Origin: Auanema rhodensis
Taxonomy: Eukaryota > Animalia > Nematoda
Length of the DNA stretch: 64,000 bases
Assembly: GCA_964057225.1 (NCBI GenBank)
Contig: OZ059897.1
Location: 8,866,001-8,930,000 of the forward strand
Direction: 5' to 3'
This document shows positions 1 to 64,000 of the stretch, piece by piece. A program made the translations under genes and the position numbers. Below the pieces are notes generated by a model. It worked only from the letters and a program-made list of their open reading frames with translations. It ran no database searches and was not told where the DNA came from. How positions within the stretch are numbered: the stretch's first letter is position 1; each line of letters begins with the position of its first letter.

Positions 1-304
1 TCATACAATGCTTTATGAAAATTCATAAAAAAAGGATTAGAGAAACCATTAGGAAATCATTTTCTTTGATCATCATGTCGAATTCGTTGTTAAATGCAAT
101 TGTCAAAATGACTTGCGATGTCAAATTTCCAGGTGAAAATGGACGCGGAAATTCGAAAGAAATTGGGAACAAAGAAAAATATTTAAAAAGTTAAATCATT
201 AAATGATTAAAAAGAAAAACTCATTAGAGAATAGATTATAAATTGAAAATAAAATTTGAAAAAATTAAAACTAAAAGAAAGAAGAAGAAGAATAAGAAAC
301 TCAC

Positions 305-337
305 GTCGCCAGCGACTGACTCAAAGATGTCTGTCAT
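305..337 (-). CDS. Possible first coding exon (MTDIFESVAGD) of an unidentified minus-strand gene continuing left of the window
   Basis: AAAACATG at 337, 11 open codons, then a perfect GTGAGT donor (304-299) followed by a pyrimidine-rich intron-like tract; candidate acceptor ...CATCTGTAATAG about 23 nt upstream. Product not recognised. Confidence 0.35.
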
Positions 338-1054
338 GTTTTAAACCTCCAATTCAATTCTATTACAGATGAAGAGAGAGAAAGAGAGAGAGAGCTACTG
401 TCGTTGTTTCAGGATTACGATATCTGGGGCATAAAGATTCAAATTTCCAATTCTGTAAATTTAACTTTTCAATAAGACTATCGGCAAGAGGATGAAAAGA
501 TATAAACGACGAAAATTACTATAATTATATACATAAATAATACAAATTAAAGTTTAAGTTGTTGAAAGTAAAAATATTCAAATAATAATATAAAAAATAT
601 AAATTATTATTATTATTGTTTATACAACCATTCAATAACAATATTTTTGAAATAAATGAATTCTTGGAAAATGCGTGAAAACGTGAGCAATGTAGATGTA
701 TGCACGTGAAAACGTGTAATATTCAAAATAATAAAGTGAAAATGACATTTGAAAAATCCATATTCGCATTAAAATATATTAAAAGAAGATTATTGAATTA
801 TAAATATATAAATTATGATAAAATAATAATATAAATGATATATCTGAGTCATCATGTTTCAACACCTACATACATATATATATCAATAAAATATATTAAT
901 TAGATACAAAAAAATAATGAATAAGTAAAATAATATTTGAAATGAATGATGTAATTTAATTAATTGATTAAAGATAAGATAATATAATATACAATATTTT
1001 GAATGTTTTATAAATAAAATTGAAAAACATTAGTAACAATTTTTATAAACATAT

Positions 1055-1056
<2 letters not shown>

Positions 1057-1117
<61 letters not shown>
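1057..1117. repeat. (AG)n microsatellite
   Basis: Direct read. Confidence 0.97.
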
Positions 1118-1121
<4 letters not shown>

Positions 1122-2277
1122 TAGAATGAAAGACAGTTTTATATAAAGGAATAATCAAAAAAAGGCCGTCAAATTAGTGAATGATAAAATAGAATGAAAC
1201 TAAAATGTCCTTTTATGTAAAAAAATCAATAATGAAAAAATAAAAAAATATTGGTATATAATAATAGTTATAAAATTCTAATCATATAAATAGTTAGAAA
1301 AGGAGGAAAAAAAAAGAAAAAAAAAGATTCCATTCAAGCATATATAATCAATAATATGATAAGCACATATACGTATGTATTTGAGCATTAAAAAGTGAAA
1401 AAAAATGAGAAAAGTATGACAAAGATCAGGAAAAAATATAAAATATCTATAGGTATAAGGGGTAGAGGGGGGGGGAGAGGAGAAAGCTATGATGACTATG
1501 ATGATTATGATGATGATGAACAACAATACCGGCAAATGTATAAGGAACTATAATCATCGTATATGAACTGAACACATTTCTGAAGTGAATCAGACGAAGG
1601 ACGATGTTAAATTTTTATTGTTTTTTTTTACTCACACGATCATCTGTATTGGAACAAGCTAGAAGGCCATACAAGCCATCCTTTTTATTCTCTCTCTCTC
1701 TCGCTCTCCCTTTCTCTCTTTCTCTTTCTCTCTCTCTCTCTCTTTCTCTCTACTACCTGTGTTTATAATTTATGAAAACATTTCTACGAAATCAATAAAT
1801 TCTCTTCTACATCTGTTGCGCGTCAGATGAAGCTTGGCTGTCGTTGTGATGCTGTCTGGCTGTGGCTTGACGGACAACGACAAGGCAAGTGAGGTAGAAT
1901 AAAGCCTTAGAAGGTAAGCAATAGAATATTAAATGACAAAAATCTAAATAGATTAACATAGGGGATTACTTGAAGAATCGGAAGTCGGCTTGGTCAATGA
2001 CTACACGATGATGAAAAGAAAAAAAAGAAAAATTAATTACAGATATCATTCATTTAAACTTTTTTTATTCAAATAAGAATAATGTATTTAACGTGTTTGG
2101 CCTTGATCATCGATCAAAACTTCATTATCAACTGATTGAGAAAAAATAGAAAATAAGAGAATTCTGAATAGAAATTCTGATGACATGACCGAAATTAATG
2201 TAAGAAGGTCCTGTGCTGACTATTTAATAACTTAACTAACTCATCGGTAGCTTTTCGATTACTCAATACTCTTGAAT

Positions 2278-2279
<2 letters not shown>

Positions 2280-2348
<69 letters not shown>
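2280..2348. repeat. (CT)n microsatellite
   Basis: Direct read; source of spurious ERER/SLSL ORFs. Confidence 0.97.
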
Positions 2349-2350
<2 letters not shown>

Positions 2351-3903
2351 ATATTCTGTTCCATACTCACTCTCTGAGTCTCCTTTACTCAACTACTTAC
2401 TTTATCTCTTACTTGACTATTCTAGACCTTTGTCGCCTAACCTGCACCTGTCCATCATACGAACGCGAGAATGTATCAAGTTTCTTTTTTCATTCAACTA
2501 GATCTACATAACCTAAAAGCTAGCTTGACGCAAGAACGATCGGTGAAACTAAGGAAGAGTTTGTCGTGTTTCAACAACATTTCTTACAATCTCACATAGC
2601 TTGCTCACCAAAACATCACTGGATGATTGAGTCACTAACCTTCATCATGCTGAAATTTAAAAAAAGTTTAAAGCATTCCAGGAGATTCAAATAGATACAA
2701 AATTTGACAAAATAAAATGAAATATGAAAGAAAGAAAGAAGGCAGTGTAATGAACAGTAAGTGGGTGCCATCAACCGGAAATCAATCTTACAGGCAAGAA
2801 TAAGCTTGAAGATGGATGCAGCTGTTTCGTTTATACACAGACAAAATGAGAAAGAGCTTATTTGATGGAGAAGAGGGAATATGCCTCTTCAGACTAGTTC
2901 TCTCTTTCTTTTACAGATGAAGGGAGTACGATTGCCGGAAAAAATGGCCGTCATCCGGTCAGGAAATCTGAATCAAGTTGAAATGGGGACACGTCTAGAG
3001 TCTGTAGATCGTCTCTTCTCATCGACTCCAAGTCAATTATCATCCGGCCGACAAGCCGAGAAAAGCGACAGAAAAGTTGGCTAAGACGAAAAGCGAGAAG
3101 TTTAAAGGAAAAAGCGATCTCAAGCAAATATTGACATTGATCAGAAATGGATGGAGCATATTGAAGGATGGACAGTCAATGATTGAGACTTTGCTCATAG
3201 GGAGGGTGAGGATCATAGATAGATAGAGATAGAGTAAACGAATACAAGAGATTAATATCATTGGACAGCAGGGATAGGCACATACTCAAAGGTATCTCGT
3301 AAGCTTACTCTGCTTTCCTTTCCCAGACATCTCGTGATGATATGGAGAAATAGAAAGTAAGCTTCATATCTGACAGTTATGATTATTGAGCCTTTCAGTA
3401 GAAAGGACAGGATGCTTGGATTGAGAGAAAAAGCAAGTGAAACTGAGCTGAGAAAATGTAGCTTGTCGGCAAAAAAATAAGAAAAAAGATTGTCAATGTG
3501 TTATAAACAAATATTCTCCAAATAAGGCAATCAAATATAGGAAATTGTATTTGAAAAAGAAAAAAGTTGCAAAAAGCAAATGAAGAAATTATAAAAGAAC
3601 ATTTAGAATGAATAAGATATGACTTGAATCGTAAAAAGCACAAAGCAGGTGTCAGAGCAAGTCGAAAATCCAAGCTTGTTTTGGTTTATTGAGCAATTTG
3701 TAAGAAAGAAAATGCATCAGATAAGATAAATAGTTGTTAACAGAAAGATATATTATCATTTCTTACGTTAAGATATATGATTTACTTGAAAATGCTATAG
3801 AAAAGCTTGAATCAAGAGTATGAAACAAGGGATAAAAATTGAAAGAAGGACGTCTGTTCCAATAAATTTTATTTGAGAAAAATAAAAGTTAAAATAATTC
3901 AAA

Positions 3904-3934
<31 letters not shown>

Positions 3935-4523
3935 TAATATAATCAATAACATATATTCAATTTTTTTCTTTTCTTTTTGCTCTTTTTGATGAAAAAAAAT
4001 AATCGATAGTTGCTCAGTCTGATTTTTATATTACAAAGAAAGGAAGAAAACACTAAATCTTCTTAAAAGTCTATTTCTAAGCATATATATATGTATATTG
4101 ACGATGTAAATACAAAAAAAAACTTCAGCTGTTCTTGCACAATAACCTAAAACAATTGAAAATGAGGAGCATGACGGCGACGGTCGTATGACGTGACAGC
4201 TACACGTCAACAGTACGTCGACGACGTGATTCGCTCTTCGGCTGTCAGGTTTCATTTTTGAATCAGTATGTCAGCAGAATGGTTGATTTTTGTGAACAAA
4301 CGTAGCATTTAACTTTAGAACTGCTCGGGCTTTAACATATTTCTATATGTTTTTGTAGTTTTTTATGTTCATGCCATAGAGAAATTGCCGACGACACATG
4401 AATAAAGGATAGGTAGAGAAGAGAAAAACAACATAAGTAGCATATTCAGGTTAATTTTGGAGTTCACGACATATATAATATATGAAGAGGATAGTAAGTG
4501 AAGAAGTAAAGAGGGAAAGTGAT

Positions 4524-4524
<1 letters not shown>

Positions 4525-4578
<54 letters not shown>

Positions 4579-4593
4579 GAGGGGGGGGGGTGG
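4525..4593. repeat. (AG)n microsatellite followed by a poly-G tract
   Basis: Direct read. Confidence 0.95.
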
Positions 4594-5023
4594 ATAGATT
4601 AAAGTTCTTCCTTGCAATAAAAGCTTGTTTGTAATGAATTTGAAAAAAAAATATAAAAAGGATCAGCGTTAGACAGTTGCTGAAATGGATTTGTTGTGGT
4701 CTTCTCAGATTACAGCAGTTTTGATAAAACAGAAAAATGATCATTCTGACCGGAAAGCATGACATTTCGAAGAATAAAAATTAAAAAATGAATGTTGAAT
4801 ATTCTAAATGAACTGTCGTTAGATCATGAAGATATCTTCAGGGCTATAAGGATAAGTAGATGAGTGAAAGAAAATGATTCTATCAAGAAACAAGGATGGA
4901 TAACTAGAACCTCAAAAGAAAGTCAGAGATGAGGATAAAAGAAGAGAATTTGAGAGATAGAGAGAAAAAGAGAACAAAAGAAAGTTCATGTTGTAATATT
5001 GTCATGATATCGTGAGAGGGGTA

Positions 5024-5025
5024 GA

Positions 5026-5082
<57 letters not shown>

Positions 5083-5103
5083 AGAGAGAGAGAGAGAGAG
5101 AGA
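5024..5103. repeat. (AG)n microsatellite, imperfect
   Basis: Direct read. Confidence 0.95.
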
Positions 5104-7061
5104 AATGAAAAGAGGGGATGCCGAGAGTAAATCTAAGAAAACTAGAAGACGTTGAATATGAAAAGTATCATTGAAATGATCGAAAGAAATAATGAGAAAT
5201 AGAGAAAATATGATTTATATGTATACAAATATAATGTTAGACAAACACATGAAAAAACATATGAAAAAGAGAAATTTCAAATACTAAACCGATGGACATT
5301 GAATTGAACTGATGGTTTGATCTATCATTTTACTTTAAATAAACGAAATACAAGATAGAAAAATGAATGATTAACAACTAAATAAATGACAAGAAAATTG
5401 GAAAAGTGGAAAAAGAATAAATATCGGAAAGTATGATATGTTTACCTCCTCTCAACAACAATTCCAGTCCAGAGCAATGATAGATCAAGAACAATCCAAG
5501 AGTTTGCATGTGTCAAATGCTTGCTCCGATTGGTAAACTGACCAATGAGATAGAAGAAGCATCTAAATGTGGAAAATTCAAGATGCAACTTTTGAAATTC
5601 TGAGAGAATGAGGAAAGACAGATAGAGAATGAGATGAGAGTGCATTGGAACACGGCGGCTCAATGATGCAGGTTAGAGGAAGCTGTGAAACTTGATCAGA
5701 ATAATTCATAAGTTATCAGTGGCACCTGATACAAGATGAGCCATGTCAACCACATCTATAATGCAATTGAACAGACGAGAAGACAGATGAGAAATGATAG
5801 ACAACCGTTCATATTACATCAGAGACAAGGCGATGAATAAAAATTGAATCATTGAGAACGGCATTTCACAATTCAAAGATGAAAGATTTCTTCAACAAAA
5901 GTAGAGAAATGGAGGATCAACGACAAAATTTGGATAGATTGTGTGTGCATCATCCACAGAATTCTTAACATGGTCACATAGCTTGTACGCTAATCGCTTA
6001 AAATGAGCTGTGAACCGAGACAATGCTTCAGAAGCAATAAAACGGCCCATCAAGACCTTCAGATCGCTTTTTGCTGTGGCGGCCAGATGTTAAGTTTTCG
6101 CTTCGAATGCTATTTAAACGCACAATGAGCTCATTCCTTGTTCTTCGTTCGCTTCTGTGTGTCTCATGATAGTTTCACCAATTCAATTGACATCTCAAAC
6201 TTTTATTTAATCGTCTTATAAGGAACATAAGACAAATCAATAATCAAAAATATACAAAATATCTGAAGAAATTGGAAAAAAAGACGAATTTACCTAATGA
6301 AATTTCAGAAAATATTGTTGTAAATTCAAGAGTGCGAGAATAATTCGTCAACTAGCTAGACACCAAATGCGCGAAATTAATTGAGAGCCTCAAGTAATTC
6401 ATCAGATGTTGTAATAAGTAGATTTTCTGATATTCAACTAGTACATAGATGACATATACTAAATTATTAAATTGTTTAAACATTAGCTTTAAGTTGCAAC
6501 TTGAAACAAATAATTATTTTTATATTAATCATCTAAGATCCAAAAATAGTAGGATGAAGTTGTTAAGTAAAATATAATAGTATATATACATATACAATTA
6601 TACGTATAGTTAGTATATATTAATGTCAAAATAGGAGAAGGAGTTCAATATATTTTCAGAGAGCATATCATGTTGCACAAATATCAAAGTATATACAGAA
6701 ATTCGTCCTATTCTCTTGAACGAAGTAAAGGTAATGGGACTAGTCAAAGAGAAACTAATACATGGACGCATATATCACATCAAATAAAAGCTTTAAGAGT
6801 AACAGAACAGAGAAATCAAATAAATTATTGAAAAGGTAAAAAAGAAAATATTCAAAAAAACAACAACAAAAGAATAAACAAAGTAAGACAAAATAGAAAA
6901 CAGTTCAAATTTGAAAAGAATTGCTGGACAAGTTGAAGCCAGAATCAGACTACCGCAAAGAGTTGAGGATAAGCAGAATTGAGCAAATAGTCGAAGAAAA
7001 AGTGTGAAAAGAGAAAGTCCTCAACAGAAATTTTTGTGGGAGAAAGGGCGACGTGAAGAAA

Positions 7062-7066
<5 letters not shown>

Positions 7067-7108
<42 letters not shown>
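7067..7108. repeat. (AG)n microsatellite
   Basis: Direct read. Confidence 0.95.
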
Positions 7109-7112
<4 letters not shown>

Positions 7113-9105
7113 AGAAGAATCTGAGGGTGTTGTGTCTGTCTATGTTTTTTCAAAGAAAAAAAAGAGCAGAACGTTAAAAACACATAAGTTTAAATGAATA
7201 ATATATATTATGAGCAAAAAATAGCTCACAATTACGAATAAACAAAATATTAGGATTATAGAAGCAATATAATATTTAAAATTTTGGAAAGTTCAGTATT
7301 AATTGGTCGGAATTATCAATATTAGTGACTTTGAGGTCATTGAAATTCTTATCAGTCTTGTGGCATTACTAGACAGATAACTGTGGACAATCAGTTGAAG
7401 TTAAATACGCCCTGAGGGAGTTGAAACAGATTTATAGGATGAGCGGAAAGAATGAGGATGTACTTAATCATTCCATTGTCTCTTCTTCCGGCTTTTCCAT
7501 ATTCAGTCATGACCAGCAGTCAGAATGTTCAGGCAAATAGCTGAATGGGCAAAGAAGACATGATGAAAAACGTTTTTTTTCTCCAAAAATTACCATTGAT
7601 GTGACAAGATATGATAAATATGTGTCAATACCCTAAGGGATTGGCTTATATTTGGATGAAAAAAGTAAAAGACAGCATATAAAATGAAAAATATGCTTGT
7701 ACTACGTAAAAAACAAGCAAAATAGACTAAAATCACATACATGCATACATATCATGTAGCATGTAGGTCAGGTTCAAATGTTTCATCGAAAATAAAAATG
7801 AAAAAAGAGTTTTAAAATTGAAACGGAAAACAGAAATGTTTCAGATTAAAGAAGAGAAAAAATGGATAGAATGATAAAATAAAATTAAAACATTTGTATT
7901 GTCTCTAGGTTATAGAAAGATAGTAACTATTGACATGCATAGGATGGATATAGAAGAGAAACTGCGAAACTTTAAAAAAGAAAAATAGAGAATCAGAGTA
8001 GAAGAATAGGTGAGACAGCGAGATTACATAAAATTTGTGACGCTCATGTAATTACAGTTCGCCAAAGCTAGTTGCCCCTCGGCTATTTCTCTGGAAAGAA
8101 CACCAAGAAACTGTTGAACTGTGAGAGAAAAAGAATATAAAAGTGGGCATGGGATCATTGAAATAAAGAGAGACAGATAGAAGTGGTAAGAGAGGGGAGA
8201 AGAGGACAGAGAGAGAGGGAGAGGGAGAGAGAGAGAGAGAGTGAGAGAGAGGGAAAGAAGAGCGATTAGAGGGTTGAAAGTTGGGTAGACGAGGCAAAAC
8301 AATCACACAGTTCACACTATTACCGGTTTTCCGACCTAGTCCCGTTGATCAACTTCCACGAGACAACATACGAACACCATAGCCAGCTGATGCTGGCAGT
8401 TCTTGTCGTTGAGACAAGTTAAAGTTTAAAAAAAGTGAATATATAGATAGGAAAAGTTGTGCAATAAAGACTAGCAATGGTGCTGTTCAATAAACGATAT
8501 AATCCTACTGCGCGAATAAAAAAACACAAGTCAGCCATGGATGAAGTGCATTTCGAAACAAAAAAAAACATCAAAATGATGCTCGTTTCAGCATTTCCCA
8601 ATGCTGACCGTAAATGGAGAATCAAATATGCAAATTTCGAATTTCAAATGGGCCAACTGAGACTGACGATAGCTCGAGAAACAGGCACACAGAGAATGAG
8701 TAATGTGTTTGAGTCAATGATGAACCTGCTTGATGCGACTACTCTATCTCCCTATTGTCTTCAAGCAGTTAAACGAAAAAGAATAAAATAGAAAGAACTG
8801 TGAATATAGCTCTTCAAGAGAATCATCCTGTTCATTTTCTTAAAAAAAGATTCTGATTCACCGTATCATAAAACTTCATGTATCAGATGAAAGTAAAGAA
8901 GCATGCTAATGATGTTTTCTAAACAACAGGGTGTAAGTGAAAACTATCAAATACAAAAGAATATTTTGATAAATAATTATATAATACATCTAGTTTCTTA
9001 TTAAAATGAAAAGTTTATGAAAAATAAATAAATAAATTACTATAAGACGCATAATAAAGCTGATTAACAAAAACTTGTTAAAGTAGAATAGTATACATGC
9101 TTAGA

Positions 9106-9139
<34 letters not shown>

Positions 9140-12100
9140 CAATCAAATTGTGTCATATTAAGTATCAGATAAGACATGCAAGTGCTAACAAAACTTTCAA
9201 ACTGTTGTGGATGGCAATCTGAAGACAAACAGGTCGATGTATTCACGTCTCTCTGATCGACGATACAAAAAACATTTGGAGACAGAGGAAATATCTATAT
9301 GTATAGTTAAAGCTTCTACACATACTTTCCAATGCATAATTAAAAATATAATTTCGTTCTTTTCTCAAAAATCAATGACAAAGATGATTGTTGTTGAATA
9401 TCTGTATGTATATATGACTAGAAGAGTGAAGACGGCATAGTCATTGAAGATGAAAAGAAGATGTTTCAAATCTACTTGAAAGACAACCTTTGAAGATTTC
9501 GAAAGAAGAAGCCAGCGAATTCTTGTCACTGATTATCATTTGAAATTGATTGATTCTAATTAAAATTTGAAAATTATTGGCGACAGATAATGAAGTAATA
9601 ATAGAGTTGCAAGTATACAATTGCAAGTATAAGCACAAATAATTTAGTTTTAACTCTATAAGCAAACAGATATTATCGAAATAGCTATCGTTTTTTTTAA
9701 ATTTTTATTTCTATTGAAAAATAAATATAATTGACCGAATAGACATAAATGAATTGTGAAATGCTGCGTAGCAATATTAAAATTTCTAACGATCTTTCGT
9801 ATTCAAACCATGAGGTCCACCTGCCGACGTCACAACTCTAAGGAAAGAAGGCGGTGTCCTTGGGAAACAAAAACGGCATATGAAGGCCATTTGTTAAAAA
9901 GAGAAAAAAAAAGAAATTTCTGTGTATATAGAACTGTCTAAGAGAACATACAAGTGGCATCTGAATTCCGTTCGACAGAACTCATTGAATCTCGATGGAG
10001 TTTTAGAAGGACCGAAGTAAAGGACAGTTGAAGGTAAGATGTGTTCGAAAAATAAAAATAATAGGTGAGGCCGAAACATAAAGTAGATTGCAAGATAGTC
10101 ATAAGGAACAAAAAGTATATATAACTTGAGTAGACTAAGAGCATTTTAAGAATATTAGGAAGTAATATACATATGAATGTAGAGATCTTTATGACATACT
10201 AGATGTTAAAGCTTAAAATTTGAAAGAAATAAGGCGTAAATAGACAATAAACTATGCGCCAGCTTGAGTTATACACATCTATCAAACTTGCTTGTTTTAT
10301 CCTTTAACATGTTGTTTGTCGATAGAATGTATCTATATAAACATATTCATAACTAGGAAACATTTCTATCAAGTAGAAAAGCTTGAACATGGTACTAACA
10401 ATGGATCAAACACAATTAATATGCAAATTAGTTTGATCATTAAGACTTGAGTTAAGCTGAACTTATTTCAATAGCCAGAAAGCTGATAAACTATGCAACA
10501 CACTTAAGTTGAATCACTCAGATATTCTGGTCAATAAAGCACGAAGAACGATATACAAGTTTCCAAGAAAATGGAGAATATAGCCACTTTGACTTTGCAG
10601 ACATGAGTAATAGTCTCATACAAAATAGGAGAAAACGACGAAATGTGCGTCTCATAGAGAGATCATCAGATAGCTAAGTAATCTCTATTATATATCTGCC
10701 ACAGTCTCTTTCCTGAGATCAGAAGCAAAAATAGAATACAAGAATAAGAGTTTACAAGACATAGCAAGTAGTATAATCCACCTGTTATGACGATTGGATG
10801 GCATCATAAAAAGGGAAATTAGTCAGTGAGATAAGAACTAGAAAGAATATAGAGATTGATTGTAATTACGGTCTCATCCATACAAAATCACTCAAAGTTT
10901 AGATTTAAGGTAAAGAAGAAAGGAACATCGCAACAACAAAATCAAATAGTCAGCTTTTACATGTAAATACATACTTTTTCATCAAAGAATCTCAACAAAA
11001 TTTTGGACAGCAAATTCCATGAAGACTCAGCACGGATATAACATGGGGGAAATTTACGAAATAAAGAACGAATCGTTTGATTTAAACTACAGATTAAGAA
11101 CGTGTACCAATTCGTAAGAATTAGAAAATATGAAGAAAGTCTTTAAAAAGTTCAGGTGAAACCATAAAAAGCCTTTTCTAACACTTTAATATTATAGACA
11201 AATAAAAAATGATGATCTTCTTGTCGATTGAAGGACGATACATCCACAACATGATCAAGAATGCTACTCGCACATGCTTCGATTGTCGATTTAACGTGAA
11301 AAGACGCCACCCAGTTGCTAGATGAGGATGTATTGAGCCTGTGGATGACCTCTGTGTGCTGTACCTGATTGCTACAGACGCCTGCTCATTATGGATATTC
11401 TTACCTGCCGCGTCGCGTGAGTCATGCGTTCTGCGCGTCATGCTCATCCATCTCTTATTATGGATAACCTTTCAAGTTATTCAAGGACTCTTGGTCGTAT
11501 GTTTATATAACTGTATAGAGAATCCGGAAATTGTTTTAGCTGTGTTGAGTGTATATGAATGCTTAATGAGAAATTTTCATAAAAAAAAGGTATTTCATTA
11601 GAGAGAAATAATATTTGTAATAATTTGCATTAATTATAATCTTTCAATAATGAAATCTTTATATATATTTCCCGAAAAAAAAAGAAAAATCTTGAAATAT
11701 TTCAAGAATATTTTTCGAAATCTGTAAAATAAAAAACAGCTGTATGAACCATAATTTGTGATCATAATCTAAAATTCTACTCGCACTATATGTTGAAGAG
11801 CTAGAAGTAACAGATATAGCAGAAAATGGTTCAATGATAAATTGCTCATCCCTTAGGGATTGTTATTCAGAAAAATCGAAAATTTCTCCAAAATCTAAAC
11901 TTGGCACCCTTACTCCCCAATGGAATTGTCACCGACTTTCCGAGTTGGAGACAAAACCATTTATAAGGCTAACGTGACTGTTTGCTTCACGATTTTCCGT
12001 AAAATAAAATAGAAATTTTTTTCAAACTTTCAGCATGTTTCTTAATGTTTCTTTGTCACACAAAGCTGTGTTGCCATGTCGATTCAAAGTTATGATGTTA

Positions 12101-12627
12101 GCCCCCAAAGTAGTTCTCATTGTTTTTGAAGTTATCTCTCAGTTGTACTCAGCTACATCTGAACTCTGTTTCAAACAAAGTTTATAAAACCTTAACGTGC
12201 ATATTTATTGGAATCGAATTACAAATCGATTGATAATACTCACAAACTATTATTATATTTGTAAATATTACGCTCCCTAGAATAAAAAGAAATACAAACT
12301 TCTACATAATGCAAAGTTATATTAATATATAACTCAATATGAGGAAAATAGCGCTCTAATCATATTTCTTTAACCTTCAAGTTGAAATAAATCTCTAATT
12401 TGAGGGTATTAAATATGCAAAAAAACATTTTATGTTGTTCAAAATGATAATGAATACAGAGCAATCCCTGAGCTTCTTGGAGATCATCAATAAAAAGTTC
12501 CCTGAGAATACAATCACAACACAGTAAAATGACACAAAGAAATTCGACGTGATCCTAAGAAAAGTGTAAAAAACAGTTAATTTACAGGCATAATAAATCA
12601 AACTCTGAATATAACATTTGTACATTT

Positions 12628-15600
12628 CTATATATCTCCATTTTCGAGAAGAACGGCTAACAGTACTTCATCCATAACGTCTTCTGGAAAGTCTACTAAC
12701 TGAAACGATTTCATTATTTGGCAAAAAAAGGGTTTAAAGATGTCTGTCAGCAAATTAAAACTTAAAACATACCACATTGTTTTCAATTCTCCATCCCCCT
12801 CCTGTTCCACCGTGCTTCTCATTCAGATGTATATATACATCTTTCTGCTGGTTACTCTGAAATTATTTTATTTTAACTTTTATTTGAATTCTATGATAAT
12901 TACCGTAAATTCACAGAGCCAACAGAAATGTATTTTACAGTAATGGCATTGCATGTGGTTACAACCAGCATCTTTTTCAATGACAGCCTAAATAGAAAAA
13001 AAATATGAATTCAAAACACCAATATGTCTTACACGACACTTTTCATTAGGACAATCACGAACAACTTGTCCTCGATTCTTTTTGAAAAGGTTAATAGAAA
13101 GTTCAGAATCATCTGGAATAATGAGAATATGTATGAGGAAAACAACAGAACGCAATTACTATAGAGTTTCTTATATTCTTCACACGAATATTCTTCGTGA
13201 GGAGCTTCACAACACCGACCACATCGTTTAACACCACATTGAGAGCAAGAAACTACTTTGTCTCGTCTATCAGACACCTGAAAACGAGAATATTTTTTAA
13301 AAGAAATCATACTTATTAGCAATATACCTGGTGAATACCCATACAATCGGGAGTGGAACAAGGCTTTAAATGAGGATTGAGTAATAAAACGACATCAACA
13401 ACAGATCGCACAAAGGGCTTAAATTTTTCATAAAAAAACGAACTAGGAACTTTAATATGTCCAGTAAACAGATACTGAAATTGAAAAACTGGATTAAGTT
13501 CAAGGAATTTAATTCAAAACCGTTATATCTTGAATGCATATATCTGTTGCGCAGTCTATAGCACAACACTTTAGAGGTAACTGACGACATCGAATAGCTG
13601 TTGAAATCTGCAAGAAGATAAAAATATTCGAAAATAAGGTATATAAGACACACCATGTGAGTAAGGCATTCCAAACAGTAATGATGACCGCAGAGATCTA
13701 ATTGAAAACTAGAAAAATTGTCAACTTTCATGAAACATATCGGACAAATTGGGCGAAAGCTATGACCGGGTGCAAATTTATCTTCCATCTAAATCGCAAA
13801 ACTAGGAACCTTTGTCAAAATCGAGTACCTTGGCTTGAATACTTTCCAGCAAATTTATTAAGCATATGTATTGATATATTTGTCCCTTGAAGCTATAGAT
13901 AGTATCAGGGTAAGATACAGATAAACGTCCACCTCCAATAAGATCTCTGAAAAACAAAATTAATTATTCATTTAAAAAATAACCTTACTCTATGAAATAA
14001 TCAGGAAACCGATGGATAATCTTTCGTAGAGAAGGCAGATATCTTGGAAAATCAACTGCAATTGCAACATCGATGTTGAAATAATGCCTATAAATCAAAG
14101 AAAAAATATAATAAAATATAAATTTTCATACCAATTATCAACAAAAGACAATAGGTTGTTTTTAAACAAATCAACATCTTCATCTGATCCATATAATGTA
14201 ATAATCTTATTTATTCGATCAACAATACAGACGACGGTTCCAAAGAATTTTTCATTCATTTTATGAATCCAGGCTTCACCAAAACTGAAATATAAAATGA
14301 CAACCGATCTGTACCAGTGATAGAAATAAAATGAAAATAACTGAAACATTCATGTACACGTGGCATTGCTCACTTAATCTTTCAGAAAACATTATAATTA
14401 GATAAAATAACTTACGCAGAAAACAAGCAATATCTATTTCCCAACGAACAATCTATACTTGTACCTCGAAAAACTTGAGCTAAGATTTCAGAAGCATGAA
14501 TAACATCACGGAAAAGAGGATAATGATTGAAAGTTTGTGAATTCGAGATACCTTATCGGCCATCCTTCCACAGCTATTCTACATTCATCATTTTTAGTGA
14601 CAGTATCACATATTCTAAGCCATTTTAAATGATCTGTGCTTTCTTCAGTTCGGAAATAGTGATCTAACTCTCTGAAAATAGTTACCATTACGAAAATAAT
14701 TTAAAACTGATTTACTGTATCTTTACATGACACGCTCCACGGATAGTAACTGGTATATATCGGAACTTTCGATACGAAGGATAAAATCGAACCTAAAGCG
14801 TAGCTTTGAAAACCCTAACTAGAAATATTTCTAACCCCCAGTTTGTCTGCAGGATTCAAAGAAAATGTATCTTTATCAGGTGATCTTTCCACTAGAAATT
14901 TCAATATGTTTTCAGCCATGGACAGTTTTTCAGTGAAAATAACCTGGAATTTGAGCATGAAAGAGCAAACATGAAAATATTCACCCTAGCATTTCCCTCA
15001 TAAACGATCTCATCATGTCTGTATGTGTCAGCAGCAACATGAACGTACCAAGGCAATTCCTCAGCATTTTCAAACAACTAAGCATAATGTTATCATAAAC
15101 TATATCAGCATTCACATACCTTTGTCCAATCATCAGGTTCTATAGGCGTATCTTTATCCCATACACCAGAGTTAATGGCGGCTTTTACCAAGCGCTTATG
15201 AATTGCTTGAACAATGTTCTGTCTAAAACAGTAAAAAATTAACAGACATTATATTTTCAATACTACTTTTCGAGGCGGAATTCAGCAGATCGAAAAAAAT
15301 ACATCTTCTCATATTTAATATTATTTGCGGACATCGCCTATAACACTGGATATCAGTTGGAACTTATTACAAATTCATCATACACGATGAACCACTTCTT
15401 CCAGAGCATTTTCATTGTGTGCAGGTGCTTCCTTACGAGAACCTATCCAATTGATCTCAAGCTAAACATATCATATAACAAAAATGTTATTTTTTTAAAC
15501 AGGAACCTCATTATCACTATTATTGGAAGGAAAAAAAGAAGCATTGATCCCATGAGCGGACAAAACTTCTTGAGCAAATCTAATTTCCTTAGGATTAGTT

Positions 15601-17360
15601 ATCTAAAAGAACAATCTGCTTCACAGATGGAAAGCATTAAACTAACAATTATTTTTCCTCTTCCTTTAAATGGACGTACATACCATTTCATGTCTAATAT
15701 TAGTTCAGACTGTGGATGAACATCAATGCTAGGTTTTTTACTTTTTAGTAGATAAGGCTAAAATACAACTATTGTCAAGTGCAATTTCGACTATAATCAC
15801 CATCATATCTTTCTTAAATTTTCGAGCTTTTAAGCAAAAATCTTGATTTGAGAAATAAAGATGATAACATGTTTCAGGCAAAGATACTCCAAATAGTTCA
15901 AAATAACGTTTAATTTCTTCTGGAGGTATTTTAGCAACCTAAATTTGAACTATATTCAAAGAAAATAGGGTAACTGGTACCGAGATGCATCCTTCAATTT
16001 TCTTAATCTTAGAATGTATGCTATCAAAATCATCTTCATTCAATAATATGCAGGAAGATGGATCGCCGACAGGAAATCCATTGATTTCAGAATTACAACC
16101 AGCAGTTAATGTTAACTAGAAATATAAAAATCAGAACTGATTTCACAAAAAATCTTACTGAATATTGTGCTTCAGGTATGTCCAGTATTATTTCCTCAGA
16201 AGCTATTTCCTTAATTATTGGTCTAACTACACTACAAAATATCAAATTATACACATATACGATATGATGATGACTAACTCCTTTAGAAAAGATTGTTCTT
16301 CATTATCATAATTATATTGATCAGGGAGAAATATTAATGCTTGTTGTAGGGGATCTTTCAATCGACTTTGAAACATGAACCTTAACTCTCTCGAAAGCTA
16401 AAATATTATCCTTATTTGTACTGAACTTGCTCAAAATTTAAACCTTAACCACAGTATCTTTATTGTAGAAAAGGTTGTTTACATCGATTATATGTTTAAT
16501 TACTGTTTTTCCTAATCGAATAGTTTTAATTTGCGCCCGATACTGAGAAAAAATAATGGTATCATATGCTATTATTGAAAACTTACATCAGCCTCATCTT
16601 TTGCTTCTTGAAAATCTATAAGCTTATCCAAGTCGAGACAATGTGTAATAGATTTTGAAACATGTCCTTGTCTTTCATTACAACTTGTAATCTTGTGAAT
16701 ATATGGAACCGGACGAATTCGGCATTTCGTACAGCGAAACGTTTGTTGAAGACGTGTACGTGGAGGCCTTTTGTTTTCCACAATATCAGCAACATCTGCT
16801 TTGATTGGACACTGGTTGGCTCGGATCTGTGTTGTTAGCCACTGCAAATGTAAGCAAATTGAAGACGTACGAAATATAGTTTATCCTACTTGATTAAAAT
16901 CAAATGTTTGCACGACTGGAGTTCTCGGAACATTTGCTTCTTTTTCTTGAAATAAGTTGCTGGTTGGCTTTTCAAAAACATCTAGAAAATCCGAATCCAT
17001 CACCTGTAATGAAAAAATAAAACTAAGAATGGCAATGCTCCGACATACAACTGAATTTGAATCTTCAAACTGACTTTCGAAGCCACCAGTTTGAAATATA
17101 GTTCTACCTGAAACTGCCAAAGCTACTATCAATTCATATATGCATATGTAAATTGAATAAACCTGGAGAAGTAGTAGTTAATGTGGGTCGTCTATAAAAA
17201 TTTAGTTAATAAAGCTTAATTATAAAATAGATTTACTTTATTTCATCATCCGTATGCCATCCGCTTTGCTATAATATATATAAAATAGCAAAAAACAAAG
17301 ATAAGAAAAATAAATTACCTTTTTTACTGTTTTAATATTATTAACTGTATTATTTATCAT
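12628..17360 (-). CDS. RBR (RING1-IBR-RING2) E3 ubiquitin ligase with long N-terminal region, multi-exon
   Basis: Spliced translation: RING1 [28 protein letters not shown]...CCAIDC; IBR CSTPDC...[22 protein letters not shown]; RING2 CPNEKC...[23 protein letters not shown] with catalytic Cys in GCNH; C-terminus [11 protein letters not shown]...LLENGDI* (TAG 12630-12628). 5' exons join in frame: [14 protein letters not shown]|[11 protein letters not shown]|RPTLTTTSP|[10 protein letters not shown]. The start at 17360 is less certain than the domain call. Confidence 0.88.
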
Positions 17361-17576
17361 TTCGTAATATAAAAGAATATTATGAACAACTTTGATTCCT
17401 ACATAAGCCTTTCTAAAATATTGATTAGTAATATACAAAATACTATTCGAAATTTCAAAATATGAGCACAGATATGTCATGAATACTAACATAATCATAA
17501 TTTATATAAACAAAATTATTCACACATTAAAAAATTATTTATTCAAATTGCGAAATTTTCAAATAGAAGCAGTTGC
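17361..17576 (-). promoter_or_regulatory. Operon-type intercistronic region (polyA signal followed by trans-splice acceptor) between TOE1 and the RBR ligase
   Basis: AATAAA 17543-17538, U-rich spacer, TATTTTAG acceptor ending at 17413; 216 nt stop-to-start. Confidence 0.55.
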
Positions 17577-19503
17577 TTAAGAGTTTTCAGACTCTGTGTC
17601 ATAATCAGCTTTTGCTTTAATTCGATTTCGTTCAATCGAAACAAATCGATCTGCATGCTTAGGACATATTCCGCCAAAACTTGAACCTTGAATGAGTAGA
17701 GGTATTTCTTTTCCAGACAAAGGAAGTTTATTACACTCCTTAAACAACAATAGAATAAACAAAAACATGTTTAAAAAAACCTCTGGATTCAGCTGACCAG
17801 TGCGGCAAAGGTGCATTCTATTTTGGAAAAGGACAGAAAACCCTGTCATAAACGCATCAACTCCCGCTCTATGACATCCTATATACCAATGATATTATAG
17901 TATCAAATAGTAAATATATACAACTGACCTGCGACCTTGAGTCTCGGTTTGTTGGCTAACTGAGCGACCGTGACCATCGTTCTAGGTTTTACAATATCCT
18001 GCTCTTTTGTTTTGTTGGAATCAGGATTTAAATACTCATATCTGATTGAAAAGTTATATTTGAATGATCGTTATGTACCTTCAGAAAATACCTACGTTTC
18101 CGTTTTCGTTTTTCTTTTTCTTGTTTTTCAACTTCTAAATCAAGTGCGAAATCGACGTCATGATATTTGTCGCACTTCTTTTGTCGACAAAATCCATGAT
18201 TCTGAAATATGCCATAGGAATCTCTACAAATAGCAATAATATTACTGAAAATTGTGAACAAACGGCCGTTGCTAAATCACAGGGAATTGTATGGAGAGGA
18301 AAATCTACTGGAAGCGAGCAATTCATACACTCAATAGCCGATTTTACGACATCAGTGAGGCCTAAATATAAAAATATATACTTCAAGGAACAGCAAAAAT
18401 TTAACGACCAACCATTTTGCTCATCAAACGATATGGATAAACACCATTTATTTGAGTTTGATTCTCGTACATTATCACCCTGACTAAATGGGATTTATAA
18501 TATTGTGGAAGAAGTCACAAACCATTTTCGGAATACATATTCTAGGAATGAAGCCTTCATGCGGGAACTGTATTCAGCTAAGTACTTTGAGTCACATAAT
18601 GGAGATTCTTTGGGAAAGAGATCATTTAAGGCATTAACAAATTGAGAAAATCTGAACTTCTCTTTCTTTCTAAGAAAATACAAAAACTCATTTACTTTTC
18701 CGGTAATTCACTGTAGAAATGTTGGTAAAGAAAAGTTAGATCGATTAACCCGTTGTGAAGTGCCAAAGGACGAGAAGATGATAAAATTTCGTTAATCAAA
18801 ATTCGTAAATAGCAGGCCTTAATAAAGATTATGATGGTATTAGCGATTTTCAACTTTTACCTTTACTACATTACTTGGATTGTAGTGAACCCCAGACGAT
18901 ATTAATCGATTAAAATCAAAATCGTGTTTAGCTAGAAACTCTAAAGCATCTGGCTCTATGGTGAAAGGTTCAGAGCATAAGGTGAGAATGTTGAAAACCT
19001 ATTCAGAATATGAATAAAACTATTTGAATTTCTAAGCATCCAACAAACTTGTGATTTAAATTTCAATCTTCTTTTGGTTTCATTTGTATCAATCAATTTA
19101 AAAAACGCTATTCCCAAGGATAAAACACTCCTGAATTGTTAACATACGTTTTCAAAAAACATGGTATTTATAATAGAGCTATAATAATTTAGAAATGAAC
19201 TAAAAACCTCGATTTGGCAGCTTCTCGCATTGCCGTATAACGTTCTTCAACGTTCTTGCTTGACATTCTTTTTATGGAACCTAAGCCCGAAAGCTCCTAA
19301 GGTGAACAGATTTATAACAGATAGCTATCATCAATTCAAACCATATCTAATGCTATGAAATCAGCATTTTTCAGAGAAATTAGAAGATATGGCCATATCG
19401 AATGAAAATTAGTTCTGGTGATTTCTATAACCTAAACCAAAGCTGGGACACAACAACATACCGAACCAACCTGAATTTCATCTAAGCTTGCTTTGCGACC
19501 CAT
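17577..19503 (-). CDS. TOE1: TOE1 (target of EGR1) / PARN-2-like CAF1-family DEDD deadenylase with CCCH zinc finger
   Basis: [11 protein letters not shown]|[30 protein letters not shown]|ELSGLG...[15 protein letters not shown]...; DEDD motifs ALDMELSG, HNGLIDL and [11 protein letters not shown]; CCCH finger CSQFS|[14 protein letters not shown]; basic [12 protein letters not shown]; stop TAA 17579-17577; AATAAA at 17543-17538. Confidence 0.92.
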
Positions 19504-19695
19504 ATGAATTGGAGAGATGTATTCTATTCATTTGTTAGAGAAAATAAAGATTCTCAAATTGAAGTACTATTAGAAATAAAATCGAATAAAAGAAAACACA
19601 CATTATTATGAAATATATTTATTTATTGTGTACAAACAATAAAAATGAACATACTTTTGATATCAATACTATGAAACTAAGTCGTTTGTGCCATT
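19504..19695 (-). promoter_or_regulatory. Operon-type intercistronic region between TRIC paralog 1 and TOE1
   Basis: Overlapping AATAAA at 19627-19618, U-rich tract, candidate acceptors TTCTAATAG (~19567) or GAATAG (19524); 192 nt stop-to-start. Confidence 0.5.
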
Positions 19696-21110
19696 TCATT
19701 GATCTTTCTTTTCACCATTAGAAATAGTCCCATTTTCTGATGAATGTCCAGTTGCTCTACGCTCACGAGCAGCAGCAAGAGCTCTGAAGTTTTCATAATT
19801 ACGTTTTAAATGCTATTTCACGAATTTTAAATGTAGGATGCCCAATAGGAACATATTCTCCTACAGTATTCATTTCTTAAGTTGGAAAAAGAAAATAGAG
19901 GATAAAGCTTATGAAACATACCTTGATAATGCATCCCAGATACCTCCCATGAAGACAGCACAGAAAAGATTTTCTAGAGGAGCAAATGGATCAGTTACGT
20001 CGAAAACAATGGCGGAGAATTTGAAATAAACAAAGAAACCGACAATACCCTGAAATATAACTTGTTAGTACATATAAACTTTGAATTACTGTTTACCAAA
20101 TAAACGATGTCATGAGGGATTGAGACGTAAATACTATTCTTCTCAAGAGCGAGAATGATAGATCCAACAAGGCAAGCCTTAGTAGCTAAGGATGGACGAA
20201 GAACTTCATTATGATGAGGTAGCCATACACCACGCACAAGCTGCAATGAACATTGTTATTCATAATATACGCATATAATATACCTGTTCAACAGTTTTCA
20301 CAATTCCTGACCCAGCGCCCTTTGCTGTTCCCACGATAATTTGTACCATATAAGAGTTAGGATACAATTTCGCTGCATGGGATACGCCATGCGATACCTG
20401 TGAAAACACTATGATTTAGAAAAACAACTACGAAACATTTCACAATTAAATTTACATAAACATAGTTCAAAAATGGTGTAATACAAAAACTACTTTAGAA
20501 TTTGTTTCTTAACTTCTACGTAAATAGCATACAATTAAGTATTATTTTATTTTTAAAAATTTTAAATATTTCGAAAATTGTTTACCGTTCCAAAAAAAAT
20601 TTAAATTCATACCTTGTGTGCTCTTTTGACTTCTTTGAGGATTGCTAAGACACATTTGATGGGAACTACTTTAGCCAATTTATAAATACCATCGAACGGA
20701 GCATAGAAGACAAGATACCAAATAATGGATGCCTTCAATGAATATCTATAGATTTAGAACAGTTTAATATAGATTACAAGGAGAATATCGTCGTGACGTT
20801 TGAATGGTGCAATTACTGGCTCACCCAACAAGAAATTGGCAAGGAATGAATCGGCAAAACACATTAACATCGAGGAGAGCCAACATGATAAAGGATGTTT
20901 TCGTGAGAAAATACCAGCATTAGCAGCTAAATCATCGCGAACTTCGATAATCATCTGTATATGTAAGAAATCTAGAAGGAAATTCAGTAATTAGTAACTT
21001 ACCAAGATGTAATGTGCTATGTCGAAGTAGGGGAACATCTTAAGCCGGTGCAATTGAGCACCGGCTTCTAAAAGGATCTCTTGATCCAATTGCATCCCCT
21101 CTGGGAGCAT
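19696..21110 (-). CDS. TMEM38: Trimeric intracellular cation channel (TRIC/TMEM38), paralog 1
   Basis: MLPEGMQLDQEILLEAGAQLHRLKMFPYFDIAHYIL|MIIEVRDD...FSRKHPLSCWLSSML...FLLGEP...KEVKRAHK...GTAKGAGSG...EQ|LVRGVWLPHHNEVLRPSLATK...DPFAPLENLFC...NGEKKDQ* (TGA 19698-19696); TTTTAAG acceptor 3 nt before the ATG. Confidence 0.93.
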
Positions 21111-22434
21111 TTCCTTAAAATAACCATCAGTATACATGGAATATTATTTTATGCGAAGCAGATAAGATTGTTCCTTATATGAATAATACTGAGAGCATTG
21201 TCACTAGTTAGACCAACGGAAACGGAAAGGACCCGAATGTTTCAGTTACTAACAAGGGCCAAGATACAATCCTTGATTGCTCTCAAAGTGTTAGTTAATT
21301 GGAAGAATAATAGGAGTCAACTAATGTTGTAATGATGTTCTCTTAGTTGCCAACGGTTAACGGTTAAATACATATGTATATGTTAAAGTAGTGAGCAATA
21401 TTTAAAAAATGATAATATTTAATAAATATTTTGAAAATATGAGAGAAACCTTAGTAAAAAAACAGTTTCAAGTAGTATAAGCGGGAGATAACGTTGTATA
21501 ACTGGACGTATTGGCAGATGGAGAACAGTTGCCATCTGAACATTCGATGTATCGCACAGAGAAGATATTCGTCAGGAGGGTTTGAGGAAAATCGATTATT
21601 GAAACTTCTCAAAGAGATATAACATAACGAGAATTTATTTGAAAAGAAATTTTGATGCTCGGGAGTTGTCACGACACTGTTCGGCAAAGTAATAGAACGA
21701 TTTTTAGCATAAATTTGAATCTCTAGAATGAAAGTAAGTAACAGGAAGTGTATTCATAAACCTAAAGAAAAAGCCTAAACAACTTGAGTTTCTTTGAGAA
21801 TTTGTAAATAGTAACAACATAAAGAAAAAACTCTTTTCAGGAGCAATGAAGTAAAGTGACTAAGTTTCAATTGTACTTTCAGCTAAACACTTGTATCAAG
21901 TTTCGTTAGATCCCGAAACCATTTAAGAATTACGTATAGCGGCAAATTCTTGCAAATTCTTGGAGGCATTATTGAAGAATTTGAATGCGATGAATGAAAT
22001 ATTTATAGAAATTCATCAAAAGTGATACAAGCAATACCACACAGGGGATAAGACAAACTTGAGTGTTGTCTATGTGATTAACGCGAGCTGATCTGAATCG
22101 ATTGAGCGAATCTTAGACAAACAGAGAGCTGAGAAATCTGACAATGCTTGTCAGTGAGAAAAAAAGACATTAGACTCGTATATATTTATTAAAATAATTA
22201 ATTAAAATTTCCCTAAGCTTTGTTATGGAATTTAAAATAGTACTATGAAGAATGCTGTTTTTTGGTCAAAGACCCGCAGGAATATACAAATTATAAAGCG
22301 AGTTATGAATGATATAAATATAACAATGCTAGATCACAGTTAACTTGACTAGAAACTATTGGCTTCAAGTTGAGGAGATGAGAGCTGGAACTTTGCAACC
22401 TGAGAATATTTTAATCTCCTAATAAAAATCTAAT

Positions 22435-24001
22435 TTATTTGTTCTTCTTGTCATATTTTCTTCTTTTTTCCTTTGTTATTTCTTCCTCAGCTTTAACTAC
22501 TCCATTAGATGCTTCAACTTTCGTGTGCTGAATAGCTCTGCGAAAATTTATATTAGTATTTGAAAATAGTTTGTATCTCATACTTTTGCAAAGCTTCCCA
22601 TATTCCACCCATGAAAATCGCGCAACATAAATTCTCAACAGGAGCCAATGGGTCCGAAACTCCAACAAAGACTGCGGCTAACTTGAAATATATAAAGAAG
22701 CTAACAACACTCTGGAATTCAAACAAATATTTAAAAAAAAATAAAAACACTAACCAAATAGACTAGATCATGAGGAGCTGTAACATACATACTATTTCTC
22801 TCCAATGTGAAGACCAATGAAGCGACAACACAGGCCTATAAGAATTTGAAAATTATTTCAAGTTCAAAACAACAATAAAGGTGACTGATTTTATATATTG
22901 AAAAGGGGACAAATCTTGGAGTAAAACACAAACCTTGGTTGTGAATGAAGGACGAAGTAGTTCATGCTTATTCGGTACCCACACACCTTGAACGAGCTGA
23001 AAAAACCTTTGCGTAATGACGAACACATGTTCAATAGTAAACCTGTTCAATAATTTTGACCACTCCTGCTCCCGCACCCTTGGATACTCCAACTAGTACT
23101 TGAACTAAGTATGATTCAGGATATAATTTTGCTGCATAGGTTACACCATGTGATATCTGAAAAAAAAAAACAATGTTTCAGCAAAAAAATATAGACTATG
23201 AACCTTATATGCTCTTTGAACTTCCTTAGCTATATATAGCACTAACTTGATAGGAAAGAATTTAATTAGTTTATAAACCAAATCAAAGGGTGAATAGAAG
23301 ACAAAGTACCAAACAATTGATGCCTAAAACAGCCACATAATCCAGAGATTAAAAGAAGAAAACTAACGAGTATTACGTCATTATGACTTTTAAAGGGAGT
23401 GATTATAGGCTCACCCAGAAGAAAACAAGATAAAAAACTACCTGAAAAAATGATAAAAGATAAGGAGAGAACGCAAGAAAAGTAACACCTGCGAAAGAGA
23501 TAAGCATGCATGAAAGCCAGCATGAGAACGGATGTCTTCTAGAAAATGATACTCCACCTGTTCCCATTTCATCTCTTACAGAAGAACATGCCTACAAACA
23601 TACATAGTACTAAAGTATTTTTAAACCTTATATCATTTATACTAATCAACGCACAGAAATGTTTCAAATGAATTATCACGGTCAAATACTAATATAAGCT
23701 ATTGGTGTACGTATAGTGCAATGATAAGAACATGAACGGCATTAGTTATACACTTATTCAAGTAGCTAGTATTTATGCGTTTCTTGAAATTTAATAGTGT
23801 TTATACAATGAGATTAGTTTTTGATATGAACTGAACACTTACAAGAAGGTAATGAGCAATATCAAAGTAGGGAAACATCTTTAATCGTTGTAGATGTCCT
23901 CCAGCCTAAAAATTACGGATAAAATGATTTAAATATAATGAAAAAAAAACCTCTATTAAGGTTTCCGGACTAATGTTCCAATCCGTTGATATGAGGCCCA
24001 T
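22435..24001 (-). CDS. TMEM38: Trimeric intracellular cation channel (TRIC/TMEM38), paralog 2
   Basis: MGLISTDWNISPETLIE|AGGHLQRLKMFPYFDIAHYLL...FSRRHPFSCWLSCML...FLLGEP...KEVQRAYK...GVSKGAGAG...LVQGVWVPNKHELLRPSFTTK...DPLAPVENLCC...KYDKKNK*; TTTCAG acceptor 7 nt before the ATG; AATAAA at 22190-22185. Confidence 0.92.
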
Positions 24002-25459
24002 GTTGTCGCTGAAATGAATAGATAATACAAAAAGAATTGGCGAATATAGGTGTAATTGCCACCGAAATAAGAAATGTCTCTTGATCATCATGACAACAAG
24101 TTACGAACAAGTAGATGAAAGTAAATAATACGAACATGTAGAATCGATGTATGTACTAATCGTGAAGGCCGAGAACATAGCAAAAAATTGAATTGACGAA
24201 AATGGATCACCATGCTGGGTGTGGGGAATTCGATATTATTCAATACCAAGTAGAAGTGTTGTATTCAAGGAAGATGATGTTCAACAGAAGTTGTATTGAA
24301 AAATCAATAAGAAACATAAAAGATATTACTTAATTGTAAATAGAATTACACAACTTGTTTGGCATAAAGGTCAAATAGTGCCCCAGGGTATGTTAAAGCC
24401 TCGATTAATACACTGAATATGCGCCAACAACGACTTAATGTTTTCGATTGTGCTGTGGTGTTTGCCAGAGAACACACAGACTGCTTAAGGCAAGGAAATG
24501 AGATGAATGATGGAAATGTGAGAGCAAGACAATAATAGAGACGCAGCTATAATGAGAGAATATATACAAGGAGTGGGAAAGATAGATGAAATGAGAAAAG
24601 GAAGAATGAATTATAACATACATACAAAAAGAGTTTGAGTAGAAATGAGCCTGCTTAAGAAACTAATTTGAAATGTAGTAAAATGGCAAGAAGGAGCAAT
24701 ATGATCGGTATCTAATCTGCTAGATGAAGCTGTGGGATTTCGCGGTTTAAAAGACAAGACAGCGAATCTGGGACTAGACTTTATCTAGATAAACAAAACG
24801 AAAGAAGATGAGACACAGTTATGAGACAGCCCTTCTCGTTTACTAATGACACAATGTTTCTCAACATGAGAATAAATACTCTGATCTGAATACTTTATTA
24901 CTTTCATTAAATGTTTTTTTCAATGATTTGTGTGTAGCAGAAGCCTATGTAATCAAATAATTCATATCAGATTGGAGAAACAGCGTGCGTGCGTGATGCT
25001 CTCTATTGACGTCAATTGATAAGAATTACAATGAGTTTAATCGTCTTATTAATTCATAAAGTAGATCTCATTTATTTAGTTAAAATGCATAAATTATAAA
25101 TATTCAATTAATCTGTCAACAAGCGATTCTATAGAATACAAGACATCTTCAAAAAAAAAGTACGATTTGTTTGAGAACGGTGAGAGAAAATCAGTAAAAT
25201 CAATCACGAAATCCTTAGGTATATGCAAAGATTTATGAAAATTCCAAATCAAAAAGTGCAACTTCCTGACATGAGTGCGTTTCTCGTTAGAAGGTGAATG
25301 ATGTTTGAAGTTAGTCTAGTTTTTTTTCTCAACCTTCGGCAGCTGCTTCGAATATCAGTGTAATTAGGAGGAAACAATGAGAACAATATATAAAAACGAG
25401 GAAGACGATATTGAGAGGAAACGTGTGGTAGATTGAATCTCGAATCAAAAATTTAAATC

Positions 25460-27383
25460 CTATATGTGAAGTTCATTTCCGATGTATGGCGGTTTCGACA
25501 ACTGATTTGGCATCTGTGGCAAAGAGAATGCAACAGAACCACGTTTAACGGCCATTATTCCATTAGCATTCACAGATTCTCGATTCTGAAGCATGCTCGA
25601 AATCATTCAAATTAAATTGTAAACTAAATTCGATTACCATGAGCATTGCAGGAAAAAACGCTTCTTGAGTCAACGACCTCAGAGCTGACGGCGGAGGAGG
25701 CGAACGCCTCATGAGCATTTCAAATGAAGGAGCATTAGAAGATGTACTCCTGGAAATTTTATTTGAGCATTATCGGAGAAAATGTTCAAGTTGTTTCTGA
25801 TAATTTCATTATTGTATAATTTAATCGCAAAATAGAATTACTGATATGATTGAAAGCATGTGGCAAATTTCATCAATTCTTTTCTATTATAATCGAAAAT
25901 ATTGACAGGAATCAAATGATTTGAGGAGTCAAATACTATTATTCATCATGTGGTATTCAAATAATTTTATTTTGTTTTATACATTTCTAACCTTATTTCA
26001 ATAGAAATTATGAAATCAAGAGTCAAAACTTCCTAACTCATGTCATTCTATCTGTTATACTTTTTTTGTACTTTATATAGCAATTATTCATATTATATCG
26101 TATAGTTTAAAGAGTTAAATAAATCTAAAGTTTTGAAATTAAAATCATATATACCTTGTTCTATTATCAAAACGAGCATGATGGTAAGCATTTTCTCTAG
26201 AAACTATTTCTTCACTATTTTGATCAGTTCCTACAGTATTCTAAAACATATAAAATATAATTAATAACTATGTTTAATTCAAATACTGTATGTGTATTTA
26301 GTAATGAACGAAGTTTATATCGATTAAATGTTCGTTCATCTCTTTTTGCCATATAAACCATGATGGAAAAGAGAGCAGCCAATTCTGTTAAGAGAAATGA
26401 AGCCTGAAGAATATAATATAATTAATTTTTTGTTATCTTTATCTTTATAATTACTTTTAAAAATATAAATGAATAACCATATTGAAAATGAAACAATGGT
26501 ACATCCATTTTGGAAGCTGGATGTATACGATTACCAACTTCTTTTGAGACAGCAGACATGTACACAATAATGCAAAGAAAGTTAGCAATCCCTGTAATTT
26601 GGATTCAAGAATAAAAAAAATAAAACTTGAATTTGAAAACCTGCATTGATATGAACTAATGTTGATGTTAATAATGATGCGTAGGGTGTTGGTAGTTTGT
26701 AACAAACAAATGACATAAATAATCCAACAACATCCAATAACATTCCTGTCATCATAAACGGAAATGATCGTCGCGATGATTCTGAATTTGTAATTGAATA
26801 AGCTTTTAAGTTTAAAAAAAGTTTAATTATTCTTGTATAACAATTTGATTTTATTATTTTATTTGTCGTTTCTTTCAAACACAGCCGAGTTTATCCCGTT
26901 CAAACTTGAAAATGATTTGCACTGATACGTATAAACGTGACGTGATTCTGCTTCAGGTTGGACGTCATGTAAACAGTAAAGCATGCAAATTCGAACGTTT
27001 TCTCAAAAGTTTATGAAATGTTTTTTCCAAGAATGATCTTAATTTTATGTCTTTTATATAATACATATAATATAAATCTTTAAATTATGGTAATAAGAAT
27101 TATATTAGAATAAAGTATGCACGATGCTTCATTTATCATAAAATATAATTCTTCTAAAAATAGAATTATAATAATTTGCTAATCAAAGTTTGACCCACTC
27201 ACTCACCAGATCTTTGTCTACACAAGTTATACGTCAAATTCTTTTCAATTAAATCAATGTTCTTGTTAACATTTACATGTTTAGAAATGTGTATTATCTT
27301 ATATCTATTACCTAATTTTGGAGCAATATACATATAATATATATGAATTGCCTGAATATTTAACTATTATTTTATGTATAAAT

Positions 27384-27415
<32 letters not shown>

Positions 27416-28536
27416 CCTCTCTCTCGCTCTTTCTCTCTCTCTCTTCATGGTCTCATCAGATTTTCATAATAGTTTGAATCTTCAATTGACTTACGTTGAA
27501 CAGATGTTGTCACATCACTCGGATCATCATCTATCAAATATTCTACTGGCTGACAATGAAAATCATGTACTGCTAAAATGGATAAAAATATTAAAACAAA
27601 TAGTTTGAGTTGCTTGCTGAGCAAAAATCAAATGTAAATAGTTATTTATTCATTTTATTTCTTACTAATTTTCTTTTTTTCTTACTTAGTTATTTCAAAA
27701 ACCAATTGAGAGTGATAGAGATCGAGCATATGCACACTACTACATGGTGAAATCTAATTATCTGATTGAATAGAAGAAAAAAAAAGACAAATATAGTAAT
27801 ACTTGTAGTAAAGTATATTTACTCTTAAGAAATATATAAATTTTTAACTGTAAAATATATGAATTCAGACAATATTTTGGGAAAATAATTGAATTTTGAG
27901 ATTATTTCTTTTTAGTTTGAATAATAAAACAACGAAAATAGATTGTTCATTCTAATATATAATATTTTTGTTCATAGTCTATTGGAATTATTCAATTGAT
28001 TTTGAAATATTCATATAACTATTTGATTAATCTACTGTTCTATTTCTTCATTTTCAAATAGTAAAGAACAAAGTGCCAAATAACGTACGATCTAACCAGC
28101 AGAATCTCCATGGACCTATGGAAGCATTCTTATAATATGTTGGCTGATTACCACTAAGGTAGTCATCTGCTTGAGAATTATTCGGCATAATATAATATTT
28201 TAAAACTTCTGATGTATAAAGCCACTTGTTTGTACCAGTTCCTATAAATACTATTTAAATATTTTACATTAGTTTTATTGGTTATTTCTTTATCTGTCTT
28301 TCTTCTATTTCTCTAACTTCTTACCCTCCCTCAAACTACCTTTCATCAATATTTGAAAGCGGGAATGAAATTCTGTTTTCTTGTTTTTTTTCTGATTTCA
28401 ATGTGTATGGGAACTTACCAATTAAGTTGAATGTAAAAGCCATTATTGAGCAATAGAGAGCTAGTACAGTGAGATGACGTCGATTAACTTTACGAATTTT
28501 TATTAATTTATGCTGACTAACAGGTATTACCATCAT
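25460..28536 (-). CDS. Stargazin-like TARP / calcium-channel gamma subunit (PMP22/claudin superfamily), likely stg-1 type
   Basis: Exons 28536-28419, 28241-28089, 27572-27495 and further exons give TM1...GTGTNKWLYTSE...IGPWRFCWLD|PVHDFHCQPVEY...QSSRRSFPF (TM2)...IANFLCIIVYMSA (TM3)...FQYGYSF...ASFLLTELAALFSIMVY (TM4), matching the CACNG/stargazin layout; tail ends KPPYIGNELHI* (TAG 25462-25460). Confidence 0.85.
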
Positions 28537-30277
28537 CTTTGATCTGAAGAGAGAGAGAGAGAGAAAGAGAGATGAAAAATAGAAAATTTTACGAATAAGG
28601 AGTATATAGATTCGCCTTAAGAGAAAAGCTTAAAAAAGAAAAAAAACAATAATATATCAGTAAACTTAGTAGAATTATACGATTTATTATAATTTTATTT
28701 GAAATACATATATAAATATCTCCAAACGATTCTGATATATTCAGCATGTCACAGAGAAATAGCGCTAGTTTACCAGAAAAAGCGAAGAATGCAAAATACA
28801 TTTTCTAGGAGGAACTTCAGAGCAACTCTTAAGAAATTGTGGGATGTGCTTTGCGACCGACGTCGTCTGACATCTACGACATCAATTGAATTTTAAGAAA
28901 TTTTTCCGACGAGAGACGTGAAGCTTTATGAAGAAGATGAAGACGACGTGCACAGATTCTGGAGAGAGCGTGACGAATTGAGAGATTGAAACGATGAAAA
29001 AGAGATGCTAAAGTAGATGGAGAAATATTCAAAAGTTGACTATGATTGCTATAAAGGACTACAGAATATACCTTGAATATGAAAATCCGATAATAGTAAA
29101 GCAGCGCGTCTTCAGATATGTGATTTTCTCAAACGGTCATAACCTCCTTTCTGGGTTGCTGACGTTTGAAGTGCTACTTGAATTTTGACTTATCCAAATC
29201 TTGAACATCAAAAGATTTTGCTATGACATCGTCGAGTAATCAGAGATGATTCTTCAATCCGGAATTAACATTTTTATGAAATATGAAAGCGATGAAACAT
29301 TATGTTTTTCCAAAAAAAATTCGAATATTTTACTGTCAATCTATGTATTCATCACAAAATTGTTGTGTTGAGTTATTACAGATACAGATACATATAAGCT
29401 AAAATTGCCCCAAATAGGTGATATAAACGTTTTTCTAAAGAATAATTTGTATTTTTTAATTTATTCAATGTTTTATTTCATTTTCGTATTTGTTATTTTC
29501 CCAATACAGCAACAATGAAAATGAGTTTGAGTACGCGTTATGTTGTTGTTTCTCCTTGCTTAAGCTTAAATGTATGTATCGCTACGCCGTTAAAGGTCGA
29601 ATGTCAGAATTGGAAAAATCTTGTTGTTAAGAAAACCTGAAAGTATTTTCCATGTTTTAGATAACAACAGCACACAGAGTTCATGAAAAAAGAGATCAGT
29701 CAGATCGACTTAGTTCTTTATGTAGTTGCTGTTATAGTGCGAGCTTTGGTTATGAATTTAATATTTCAATAAGCTTTTCAATAGTTTGAACTTGAAACAC
29801 ATGCTCATATTTCTTATAAAGTCTCAACTTATAGTGCATTTATGTATGAATATATCGAATAATATAGGAAAAATGACTAAATCTCTTGTAGATATTGTTT
29901 CTTTTTTTTTTTTTTTCAAATTATTCAACACATTTCACTGTTTTTGCTTTCATTTTGCCGCTAATTTTCTTGTTTTTTTAATCAGATTTTAAACTTTATG
30001 AGAATCATTTTGCTAATCTAAACATGCACACTACTGATGAGTACGAACGAATTGTTATGTCAGAACCAACGTTTGGTATTGCCTTCCACGTTTTTTTTTA
30101 ATTTTTCTTTCACATACACTGATTATAATGAAGTTGTTGAATAGTAAAAAAATAACAAGTAAATGTTTATTCAGCTTTGAATAGCTGTAAAACACACAGA
30201 AGTACATATCAAATAGATGAGATCGTCTATCATCTAGAGATCAGAGCATGGCTGTGCTTCCTTACAAGAGAGATTCA

Positions 30278-30319
<42 letters not shown>

Positions 30320-31017
30320 CAGAGAGAGATAGAAAAAAAAAAGAGATCGTGTAAGAGATATTAAACATATATCAAAAAGAGTGAGAGAGAAATGAAGAGA
30401 GAATAAAATGATCCAAGGAATACATGGAGACGTAGTGACACCCCAAACAAATCAGAACAGTTTGGGAGGCGCCAGTTGGCGTCTTGAGAGTTTCCAACGT
30501 CTCTATGAAGAACAATACTTCAATATATGAGTATTATCTTCGCAAAAACGTTGATGGAGAGGACGATGATGAAGATGATGATGGATGCTACTCGATGTGA
30601 ACACGTTTTGAAGATGGGCAAAAACGGAACCACATGATATTGGTTAAAGACGTTCAACGCAGATTCTAAGATTCAGTGAATTCGGAATTCTGACTGATCA
30701 GATGCAGAGAGGCAATATAGTTAGTATAAAAGTAATAGTAGGGATTTAATGATCTAATCTAAAACATAATTGTTGTTTTTTTTTCTGGAAAACTGGTGAT
30801 AAAAAGAAAAAAATTACAAAAGTAATCACAAACAATTAATAGTAATTGGAATTATTAGACTGTTTTTCTAGATATTCATCTCATTTTCATTGAAAATTCT
30901 TCAAAAATGAGATGAAGAAATTGGGGGATACTAATAATAGAAGAGTAAAGTTATGGAATTCTGAGATGAAATACTGTTTTCTGACGTCAATGCTTCTGTT
31001 GTTGAAGGTCATCGTAT

Positions 31018-31807
31018 TTAGCCGAATCGAACAAAAGTTTGTGCTCGTTTGCCGAATCGGACGAATGTTTGAGCACGTTTTCCGAACCTAACGAACGTTT
31101 GTGCTCTCTTGTTCATATCCAAATTATCTTCTTCTGAAACGAATAAATTATGTAATTGAATTATGAGGTGAGAATTTCATTGTTTCAAAATCTTTTTTTA
31201 AATTTTCAAATTATGGAGAGCCTTCAAAGAGAGAGGATTTGAATAATTCGCCAGAAATACTTAATTAAATTTCTATTCAGTCGTGTCTGAATAATTGACT
31301 TTCATAGTACGACATTTAACAAAGAAAAATGCTTTCATCAGTCAAACCCTCCTCCCCCAACATGGCAGGTAATTTGATAAGTTAAATTTATCCAAAAATC
31401 GCATTTGCCTGCTACTGTGAAAGCAAATTTATCATAACATCTGTTGATTATTATTCAGAAATTCATGATTTTTGACATATTTTATCAATTAGATGTTTGA
31501 AATAAGTTGTTAAAGCAGATATGATGATTTACCAGCTTGTTCAGATTCCTTCTGTGAACTTAAGATATTTTCTAACAATTCCTGTCTCTGTTCATCGTTG
31601 AGCTTATTGAAATCCAAATAACCTGAAAAGAGAAGCTCATCATTAATTTAATTCGAAACTTAGTTTGTGTTCATAAAATATTATATAATAAAGTTATAAC
31701 TTACTGATGGCCTCATCTAGCTTAGTTTCTGAAGCGGGGGCGGCGTGGACGGTAGTCAAGGCACACAAGGCGCAGACAAGAAGGACGGCGAGATGAAGCT
31801 TGTTCAT
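31018..31807 (-). CDS. flp-16: FMRFamide-like neuropeptide precursor FLP-16 (3 x AQTFVRFamide), 102 aa
   Basis: Exons 31807-31705, 31622-31533, 31133-31018 (309 nt): signal peptide MNKLHLAVLLVCALCALTTVHA, spacer, then NKR-AQTFVRFG-KR-AQTFVRFG-KR-AQTFVRFG-stop. Absent from the ORF track because the exons are short. Confidence 0.96.
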
Positions 31808-34218
31808 AACTTACAAGAAGTAAGATGGGGGGTACCTACAACAAATAAAATAAAGAAAATCAATGCAAATGAGAAAAAACGAATAAAAAAAGAAGAATAG
31901 CGAAAGATAGAGAGTGAGAGAGAGTATGTGAGAGAGAGAGAGAAAGAGAAATAGAGAGAGAGAGAGATAAATACAAGAAAAACAAATTCAAATAGTAAGA
32001 AAATAAACATGTACATGCATATACTATTCAGTGTCCAACTTAATTTTATCAAATTGGTAAACAACAATAGGTAATTAAAGATAGAGAAAGTGTGAGATAT
32101 ATAGAGAGTAAAAGAATAACTAAAAGGGAAAATGGGTGTAAGGTATAACAAGGTCTTTGACTTATGCACATCTGTCTCAATTTTCAAACAAATAATTGAA
32201 TTCTTCAGCTTTTATTTCATTTCTGTCTAAAGGTTAATAAAGGTATTGTCACAAAAGTTGAAAACATGAAGTTATTTGTTTCAAAGGGACAAAGAAATTT
32301 CAAAAAAAATTGAAATTCAGCTTATAACATGTAAGAAAGTGTTTAAAAATATATTTTGAGTGAAGAACATGATGGGAATTGTACGAAGTTATTCTCATTT
32401 TCATGGATTTATCAAAAAGTTTCGATTGGTTTATCAAAAAAAATTTTAAAAGGGAAAGGGGGAATATTTTTTATAAATTTGACACGCAAGAGATGTATGG
32501 CAGGGAGAACTGTGATAGCATATCGGATGCAGATCTGTTGGGAATCTGATAATGACAACTGGGGATGGCAAGAGACGTCAAAGGAAAAAAAATGCTTTGG
32601 AACAACAGGTGATCGAATTGAGAAGGAATTCAGATTTTTTCCTGATAACGTCTGGCCAGAAATGGAAAATGTGAACAGCTTTAGATCACGGAGATACTCG
32701 ACGATAATTAAGCTGAATGACAAGAAGGGTGGTTCCGAAATGTGGCCAGGACTGACTCTATGTAGTAGGAGGAGCATGATTTGACAACGGCGACAAAGCT
32801 TTGCTGCTACTTGGTATTGACGTCATCTGACGTGAAATAGAGATATAAGTGAAAATGTGACGCATAGACAATTCAAAATATGAGATCGGGTCACAGGTGA
32901 TTCTAATTCAACGTCACACGAAAGGGATGATGCAGATTATAAGTAAATTTGATTCTAAATGTTGGCGTGCATGATATGTGATAGATTGAAAATATAGATG
33001 AAGCCAGGAAAAAAAAAGAAAAAGAAGAGAAATAGATGTAAGAGTAGGGTGGTATATTAGAGTAAGATTGATGAATATGTGAAGAAGGCGGAGCTGTGAG
33101 ATTTATATAGAAGAGAGAACAAGAGATAAAGAGAAAGAGAGAAAGTGATAGAGAGATAGAAGTACTAGGAGAGATAGTCAGGTAGAGAGAATATCATATA
33201 TGGCAAAGCTGAATAACAAGGTGATAGAAAGTAACAGGTAAAAGAGAATTAATACATTGTTTCTCTTTACCTCTTTATCTAATAGCTCATTTCTCTCTCT
33301 CTCTGTCTCTCCCTCTCTCTCTCTCTCTCTGTTCCGAACTTAGAATGTTTCTCATTCTTCCTCTGTTTTTATTTTCACCTTTGATTCCTGACCTTCATTT
33401 CTTACAATAGTATGCTTGATCTCCTTCATTTATGATTCCTTGAATAACTAAATTGACAGTTACGATATGGTATGAACAGAGATCATGATGATATATGAGC
33501 TTTTCAAGTTTCAACCTAATTTCGTATTTCTGTTATGTAATGAAACGAAGTTTCAATTATTGGATTATATGATATTTGTTTTGAAAAATACACAAAAATT
33601 CATGATTTCGACACTTTTTTGTTAATTCTTCGTAAAGCAATGTCGCGAAGTACATTGAGATTGCATGAGTGGGTTGAAAAAGGAAGAAGATATGACGTGT
33701 TTATGTAGATGAACAGGTGGGAGGACGAGGGATTTCCTTGTTCTTAGATTCATTTACGGATAGGCTTCATTGTATAATAAACTTTTCGATTATATAACTT
33801 CAAAATCTTAAGAATATAATTCCAATTTGAAGAATATAATATTTATATTTAGAACGAGTTGCAGCACTTGATGATGATATACAGGATATTCTTCATTTGT
33901 GCTTGATTTGATTAAATATTACCTCCAAAATCAGATATAATACCCTTGTAGTATAATCATTTCAACTATAATTCAGTTGAATTTTGAACAAAAATTAGAA
34001 AACTATGTTTTCATACAAATTGTAGTTTAAAGCAGATCAAAGCTATGTTACTGATTAATCATTCAAATGGTGCACACATTTATAGAGTAGAGGGAGGAAA
34101 AAGGACAAAAAGATTGATAAAACAGAAAAAAAAATTATTTGGGTGAATTAATCATAAAGTTGCGGTCGAAAAATTCTTGTAAAGATTTCCAGCTGTTCAT
34201 TGACGTCTATAATGAAGG

Positions 34219-34352
<134 letters not shown>

Positions 34353-37300
34353 TCTTGCTTTATAAGCTTTAAAATCCTCCTGTCTCACATAAAAATATGA
34401 GGATAATATAAATTTTAATCAAAAATCACTTGAAGTTAATTAAAAAATCCAATTTATGAAGTTTATAGATATCATAAGATTTCTATGAAAAATCATAAAA
34501 ATGCCGTTTATATATATTGAACTAAAGATATTAATGACTTTATTGCTACAATTTTATGAGAAAAGCTGATAAATCCTTGCAACAGATCAGAAGCCAAAAT
34601 AGTAACTTGAACTCATTCAATGTTTAAAAAATAGAAGAAGAGGGGAAAATGATAGAAATGAAAGATAAGGAGAGGTTTCAAGAACATAAAACAGAGATGG
34701 GAAGTGAACTTTGTAAGACTCCAAAGTATATGTATTCATATATTACAGACACACATACACAGAGCACTTTCATGTCCAAAAAGGGGAATGAAGGTAGGAT
34801 GTTAGATATTCATCCTTTTCATCTCCTCTGTGTATTTTAGTTTCAGCATATTTCATGAAAATCGGGTGAATAAGTGAAAAGCTTAGAGAAAGTTAAATAA
34901 AGACCAAGAAGGTATTAAAGGAAAAATGAGGTACATTGTTTGTTGTTGAAAAGATCAGAAAAGAACTTTTCAAAACGGGATGAACCCGTTGTCTTGTCAA
35001 AAATTCCTTTAAACTTATCGAGGCAGACCGGGAGAAAAAGGGAAACAAATTCGGTTTAAGCTTACAAAGAAATGAAACAGATTTGAGTTATGTTATGGTC
35101 GGAAAACGGAAATTCAGAGTAATTTTTTCTTTTTTTGTCGTCTCAGAGGTAGGAAAAGCACAAAACGTGGTGTCCACCAGAATGTGATGTCATTTAGAAG
35201 TGAAAAAAAGTCTTTGAATTACATAAATAGCTTAGTTCAGAAGAATACAGGTTGAATTCTCATCTAATTCCACTAATGTGCTTCAACTTAATTGAGAGGA
35301 ATTACGGAATGGTCTTGACTGGGACACACATTTTTTGAATCAAACAGAAGCTCATGAGATTATTGATCACTTAGAATTCGATCAAATGTTTTTTTTGGTT
35401 ATATAAAAAGAAACTTCCTTATTATCAAATAGGAGACAGAGAAAGGGAAAAGGCAAGATTGGAGAGAGGGGGGGGGGAGTAGCCAAGAAGAAGGAAGCAT
35501 ATGTAAGAATTAATTTTGAAAAAAAAAGAATGGATGAATGGTTATACATTCAATATATATGTATATATATATTAATATGATATCAAAATATGCTTTTTGA
35601 TGTAATAAAAGATGAAGATAACATGTAAGTTTGATAATAATGATCTAATTAGAACAAAAAATTGAAAAGAAAAGATGTTTCTCTTGTTCTTAGAACATGA
35701 GCATGCTCATCAGATTTAAATATTCAGAACCTCTTCACGAGATATACAAGAATTTCAATATTGTTTCTTCGAAATTTGTGATTTTCAATGTCTGATTTTC
35801 CATCTTTTCCATTTTTTCATTTTACAAAAAAAGGTTAGAAGTTAGGCGTTGCCAGTATCAATTCAAGCATATCTGTAAGAAGTTGAAACACGATTTCCTG
35901 GAGTCAAACATGATCTATGACATGGAGATCAGCTTAGAAACACAGTTTAATATCTTTTCCACGAAATTAATATTAAACGGACATGTGATAACAACTTAAA
36001 GTAAAATTAGCTGACGGTTTTAGAATAAAATACTAGAAAATGAAGCGAAAAATCTCGTTAAACTATGTAGAAGCTATATGCTATACCCGCGAACCTATGC
36101 TCAAAGTCGACAGCCGACAATGACTATTGAAGGGGCAATACATATACAGCTGAATAACAATTTTTATTTGAAATAATATTGAAATATAAAAAATAATTAG
36201 TTTTGTTTCCTTGAAATAATGGAAATAACACGTGTTTAATCAGTCTTTATATATTTTTATATAACTTTTTAATTTAATTTTTTGTTTTGTTTGTAATCAT
36301 GAAAAATAATAGTTTAAAGTATGAATGAGTTGTGGTAGTAGAAGTAGTAGTGAGATATACAGATAGATACCTACTACATCCTATATACATGATACATCTA
36401 TGTATTATCTATCCATTTACAACTTTTTCTGTATATTCTTATGTATATAAACAGAAACATATGTATCTAATACACAAAACATCTACTATAAATAGATGCA
36501 GAAGCAGGAACAGGAGCAGAAACACGTGTATTTCTATATTTCTATTCAACAATTTTCTTTTTTTTTCTTCAAATTTCTTCTGCAAATCTATACCACCTAT
36601 ATCTATTATTTACTTGATTTCATTTAAAACTTTAAATTATTCTGCAAACTCAATTGCGCGGGTGGAGGGAGAATAGTAAACTTCAACAGTTGTAAGTGGA
36701 AGAACATTTGAAAACTTTCGAAAAATGTTCCACTTCTTCAAATTATGCTTGTTGAAGTTGGAAACAAGAGTTTAAGCTGAACGGAGTTTATCCGGTATGA
36801 ACAGTCAGTGCAATACCTTTTTTCGAATAATTTGCCTCAGGCGGATATTGAAGTTGTATGTATGTATGTGTAAAAAAAAATTCCTTTCGTTACCTCCATG
36901 TGGCTGGTCTCGACTGGAAATAGCGTTAAGGGTGAAGATCAAAAAAATAATAAAAATAGTTAAAAACGAAAATTTTCCTGTTCATGTCGTCATAGCCTAA
37001 TTGAATATTCGACATCGTTTATAACAATAATAATAATAATAATAACAATGAATATATGAGACTAATAATAAAAATAAAAATATTATTATTATTACTGTTT
37101 TGTACTTTTCTAATTATTTTCTTTTTTTTTTCGTTTGAAACACAAGAAAATATGAAAAAAAAACATTGTGAACAAAAGAAAAATTATTTTTTTCAGCATA
37201 TGTAATACAAAAACAGAAAAAATTGTTCAAAACTGATTTGATGAAGAAACAGCTGTTGATAAATTAAATTTGTTTTCATTGTATTAAGAAGAAAAACTGC

Positions 37301-39105
37301 TGATGCTCAGTGGTTTTTGTTAATATTTTCTGATAAAACCAGTATTTTTTTTTGAAAAAAGGCATAAGATCATTGATAGACAGAAGGGCCAATGGAAAAT
37401 ATAAGGTTCAATTCAATTGCAGCTCACTAGGTTTTGCATGTATTTTCAAGTTTTTTTTATACGTTTTTACGCATAGTTAAGAACTATTGAAATGTGAGTC
37501 AATAGTGTTTGAGTATTAACGAAGAAAAGTTGGCGGTACAAACAACAATATATATATATATATATATATGTAAAAAGAGAAAAAAACGATATTAAAATCA
37601 AGTTTTAACGGCAAGGATCATGATTGAACAACGGTTAAGCCGAAGCTCTATCTATGTTCTTCACAGCAGCCAAATTACCAAATAAAGGCTGGAAATGAAT
37701 TAGAGCAGTGCTTGGAAAGATGATGTGCTGGAACAGAATAAGTAAGGGGGGAGGAGATTAGATACATATATAGAGGTAGAAGAATGTTAAAAGAGAAGAT
37801 TTAGAATAGCAGAAGAACGATAGATCTTATTGAATGGATAGTATAGTGTAACACAAAAAAACATAAAATATCGTCATCGCAAAATGTAGATGTATGATCA
37901 TTAGTATAGACACACAAGATGAAATTTAGTTTGGTTACCCTCTAACAATCTTTTTTATATTCGTAAATCGACTAAATTGCCAAGTTTAGCTTTAAAATAG
38001 TTTATAAAGGAGATAAAGAGTTGAAATACATAGAGATAATGAATATAAAACGAAGTTCTTTCTCTATACTCTGATGTTTGTTCATTAAGCCATTTCAGAG
38101 AAGGAATTGGGAGAGGGGGGGGGGGAGAGAACGATAACGCTTTAGCTAAATAGTTCTGAACATTTTTAGTTTTGATTCCTAGATATATTAATCTTCCTTA
38201 TTTATCCTCCACCCACAATAACCAATTTATGGCTTTTAGCTAATGTTCGGAACTTAAACTTAACTTGAACAGCATGGATGATAGAGATGAGAGGGTGGAT
38301 ATATCATGAAGTTAGTCAGTTGGTCTTCCTTTTGATTTCTACTTATCTCTTTTGAATGTAGCTAATTCCATTTGCCTATACGTTAATTAGTCAATTCTAG
38401 TAATCGAACGGCAATTCTTCCGGAGCATTTGCTCAATAAGTCAAGCTGGAAGTAAATGATAAGCTCGAGATCGTTGTTGCAGATGCATGCTCATAGTTCG
38501 GAAGTTTGCAGCATTGCAAGACTACCTGAATGAATAGACAACATTGATGGTAAGCTATAGTGAGAAACATTGCAAATGCTTCAGTTTCCAATTGCAAATT
38601 TCAAAATATAATATGAGCATTTATATGTAAAATTAAAGAATTTAAAAAGTTTAAAACAAACTGCTTAACGATGCGATAGAATAAAGATAAAATGTTAAAC
38701 CCTAACATAAACGTTATTGGAGAAAATTGAAAAAACAATGCAGAGTTTTGAAGAAAGCATGATGTTGATGTCAAATAGAAGAGCAAACAGATCAACGAAA
38801 AGGCTTGTGGAATAGTTGCTTCGATGGTAAAGGTTATCGAAAATGAATGAAAATGTGCTTTGCTATGCGTCCGAAATGGCTCTCATAACTTTTCTTCCAA
38901 TAACATCATCATACTCATCTTCTTCAGTACGTCATTTTTACATTTGCTATCTCATTTTTCGCTATTATTCTCTTTTTTCTTTTTTTTTTCATTAAACTAT
39001 ACCGACATTTTCTTCTTGAAGTTGAAGAATACTTGTATAATACAATGGAAAATTCGAGATTCAATATGAAATAGAATAGTATTTATAGGAAAAAATCATG
39101 TATTA

Positions 39106-39167
39106 TGATGATGAATATGATAATAATGATGCTGATGATGACGACGACGACGACGACGATGATGATG
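39106..39167. repeat. Compound (GAT)n/(GAC)n trinucleotide repeat
   Basis: gatgatg...gacgacgacgacgacgacgatgatgat. Confidence 0.85.
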
Positions 39168-39814
39168 AGAATAATGATTATATGAATGATGGCGTATCAT
39201 CTATATATGTATATAAGTCAGATGGATTATACTATGCTTACTGAATAATATATTAAAATAGTTAATTGATGATACACATACAATCTTAGGAGTATGATTC
39301 ATAGTCCATCTCTCCCTCGCTCTTTCTGACTCTTTTATTGACAAATAATAAGAAGAAGATTCAAATATTAGACATGGAAATATCATCAACTTGTTGAGAT
39401 TGACATCATCAAATTAATTTGAATATTTTTGAAAAAAATCATAATTTTCTTGCTTTTAAAGCATTTAAACACTGTGGAATGTATGTAAGCGTGGCGCAAA
39501 CAAATGATAATTTTAGGAAAAATAATATTTGACGAATAGCGCAGGCTGCAGAATTGATCAGTTTTGAGATGCGAAAGAGGGAATTCTGCCAAAGTTTTCA
39601 GATATGTATAAGCTTCTGTTGAAGAGGTCAAATTGCGGAAACGAATGATCTTGTGGCATCTATGTGGGGTGAGAATATAAAAATGACAAAACGTTGTAAA
39701 AGAGGGATATATAGTGAGAAGAAAGAACGATAAGTAACTCATGGGTGGGGGGGCATAAAGGGAAATATAGAGAGAGTGGAAGAGCTAGAAATAAATAAAA
39801 AGAAGTTGAGGATA

Positions 39815-39815
<1 letters not shown>

Positions 39816-39876
<61 letters not shown>
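39816..39876. repeat. (AG)n microsatellite
   Basis: Direct read. Confidence 0.96.
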
Positions 39877-39879
<3 letters not shown>

Positions 39880-41898
39880 CCAGTAAGAAAAGGATTGAGT
39901 GAAGCCAAATGAATAAGGAAAATGAATACAGAGTGGATAAGAATTGAAAATAAAAATGTGGAGATATGAAGCCGAACAGATAGAAGAGCGGAAAGAAAAT
40001 AGAAAATTTTATATATATATATATAGTTAACATGTCATTCATAATAATATAAAGTTTCAAGTACCTTGATGGATGAGTTCAAATAGTTCTCTTTCCATCC
40101 ATCAATTTGGCCGGAAAAAAAAGATCTTACTCTTAAATTCGTTTCTGATACGGTCATTGAAAGTGACGAAATAGAACTGGTGTGAAGATCAATGACTTTT
40201 GGATTTGAAATAAGACTTGATCATCATTTCTCTTTCTATTCATGTATTTGATATTCACATTGAAAATGCTCGTTAAGAAAGTTGTTAATGTCCTAATGCT
40301 AAAGCTTCGATGCATCACTACTTTCTTTGAATTGCAAGCTCAAGCTCAAGCTCATGCTCAAGCTATTACGTGCATACAACGTGAGATTTCATACAAAGTA
40401 CAATAAAGATTTATTATTTTTCAAAAGTGGTATAGCACAAATCAGTTATCTCACTTGATTTAGCCATTTGAAATAAGTGTATATTACAAAAACTTCACGT
40501 ATTCTCACGCTGATCTCCAAAATATTCTAGATCTCACAGCTTCTTCTGTCTTTTCTTCTCTCTTAGACTTTTTGCTCAAAATATGAAAGAAAAGAAAAAC
40601 TGTTTGTCTTTTCGGTTGCATATGTGCATAAAGCGTATTTATATCAAGCTAACTATCTCTCATATAATATAACAATCTGGAGAATATAAGAAGTAATGTT
40701 CAATCCTCTCAATACGTATGTGGAGCAGCAACAGCATGCACATGAGCACATGTACAGCCTTAGCTGATTCAATGTTTCTGTTTTTCTTTTGCACCAATTA
40801 GATGTAACAAAGAAACTTTCCATATAGCTTTACAATATCCATTAGTTTGATCAGAATTTTAATCAAACACAGTATTCACATCCGTAATCAAACACAGTGC
40901 TCTCACGTTGTTGATTAGGTCTAGAAAAAGGAAACATGAAAACGAATATCTTTTTTCCATTTTCTTTTAAAAAAGAAAAAACAGAACAGAAAAGATTAAA
41001 TGTTCAAGAGTAGGCTGAAGATAATTCTTGCAACTTGCCAGATTTAAGCTTGAAAATTGGTAATATGATTAAGAGACCCGGAAATACGCTAAGTCTGTAG
41101 AAATTAAGAAGTTTCAGAATATCTCTTTGAAGACATCTATCTAAATATAAAGAAAAATCTAACAAAGATATAAATAGACACAATAGGTCTTTAAAATCCT
41201 TTGCGTAACATCCAACTTGCAAGAGCATCATGCATGTTCAAAGGATTATCATCATGCAAGAGCATGTTGAAAGAACTGCAGTACGAAAAAAAACGACGGA
41301 AACTATATGAAATGATGGAAGACAAGAAAAAAAATTAGAAGAAACAGATGAAATTTTTTAAAGGATGTTCAAACTTTTAAAAAGCATTTTTAAGTATTCA
41401 AGCGGTAGCATGTTCAGGTAAAGTTAAAGAGTTTCAATAGCATATGAAAAAGGATAAATGTGCTATCAATCATCATTTAGCTGGTCAATGAGCTCTTCTT
41501 CTCTTAAACTCTCTGAATAGAATAAAATCATCAGTTTTCCGGAAAAATTCGGAAATCAGTGGCCAGGAAGATCGATGATTAGTTCTTTATGATATATGAT
41601 GGGTTTCATTTCAATTTATTTAAGCCAATTCAATAATAATCAAAACATCTGTGTGTAGGAGTGCGTATAGTAGGGTGTGTAGTTCAAAGAAAGTAAAAAG
41701 AGATTAATTGAAAATGGATATGTACATTGAATATTCTGATTCTGCTTCTGATTTATTGTTTGCAAAATCTTTTTAGTATAATAATTTGAAAAATAAATAA
41801 GTTATATATATATATATATATAGCTAATTATACTATTTATATGCATATAATATATATTTATGTACAAAAATTCAACAGATCTTAATCAAAAGTACAAT

Positions 41899-41943
41899 AT
41901 GACGATGATGATGCTGCTGCTGCTGCTGCTGATGATGATCATG
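41899..41943. repeat. Compound (GAT)n/(GCT)n trinucleotide repeat
   Basis: gatgatgatgctgctgctgctgctgctgatgatgat. Confidence 0.85.
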
Positions 41944-42832
41944 CTATATGTGCATGTGAAAAGACAAAAAGCTTTTTTGAAAACTGAATTCATGAAAATA
42001 TGAAGAAATAAGTACTTTTAGTAGTTTATATAGATTTTATTGTATAATAGTTTGTACATAAACTATACTGAAAGAAAGCTGTTACATCATTGAAATTGAA
42101 ATTTCATAGAAAAAGTCTGAAGGATATGTGTCATATACTCATCTCTGGATATCTATTTATACTAACTATATACATATAGTTATCGTAATCTATTTCTTAA
42201 AATGCCAAAGATATGGAACTAAGTAATGGAACCAAAATATTCAATTTTCAATTGAAGAAAAGATAGTAGGCATGAAAGCTCGACTGGACTCGTTTAACAG
42301 TTGAAATAATAATTTGAACTTGAATTGAGTTAATGAGCCAGTTAGCAATACGCCAAATGGCTATTCGTCAGATGACCATTTATCTTAAGACTTATAAATG
42401 ACACTAAATTATATAATTTTAAGTAAATAGTTAGATAATCTTGGTAGAGAAAAAAATTTAGTAGATTTTATGCGAAAGCTGCTAAAATGACGACAATAGA
42501 GCTAAGCTCCAAATGAGAATCAAACAAGTAGCTTGAAATGAGGATCGAAAAATGTGCGATCAATCTTCTTTTCGAGTTCTAAGAATTTGAACCAAAAAAA
42601 AATAAAAGAGGAATTTACCTCCAAGAAGCAAAGAATATTTGTATAGATTTATGAGTTTTAAAATTCATGAAAAGCTAAAACAACATGGGGGGAAAATGAA
42701 ATGTTGTTAGAAGATGAATGTGTTGGTGTCAAAGAAGAAGAGAAATTCAAGTCAAAGGTATGCAGCATATGTGATAGAATTCTTGCAGAAGGAAAAAAGA
42801 TCTAGCGAGAGAGTGTGAGTCTGTGGAAAAGA

Positions 42833-42881
<49 letters not shown>

Positions 42882-44937
42882 AGTGACGGTGAAAACTGGA
42901 TATAAGGTTAGCTATTTCATTGCCTTTCCATTTTTTTTCCTTTTTTTGACTTTTTATCCTGCTCATTTTGTGCTCTCAAGGATAATAAAACCTGATCAAG
43001 CCTAAAATTAAGAAACAACATAATTGTATGAGACATGAGATGCTATGAAAGTAGAAAAACGATATACAAGGTGAAATGTATGGATGAATGAAACTTTTTC
43101 CAAGTCTATTTGATAATAAAAAAAGTTGAAAAAGAAAAATTGAGCAAAATTAAGATGAAATACCGAAAGAGATGAAAATGAGAATTGTATGAATTCCACA
43201 GATCAATACGAAAACCCAAGAAAACTGAAGAAGTTGTATATGTCGCAGCATTCTTCACGTGGAAGCCACACGTTGAGCTTGATTGTCATGTTCTTACGTC
43301 AAGCTCACTCTTACTACTCTATATTTAGAAAATTTGAAGGACAGAGAAGGAATAAGCTGAATAAATAGGAATATATATATATATATATATATAAGCTTTA
43401 CTAGATATCTTTAATTAGGAGAATGAAAGTAAAATTAAAATTTGTAAAAATGAAAAGAACATACGAATAGTTCATCAGTGAACTGAGCTTTATCGAAAAA
43501 CAGAAAAATGAGTATCTGAGTGGGCATCACTGAATTATTAACGAAATCAAACATTGTTTTGGATAATATGTAAAAGTCGAATATTAGATTTGGGATGCAG
43601 TGTGCATGAGGTCGAACCTCATATGTATGTGGTATGCTGACATCACAACACAACTAACTAACGCATCCCATCATCCATTTATATACATAGATAGAGATAT
43701 AAAAAGGGAAATAGAGCAGAGCAAAAGAGATACACATATACAGAGATTATAGACTTCGTTTCAAAAATCACGAAGAAATGAGAGTTCGTTATGCATGTGA
43801 CGTATTTCATGGATTATTCGTATAGTTAGTATACGAAATCTACATATTCAACTATGGAGCGAGTGCTCTTTCATAAACCAAAACGATAATAGTAAAAGCA
43901 AAACATGATACTCGAACTATGATTCAACATGGATTCAGAGAATGAAGCTTGAATAAAGCATGGTTTGTAGAAATTGAGAGTTCATTCTTTTTCAGCTTTG
44001 CAATCCGTCCGTCTGTTCGTGTGGTGCCTGTGAGTCTGAAGTTAACCGTAGACCTCCTCGATTAGAGGAAATGGGAGGAGCGTGACAGCTTCGAGAAGTG
44101 CGGGGGGGGGGGGAAGAGGTTGAGGAAGAGACTGAGATGAAGGAGTGGTGGGTGCAGTTGAAAGCGGGGGCGACTAGTAGAATTGAAGCTTTATATAAAG
44201 TCTTAATAAGGTGTATAAGATTCGAACAACCCATTACGTCATCTACAGAGGAAGCATGGATAAAAAAAAGTTGGGAATGAGATAATGTTAAGCAGAAGAT
44301 CGCTCATAAACGAATTTTCATTCGCATATCCTATATTTAATTTTCATTTTCTTTCACTTTGTCTCAATTTCTATACTTCTCTTACCGCTTCGTTTCACTT
44401 TTCATATGACGAAGCAAGAGCAAGCCTATGTAGTATCAGCCTCTTTAGTACGTATGAATGGTGGCAATTCTTAAATTAAAAGCCATTAATTTATATTTTG
44501 AGTCAAAAAAGACAAGATACTTCAGACGAATGGATGAATGAATGTTTACATAAAAGTTATGCATAAACACAAACACATACACATATACACATTCAAAATT
44601 AAGTTTCTATTATAGAATCTTATCAAAATTTTATATTTTTCTAGGGATAAATTACGTCATTGAAGTACCGATTAGATATTCAGCTATTAAAGTTTTAAAA
44701 TTGTTGTAATTGGACACAAATAATGGATAATGGGAGAGAAAATTAACAGGAAAGCTGAAATGAAACGTCAGCTAGGTTCAGGACCAGAGCCTCCATGTGC
44801 ATATACTTGCACAAGCTCAACTTGAACATTTCCTAACATTGAAAGTAAATTGTGTCTTATGTTTATGAGAAAAAAAAGTTGGAATTCAGAAAACTAAATG
44901 TCATTTGAAGGTGAAAATATAAATAAATTTCTATAAT

Positions 44938-44981
<44 letters not shown>

Positions 44982-45823
44982 TTTCTAAATATACTACTGA
45001 CTTCTCTTGCCTTTCAAATGTTTTTTTCTCATTATTGAAATGCTAACTATAAATACAATATGACAATGATGTCATATCATCTTTAAACTCGCCTTTAACA
45101 TTACGGGAGGGAGGGGGGGGGTGGAGGTCTATTAAGAGAGTTTATAGCTATAATGGATATTACTAAAGATAGAAAGATACAGAAAGAGAGAGAAAGAAAG
45201 AGAGAGGGAATGAGAGAGCACAAGTGAGAAAAAAGGAGAAAAAAGCTATTTCACCTGATGAATATCGTCATAAATGTCAAAGATCAAATACTTGACGCTC
45301 TTGAAATATTTTATTTCTTCGAATTCAAATCATTTTTGTTTTAATATTTTTTGAAGTCACAATAATCATTATTAGCTTATAATATGAATCAAAATGACGA
45401 TTAGATTTTGAGTTGTAACCTCGTGGGCGAAATATTTCAGATCTGATGGCAAGTCATTCGTGAACTGCTCGGAGACCAATAAACCTTCAGACGAACAGCC
45501 CACTGATGGCATAATGACTCCGACAGCTTGATATAAGCTGAATTTTGAACTTTTTGTGTTTAAATAGAAGTTCTGCTAAAATAACACTTAAGAGGGAACT
45601 ATGTATATAATAAGGTCGACTCTTTTCAAGCTCATTAAGCAAGCTGGAGTTTTTGAATTAAAGATCATAGCCCACAGTACTTGATGCTCTTATATCATTC
45701 ATTAAGTTGAACTTATTACGACATCATTATTTATTTAAAAAATAAATATTAAAAGAACATATAGATTATAATCGTTTAACATATGTTTATCTTTTATATT
45801 TTTAGTGCAAAATCCAAACTTCT

Positions 45824-45827
<4 letters not shown>

Positions 45828-45921
<94 letters not shown>

Positions 45922-45935
45922 CTCTCTCTCTCTCT
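45828..45935. repeat. (CT)n microsatellite
   Basis: Direct read. Confidence 0.97.
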
Positions 45936-48900
45936 CATCGAATTTTCATTATTATGGTTAGCATTACATTATATAATCAAGTTTTCAATTTTTATTACAA
46001 AGAAATGTTTTGTATAATTGCAAATAAAAGAATAAGTTATCTTTAACGTAATATAGGACATATGCTTGTTGCTTGTTTACAAAAAAAAAAGAATATATAA
46101 ATAGAAGTTATAATATTGTTTTTTTTTATATAAATATAATATATTATAACTAGATGATCTTTGATATTTCTCATAATAAAAATCCTTCTAATGTTAGTAA
46201 GTATTCAGAATATAAGGACGTCAAGAAAACAAGTACAGAATTCAAAAAAAAAAGGAAAAACTTATTTTTTTAATTTAATTCCAATGGGCACATCTTGGCT
46301 TCAACTGAGCTTCATTTCATAAATATAGTATATTCTATGAATAACTCCTTTTCAATCTCTTTCCCTCTCTCACTCTCCCTTTCTCAATCTTCATACTTTC
46401 AGTTCTTTTTTGTATTTTCCTCATCAAAATTGAAGTCCAAATTGAAGTTTATAGTTTTTTTATTTGAAAGAAATAGATAGGAATGCTATCAATGCATTAC
46501 AACACTCCAATAGACCGAGTTTATAAATCAAGCGGTAATATGAGAACTTCAAATTATTATATGGTATAGTTAACAGGAAATTCATATTTGAGAGGTTTTT
46601 TTTATAAAAGATACTTAATCTTTTGGAATAAATACAAAGTAAATTTTGAGCATTTTTTTCAGAAGACTATGATGAATTTCTTAAATTCTGATCAATTCTT
46701 GAGTGGTTGTGAGATGGAGAATAAGAAAAAATATATTATAATTCGATGTAAAGATGAGGAAAGGGTTTTTCTGATCCACAGACATGAATGGTAGCAAAAA
46801 CATTTGTTAGTTGAATAATGTTATCAGTAATATATTGAATAAAGAAAAAAAAATTCTTCTTTTACTTACAAGCAATGAGATTTGCAGCGAAATTGTTTTA
46901 AAACAAAATGAAATGTGCAACATATAGAGAGAAGAGAGAAGAGTAGAGGACACCCGCAATGGAGGTGGTGCATTTTGTGAAAAAAAAATGAAAAGAAATA
47001 ACAAATGAAATTGAAAAACAAGTTAAGGAGCTTGTGTTTATGTTAGATTACCATCCTACTGCTACTGCTCAACCATAAATGCTGGAAAGTGAGAAAGTCA
47101 GAGTGAAAGGAAGGGAAGGAGAGAGGATGAAGGAAGGAAAGTGAGTGATTGGAAGTGAAGAAGAAGTTGGAGAGAGAAGAGTGAATGAAAGTATCGGACT
47201 GTCAGAAACTGGGGGAAGAGTGAGCGAATGATATAAATAAGGAATACCTTATAAAGAAAAAAAACAGGGAAAAACAAGAATACTACAAAGAAGTTCTCTT
47301 GAAAAATGATTCAGATGACCGGACACACATATCATCAGGACACATCGAAGCTGACGTCAAACCGGAGATGATTCAATGTAATCTTTCCGTTTCAAATGAA
47401 TTAGTTTAATATTTAAAAATCAAAGAATATCATATGTTTTTTTTGGTTGTTGTGTCTTAAAGACGTAATTTAAAATATCCGAATAAGGGGAAAAAACTTG
47501 TAAAGTGTGAGATGGGTAGGTGTAGAAATGCCATCGTCGGCTCTAATTGAGTTCATCGTCAAGACATCTGCAGGACTAATTTGGTGTCAATTCATCAGAA
47601 ATATATTCTCATTTGAGAGCCTAAAATAAAAATAAAAATTTTCTTTTTATCATTTAAATATGCTATATAGTCTGATTGAAAATGAAATTATGGCATTTCA
47701 AGTTTTTTTTTAGTTTTCATTCATGCATAATACTGAGGTAACATCTATAATAAAAACAAAAAAAAGTGCTTCAATGCATCCATGTGTACACATATTTTCC
47801 TTCGTAATACCTAATCTCTTTCCAGATTTTGATGACAGAAAATGAGAATAATATTGAACTGCAAAAGCTTCCTTTCGGTGGGCTGCTAACGATAGGCTCT
47901 CGTCTTTCTGGACTTGTCATTCACATCTTATATTCTTTGCAACGGAATGAAATGAAGAGGAAATGGACACTACATTGCGAAGCTAAAAAATGATAAAGAT
48001 AGAGAGAGTGAGAGAGAGAGAGTGTGTGTGTGTATGAGAGAGAGAAAGAGAAAGAGAATAGGGGGGTTGGCAGAAAGAAGAAAGAGAGACGTATAGAATG
48101 AAGAGATAAGAAGAGACAGTAGGAACCAACCGTTCACGTACAGCACATGGGCAAGACAAGTGAATTTGACGGGAGTACACGTGAACCACGTGAAAAGAGA
48201 AAAAGAAATTTGAAAAGTTTAATCAGAGAAACATAGAGAGCAACAGCATAACATGGGAATTACATCAAGTAATGATACAATATATTTGAAAAGGGCAAAA
48301 TGTGAAGAAATGGTCAAAGTTCAAGTTGATTATGTTCTTAATTTTAACGAATAACGAGACTAATCGTTAAAAATATAAAGCTATAAAACTATATTACTAT
48401 ATATAATATAATATATATATATATATATTTATTTATTAGAAAAAATATATTTGTTTATAAACACTTAACAGTATATACTTTGGAATTTAAATTCATAAAT
48501 CTGTTTAGTGTGACGACGGTCAATCCCTATTCGGGATTAGAGAGTACGAATCCACCTACTAGCTAATCTGACGTCAATTTTGACAAGTTATTTGTATATA
48601 TAATGATGTATATATACTCTGAAATCTTAACGAACTAAAACTACAGCAAGACAGCTTGTTGGACACATTCTCTTCTCAACGAGAAAATGTAAGAAAAAGT
48701 GATGTTAACAATACCAAAACACAAAAAAAACACATCGGAAAGTTTGGAATGTGCTGCCGCAGCACACATATACCATATATTCAGTTAAGAAGACAAGGGC
48801 TTCTCCCACAATTTGAAAGAATTATCTGACAGATTTGGACAAATTGCCTCATATAAATCCAACAAAAACAGACTCGTTTAAATTTTAATAAGAGATAAAT

Positions 48901-49254
48901 TGAATGAAGTATTGTAAAAAGTAAAAAGACACATGCTCAATATCAATGTAATCTTCGAAGAGGCGGTAGAGAAAGGGTAGACGGATGACAAAACAACAAC
49001 TAAATTGATGACTATAGTCATTCAAGATTTGTCATTCTGTTTCCTTTTTTTAAGTAATTGAAGTGTAGTTCACACATCCATAAACGGATTGTAGTATCTC
49101 TCATAATAAAGGTCGAATTTATTTATTTTTCGCGATTACAGAAGCTCTCAACATGATGTTCACAAATATAACTTTTAGAGTGAAATTAGTTGAAGTATAA
49201 GAAGAGAAAGATGAATCATAGAGAGAGCAGGTTAAAGTAGGAAGAGGAGGTTGC

Positions 49255-49258
<4 letters not shown>

Positions 49259-49316
<58 letters not shown>
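49259..49316. repeat. (AG)n microsatellite
   Basis: Direct read. Confidence 0.96.
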
Positions 49317-49317
<1 letters not shown>

Positions 49318-52300
49318 ATGTGAATGATAGAAGACTGAAAATTCAAAAATTGATTAAAGAATAATAAATGTTGGAGAAAGAGTTAATGAAGAAAACTAGG
49401 TGAAAGTACGAGAAATGTTTAATTTATAATTTTTTTATCCGCTCAATCGAAGTCAATGAAGCACAATGAGAAAATAAAGTTAGTGAGCTCAGAATTTTTT
49501 ATTAGAATTGTCTTAATTGCTATAGAGTTGTCATTAAGAAAAAGAATGTAATATACTAGATAGATAGAAGAAATATATAGATACATATCCATCTCTATCT
49601 ATATGTGTATATGCATTTCTAATTTGAAAATGAGGAATAAAAGACTTTTCCGACTGTTTTTCGTCAGCTTTGATCTTGTCCTAATGCTGTTCAAACGTAA
49701 AGCTACTACTGAATGTCAAAAAGACGAATTAATGAAATATTATAAGTAACTTTTCTTATAGAATCATATTCACAATAAATAGTTCATTATTAATATAGTA
49801 CTATAGTAGTACTAGTAATAGTAATAGTAATAGATAGAAAAAGTGAATGGAAGAGAAGGATAAGAAGGGAAATATGCATGGTAGATGCCTAAATTTTCAA
49901 AAACATTGATTGATAAAAAAATTTTTTGACAAAAAGTTCATGAAAATATAATCAGTGCTGTGAATCTTCTTCTGGGAATCTGATTAAGATATGCATTAAT
50001 CCTTTGATTTCGCAAAATGAATTATTTATACTTTCTTCCTGTAATCTGAATTATAATTTTATGAAAAAAAATGAACACAGGATGAGAAGAAATTCAATAA
50101 TTAATTCAAATTCTACAGCATTTCAGCAGCTTTAAATATACAAAAGACACATATAGAAGATTATTATTATGTTATTGATTGGTTATTTTGCTATATTTCT
50201 CTTTGGTGAAAGAGTATTAAACGTTTTGCTCTGTGGGAGAAGAAATTAACCAAGTTGAATTGAAGGATGAGATCGTCGTCTTTGTCGCCTAGATGTCCTC
50301 TTCCTCATGTACTTATATTAGGCTTTTGTCATTTGACAACTTTGCATCACAGGTTTAGTCACAGGGTGTCTCTTTCTCTTCTGATGTCCATCCGCGAAGG
50401 AAGTCATCAAGATGTGAAGGTTGAAACAATTAGAACAAGCTTTAAAGCTACATGCAAGAGTTCTATATATGAGTTCTCTATCTCTTTCATCATTTATTTC
50501 ATCTGATAGTTCTTATTGGTACTAGTCACCTTATTAGAAAATTATAACGACGTTTATAAGAATATTTCATATGTTTCACATTTATTTTTATTTTTTAATT
50601 TTTTTTTTTGAAAAAAAAAACAAAAAATGCAGGAAAAAATAGAAGGAGATTGCAAAAGAAATAATCCATTCAAAACCGAATTTATATTGTTTTTATGGAG
50701 TTATTAAAATACAATCTTTTATTACATGTGAAATAAATAAATTATGTTCAAGCTCCATGTATACTATTCCAGAAAACTCAAGAGTACACTTTTTGTCTCC
50801 GTTTCCAAAAAAATACAACTGGAATATTGCTTGCAAAAGGTTAAGCTTCCAAGTATTCATTGAATTTTCCAGATCGTTAACGGAAAATCTTGTGCCTTCG
50901 TATCATTACTTCATGAAGAAGCTTGTAAGTTGTCAAAATGGCTCTCAGAGCAAGGAACTTATTTCATTTTAACGGAAGTGCACTAGCAGCCAGAACTGGA
51001 AGTGTTCACTAACCTATATAAAATTTTACCTTTTATTATACTTCAAAATGAATATTCAGGTGTGCAAACGGAAAAATAGAAATCTGACCTCAACTAGTAC
51101 GACTTATCTGGATGAGTGAAAGCGTAAATAAATATTATAATTCGTAAAATAAAATGAAAAAAAAAAGAAAAAATAGAGAAAAGACTACCGTGTATATACG
51201 AGTTAAACAATATTTGTTGGATGAGAAGGGATATGATTCATTTTCCAGAAATCGTGATATTCCTTAAGTGACACATAATATTCGGAAATTTTGATGGCCG
51301 TTCCAATTAAAAAAAATTTCTTGAAGCAATGGTTTTTAAAGAATCAAGGAAGAGTAATAAACTGAGTGTTGTTTTCAGGGCCAAAGCAATGAGCCATTTC
51401 TTCAAAAAAACAGAATTAAGCAAACTATGGGTCTACAAGAAGAAAAAGAAGCAAAAAAAATCTTTTTCAATGTTATGACGGTTAGTTTATAAAATTATTT
51501 AAACACATACTTGAAAGTACAATTATGCTCTAAATTTGAAGAAACAATTTTGAAGAATTCGTTTGGGCTAATCGATCTCAATCAGCTTTTGTTAAAACTT
51601 CACACAAAGTTTTTAAAGAGATTAAATTCGTGTAAACTAACTGTGATGTGAATTGTTATTGGTGTTAAGTTCTGTACTAATATAGAATTAGTAACATTCT
51701 TTCGTTAGTCAAGCAACATTATCTAATTTATTCAAGTTTTTGAAACAAGGGCAAAAATCTTCAAAGAAAAATTTGTTTTTCGTCAAAAAAAAAATAATTC
51801 AATTTACATAAACATAATTGATAATTTAATTATTGATATGAACTTTTATTTTTATTAAAGAAACTTTTTCATGAACAAAAATGTTCAAAAAAATGTTCAA
51901 AAATTCAAATGCAATTAGAATTAAATGAAAAAATAATAATAAAAGCTATAAAATAACGCTGAGGACATATCATTTTCTTAAATATTCTATTTCGTTGCAC
52001 TCATTAAATCTAAATATAACCTATATTTGTTGATATCATAATAAAAGAATGTTGAAAATATGTCCAAATATGCTCATACACAGTTTCCCTTTTGAAAGCG
52101 GAGGGCACACATAGTTCTAACTACAGTCATTAGCAATGGAAGCCCGACACTCCAAAATGGACAAATCCATATATCTCTTATCAAACTATAGAAAACAGTT
52201 TTTCAAAGAAAATTATTTCATAATCTTTCAATGTTTTTACTTGAAAACCATATAATTAATAATAACTATTTAAAAAATTAAAATGAAAATTTTTCCTGTA

Positions 52301-53179
52301 TTCTGTACATGCCGGACTTTCATTGCAAAAACTCATGACATGACTTCGACTAATGCAGAACTTCTGTAAAAGAAAACAAAAGTTTAACAATGGGTTTTGA
52401 TCGAAAAACTTTGTTTTCAAACATGGAGGGAAAATAACACTCTAGAATTTATATAATGATATCGTCGTTGTCAACAAGCATAGTACTATTTTCACGTAAA
52501 TATCAAGTGTGAGCATTTAAGACAAGTCGTAACGCCGGCACGGTTGTTTCCTTCAATGCAATTCAAAGAGTCAGGTTTAATTTGGTTTCTCTCATCATTT
52601 TGATAAAGTAGTAGTAAGTTTTTTTTAAATACATAATCCAAATTGATATTTTATTCTCCAAAACAATTCTATCATCTCTTTTTGAAAATACTCCCATGAT
52701 AGATAACTTTTAAGACTATTGTGCCCATTTTATATATTATCATACGTATCTAACAGTAGAGTGAATAAATTCATATTCATAGGTTCATATGAAGAATATT
52801 TACGATAACCCTAATAACACGAGTTCAAACTATTTTTTTTTCAAAGTCAAAGAGAGTTCAAAGTGAAGAGATGAAAAAATCCCAAATTAGGTTTTTGTGG
52901 AAATTCAAAACATTTTAAATTATTAGCTCATGTTTTGAGATGATTGTTAATCGCTACTGGCATAAACAATATCATATTGTTCCTTTGAAAAAAATCTAAA
53001 GCTGAGATGAAACAACAATTGATGTCCTTTAATTTTTTCAAGTCCGCAGTTTTTCCACTTTCAAAATCAACTATTCTAACAATATCTAGGAAAAAGCAAA
53101 AATTTTGAAATGACATTTACAAAGAGGAATTCACAGAAATTATGATATAAAAAGCCCTATATTTAAAACAATTTATAAA

Positions 53180-56100
53180 TTAAATTTGACTTTCCTGCGA
53201 ACATCTTACTTCATCGGCAGATTCTGCAATTGCTTCAGCTTCTGCAACACCTCGCAAAAGACTGGTACGAACATCCCTGAAAACATTGTTTCTACCGTTA
53301 GACCAAAACCCCTTACTTCAAATATTTTTTCATAGCTTCATCTGAAGCTGTTCGACTCATCACGACTCCTTGTCGAAGTCTATGAGCAGTTCGTACTAAA
53401 ATTCGCCTCAAAGCAATTTCAGATGTAATCATTCTAGAATTTATGAGCACAGGTTAATATTATAGCTGCTCCTTTATTTACCTCTTGTTTTCACATTCTG
53501 CTCTTAAGGAGACAGCTAAATCCCTAGCTTCTTCAGTAACTGATGGTGGGAACGTAGAAAGTTGAACTAATTCGAATCCTTAACAAAAATATTTGAAGAT
53601 TTAACATCCCAATAATGTCATTTTCCCAGGCATTCATTGATCATGTTGAATATCTAGGATGATCACTTTAAATGTTCACAATTTATTTTGCCATTAGCAA
53701 TACTCAGTTGAACTTTGGTCACGAACTGTTCTTGGCAAATAATCACCCAATATAACTATTTTACAGTCATAAAATCTTGCCTTTAGCGGGTCATTTATTA
53801 CTTTCGGCTACGAAACTTTACAGCCGCTTGGTAAACTTTCATCGATTGCTGAAAATAGCACCTTAGGGGGTAAGGCGGTATACCTTAAAGAAGGCGGAGC
53901 CTTGATTACGGTATCTTTTCCATTGATGTAAGTCAATTCAAACACTATTTCATATCAGTTAGTAGCTTCTGCGTTCAGCAATAACAACATGGCGTCAAAA
54001 TCCAAATCTTTCCATAGACCCACAAAGGTGTGTTTTGAGCTACTTTTATGAATCGGTTTTTGTTTTCATTTTATAATTTTTTTTTGATTTTCAGCCAATC
54101 TGGCAACGGCCTAAATTGAAATTAACTAATTTATCTCACGAATGTCCTTATTCACCCTCAGGTTCTACCCCAGAAACGCCATCATCTACAAACGGGAAGT
54201 TTTTTGGATTCATTAATTTTGATGATATGGGTATAAATGTTAATGAAAAAGTAGTGATATTATATATTTTCTTAGATCAGGAACATCTGAATAAATCATT
54301 TTCTCTATATGATTGTGGAAATTTTGAAGCTGGATCATTAGAAGTACTGTTCTCTATACTTCTTTAACCACATGAGTAAATTTAGGATTCAATGGAGGAT
54401 GATGTGTTCATGATGGATGAGCAGTGTTCAACTCGGAAGAAGAAAGCAGGTCCTTCAAAGCAACATTTGTATATTGTGAATTCACCATCGCCAAAAAAGA
54501 TGGTAAGGCAGTTTATTTGTTTATTCTTCACAAAGTCAAAACACATAGGCTTTTCTACCACCTCCAAAATCTATACTAGTTCAACCTGCACAACAGTACA
54601 CTGCAATATCATCTGAACAATTAAAGCGTCCTAAACCTATACCAAAGGTATGTTCAATAACTTGTATTAGAAAATATTTAAGACGTTTTCAGTTGCATAG
54701 AGGGCGTGCTACATCTGACACAGTTCCTATTGTTAATGCATCTGAGAAGAATTGGTTAAATACTGAGAAACAAAGAGCACGTTCCAAAACTATTTGTGCT
54801 CAAAAAGAAACCCGAAATAAGAATAATCCCGTAGAGACTAGGAGACAGCGTTTTGATAGTACAGAAATGGAAAGTAATGTGAGTATTCGTAAGAACGAAC
54901 AAATTGAATCAGTGAAATTGTTTCTAGAACCTGTGTGCTTATTGCAAAAGTATAGGCATGGATTATCAGGGTCATACGAAACAGAAGTGCCCACGCATTG
55001 AAATTTTGGAACCATGTAAGCTATGTGGCGCTGCTGGATATGATAATCATACAATGACGTAAGAATTTATAATCCCACCCCTCAATGATTGTTCATCCAC
55101 TTTAGGCACTGTCCAAGTTCAATGAAGGTTACTTTGAGGTTGGATCCTGCCTTTTCTGCTCGGCTAGCTATTGCACAAAGAGCAAGAAATATAGCATTTT
55201 AAATTTGGAATGAAGCAATAATCTTGTGAATTTTAATAATTGATCCTGTGAATAATAACTACTTTGTATAACCATATGATGGTTTTCTGTCTTGTACACA
55301 TTTTGGAATGCGAAGATTTGATTTACTTTAAAATAAAATATTTACTCACCGTATAATGGTCCCGTGTATGGTCCTTTGTAAAGCTTATGGGTTGTATCCA
55401 GTACTTCATCTCCATCTTCGGTTTGTTGTACCTGTGGGTTAAAGTGGAAGCTGAAACAATTTTTAAGAAAGAAACGTTAAAGTTGAAGAAAGATTCACAC
55501 TTTTCTACTGCCGTGTAACGAGCATCAAGAGCAGACACATCTAGAAAGTGAGTTGCAAATATGGTGAATGCCTAGAATTGGTAGGTATATAGCATGAACC
55601 ATAGAAAATTACTTCTTTACGCAGCAAATCTTCAGCTATGGCAAAAGATATACTTATTCCCTCTTCGGTGGACGTACCTGAACATGGCAAAATATTTAGA
55701 GAAAAAAAGAAAGTGATAGCAACTTCTAGCTAATTCATCTATTACTATTAGAGATCTGCTGTCTGCATAATGCAGGATAGCAGCCATATCTCTCATTTCT
55801 AAAGCAAAAGCTGATAATGATTCAACTAGTGAATCATTGTGTCCCACCCTGGAGAAGATTCTGGAGAAAACTAATAACCAATTAAATGTAATTTTATAGC
55901 GTGGTATACCCGGAATAGTAGCATATTCCGCTGGAATAAGAGAGCCTGTTTGGGCCAAAATGCTCAATTGACAAACTTGTTTAAGATAGGTTGATTTTCC
56001 AGCCTACAAAAAATTTGGTTGCAATATTGGGCAGACTTTCACACCATGTTAGGACCAGTTATGATGGCAAATCTTGAGTCAACTGTTAAGTACTGAAAGT

Positions 56101-58508
56101 ATTATTATTTTGTCATTGGCAAGGTATTTTAAGGCTTACCGTGTCATTTGGTACTACGTTGTCGGACATCATTTGATCTAAAAGAGGATGTCGACCGTTT
56201 TTGAGTAAGAGAGAGGGACCGAATTGGGGACGTGCTAAAAAGTGAAATACATAAGAAATTACAAGGAAATAAAACTTGTCGTTGTGTTTGTAGCATATAA
56301 CGCTAAGCTACACAGATAATCACAGTTTGCCAGAATATCCATAACTTTATACAAAACTGGTATTAGGGAGCATATCTAAATTTCAGGTATAAATTTCAAA
56401 ATAGGTTCTGCCAGCAACTTACTTCTTCGGTAATATCATCCGCCACTGCTCCACTAGAGAACATAACTTCAGCAACCGATTGATTAATACGATCTAAATA
56501 TTAGGTTAGTAGACTTATTATACTTTACCAACTAACCATTATACCGGATGAGTGTTCGAGAAGTAAAAGTAATGGAAGAACGATTTCGAACTTCGTTAAT
56601 AAAAACCTGAATCGTATAGTTTCAATCACCCAGACGTCTTTGATTTAGTTTACCGAAGGTAGACGAGCTGTTGCAGCATTAGGGCAGACCCACAAATAAT
56701 GAAAACCTCTCGTAGCTGAATACGCTAGCCGCGTATTTTCGTTTGGCAAATATTTTTCGGTCTCCGTTGCTAAACCTCATTGAATTAATTCAACCGTTAT
56801 GATTGTTGCTTCGCACCTTGACTTTGAAGATCTTTAAAAAGCTCTTCGTATGCCTTCCTAGCTACATCTAAATTCACGCATGCACCTTCCTGAATTCAAA
56901 ATGAATGAAAGTAATTTACATACTTCAAATATTTTAGAAACCTTGATAGCATAGCATTTTTGATTTCTAACTGTTATTGAATTCCTTTTGTTTGTTTTTA
57001 ACACAGACGTATCTAAAGTATCCTGTAATAAGATAGATATTTTACTTAGGCGTTCATCTGATAATTCCTGTAACGCAAATTATGTTTATATGTTTATTAT
57101 TCAGTAACCTTTCTAATATTCGAAAGTAATTCGCTTTTCACATTTTCGAAAATTCTAGTAAGCATCTCAATCACGTCCAATGTTTGTTTCAATTTTAGAA
57201 GCTGTGCTCGTAAATAAGTTATGGAAATAAGCTCTTAGTTTATTCTCACCTGCATGATTGTATATTCACATGATTGTAAACTTTTTTCTTTAACTCTATG
57301 TGAGCAAACTGTAATAACGCTATCCAAATCATGTACTCGTGTCAAAACTTGTCGAAGCCGATCAAGTAACTGCAAGTTGACAGTGAAAGTGAGAAGCTTA
57401 AGGTTGCGATACGTGAGGATCGTCCAACAATTCCTCCACAGCATCATATCTTCTGTCTAAAACTTCTGGGTCAGCAGAAGGCTGTAATAGATTGCTCCGT
57501 AATAATCGTGCTCCACTATTGGTTATAGTACTGTCGATTAAAGATAATAAGCTAGTTTTTGTCTAAAGCACGAGAAATTAGAACGGTTGAAAACTAGTTT
57601 CAAGTATTTGCCTTTCCTGTCTTCGCGGCACCAATTTCATCTATAAGCTCTAAGTTCCTCCATGATCCAGCATCTGAAAATTCTGTGAAGTGATCTTAAG
57701 CAAGCATGTAGTTTCTACCAATCATGCATGATCTTTCAACATCCAAAAAAGAAAATCGTAAAGAATTGCCCATGAACAAAAGGTTTTGTATATGTTCAAC
57801 ATATTTGACTAATGCAGCACAAGCAGCCATTGCTAATTTTTTACTGAAATTTCAAATATTTTCAATGTAAAAATGACTGTTGAAACCGTTTTTGAATAAC
57901 TTTATAACAGTTGGATATTTCTTCATTTGCTAATTGTCGTATCAAGTTTACTCCTTTCTCTTCGTGAAAATATCTTGATAAAATCATGAGAAAACATTAT
58001 TGACAGACCCTTTTACCTCTTATGGACTGTGGTTATGGTTACTTCAGGTAAAGCATTTTTGAGTGCTTCGGTCAGCAATAACCCTCCAGTACGATCATTT
58101 AACGAGTCTGCCAATATGATCTTAAAATGTCATCAATTTGCTTATTTGAACTTTTATTTTTACTAACTTCCACAGGATCTTCTACTTGAATTTTTGTTTT
58201 CAATCGAGTATATGATGTTGAGTCAATGAATTCGTAAAGATCTATATTAGGTGTTCTAATATCCATAAGAGCTAAACCAACAGAACCACTGGTGAGACCT
58301 TTACCTTCGATAATACCTATCACCAACAATATTAATAGTTTTACATTCACCACAATTTACTTGCTATTGTAACAGCATAAAAGCTGCGTGTAGTGTTATT
58401 GCCAGCAGGCGTTTTGCTTCCTTTCGAGCTTGTCACTTCTCCGAATTTATATTTGGGCTGTGTATTCAGTGATGAAAAATCGACAGTTCCATTATTTGAT
58501 TTAGCCAT
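53180..58508 (-). CDS. him-14: MutS homolog 4 (meiotic crossover factor MSH4/HIM-14), multi-exon
   Basis: ATG 1 nt after a TTTCTAG acceptor; DAGSWRNLELI; SGARLLRSNLLQP; GRHPLL; Walker A ITGPNM|AGKSTYLKQV; FSRVGHNDSL...SAFALEMRDM; VIDELARSTSTEEG; FTIFATHF; GPLY|GFELVQLSTFP. Last exon ends ESQI* (53180), or, using the GTAAGA donor after ADE, splices to ILLE* (53071). Confidence 0.93.
53989..55202 (+). CDS. nos-2: Nanos-type CCHC zinc-finger protein (nos-2-like), 290 aa, nested antisense in the him-14 intron
   Basis: Eight exons 53989-54027, 54095-54230, 54276-54343, 54386-54502, 54549-54647, 54693-54878, 54928-55058, 55106-55202 (873 nt, all GT-AG, in frame). C-terminal CAYCKSIGMDYQGHTKQKCPRIEILEPCKLCGAAGYDNHTMTHCP is a double-CCHC Nanos domain. 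TTCAG acceptor at 53978. Confidence 0.88.
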
Positions 58509-60181
58509 TCTAGAAATTGAAAAATATTAATTAAAACCCTTTCAAAAATCTTTGAGACATTGCCTTTTTATGATTATATGCAACATTTTAAACTAACATA
58601 AAAGCTGACTTTCGCAACAAGACCATTTCGACCTTAAAAAAATTATGTTTGAATATACTGTTATTAAAAAGTTATTAGCAAACATACTCGAAGCATGATT
58701 CAGTATTGACTAATATGAAAATTTAAAAAGATGCTGTTATTAAGAATTATTTAGATAAACAGTTTTATTTTAATTCTTCTCCAACTGATTATAACATGAA
58801 GGAAAACCGTAATCATTTCTTTTTATTTTCACGTACTATCCGGTTGCAGCTCATGAACGTCACGTTTTTGAATTGCCATTATAAACTCATTAAACGGACC
58901 CACCTAGATTATTAGAAAATGAAAATGGTTATAAAGAACTATGACGGTGGTGATTAAAATTCTTTTTGATCTTTCGGCTTATAAAATACACAGTTCACTA
59001 TTTGAAATAGATCGTTTTAAATGATATGAAACCTTTTTTAAGTTTATGATGATGTAGTTCAAGATTCATATTGTTTGATCATCGATATAGCATTTGCCAT
59101 TTTCTTTCTGAATATTGTCATAGTTCTTGCTATATTGATGATAAGACCCAAAATGGCTTTTATATACAATCGCAACAAAATGGAAGACCATGTTTGAAGA
59201 GACATATATCTGAAATGTCTCTTCTATATAAATATAATAATTGTTAACTGCATTCTCAAAATGTAATAATATTTTTCAATCTAAAAGAGGAACTATGCAT
59301 ATATTCATTTTTTGAAATTTCACCTAGAAATTATCTCATTTTTCTGGCTTTCTCTCAAACATTCTCGTAATACACATATACTATTGATAGTGACTATTCA
59401 AATGCTTGTTAATCTTAACTGAATAAGTATGCATGTATCATCGAAGAAAGTTTAAAAATGTTCCATCGAACTTTAACAGCCAGCTGTCTTTAGTCTGAAA
59501 CTCAAGCAGACTTTGTTAATTAGGTCACAACTTCATTTAGTATCCTAAAGAACGAATATATTAAAAATATTTAAAAAACAAGAACATTAATCATTTTCTA
59601 CGAATAAGTATTAGTTATGAACTTCAGCTTGCAGCCCAAAAACATTTGAATCGAATACGAAACCAAATAATGATTTTGATAATGAACTGTAAAACAATAA
59701 AAGAAGTCCATGCCTTTTACTTTTCACTATCATCGATTGATTATACAATATTATAAAATTATGCTATCTTTATAATGAATGTTGCCTCCCACCTCTAAGA
59801 TATGGAAAGAATTCGAAAAATATTATTTTGGGCTGAACTATTCAATCTTAAATTCCGTATTCGCATCATTTTAATGATTATATATTCTTCTAAACATCTT
59901 ATCAATTTTCTCTCTATGAAAGGCAGTTACCATACTCTGTTCCATATATATATATATATTTAATATTTATTAAAATTACATTGGTCAACGCCCTTATACG
60001 GTTTAGTCAGCGCTTATCATACGGAAACAATATAATAATTTCTAGCTCATCTTAAATAAATACTCAATTTTATAATTTTATCAATGCTTATTTCGCAGAT
60101 TACGAATTTTATCAAATTCTTTTTTTCTGAAAATAATAATATTTTTTTGGAAATATTATGAATATTAATATTTCAGTTTGA

Positions 60182-63100
60182 ATGGTGAAGATAGTACAAC
60201 TTCCTCTTCTATTACTATTATTATGTAGCATTACAAATGCTTTAAGTAAGTTTTTCTTTTTTCTTCTTATTATTGATTTTAAATATTATTTTTATGACTT
60301 TTTGTTCGCCCTTTATATACATATATGACTAATATACATGAACCGTTTTAAGGTCCTGGATGTATAGAACAGTATGATGTTAAGGAATATTCAAAAAGTA
60401 TATATGGTAGTGTAAATGCTTTTTATGATATTGCTAAAGGAATATCTGATGGATTACAAAGACCTTTGAATAATGAAACTATGCAGGCTTGTTAATGCGC
60501 TTCATCGTTAGAGTTCATATCGAATTTCAGGATTTATACAATTTATTTAACGATAAAAATTTTGATGTCAACACTCAGCATATTACAAATGAACTTTTCA
60601 ATAACCAAGTGAGTATGATCCAAAACTTTTCGGTTAAATGCTAAATTCTAGGTTCCATCTATCGTGTTTGCCTCAGCTGGTCTGGTTTACGTCGCTATAA
60701 CCTTCGCAATAATTATTGTCATAATAGTGCTACGATGTTGTTGTAATAGTTGCAATTCTAACAAGGAAAATGTAGTTTTCTTAAACCTTAGTGCCTTGAG
60801 CTCTATATGCGGTTTTGCAGGTTAAACCGTCTTCACGTTTGGCAGTAGCAGCAATGATATTCTTGTTGATTGTTTGCTTTTCCTTTATTTTAACTTCAGT
60901 TATTATATACAATCAAAGTGCTACTTACTTATATGCATCGGTTGAACAATCTAATGTTCATATTGGAAATGTTGTTACCGGTATATCATATTACTGTGCT
61001 ATGTCTCTATAATTCAAATTTGTATTTTAGATCTTAAATCAACTCTCGATACAGGATCTAACTCCATGAGCTGTGCTGTTAACACTTCAATTAATTCCGC
61101 CTTTAATCAAGTGCAAAATAACGCTGCTAATATTCCTACTGGTGTAACAGATGCTTTCTTGGAATCCTCAAAAATAACTCCATTGCAAAAAATTCTCTTT
61201 GATCTTGATGTAAGCTATTTTTTCAATTTGTCTCATATTTCTATATTCGTTTCAGTCATCTATCCAACTTGGTCTCGAACTTGCCGCAAATGTATCATCT
61301 ATTGCTAAATCAATATCACTTAACCCCTTGCTACTTCCAACTTGTAAATCTCAGTTGAATAGTTTATTTAACAAAACAACGAATTCGATTATCATTTTGA
61401 AAAATGACGCTACTGTAAGTTCATGTCACAAGTTTTTCCTTTTCAATTATCTTTCAGTCTGTTAATGTTTCTGAATTATTTTTAAATGCAACTATAGGTC
61501 AGTTGGCTCCTCAAATATCAAGCTGTCAAAGTAATGTTAGTACTTCTTTAGACAATGAAATACTCTTTAAACTATTTCAGATAAATCAAACAATTCAAGA
61601 CGCTTTAACTAATTCTTTTGAAATTCAAAGTAAAATTGATAGCGCTGTTGGAAATATTAGTAGTATTGTTAACAATACAATGGATATTGTGAATCATCTT
61701 CGTAATGCTATAGATGAGGCTCGAACTGATATTGTTACTGTATGTATCATTTTAAAATTTTAATTGCTGATATCTTTAATTTGAAGGATAGTGGTTGGAC
61801 TCCGATCAAGGGATCTATTAGAGCTATCTTGACGGTGCCTGAAGTTATTGCACTATTCTTCTCTCTGTTTGCTATAATAGTTATGTCATTCTATTTAATT
61901 AAACCAACAGGTAATAATATATTTCATCTTCGATTATATTTCTTTTCAAATTTGTCTTCTTTATGCATATTTTTAAATAATCTTTTCTTCAGATAACGCT
62001 GCTAATCGTGCTGCTGGATATGTAATGATTATTGGAGCTTATGCCATAATTTTCTTAAGTATATTAGCAATGGGTGTTGCTGTGTGAGTCAATAGCTCAT
62101 GTATGAAAACAATTATCGGAAGTCTTTCAGTACTGCATTCTTGGGCGGTTGGCTTATGTCTGGATCGTGCAAAGCTTTATTTGAAGATAATACTTTCCGT
62201 ATGTATAGTCTTGCTGATAACTTAAGTTGGAGTATGGTAAGTTTGGAAGGATCCAAAATAGAAGTATCAGCCAGGTACGATTTTGTTGTTGTTTGGAAAG
62301 TAATTTCAAAATTATGTGCAGAGATATCCTACTTTCATGCTCAGCTAACAAAACAGTTTTTGTTGCCGTAAAAGGAGATCAAATCATTTCCACCAAAATG
62401 GTTAATAATGACCTCAAATTCCAATTTTTCGAGGATAAAATTGATAAAATTGTCTCCAATTCCCAATATTCTATTCCAAATTCTGCGAATAATGCAGACG
62501 TAGACGTAAGTATTTTCATAATATTGCTGTTAATTTGGTTATTTTACAGCAACAAACTAAATTAACTGTATATGATTCCCAGAGCTATGAGCCTGTTTTA
62601 AGCAACTTCTTACCAGATTGTAATGAAAACGATTTACAAAACCTAAAAGATATTACAAACAAGTTTGTCAAGTTAGTTATAATAACATTTTTTTGAAATT
62701 AATATAAATATATTATAGGCAATACCAAATTATTGCGGATCAGATGAAACAATTCCAAGAAGATTTGCAATTTTTCAATAATGGAGAACAAGCTTCAGAA
62801 GCAGGCAAACAAGGCATGCTCAACTATACCAATGCTCAATTCGATTTATCACAGCAAATTATTGATAATTCAACTGCAGATCTACTTGTATGTTTGATAA
62901 TTTCATTTCTGAAATTATGGAATATATTACTTTCAGAATGAATTAAATACCAATATCTTCCCAGGTATTTATTTATATTATAACTTTGAAAATGGTGGTA
63001 CAATCATGTGTGATACTACTGGCAAACCTGTTCATGGTCTATGGGCATCAGCTGGTTTGTTGACTAAACTGTGAAATAATTCTCGAATACTTTATTCACT

Positions 63101-63856
63101 GCAGGTCTTGGTGCTATCTTCTTCCTTCCACTAGCTCTTATTCTATTTTGGGCGTCGTCAACTTTATTTGCCAGGTAAGACATTATCATTGCAAAAAAGA
63201 GACAGGTATGACTAAATGATTACACATATAACTGTGATAGAGTGAGATCAGCTAAATATTTTTTTGTTCTGATATCTCATATTTAGAAAAATTGCCTTAA
63301 TAATCTATTTTCAGAAGAAATTTCATGGATCGTGAAGCGATGAAAGAAGAGAAATTGAGAAAAAAGTTGAAAGAACAAGAAAAGGTTTTGTGGAAGCCTA
63401 TATGTTTTGTTTTGTATTGTGATTTTTTTTAGAAAAAGAAGGCAACGAATGAAGACAATTCCGAATCAGACTCTGAACGCTCATCAGAAGTCTTTCAACG
63501 TCCTCCTATAAATGTTTTATCACTTGCTCCGACCGAAGATTACAAGTATGCAAATTAGAAGAAAATTCTATTTTTATTGGAAAATTTTCAGTCGATCATA
63601 TCGATCTCCATATGTATCGGAAGCTTTTAAAAATTCAACAAGAGTTCAACCATACGAGGCTCAAAATGATACTTTACCACGTCTAAGACGTGAACCATAC
63701 ATATCGACATCGTAAGAAATGCTCCTGAATACTTCTCCTGAAACTAAAATTGTGTAATTTAGAATGGAAAACAAGATGTCGGGAGTAGGAGAAACACGTA
63801 GTTTGCCACGCTATGATGCCTTGATGTACGATGATGCACCAAGTCTTCACTTATAA
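60182..63856 (+). CDS. Prominin-family pentaspan membrane glycoprotein
   Basis: Signal peptide MVKIVQLPLLLLLLCSITNAL; TM1 followed by the Cys cluster VLRCCCNSC; TM2; a large N-glycosylation-site-rich loop; TM3/4 with FLGGWLMSGSCKALF; a second large loop; MCDTTGKPVHGLWASAGLGAIFFLPLALILFW (prominin TM5 pattern); tail ending YDDAPSLHL* (TAA 63854-63856). TTTCAG acceptor at 60176. Confidence 0.75.
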
Positions 63857-64000
63857 CAAAACTTTAATTCTTAAACACAACGGGCACCCAACAAGCGCAA
63901 TTGATTTCATATAATAATCCTAGAGAGATATAGCAACCTATATATGTAATTGCTTATTAAAAGTTGAACAAATTTAAATTATATCCATAATTATTTAAGA

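Follow-up and report, generated by a model that had tools for sequence, protein, structure and literature searches.

The closest described counterpart of the locus reported here is the nos-2/him-14 pair of Caenorhabditis elegans (ZK1127.1 and ZK1127.11), which likewise has an MSH4 orthologue as host gene and a Nanos gene as guest. In C. elegans the ok230 deletion removes nos-2 together with a him-14 exon (PMC5734877), so a preliminary description of the present DNA had named both the pairing and its double lesion correctly. A literature search for an explicit statement that nos-2 is nested in him-14 found the ok230 remark alone. On the guest side, the canonical Nanos proteins (Drosophila Nanos, vertebrate NANOS1-3) are small, with a C-terminal CCHC pair and a poorly conserved N-terminal part. 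The classic spacing in their zinc fingers is X12, X10, X7. Auanema, the genus studied here, is a three-sexed model with unusual meiosis. With its layout already known from C. elegans, the Auanema locus is a largely ordinary case and the result is modest; its interest lies chiefly in annotation and comparative genomics.

The stretch of DNA analysed (the window) comprises 64,000 nt of Auanema rhodensis (assembly GCA_964057225.1, contig OZ059897.1, forward-strand positions 8,866,001 to 8,930,000), and all coordinates below are counted from its first letter. The DNA around the locus is AT-rich (GC about 32-37%) with short, rhabditid-like introns. RNA evidence was taken from four runs (X1-X4) of a single 2019 study in the form of assembled Logan contigs. 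The runs are labelled 'RNA?', but represent spliced RNA, since the contigs skip canonical introns. The local GC content agrees with the 32.2% reported for A. rhodensis in a 2019 paper, which also made available RNA-seq data from L2 larvae, from males and from mixed stages (PMC6469403).

The host transcription unit, him-14/MSH4, lies on the minus strand at 53134..58511, an extent given by RNA contigs spanning these positions. Its start codon is at 58508-58506 and its stop codon at 53182-53180. The gene has about 25 short exons, colinear with the 22+3 exons of its counterpart in Auanema sp. JU1783. A 13-intron open path for the full gene, produced by a minimum-intron dynamic programme, was dropped as it runs through in-frame introns. 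All him-14 introns seen in the RNA contigs are short except one: six others are 40-50 nt (40, 48, 50, 46 and 41 nt among them), in line with what had been described from the letters alone. The single long intron (53579..55349, minus strand) is 1771 nt long, has GT..AG ends and interrupts the reading frame in phase 1 after GPLY. The exon upstream of it (55350..55450, minus strand, ending in YKGPYTGPLY) is delimited by the joints 55450>55501 and 53577>55349 and is 72% identical to the JU1783 exon. In the minus-strand sequence its 3' end at 55350 reads ...GGACCATTATACG and is followed by the donor GTGAGT. The acceptor reads ...TTGTTAAG, with its last base at 53579, and the next him-14 exon begins GATTCGAA, which yields the split codon GPLY|G-FELV. 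That downstream exon (53483..53578, minus strand, GFELVQLSTFPP...) is delimited by the joints 53433>53482 and 53577>55349 and shows 82% identity to JU1783 L001 7836-7934. The joint across the long intron (53577/8>55349/50, CT..AC ends, 1771 nt skipped) occurs in all four runs. The intron limits, length and codon split given in the preliminary description were therefore exact, by sequence and by RNA alike.

Public gene models would suggest another reading, in which him-14 ends before the nest and the exons at 53183-53578 belong to a different gene. The JU1783 annotation stops at the nest with a protein of 749 aa and places a distinct 98-aa gene beyond it, and the C. remanei model GCK72_006414 (761 aa) and the C. 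auriculariae model (729 aa) stop there too. This reading is refuted by the RNA contigs, which in four of four runs splice 55350 straight to 53578, and an alignment with full-length HIM-14 from ten nematodes places the downstream exons at the conserved C-terminus (GFELxELSTFP...); it retains practically no credibility. What the models do reveal is an annotation problem. Truncation of him-14 at the nest was found in JU1783, C. remanei (one of two models), C. briggsae, C. brenneri and C. auriculariae. Automatic pipelines thus break the gene off at this point in at least five public genomes, and produce MSH4 models without the conserved C-terminus.

Domain and protein searches were run with single exons one by one. 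Among the minus-strand exons between 53.2 and 58.5 kb, Pfam detected MutS_II, MutS_III (E=5e-16) and MutS_V (E=8e-24). The Walker A motif of him-14 is read across an intron (...TGPNM|AGKSTYLK). Because exon-sized queries cannot reach full-length proteins by word search, the MutS_V exon was scored exhaustively against 1.84 billion representatives. The best match was Auanema sp. JU1783 CAI4232721 (80% identity), and further top matches were nematode proteins named CRE-HIM-14, BMA-HIM-14 and, later, 'MutS protein him-14'. The JU1783 MSH4 orthologue contains PF05188, PF05192 and PF00488 and lacks PF01624, whereas bacterial MutS matches do have PF01624. Nematode HIM-14 relatives carry MutS_II, MutS_III and MutS_V without the mismatch-binding MutS_I, as expected for MSH4. 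The PDB sequence matches of the MutS_V exon comprised only MutS, MSH2, MSH3 and MSH6, with no MSH4 chain among them. Word searches with the JU1783 MSH4 and with a 14-species profile returned mostly bacterial MutS and no Oscheius, Pristionchus or C. elegans protein. By its predicted protein the host is the him-14/MSH4 orthologue that had been proposed, closest to MSH4/HIM-14 rather than to MSH2, 3, 5 or 6. By homology, it would encode a crossover-promoting subunit of MutS-gamma.

The guest gene lies within this intron on the plus strand. Its introns, all with plus-sense GT..AG joints, are at 53911-53958, 54028-54094, 54231-54275, 54344-54385, 54503-54548, 54648-54692, 54879-54927 and 55059-55105. 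The first exon, at about 53770..53910, is untranslated. Its start is approximate and its length is deduced from a 1197-nt contig (an acceptor-like TTTTACAG ends at 53766); the joint that closes it, 53909>53958, is present in X1 and X2, and a GAAGGCGGAGC block and the splice donor are conserved with JU1783. About 190 nt separate this exon from the neighbouring him-14 exon. The reading frame, checked exon by exon from lengths and phases, is open from the ATG at 53989 to the stop codon at 55200-55202 over eight coding exons (873 nt, 290 aa). RNA joints and frame together define the exon with the start codon (53959..54027), coding exon 2 (54095..54230, with a weak JU1783 match), coding exon 3 (54276..54343), coding exon 4 (54386..54502), coding exon 5 (54549..54647, 50% identity to JU1783) and coding exon 6 (54693..54878). 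Coding exon 7 (54928..55058) encodes the whole of zinc finger 1 and the greater part of finger 2, with the first Cys codon at 54934, and is 80% identical to JU1783. The last coding exon (55106..55202) completes finger 2 with its closing His and Cys (Cys codon 55110-55112) and ends in the stop codon. The 3'UTR (55203..55353) contains an AATAAA at 55332-55337; with contig ends at 55313-55353, the 3' end of nanos lies directly against the him-14 splice donor. The eight-exon gene reported in the preliminary description was confirmed by the RNA joints as far as its coding part goes; the total is nine exons, eight coding and one 5'UTR.

Spliced contigs show that this plus-strand gene is expressed, and him-14 and nanos are separate transcription units on opposite strands, each spliced and expressed. 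For work on Auanema this provides exon-level models of a crossover gene and of a germline nanos gene. It also means that either gene may be struck when the other is deleted or edited by CRISPR, as with ok230 in C. elegans.

The last two exons of the guest encode a finger of the form C-X2-C-X9-H-X4-C-X8-C-X2-C-X7-H-X4-C. It consists of two consecutive C-terminal CCHC knuckles, with C3, C6, H16 and C21 forming finger 1 and C30, C33, H41 and C46 forming finger 2. Compared with canonical Nanos, finger 1 is reduced in length (X9, X4), and a linker of X8 joins the two fingers. The Pfam profile zf-nanos (PF05741) matched coding exon 7 alone over positions 1-49 of 54 with 17 bits (E=0.007), below the cut-off of 27, the finger being split over two exons. 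A similar score, 18.9 bits, was obtained for the C. remanei guest, a nos-2 gene by its position. In an ESM Atlas feature search with exon 7 the nearest named cluster was 'Nanos-type domain' (score 0.86), and a PDB sequence search with the zinc-finger exon gave no match. A regular expression of the finger motif had one match per nested locus and none in about 70 kb of six-frame translated, non-nested him-14 loci. The two-finger CCHC domain at the C-terminus supports the proposed identity, and on its predicted protein the guest is a Nanos gene. By homology its product may act as a maternal translational repressor in primordial germ cells.

The species is not distant from Caenorhabditis, a possibility on which part of the preliminary description had depended: its nearest relative in the searches is Auanema sp. 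JU1783, a rhabditid and thus a member of Caenorhabditis' own family. For comparison, him-14 loci were fetched from eight other species (nine loci), public proteins were mapped to the DNA, and a six-frame scan for the Nanos finger was made of each locus. All nine have the intron after GPLY(G) at the identical protein position. In A. rhodensis it is 1771 nt long with nanos antisense inside, and the same arrangement was found in Auanema JU1783 (about 1.7 kb; six of eight guest coding exons colinear with the window), C. remanei (1306 nt) and the early-branching C. auriculariae (about 2.2 kb). No nanos gene was found in this intron in Diploscapter pachys (43 nt, both homeologues), Ancylostoma ceylanicum (104 nt), Mesorhabditis spiculigera (36 nt), Bursaphelenchus xylophilus (34 nt) or Dirofilaria immitis (444 nt), with a caveat that these five genera are represented by one assembly each. 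The intron position is thus shared, but the intron itself is 34-444 nt long and empty in five genera. Similarly, the idea that the nest was kept over long evolutionary time holds for C. remanei and C. auriculariae, where the antisense nest is present, but not across the nematode clades. The host intron is ancient and far older than its guest, as it lies at one and the same place in nematodes of clades III, IV and V.

The MSH4 tree agrees with the species tree. It places Diploscapter with Caenorhabditis and Auanema with strongylids, while Mesorhabditis is found on a long, unsure branch. Published phylogenies put Mesorhabditis (Pleiorhabditis) outside Eurhabditis (summarised in PMC13123947, PMC5593846). 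The nested state therefore occurs in both branches of the basal split of Eurhabditis, beside non-nested lineages.

The nested guests share more than their location. In both Caenorhabditis loci read (C. remanei and C. auriculariae), as in the window, the guest is antisense, sits in the long intron after GPLYG, has the same finger spacing and has an intron in the finger. The spacing (X9/10, X4, X8) is unusual and common to the nested guests. A phase-2 splice donor follows H-T-x-T in four of four guests (window, JU1783, C. remanei, C. auriculariae), the matching acceptor before (H/Y)-C-P could be resolved in three of the four (window, JU1783, C. remanei), and a phase-0 intron lies 0-2 codons ahead of the first Cys in all four. 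There are also differences. The C. remanei guest has about 4-5 exons (this count being a suggestion) against eight coding exons and a 5'UTR exon in the window. The Caenorhabditis and window guest proteins cannot be aligned outside the zinc finger. The flanking genes differ too: between the window and C. remanei only the him-14/nanos pair is kept.

Taken together, the locus is very probably the orthologue of the C. elegans nos-2/him-14 pair, derived from one old insertion, held in place by structural inertia and followed by at least two losses. The orthology of the guest to nos-2 is proposed from its genomic position and gene structure. A nanos gene would have entered the him-14 intron once, before the split of Caenorhabditis and Auanema, and would have stayed there as ordinary rearrangement cannot move a nested gene without breaking its host. 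Deletion or relocation would then have emptied the intron at least twice, in the lineages of Diploscapter and of the strongylids.

The pattern is patchy, and the nearest sampled relatives of both nested groups lack the nest (Diploscapter for Caenorhabditis, strongylids for Auanema). It could accordingly be read as convergence, with nanos entering the same him-14 intron separately in the Caenorhabditis and Auanema lineages. Two gains (two events) are also fewer than one gain and two losses (three events). On event count alone two gains are favoured, and convergence is kept as a rival for this reason. It would, however, require the same gene to have entered the same one of about 24 introns in the same antisense orientation, with the unusual finger spacing and both introns flanking the finger exon also agreeing. 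Loss, in turn, comes easily: worms of C. elegans mutant for nos-2 alone remain viable and fertile (PMC5734877), so deletion of the guest is tolerated. We therefore regard convergence as very unlikely. The shared intron, antisense orientation, finger spacing and flanking intron positions, together with the low cost of loss, make a single origin of the nest most likely. In that case the nest predates the Caenorhabditis-Auanema split and its guest was lost at least twice.

The persistence of the pair could also reflect selection. The nest would then be kept by germline coupling of the two genes, through a shared chromatin domain or antisense interference, with expression mutually exclusive in time. 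Some observations are compatible with this: nos-2 and him-14 both act in the germline, the pair survived in two lineages though flanking synteny was lost, and the two genes are tightly packed at both ends of the nest, with the nanos 3' end abutting the him-14 splice donor. Run X4 contained him-14 contigs and no nanos contig, an observation on contigs, which cannot prove absence. Both spliced mRNAs, however, occur together in the same three runs. Word depth was about 90-130 for nanos contigs against 3-18 for him-14 contigs, figures that cannot be read as expression level. The him-14 gene persists with an empty intron of 34-104 nt in Diploscapter, Ancylostoma, Mesorhabditis and Bursaphelenchus. 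As four genera keep the host gene with a minimal, empty intron, an obligatory coupling is unlikely. Obligatory regulatory coupling is thus not supported, and mutually exclusive transcription is not supported at the sample level; the shared regulation or exclusive transcription suggested in the preliminary description is not required for the persistence of him-14. Selection for coupling as the reason for the nest is unlikely, and structural inertia after a single insertion is preferred.

A further plus-strand transcript was observed antisense to him-14 outside the nest. Two non-coding exons, one from 55883 or earlier to 56089 and one at 56134-56504, are connected by a plus-sense GT..AG joint (56089>56134) present in X1-X3. 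That this joint might be a misplaced him-14 intron was considered and rejected: the canonical him-14 intron is at 56093-56139 and has a different junction sequence. The antisense contigs over 56134-56504 run unspliced through him-14 introns. From AG|GTTAGT (56504) they continue to 60177, after TTTCAG and 5 nt before an ATG at 60182. The plus-strand gene that starts at this ATG is predicted to encode a protein that has a signal peptide and spans the membrane several times; it had no Pfam match and has a conserved counterpart in JU1783, where conservation of the antisense donor is not obvious. With the splice from 56504 to 60177, this third gene has a 5'UTR isoform with an intron that encloses the 5' half of him-14. 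One could therefore imagine a selected germline unit of three interleaved genes, in which nanos lies in the him-14 intron, the 5' half of him-14 lies in a 3.7-kb plus-strand intron, and him-14 is tuned through interference from transcription of the plus strand, both of nanos and of the antisense 5'UTR isoform. We consider such a unit quite improbable. If it did exist, this interference would explain the survival of the nest in Caenorhabditis and Auanema despite reshuffled flanks.

In run X4, one of the four RNA runs of a single study (X1-X4), spliced him-14 contigs flank the nested nanos gene on both sides and include the joint across the 1771-nt intron; no nanos contig (window 53764-55353) was seen among the contigs of this run. 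In X1-X3 the nanos word depth is 5-20 times that of him-14. The X4 pattern is consistent with nanos mRNA of maternal or embryonic origin that one sample type (e.g. males or larvae) lacks, with the caveat that contigs cannot show absence.

RNA contigs also uncovered a spliced plus-strand transcript that overlaps him-14 antisense (window 55883-56504 and 60177-60182). Contigs of X1-X3 contain one exon that starts at or before 55883 and ends at 56089, linked by a 44-nt GT..AG intron to a second exon at 56134-56504, which is in turn spliced across 3672 nt to 60177, 5 nt upstream of the start codon (ATG) in the following plus-strand gene. The transcript was not seen in X4 contigs. Because the antisense exons splice to 60177, the 5' half of him-14 lies within an intron of this downstream gene (window 60182 to about 63000, plus strand). 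Its product has an N-terminal signal peptide (MVKIVQLPLLLLLLC...) as well as several hydrophobic spans; ten exon pieces were scanned against Pfam and no match was found. The gene is kept in Auanema sp. JU1783 (locus L001, 69-1638), in a stretch that has no annotated gene.

Public annotations split or shorten him-14 at the nested gene. In JU1783 (L001 3001-8236) the him-14 model has 749 aa and runs into the intron, and the last three him-14 exons are annotated as a 98-aa gene of their own. The models of Caenorhabditis remanei (GCK72_006414, locus L003), C. briggsae and C. brenneri have 761-774 aa, and that of C. auriculariae (L009 4501-14112) has 729 aa. The C. auriculariae model downstream of him-14 looks like a chimera across the nanos gene.

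In the 5'UTR exon of nanos, the block GAAGGCGGAGC is followed by the splice donor (window 53888-53915, plus strand). Block and donor are common to JU1783 (L001 about 7520-7550, minus strand), and the surrounding flank aligns poorly. Another short conserved block, GAAG(A)TTTGATT, is found close to the 3' end of the nanos 3'UTR.

The parthenogen Diploscapter pachys possesses two homeologous him-14 copies (L008, L010), both intact, with six isoforms annotated for one of them. At the nest position, the him-14 intron after GPLY(G), both copies have a 43-nt intron, whereas long introns occur elsewhere.
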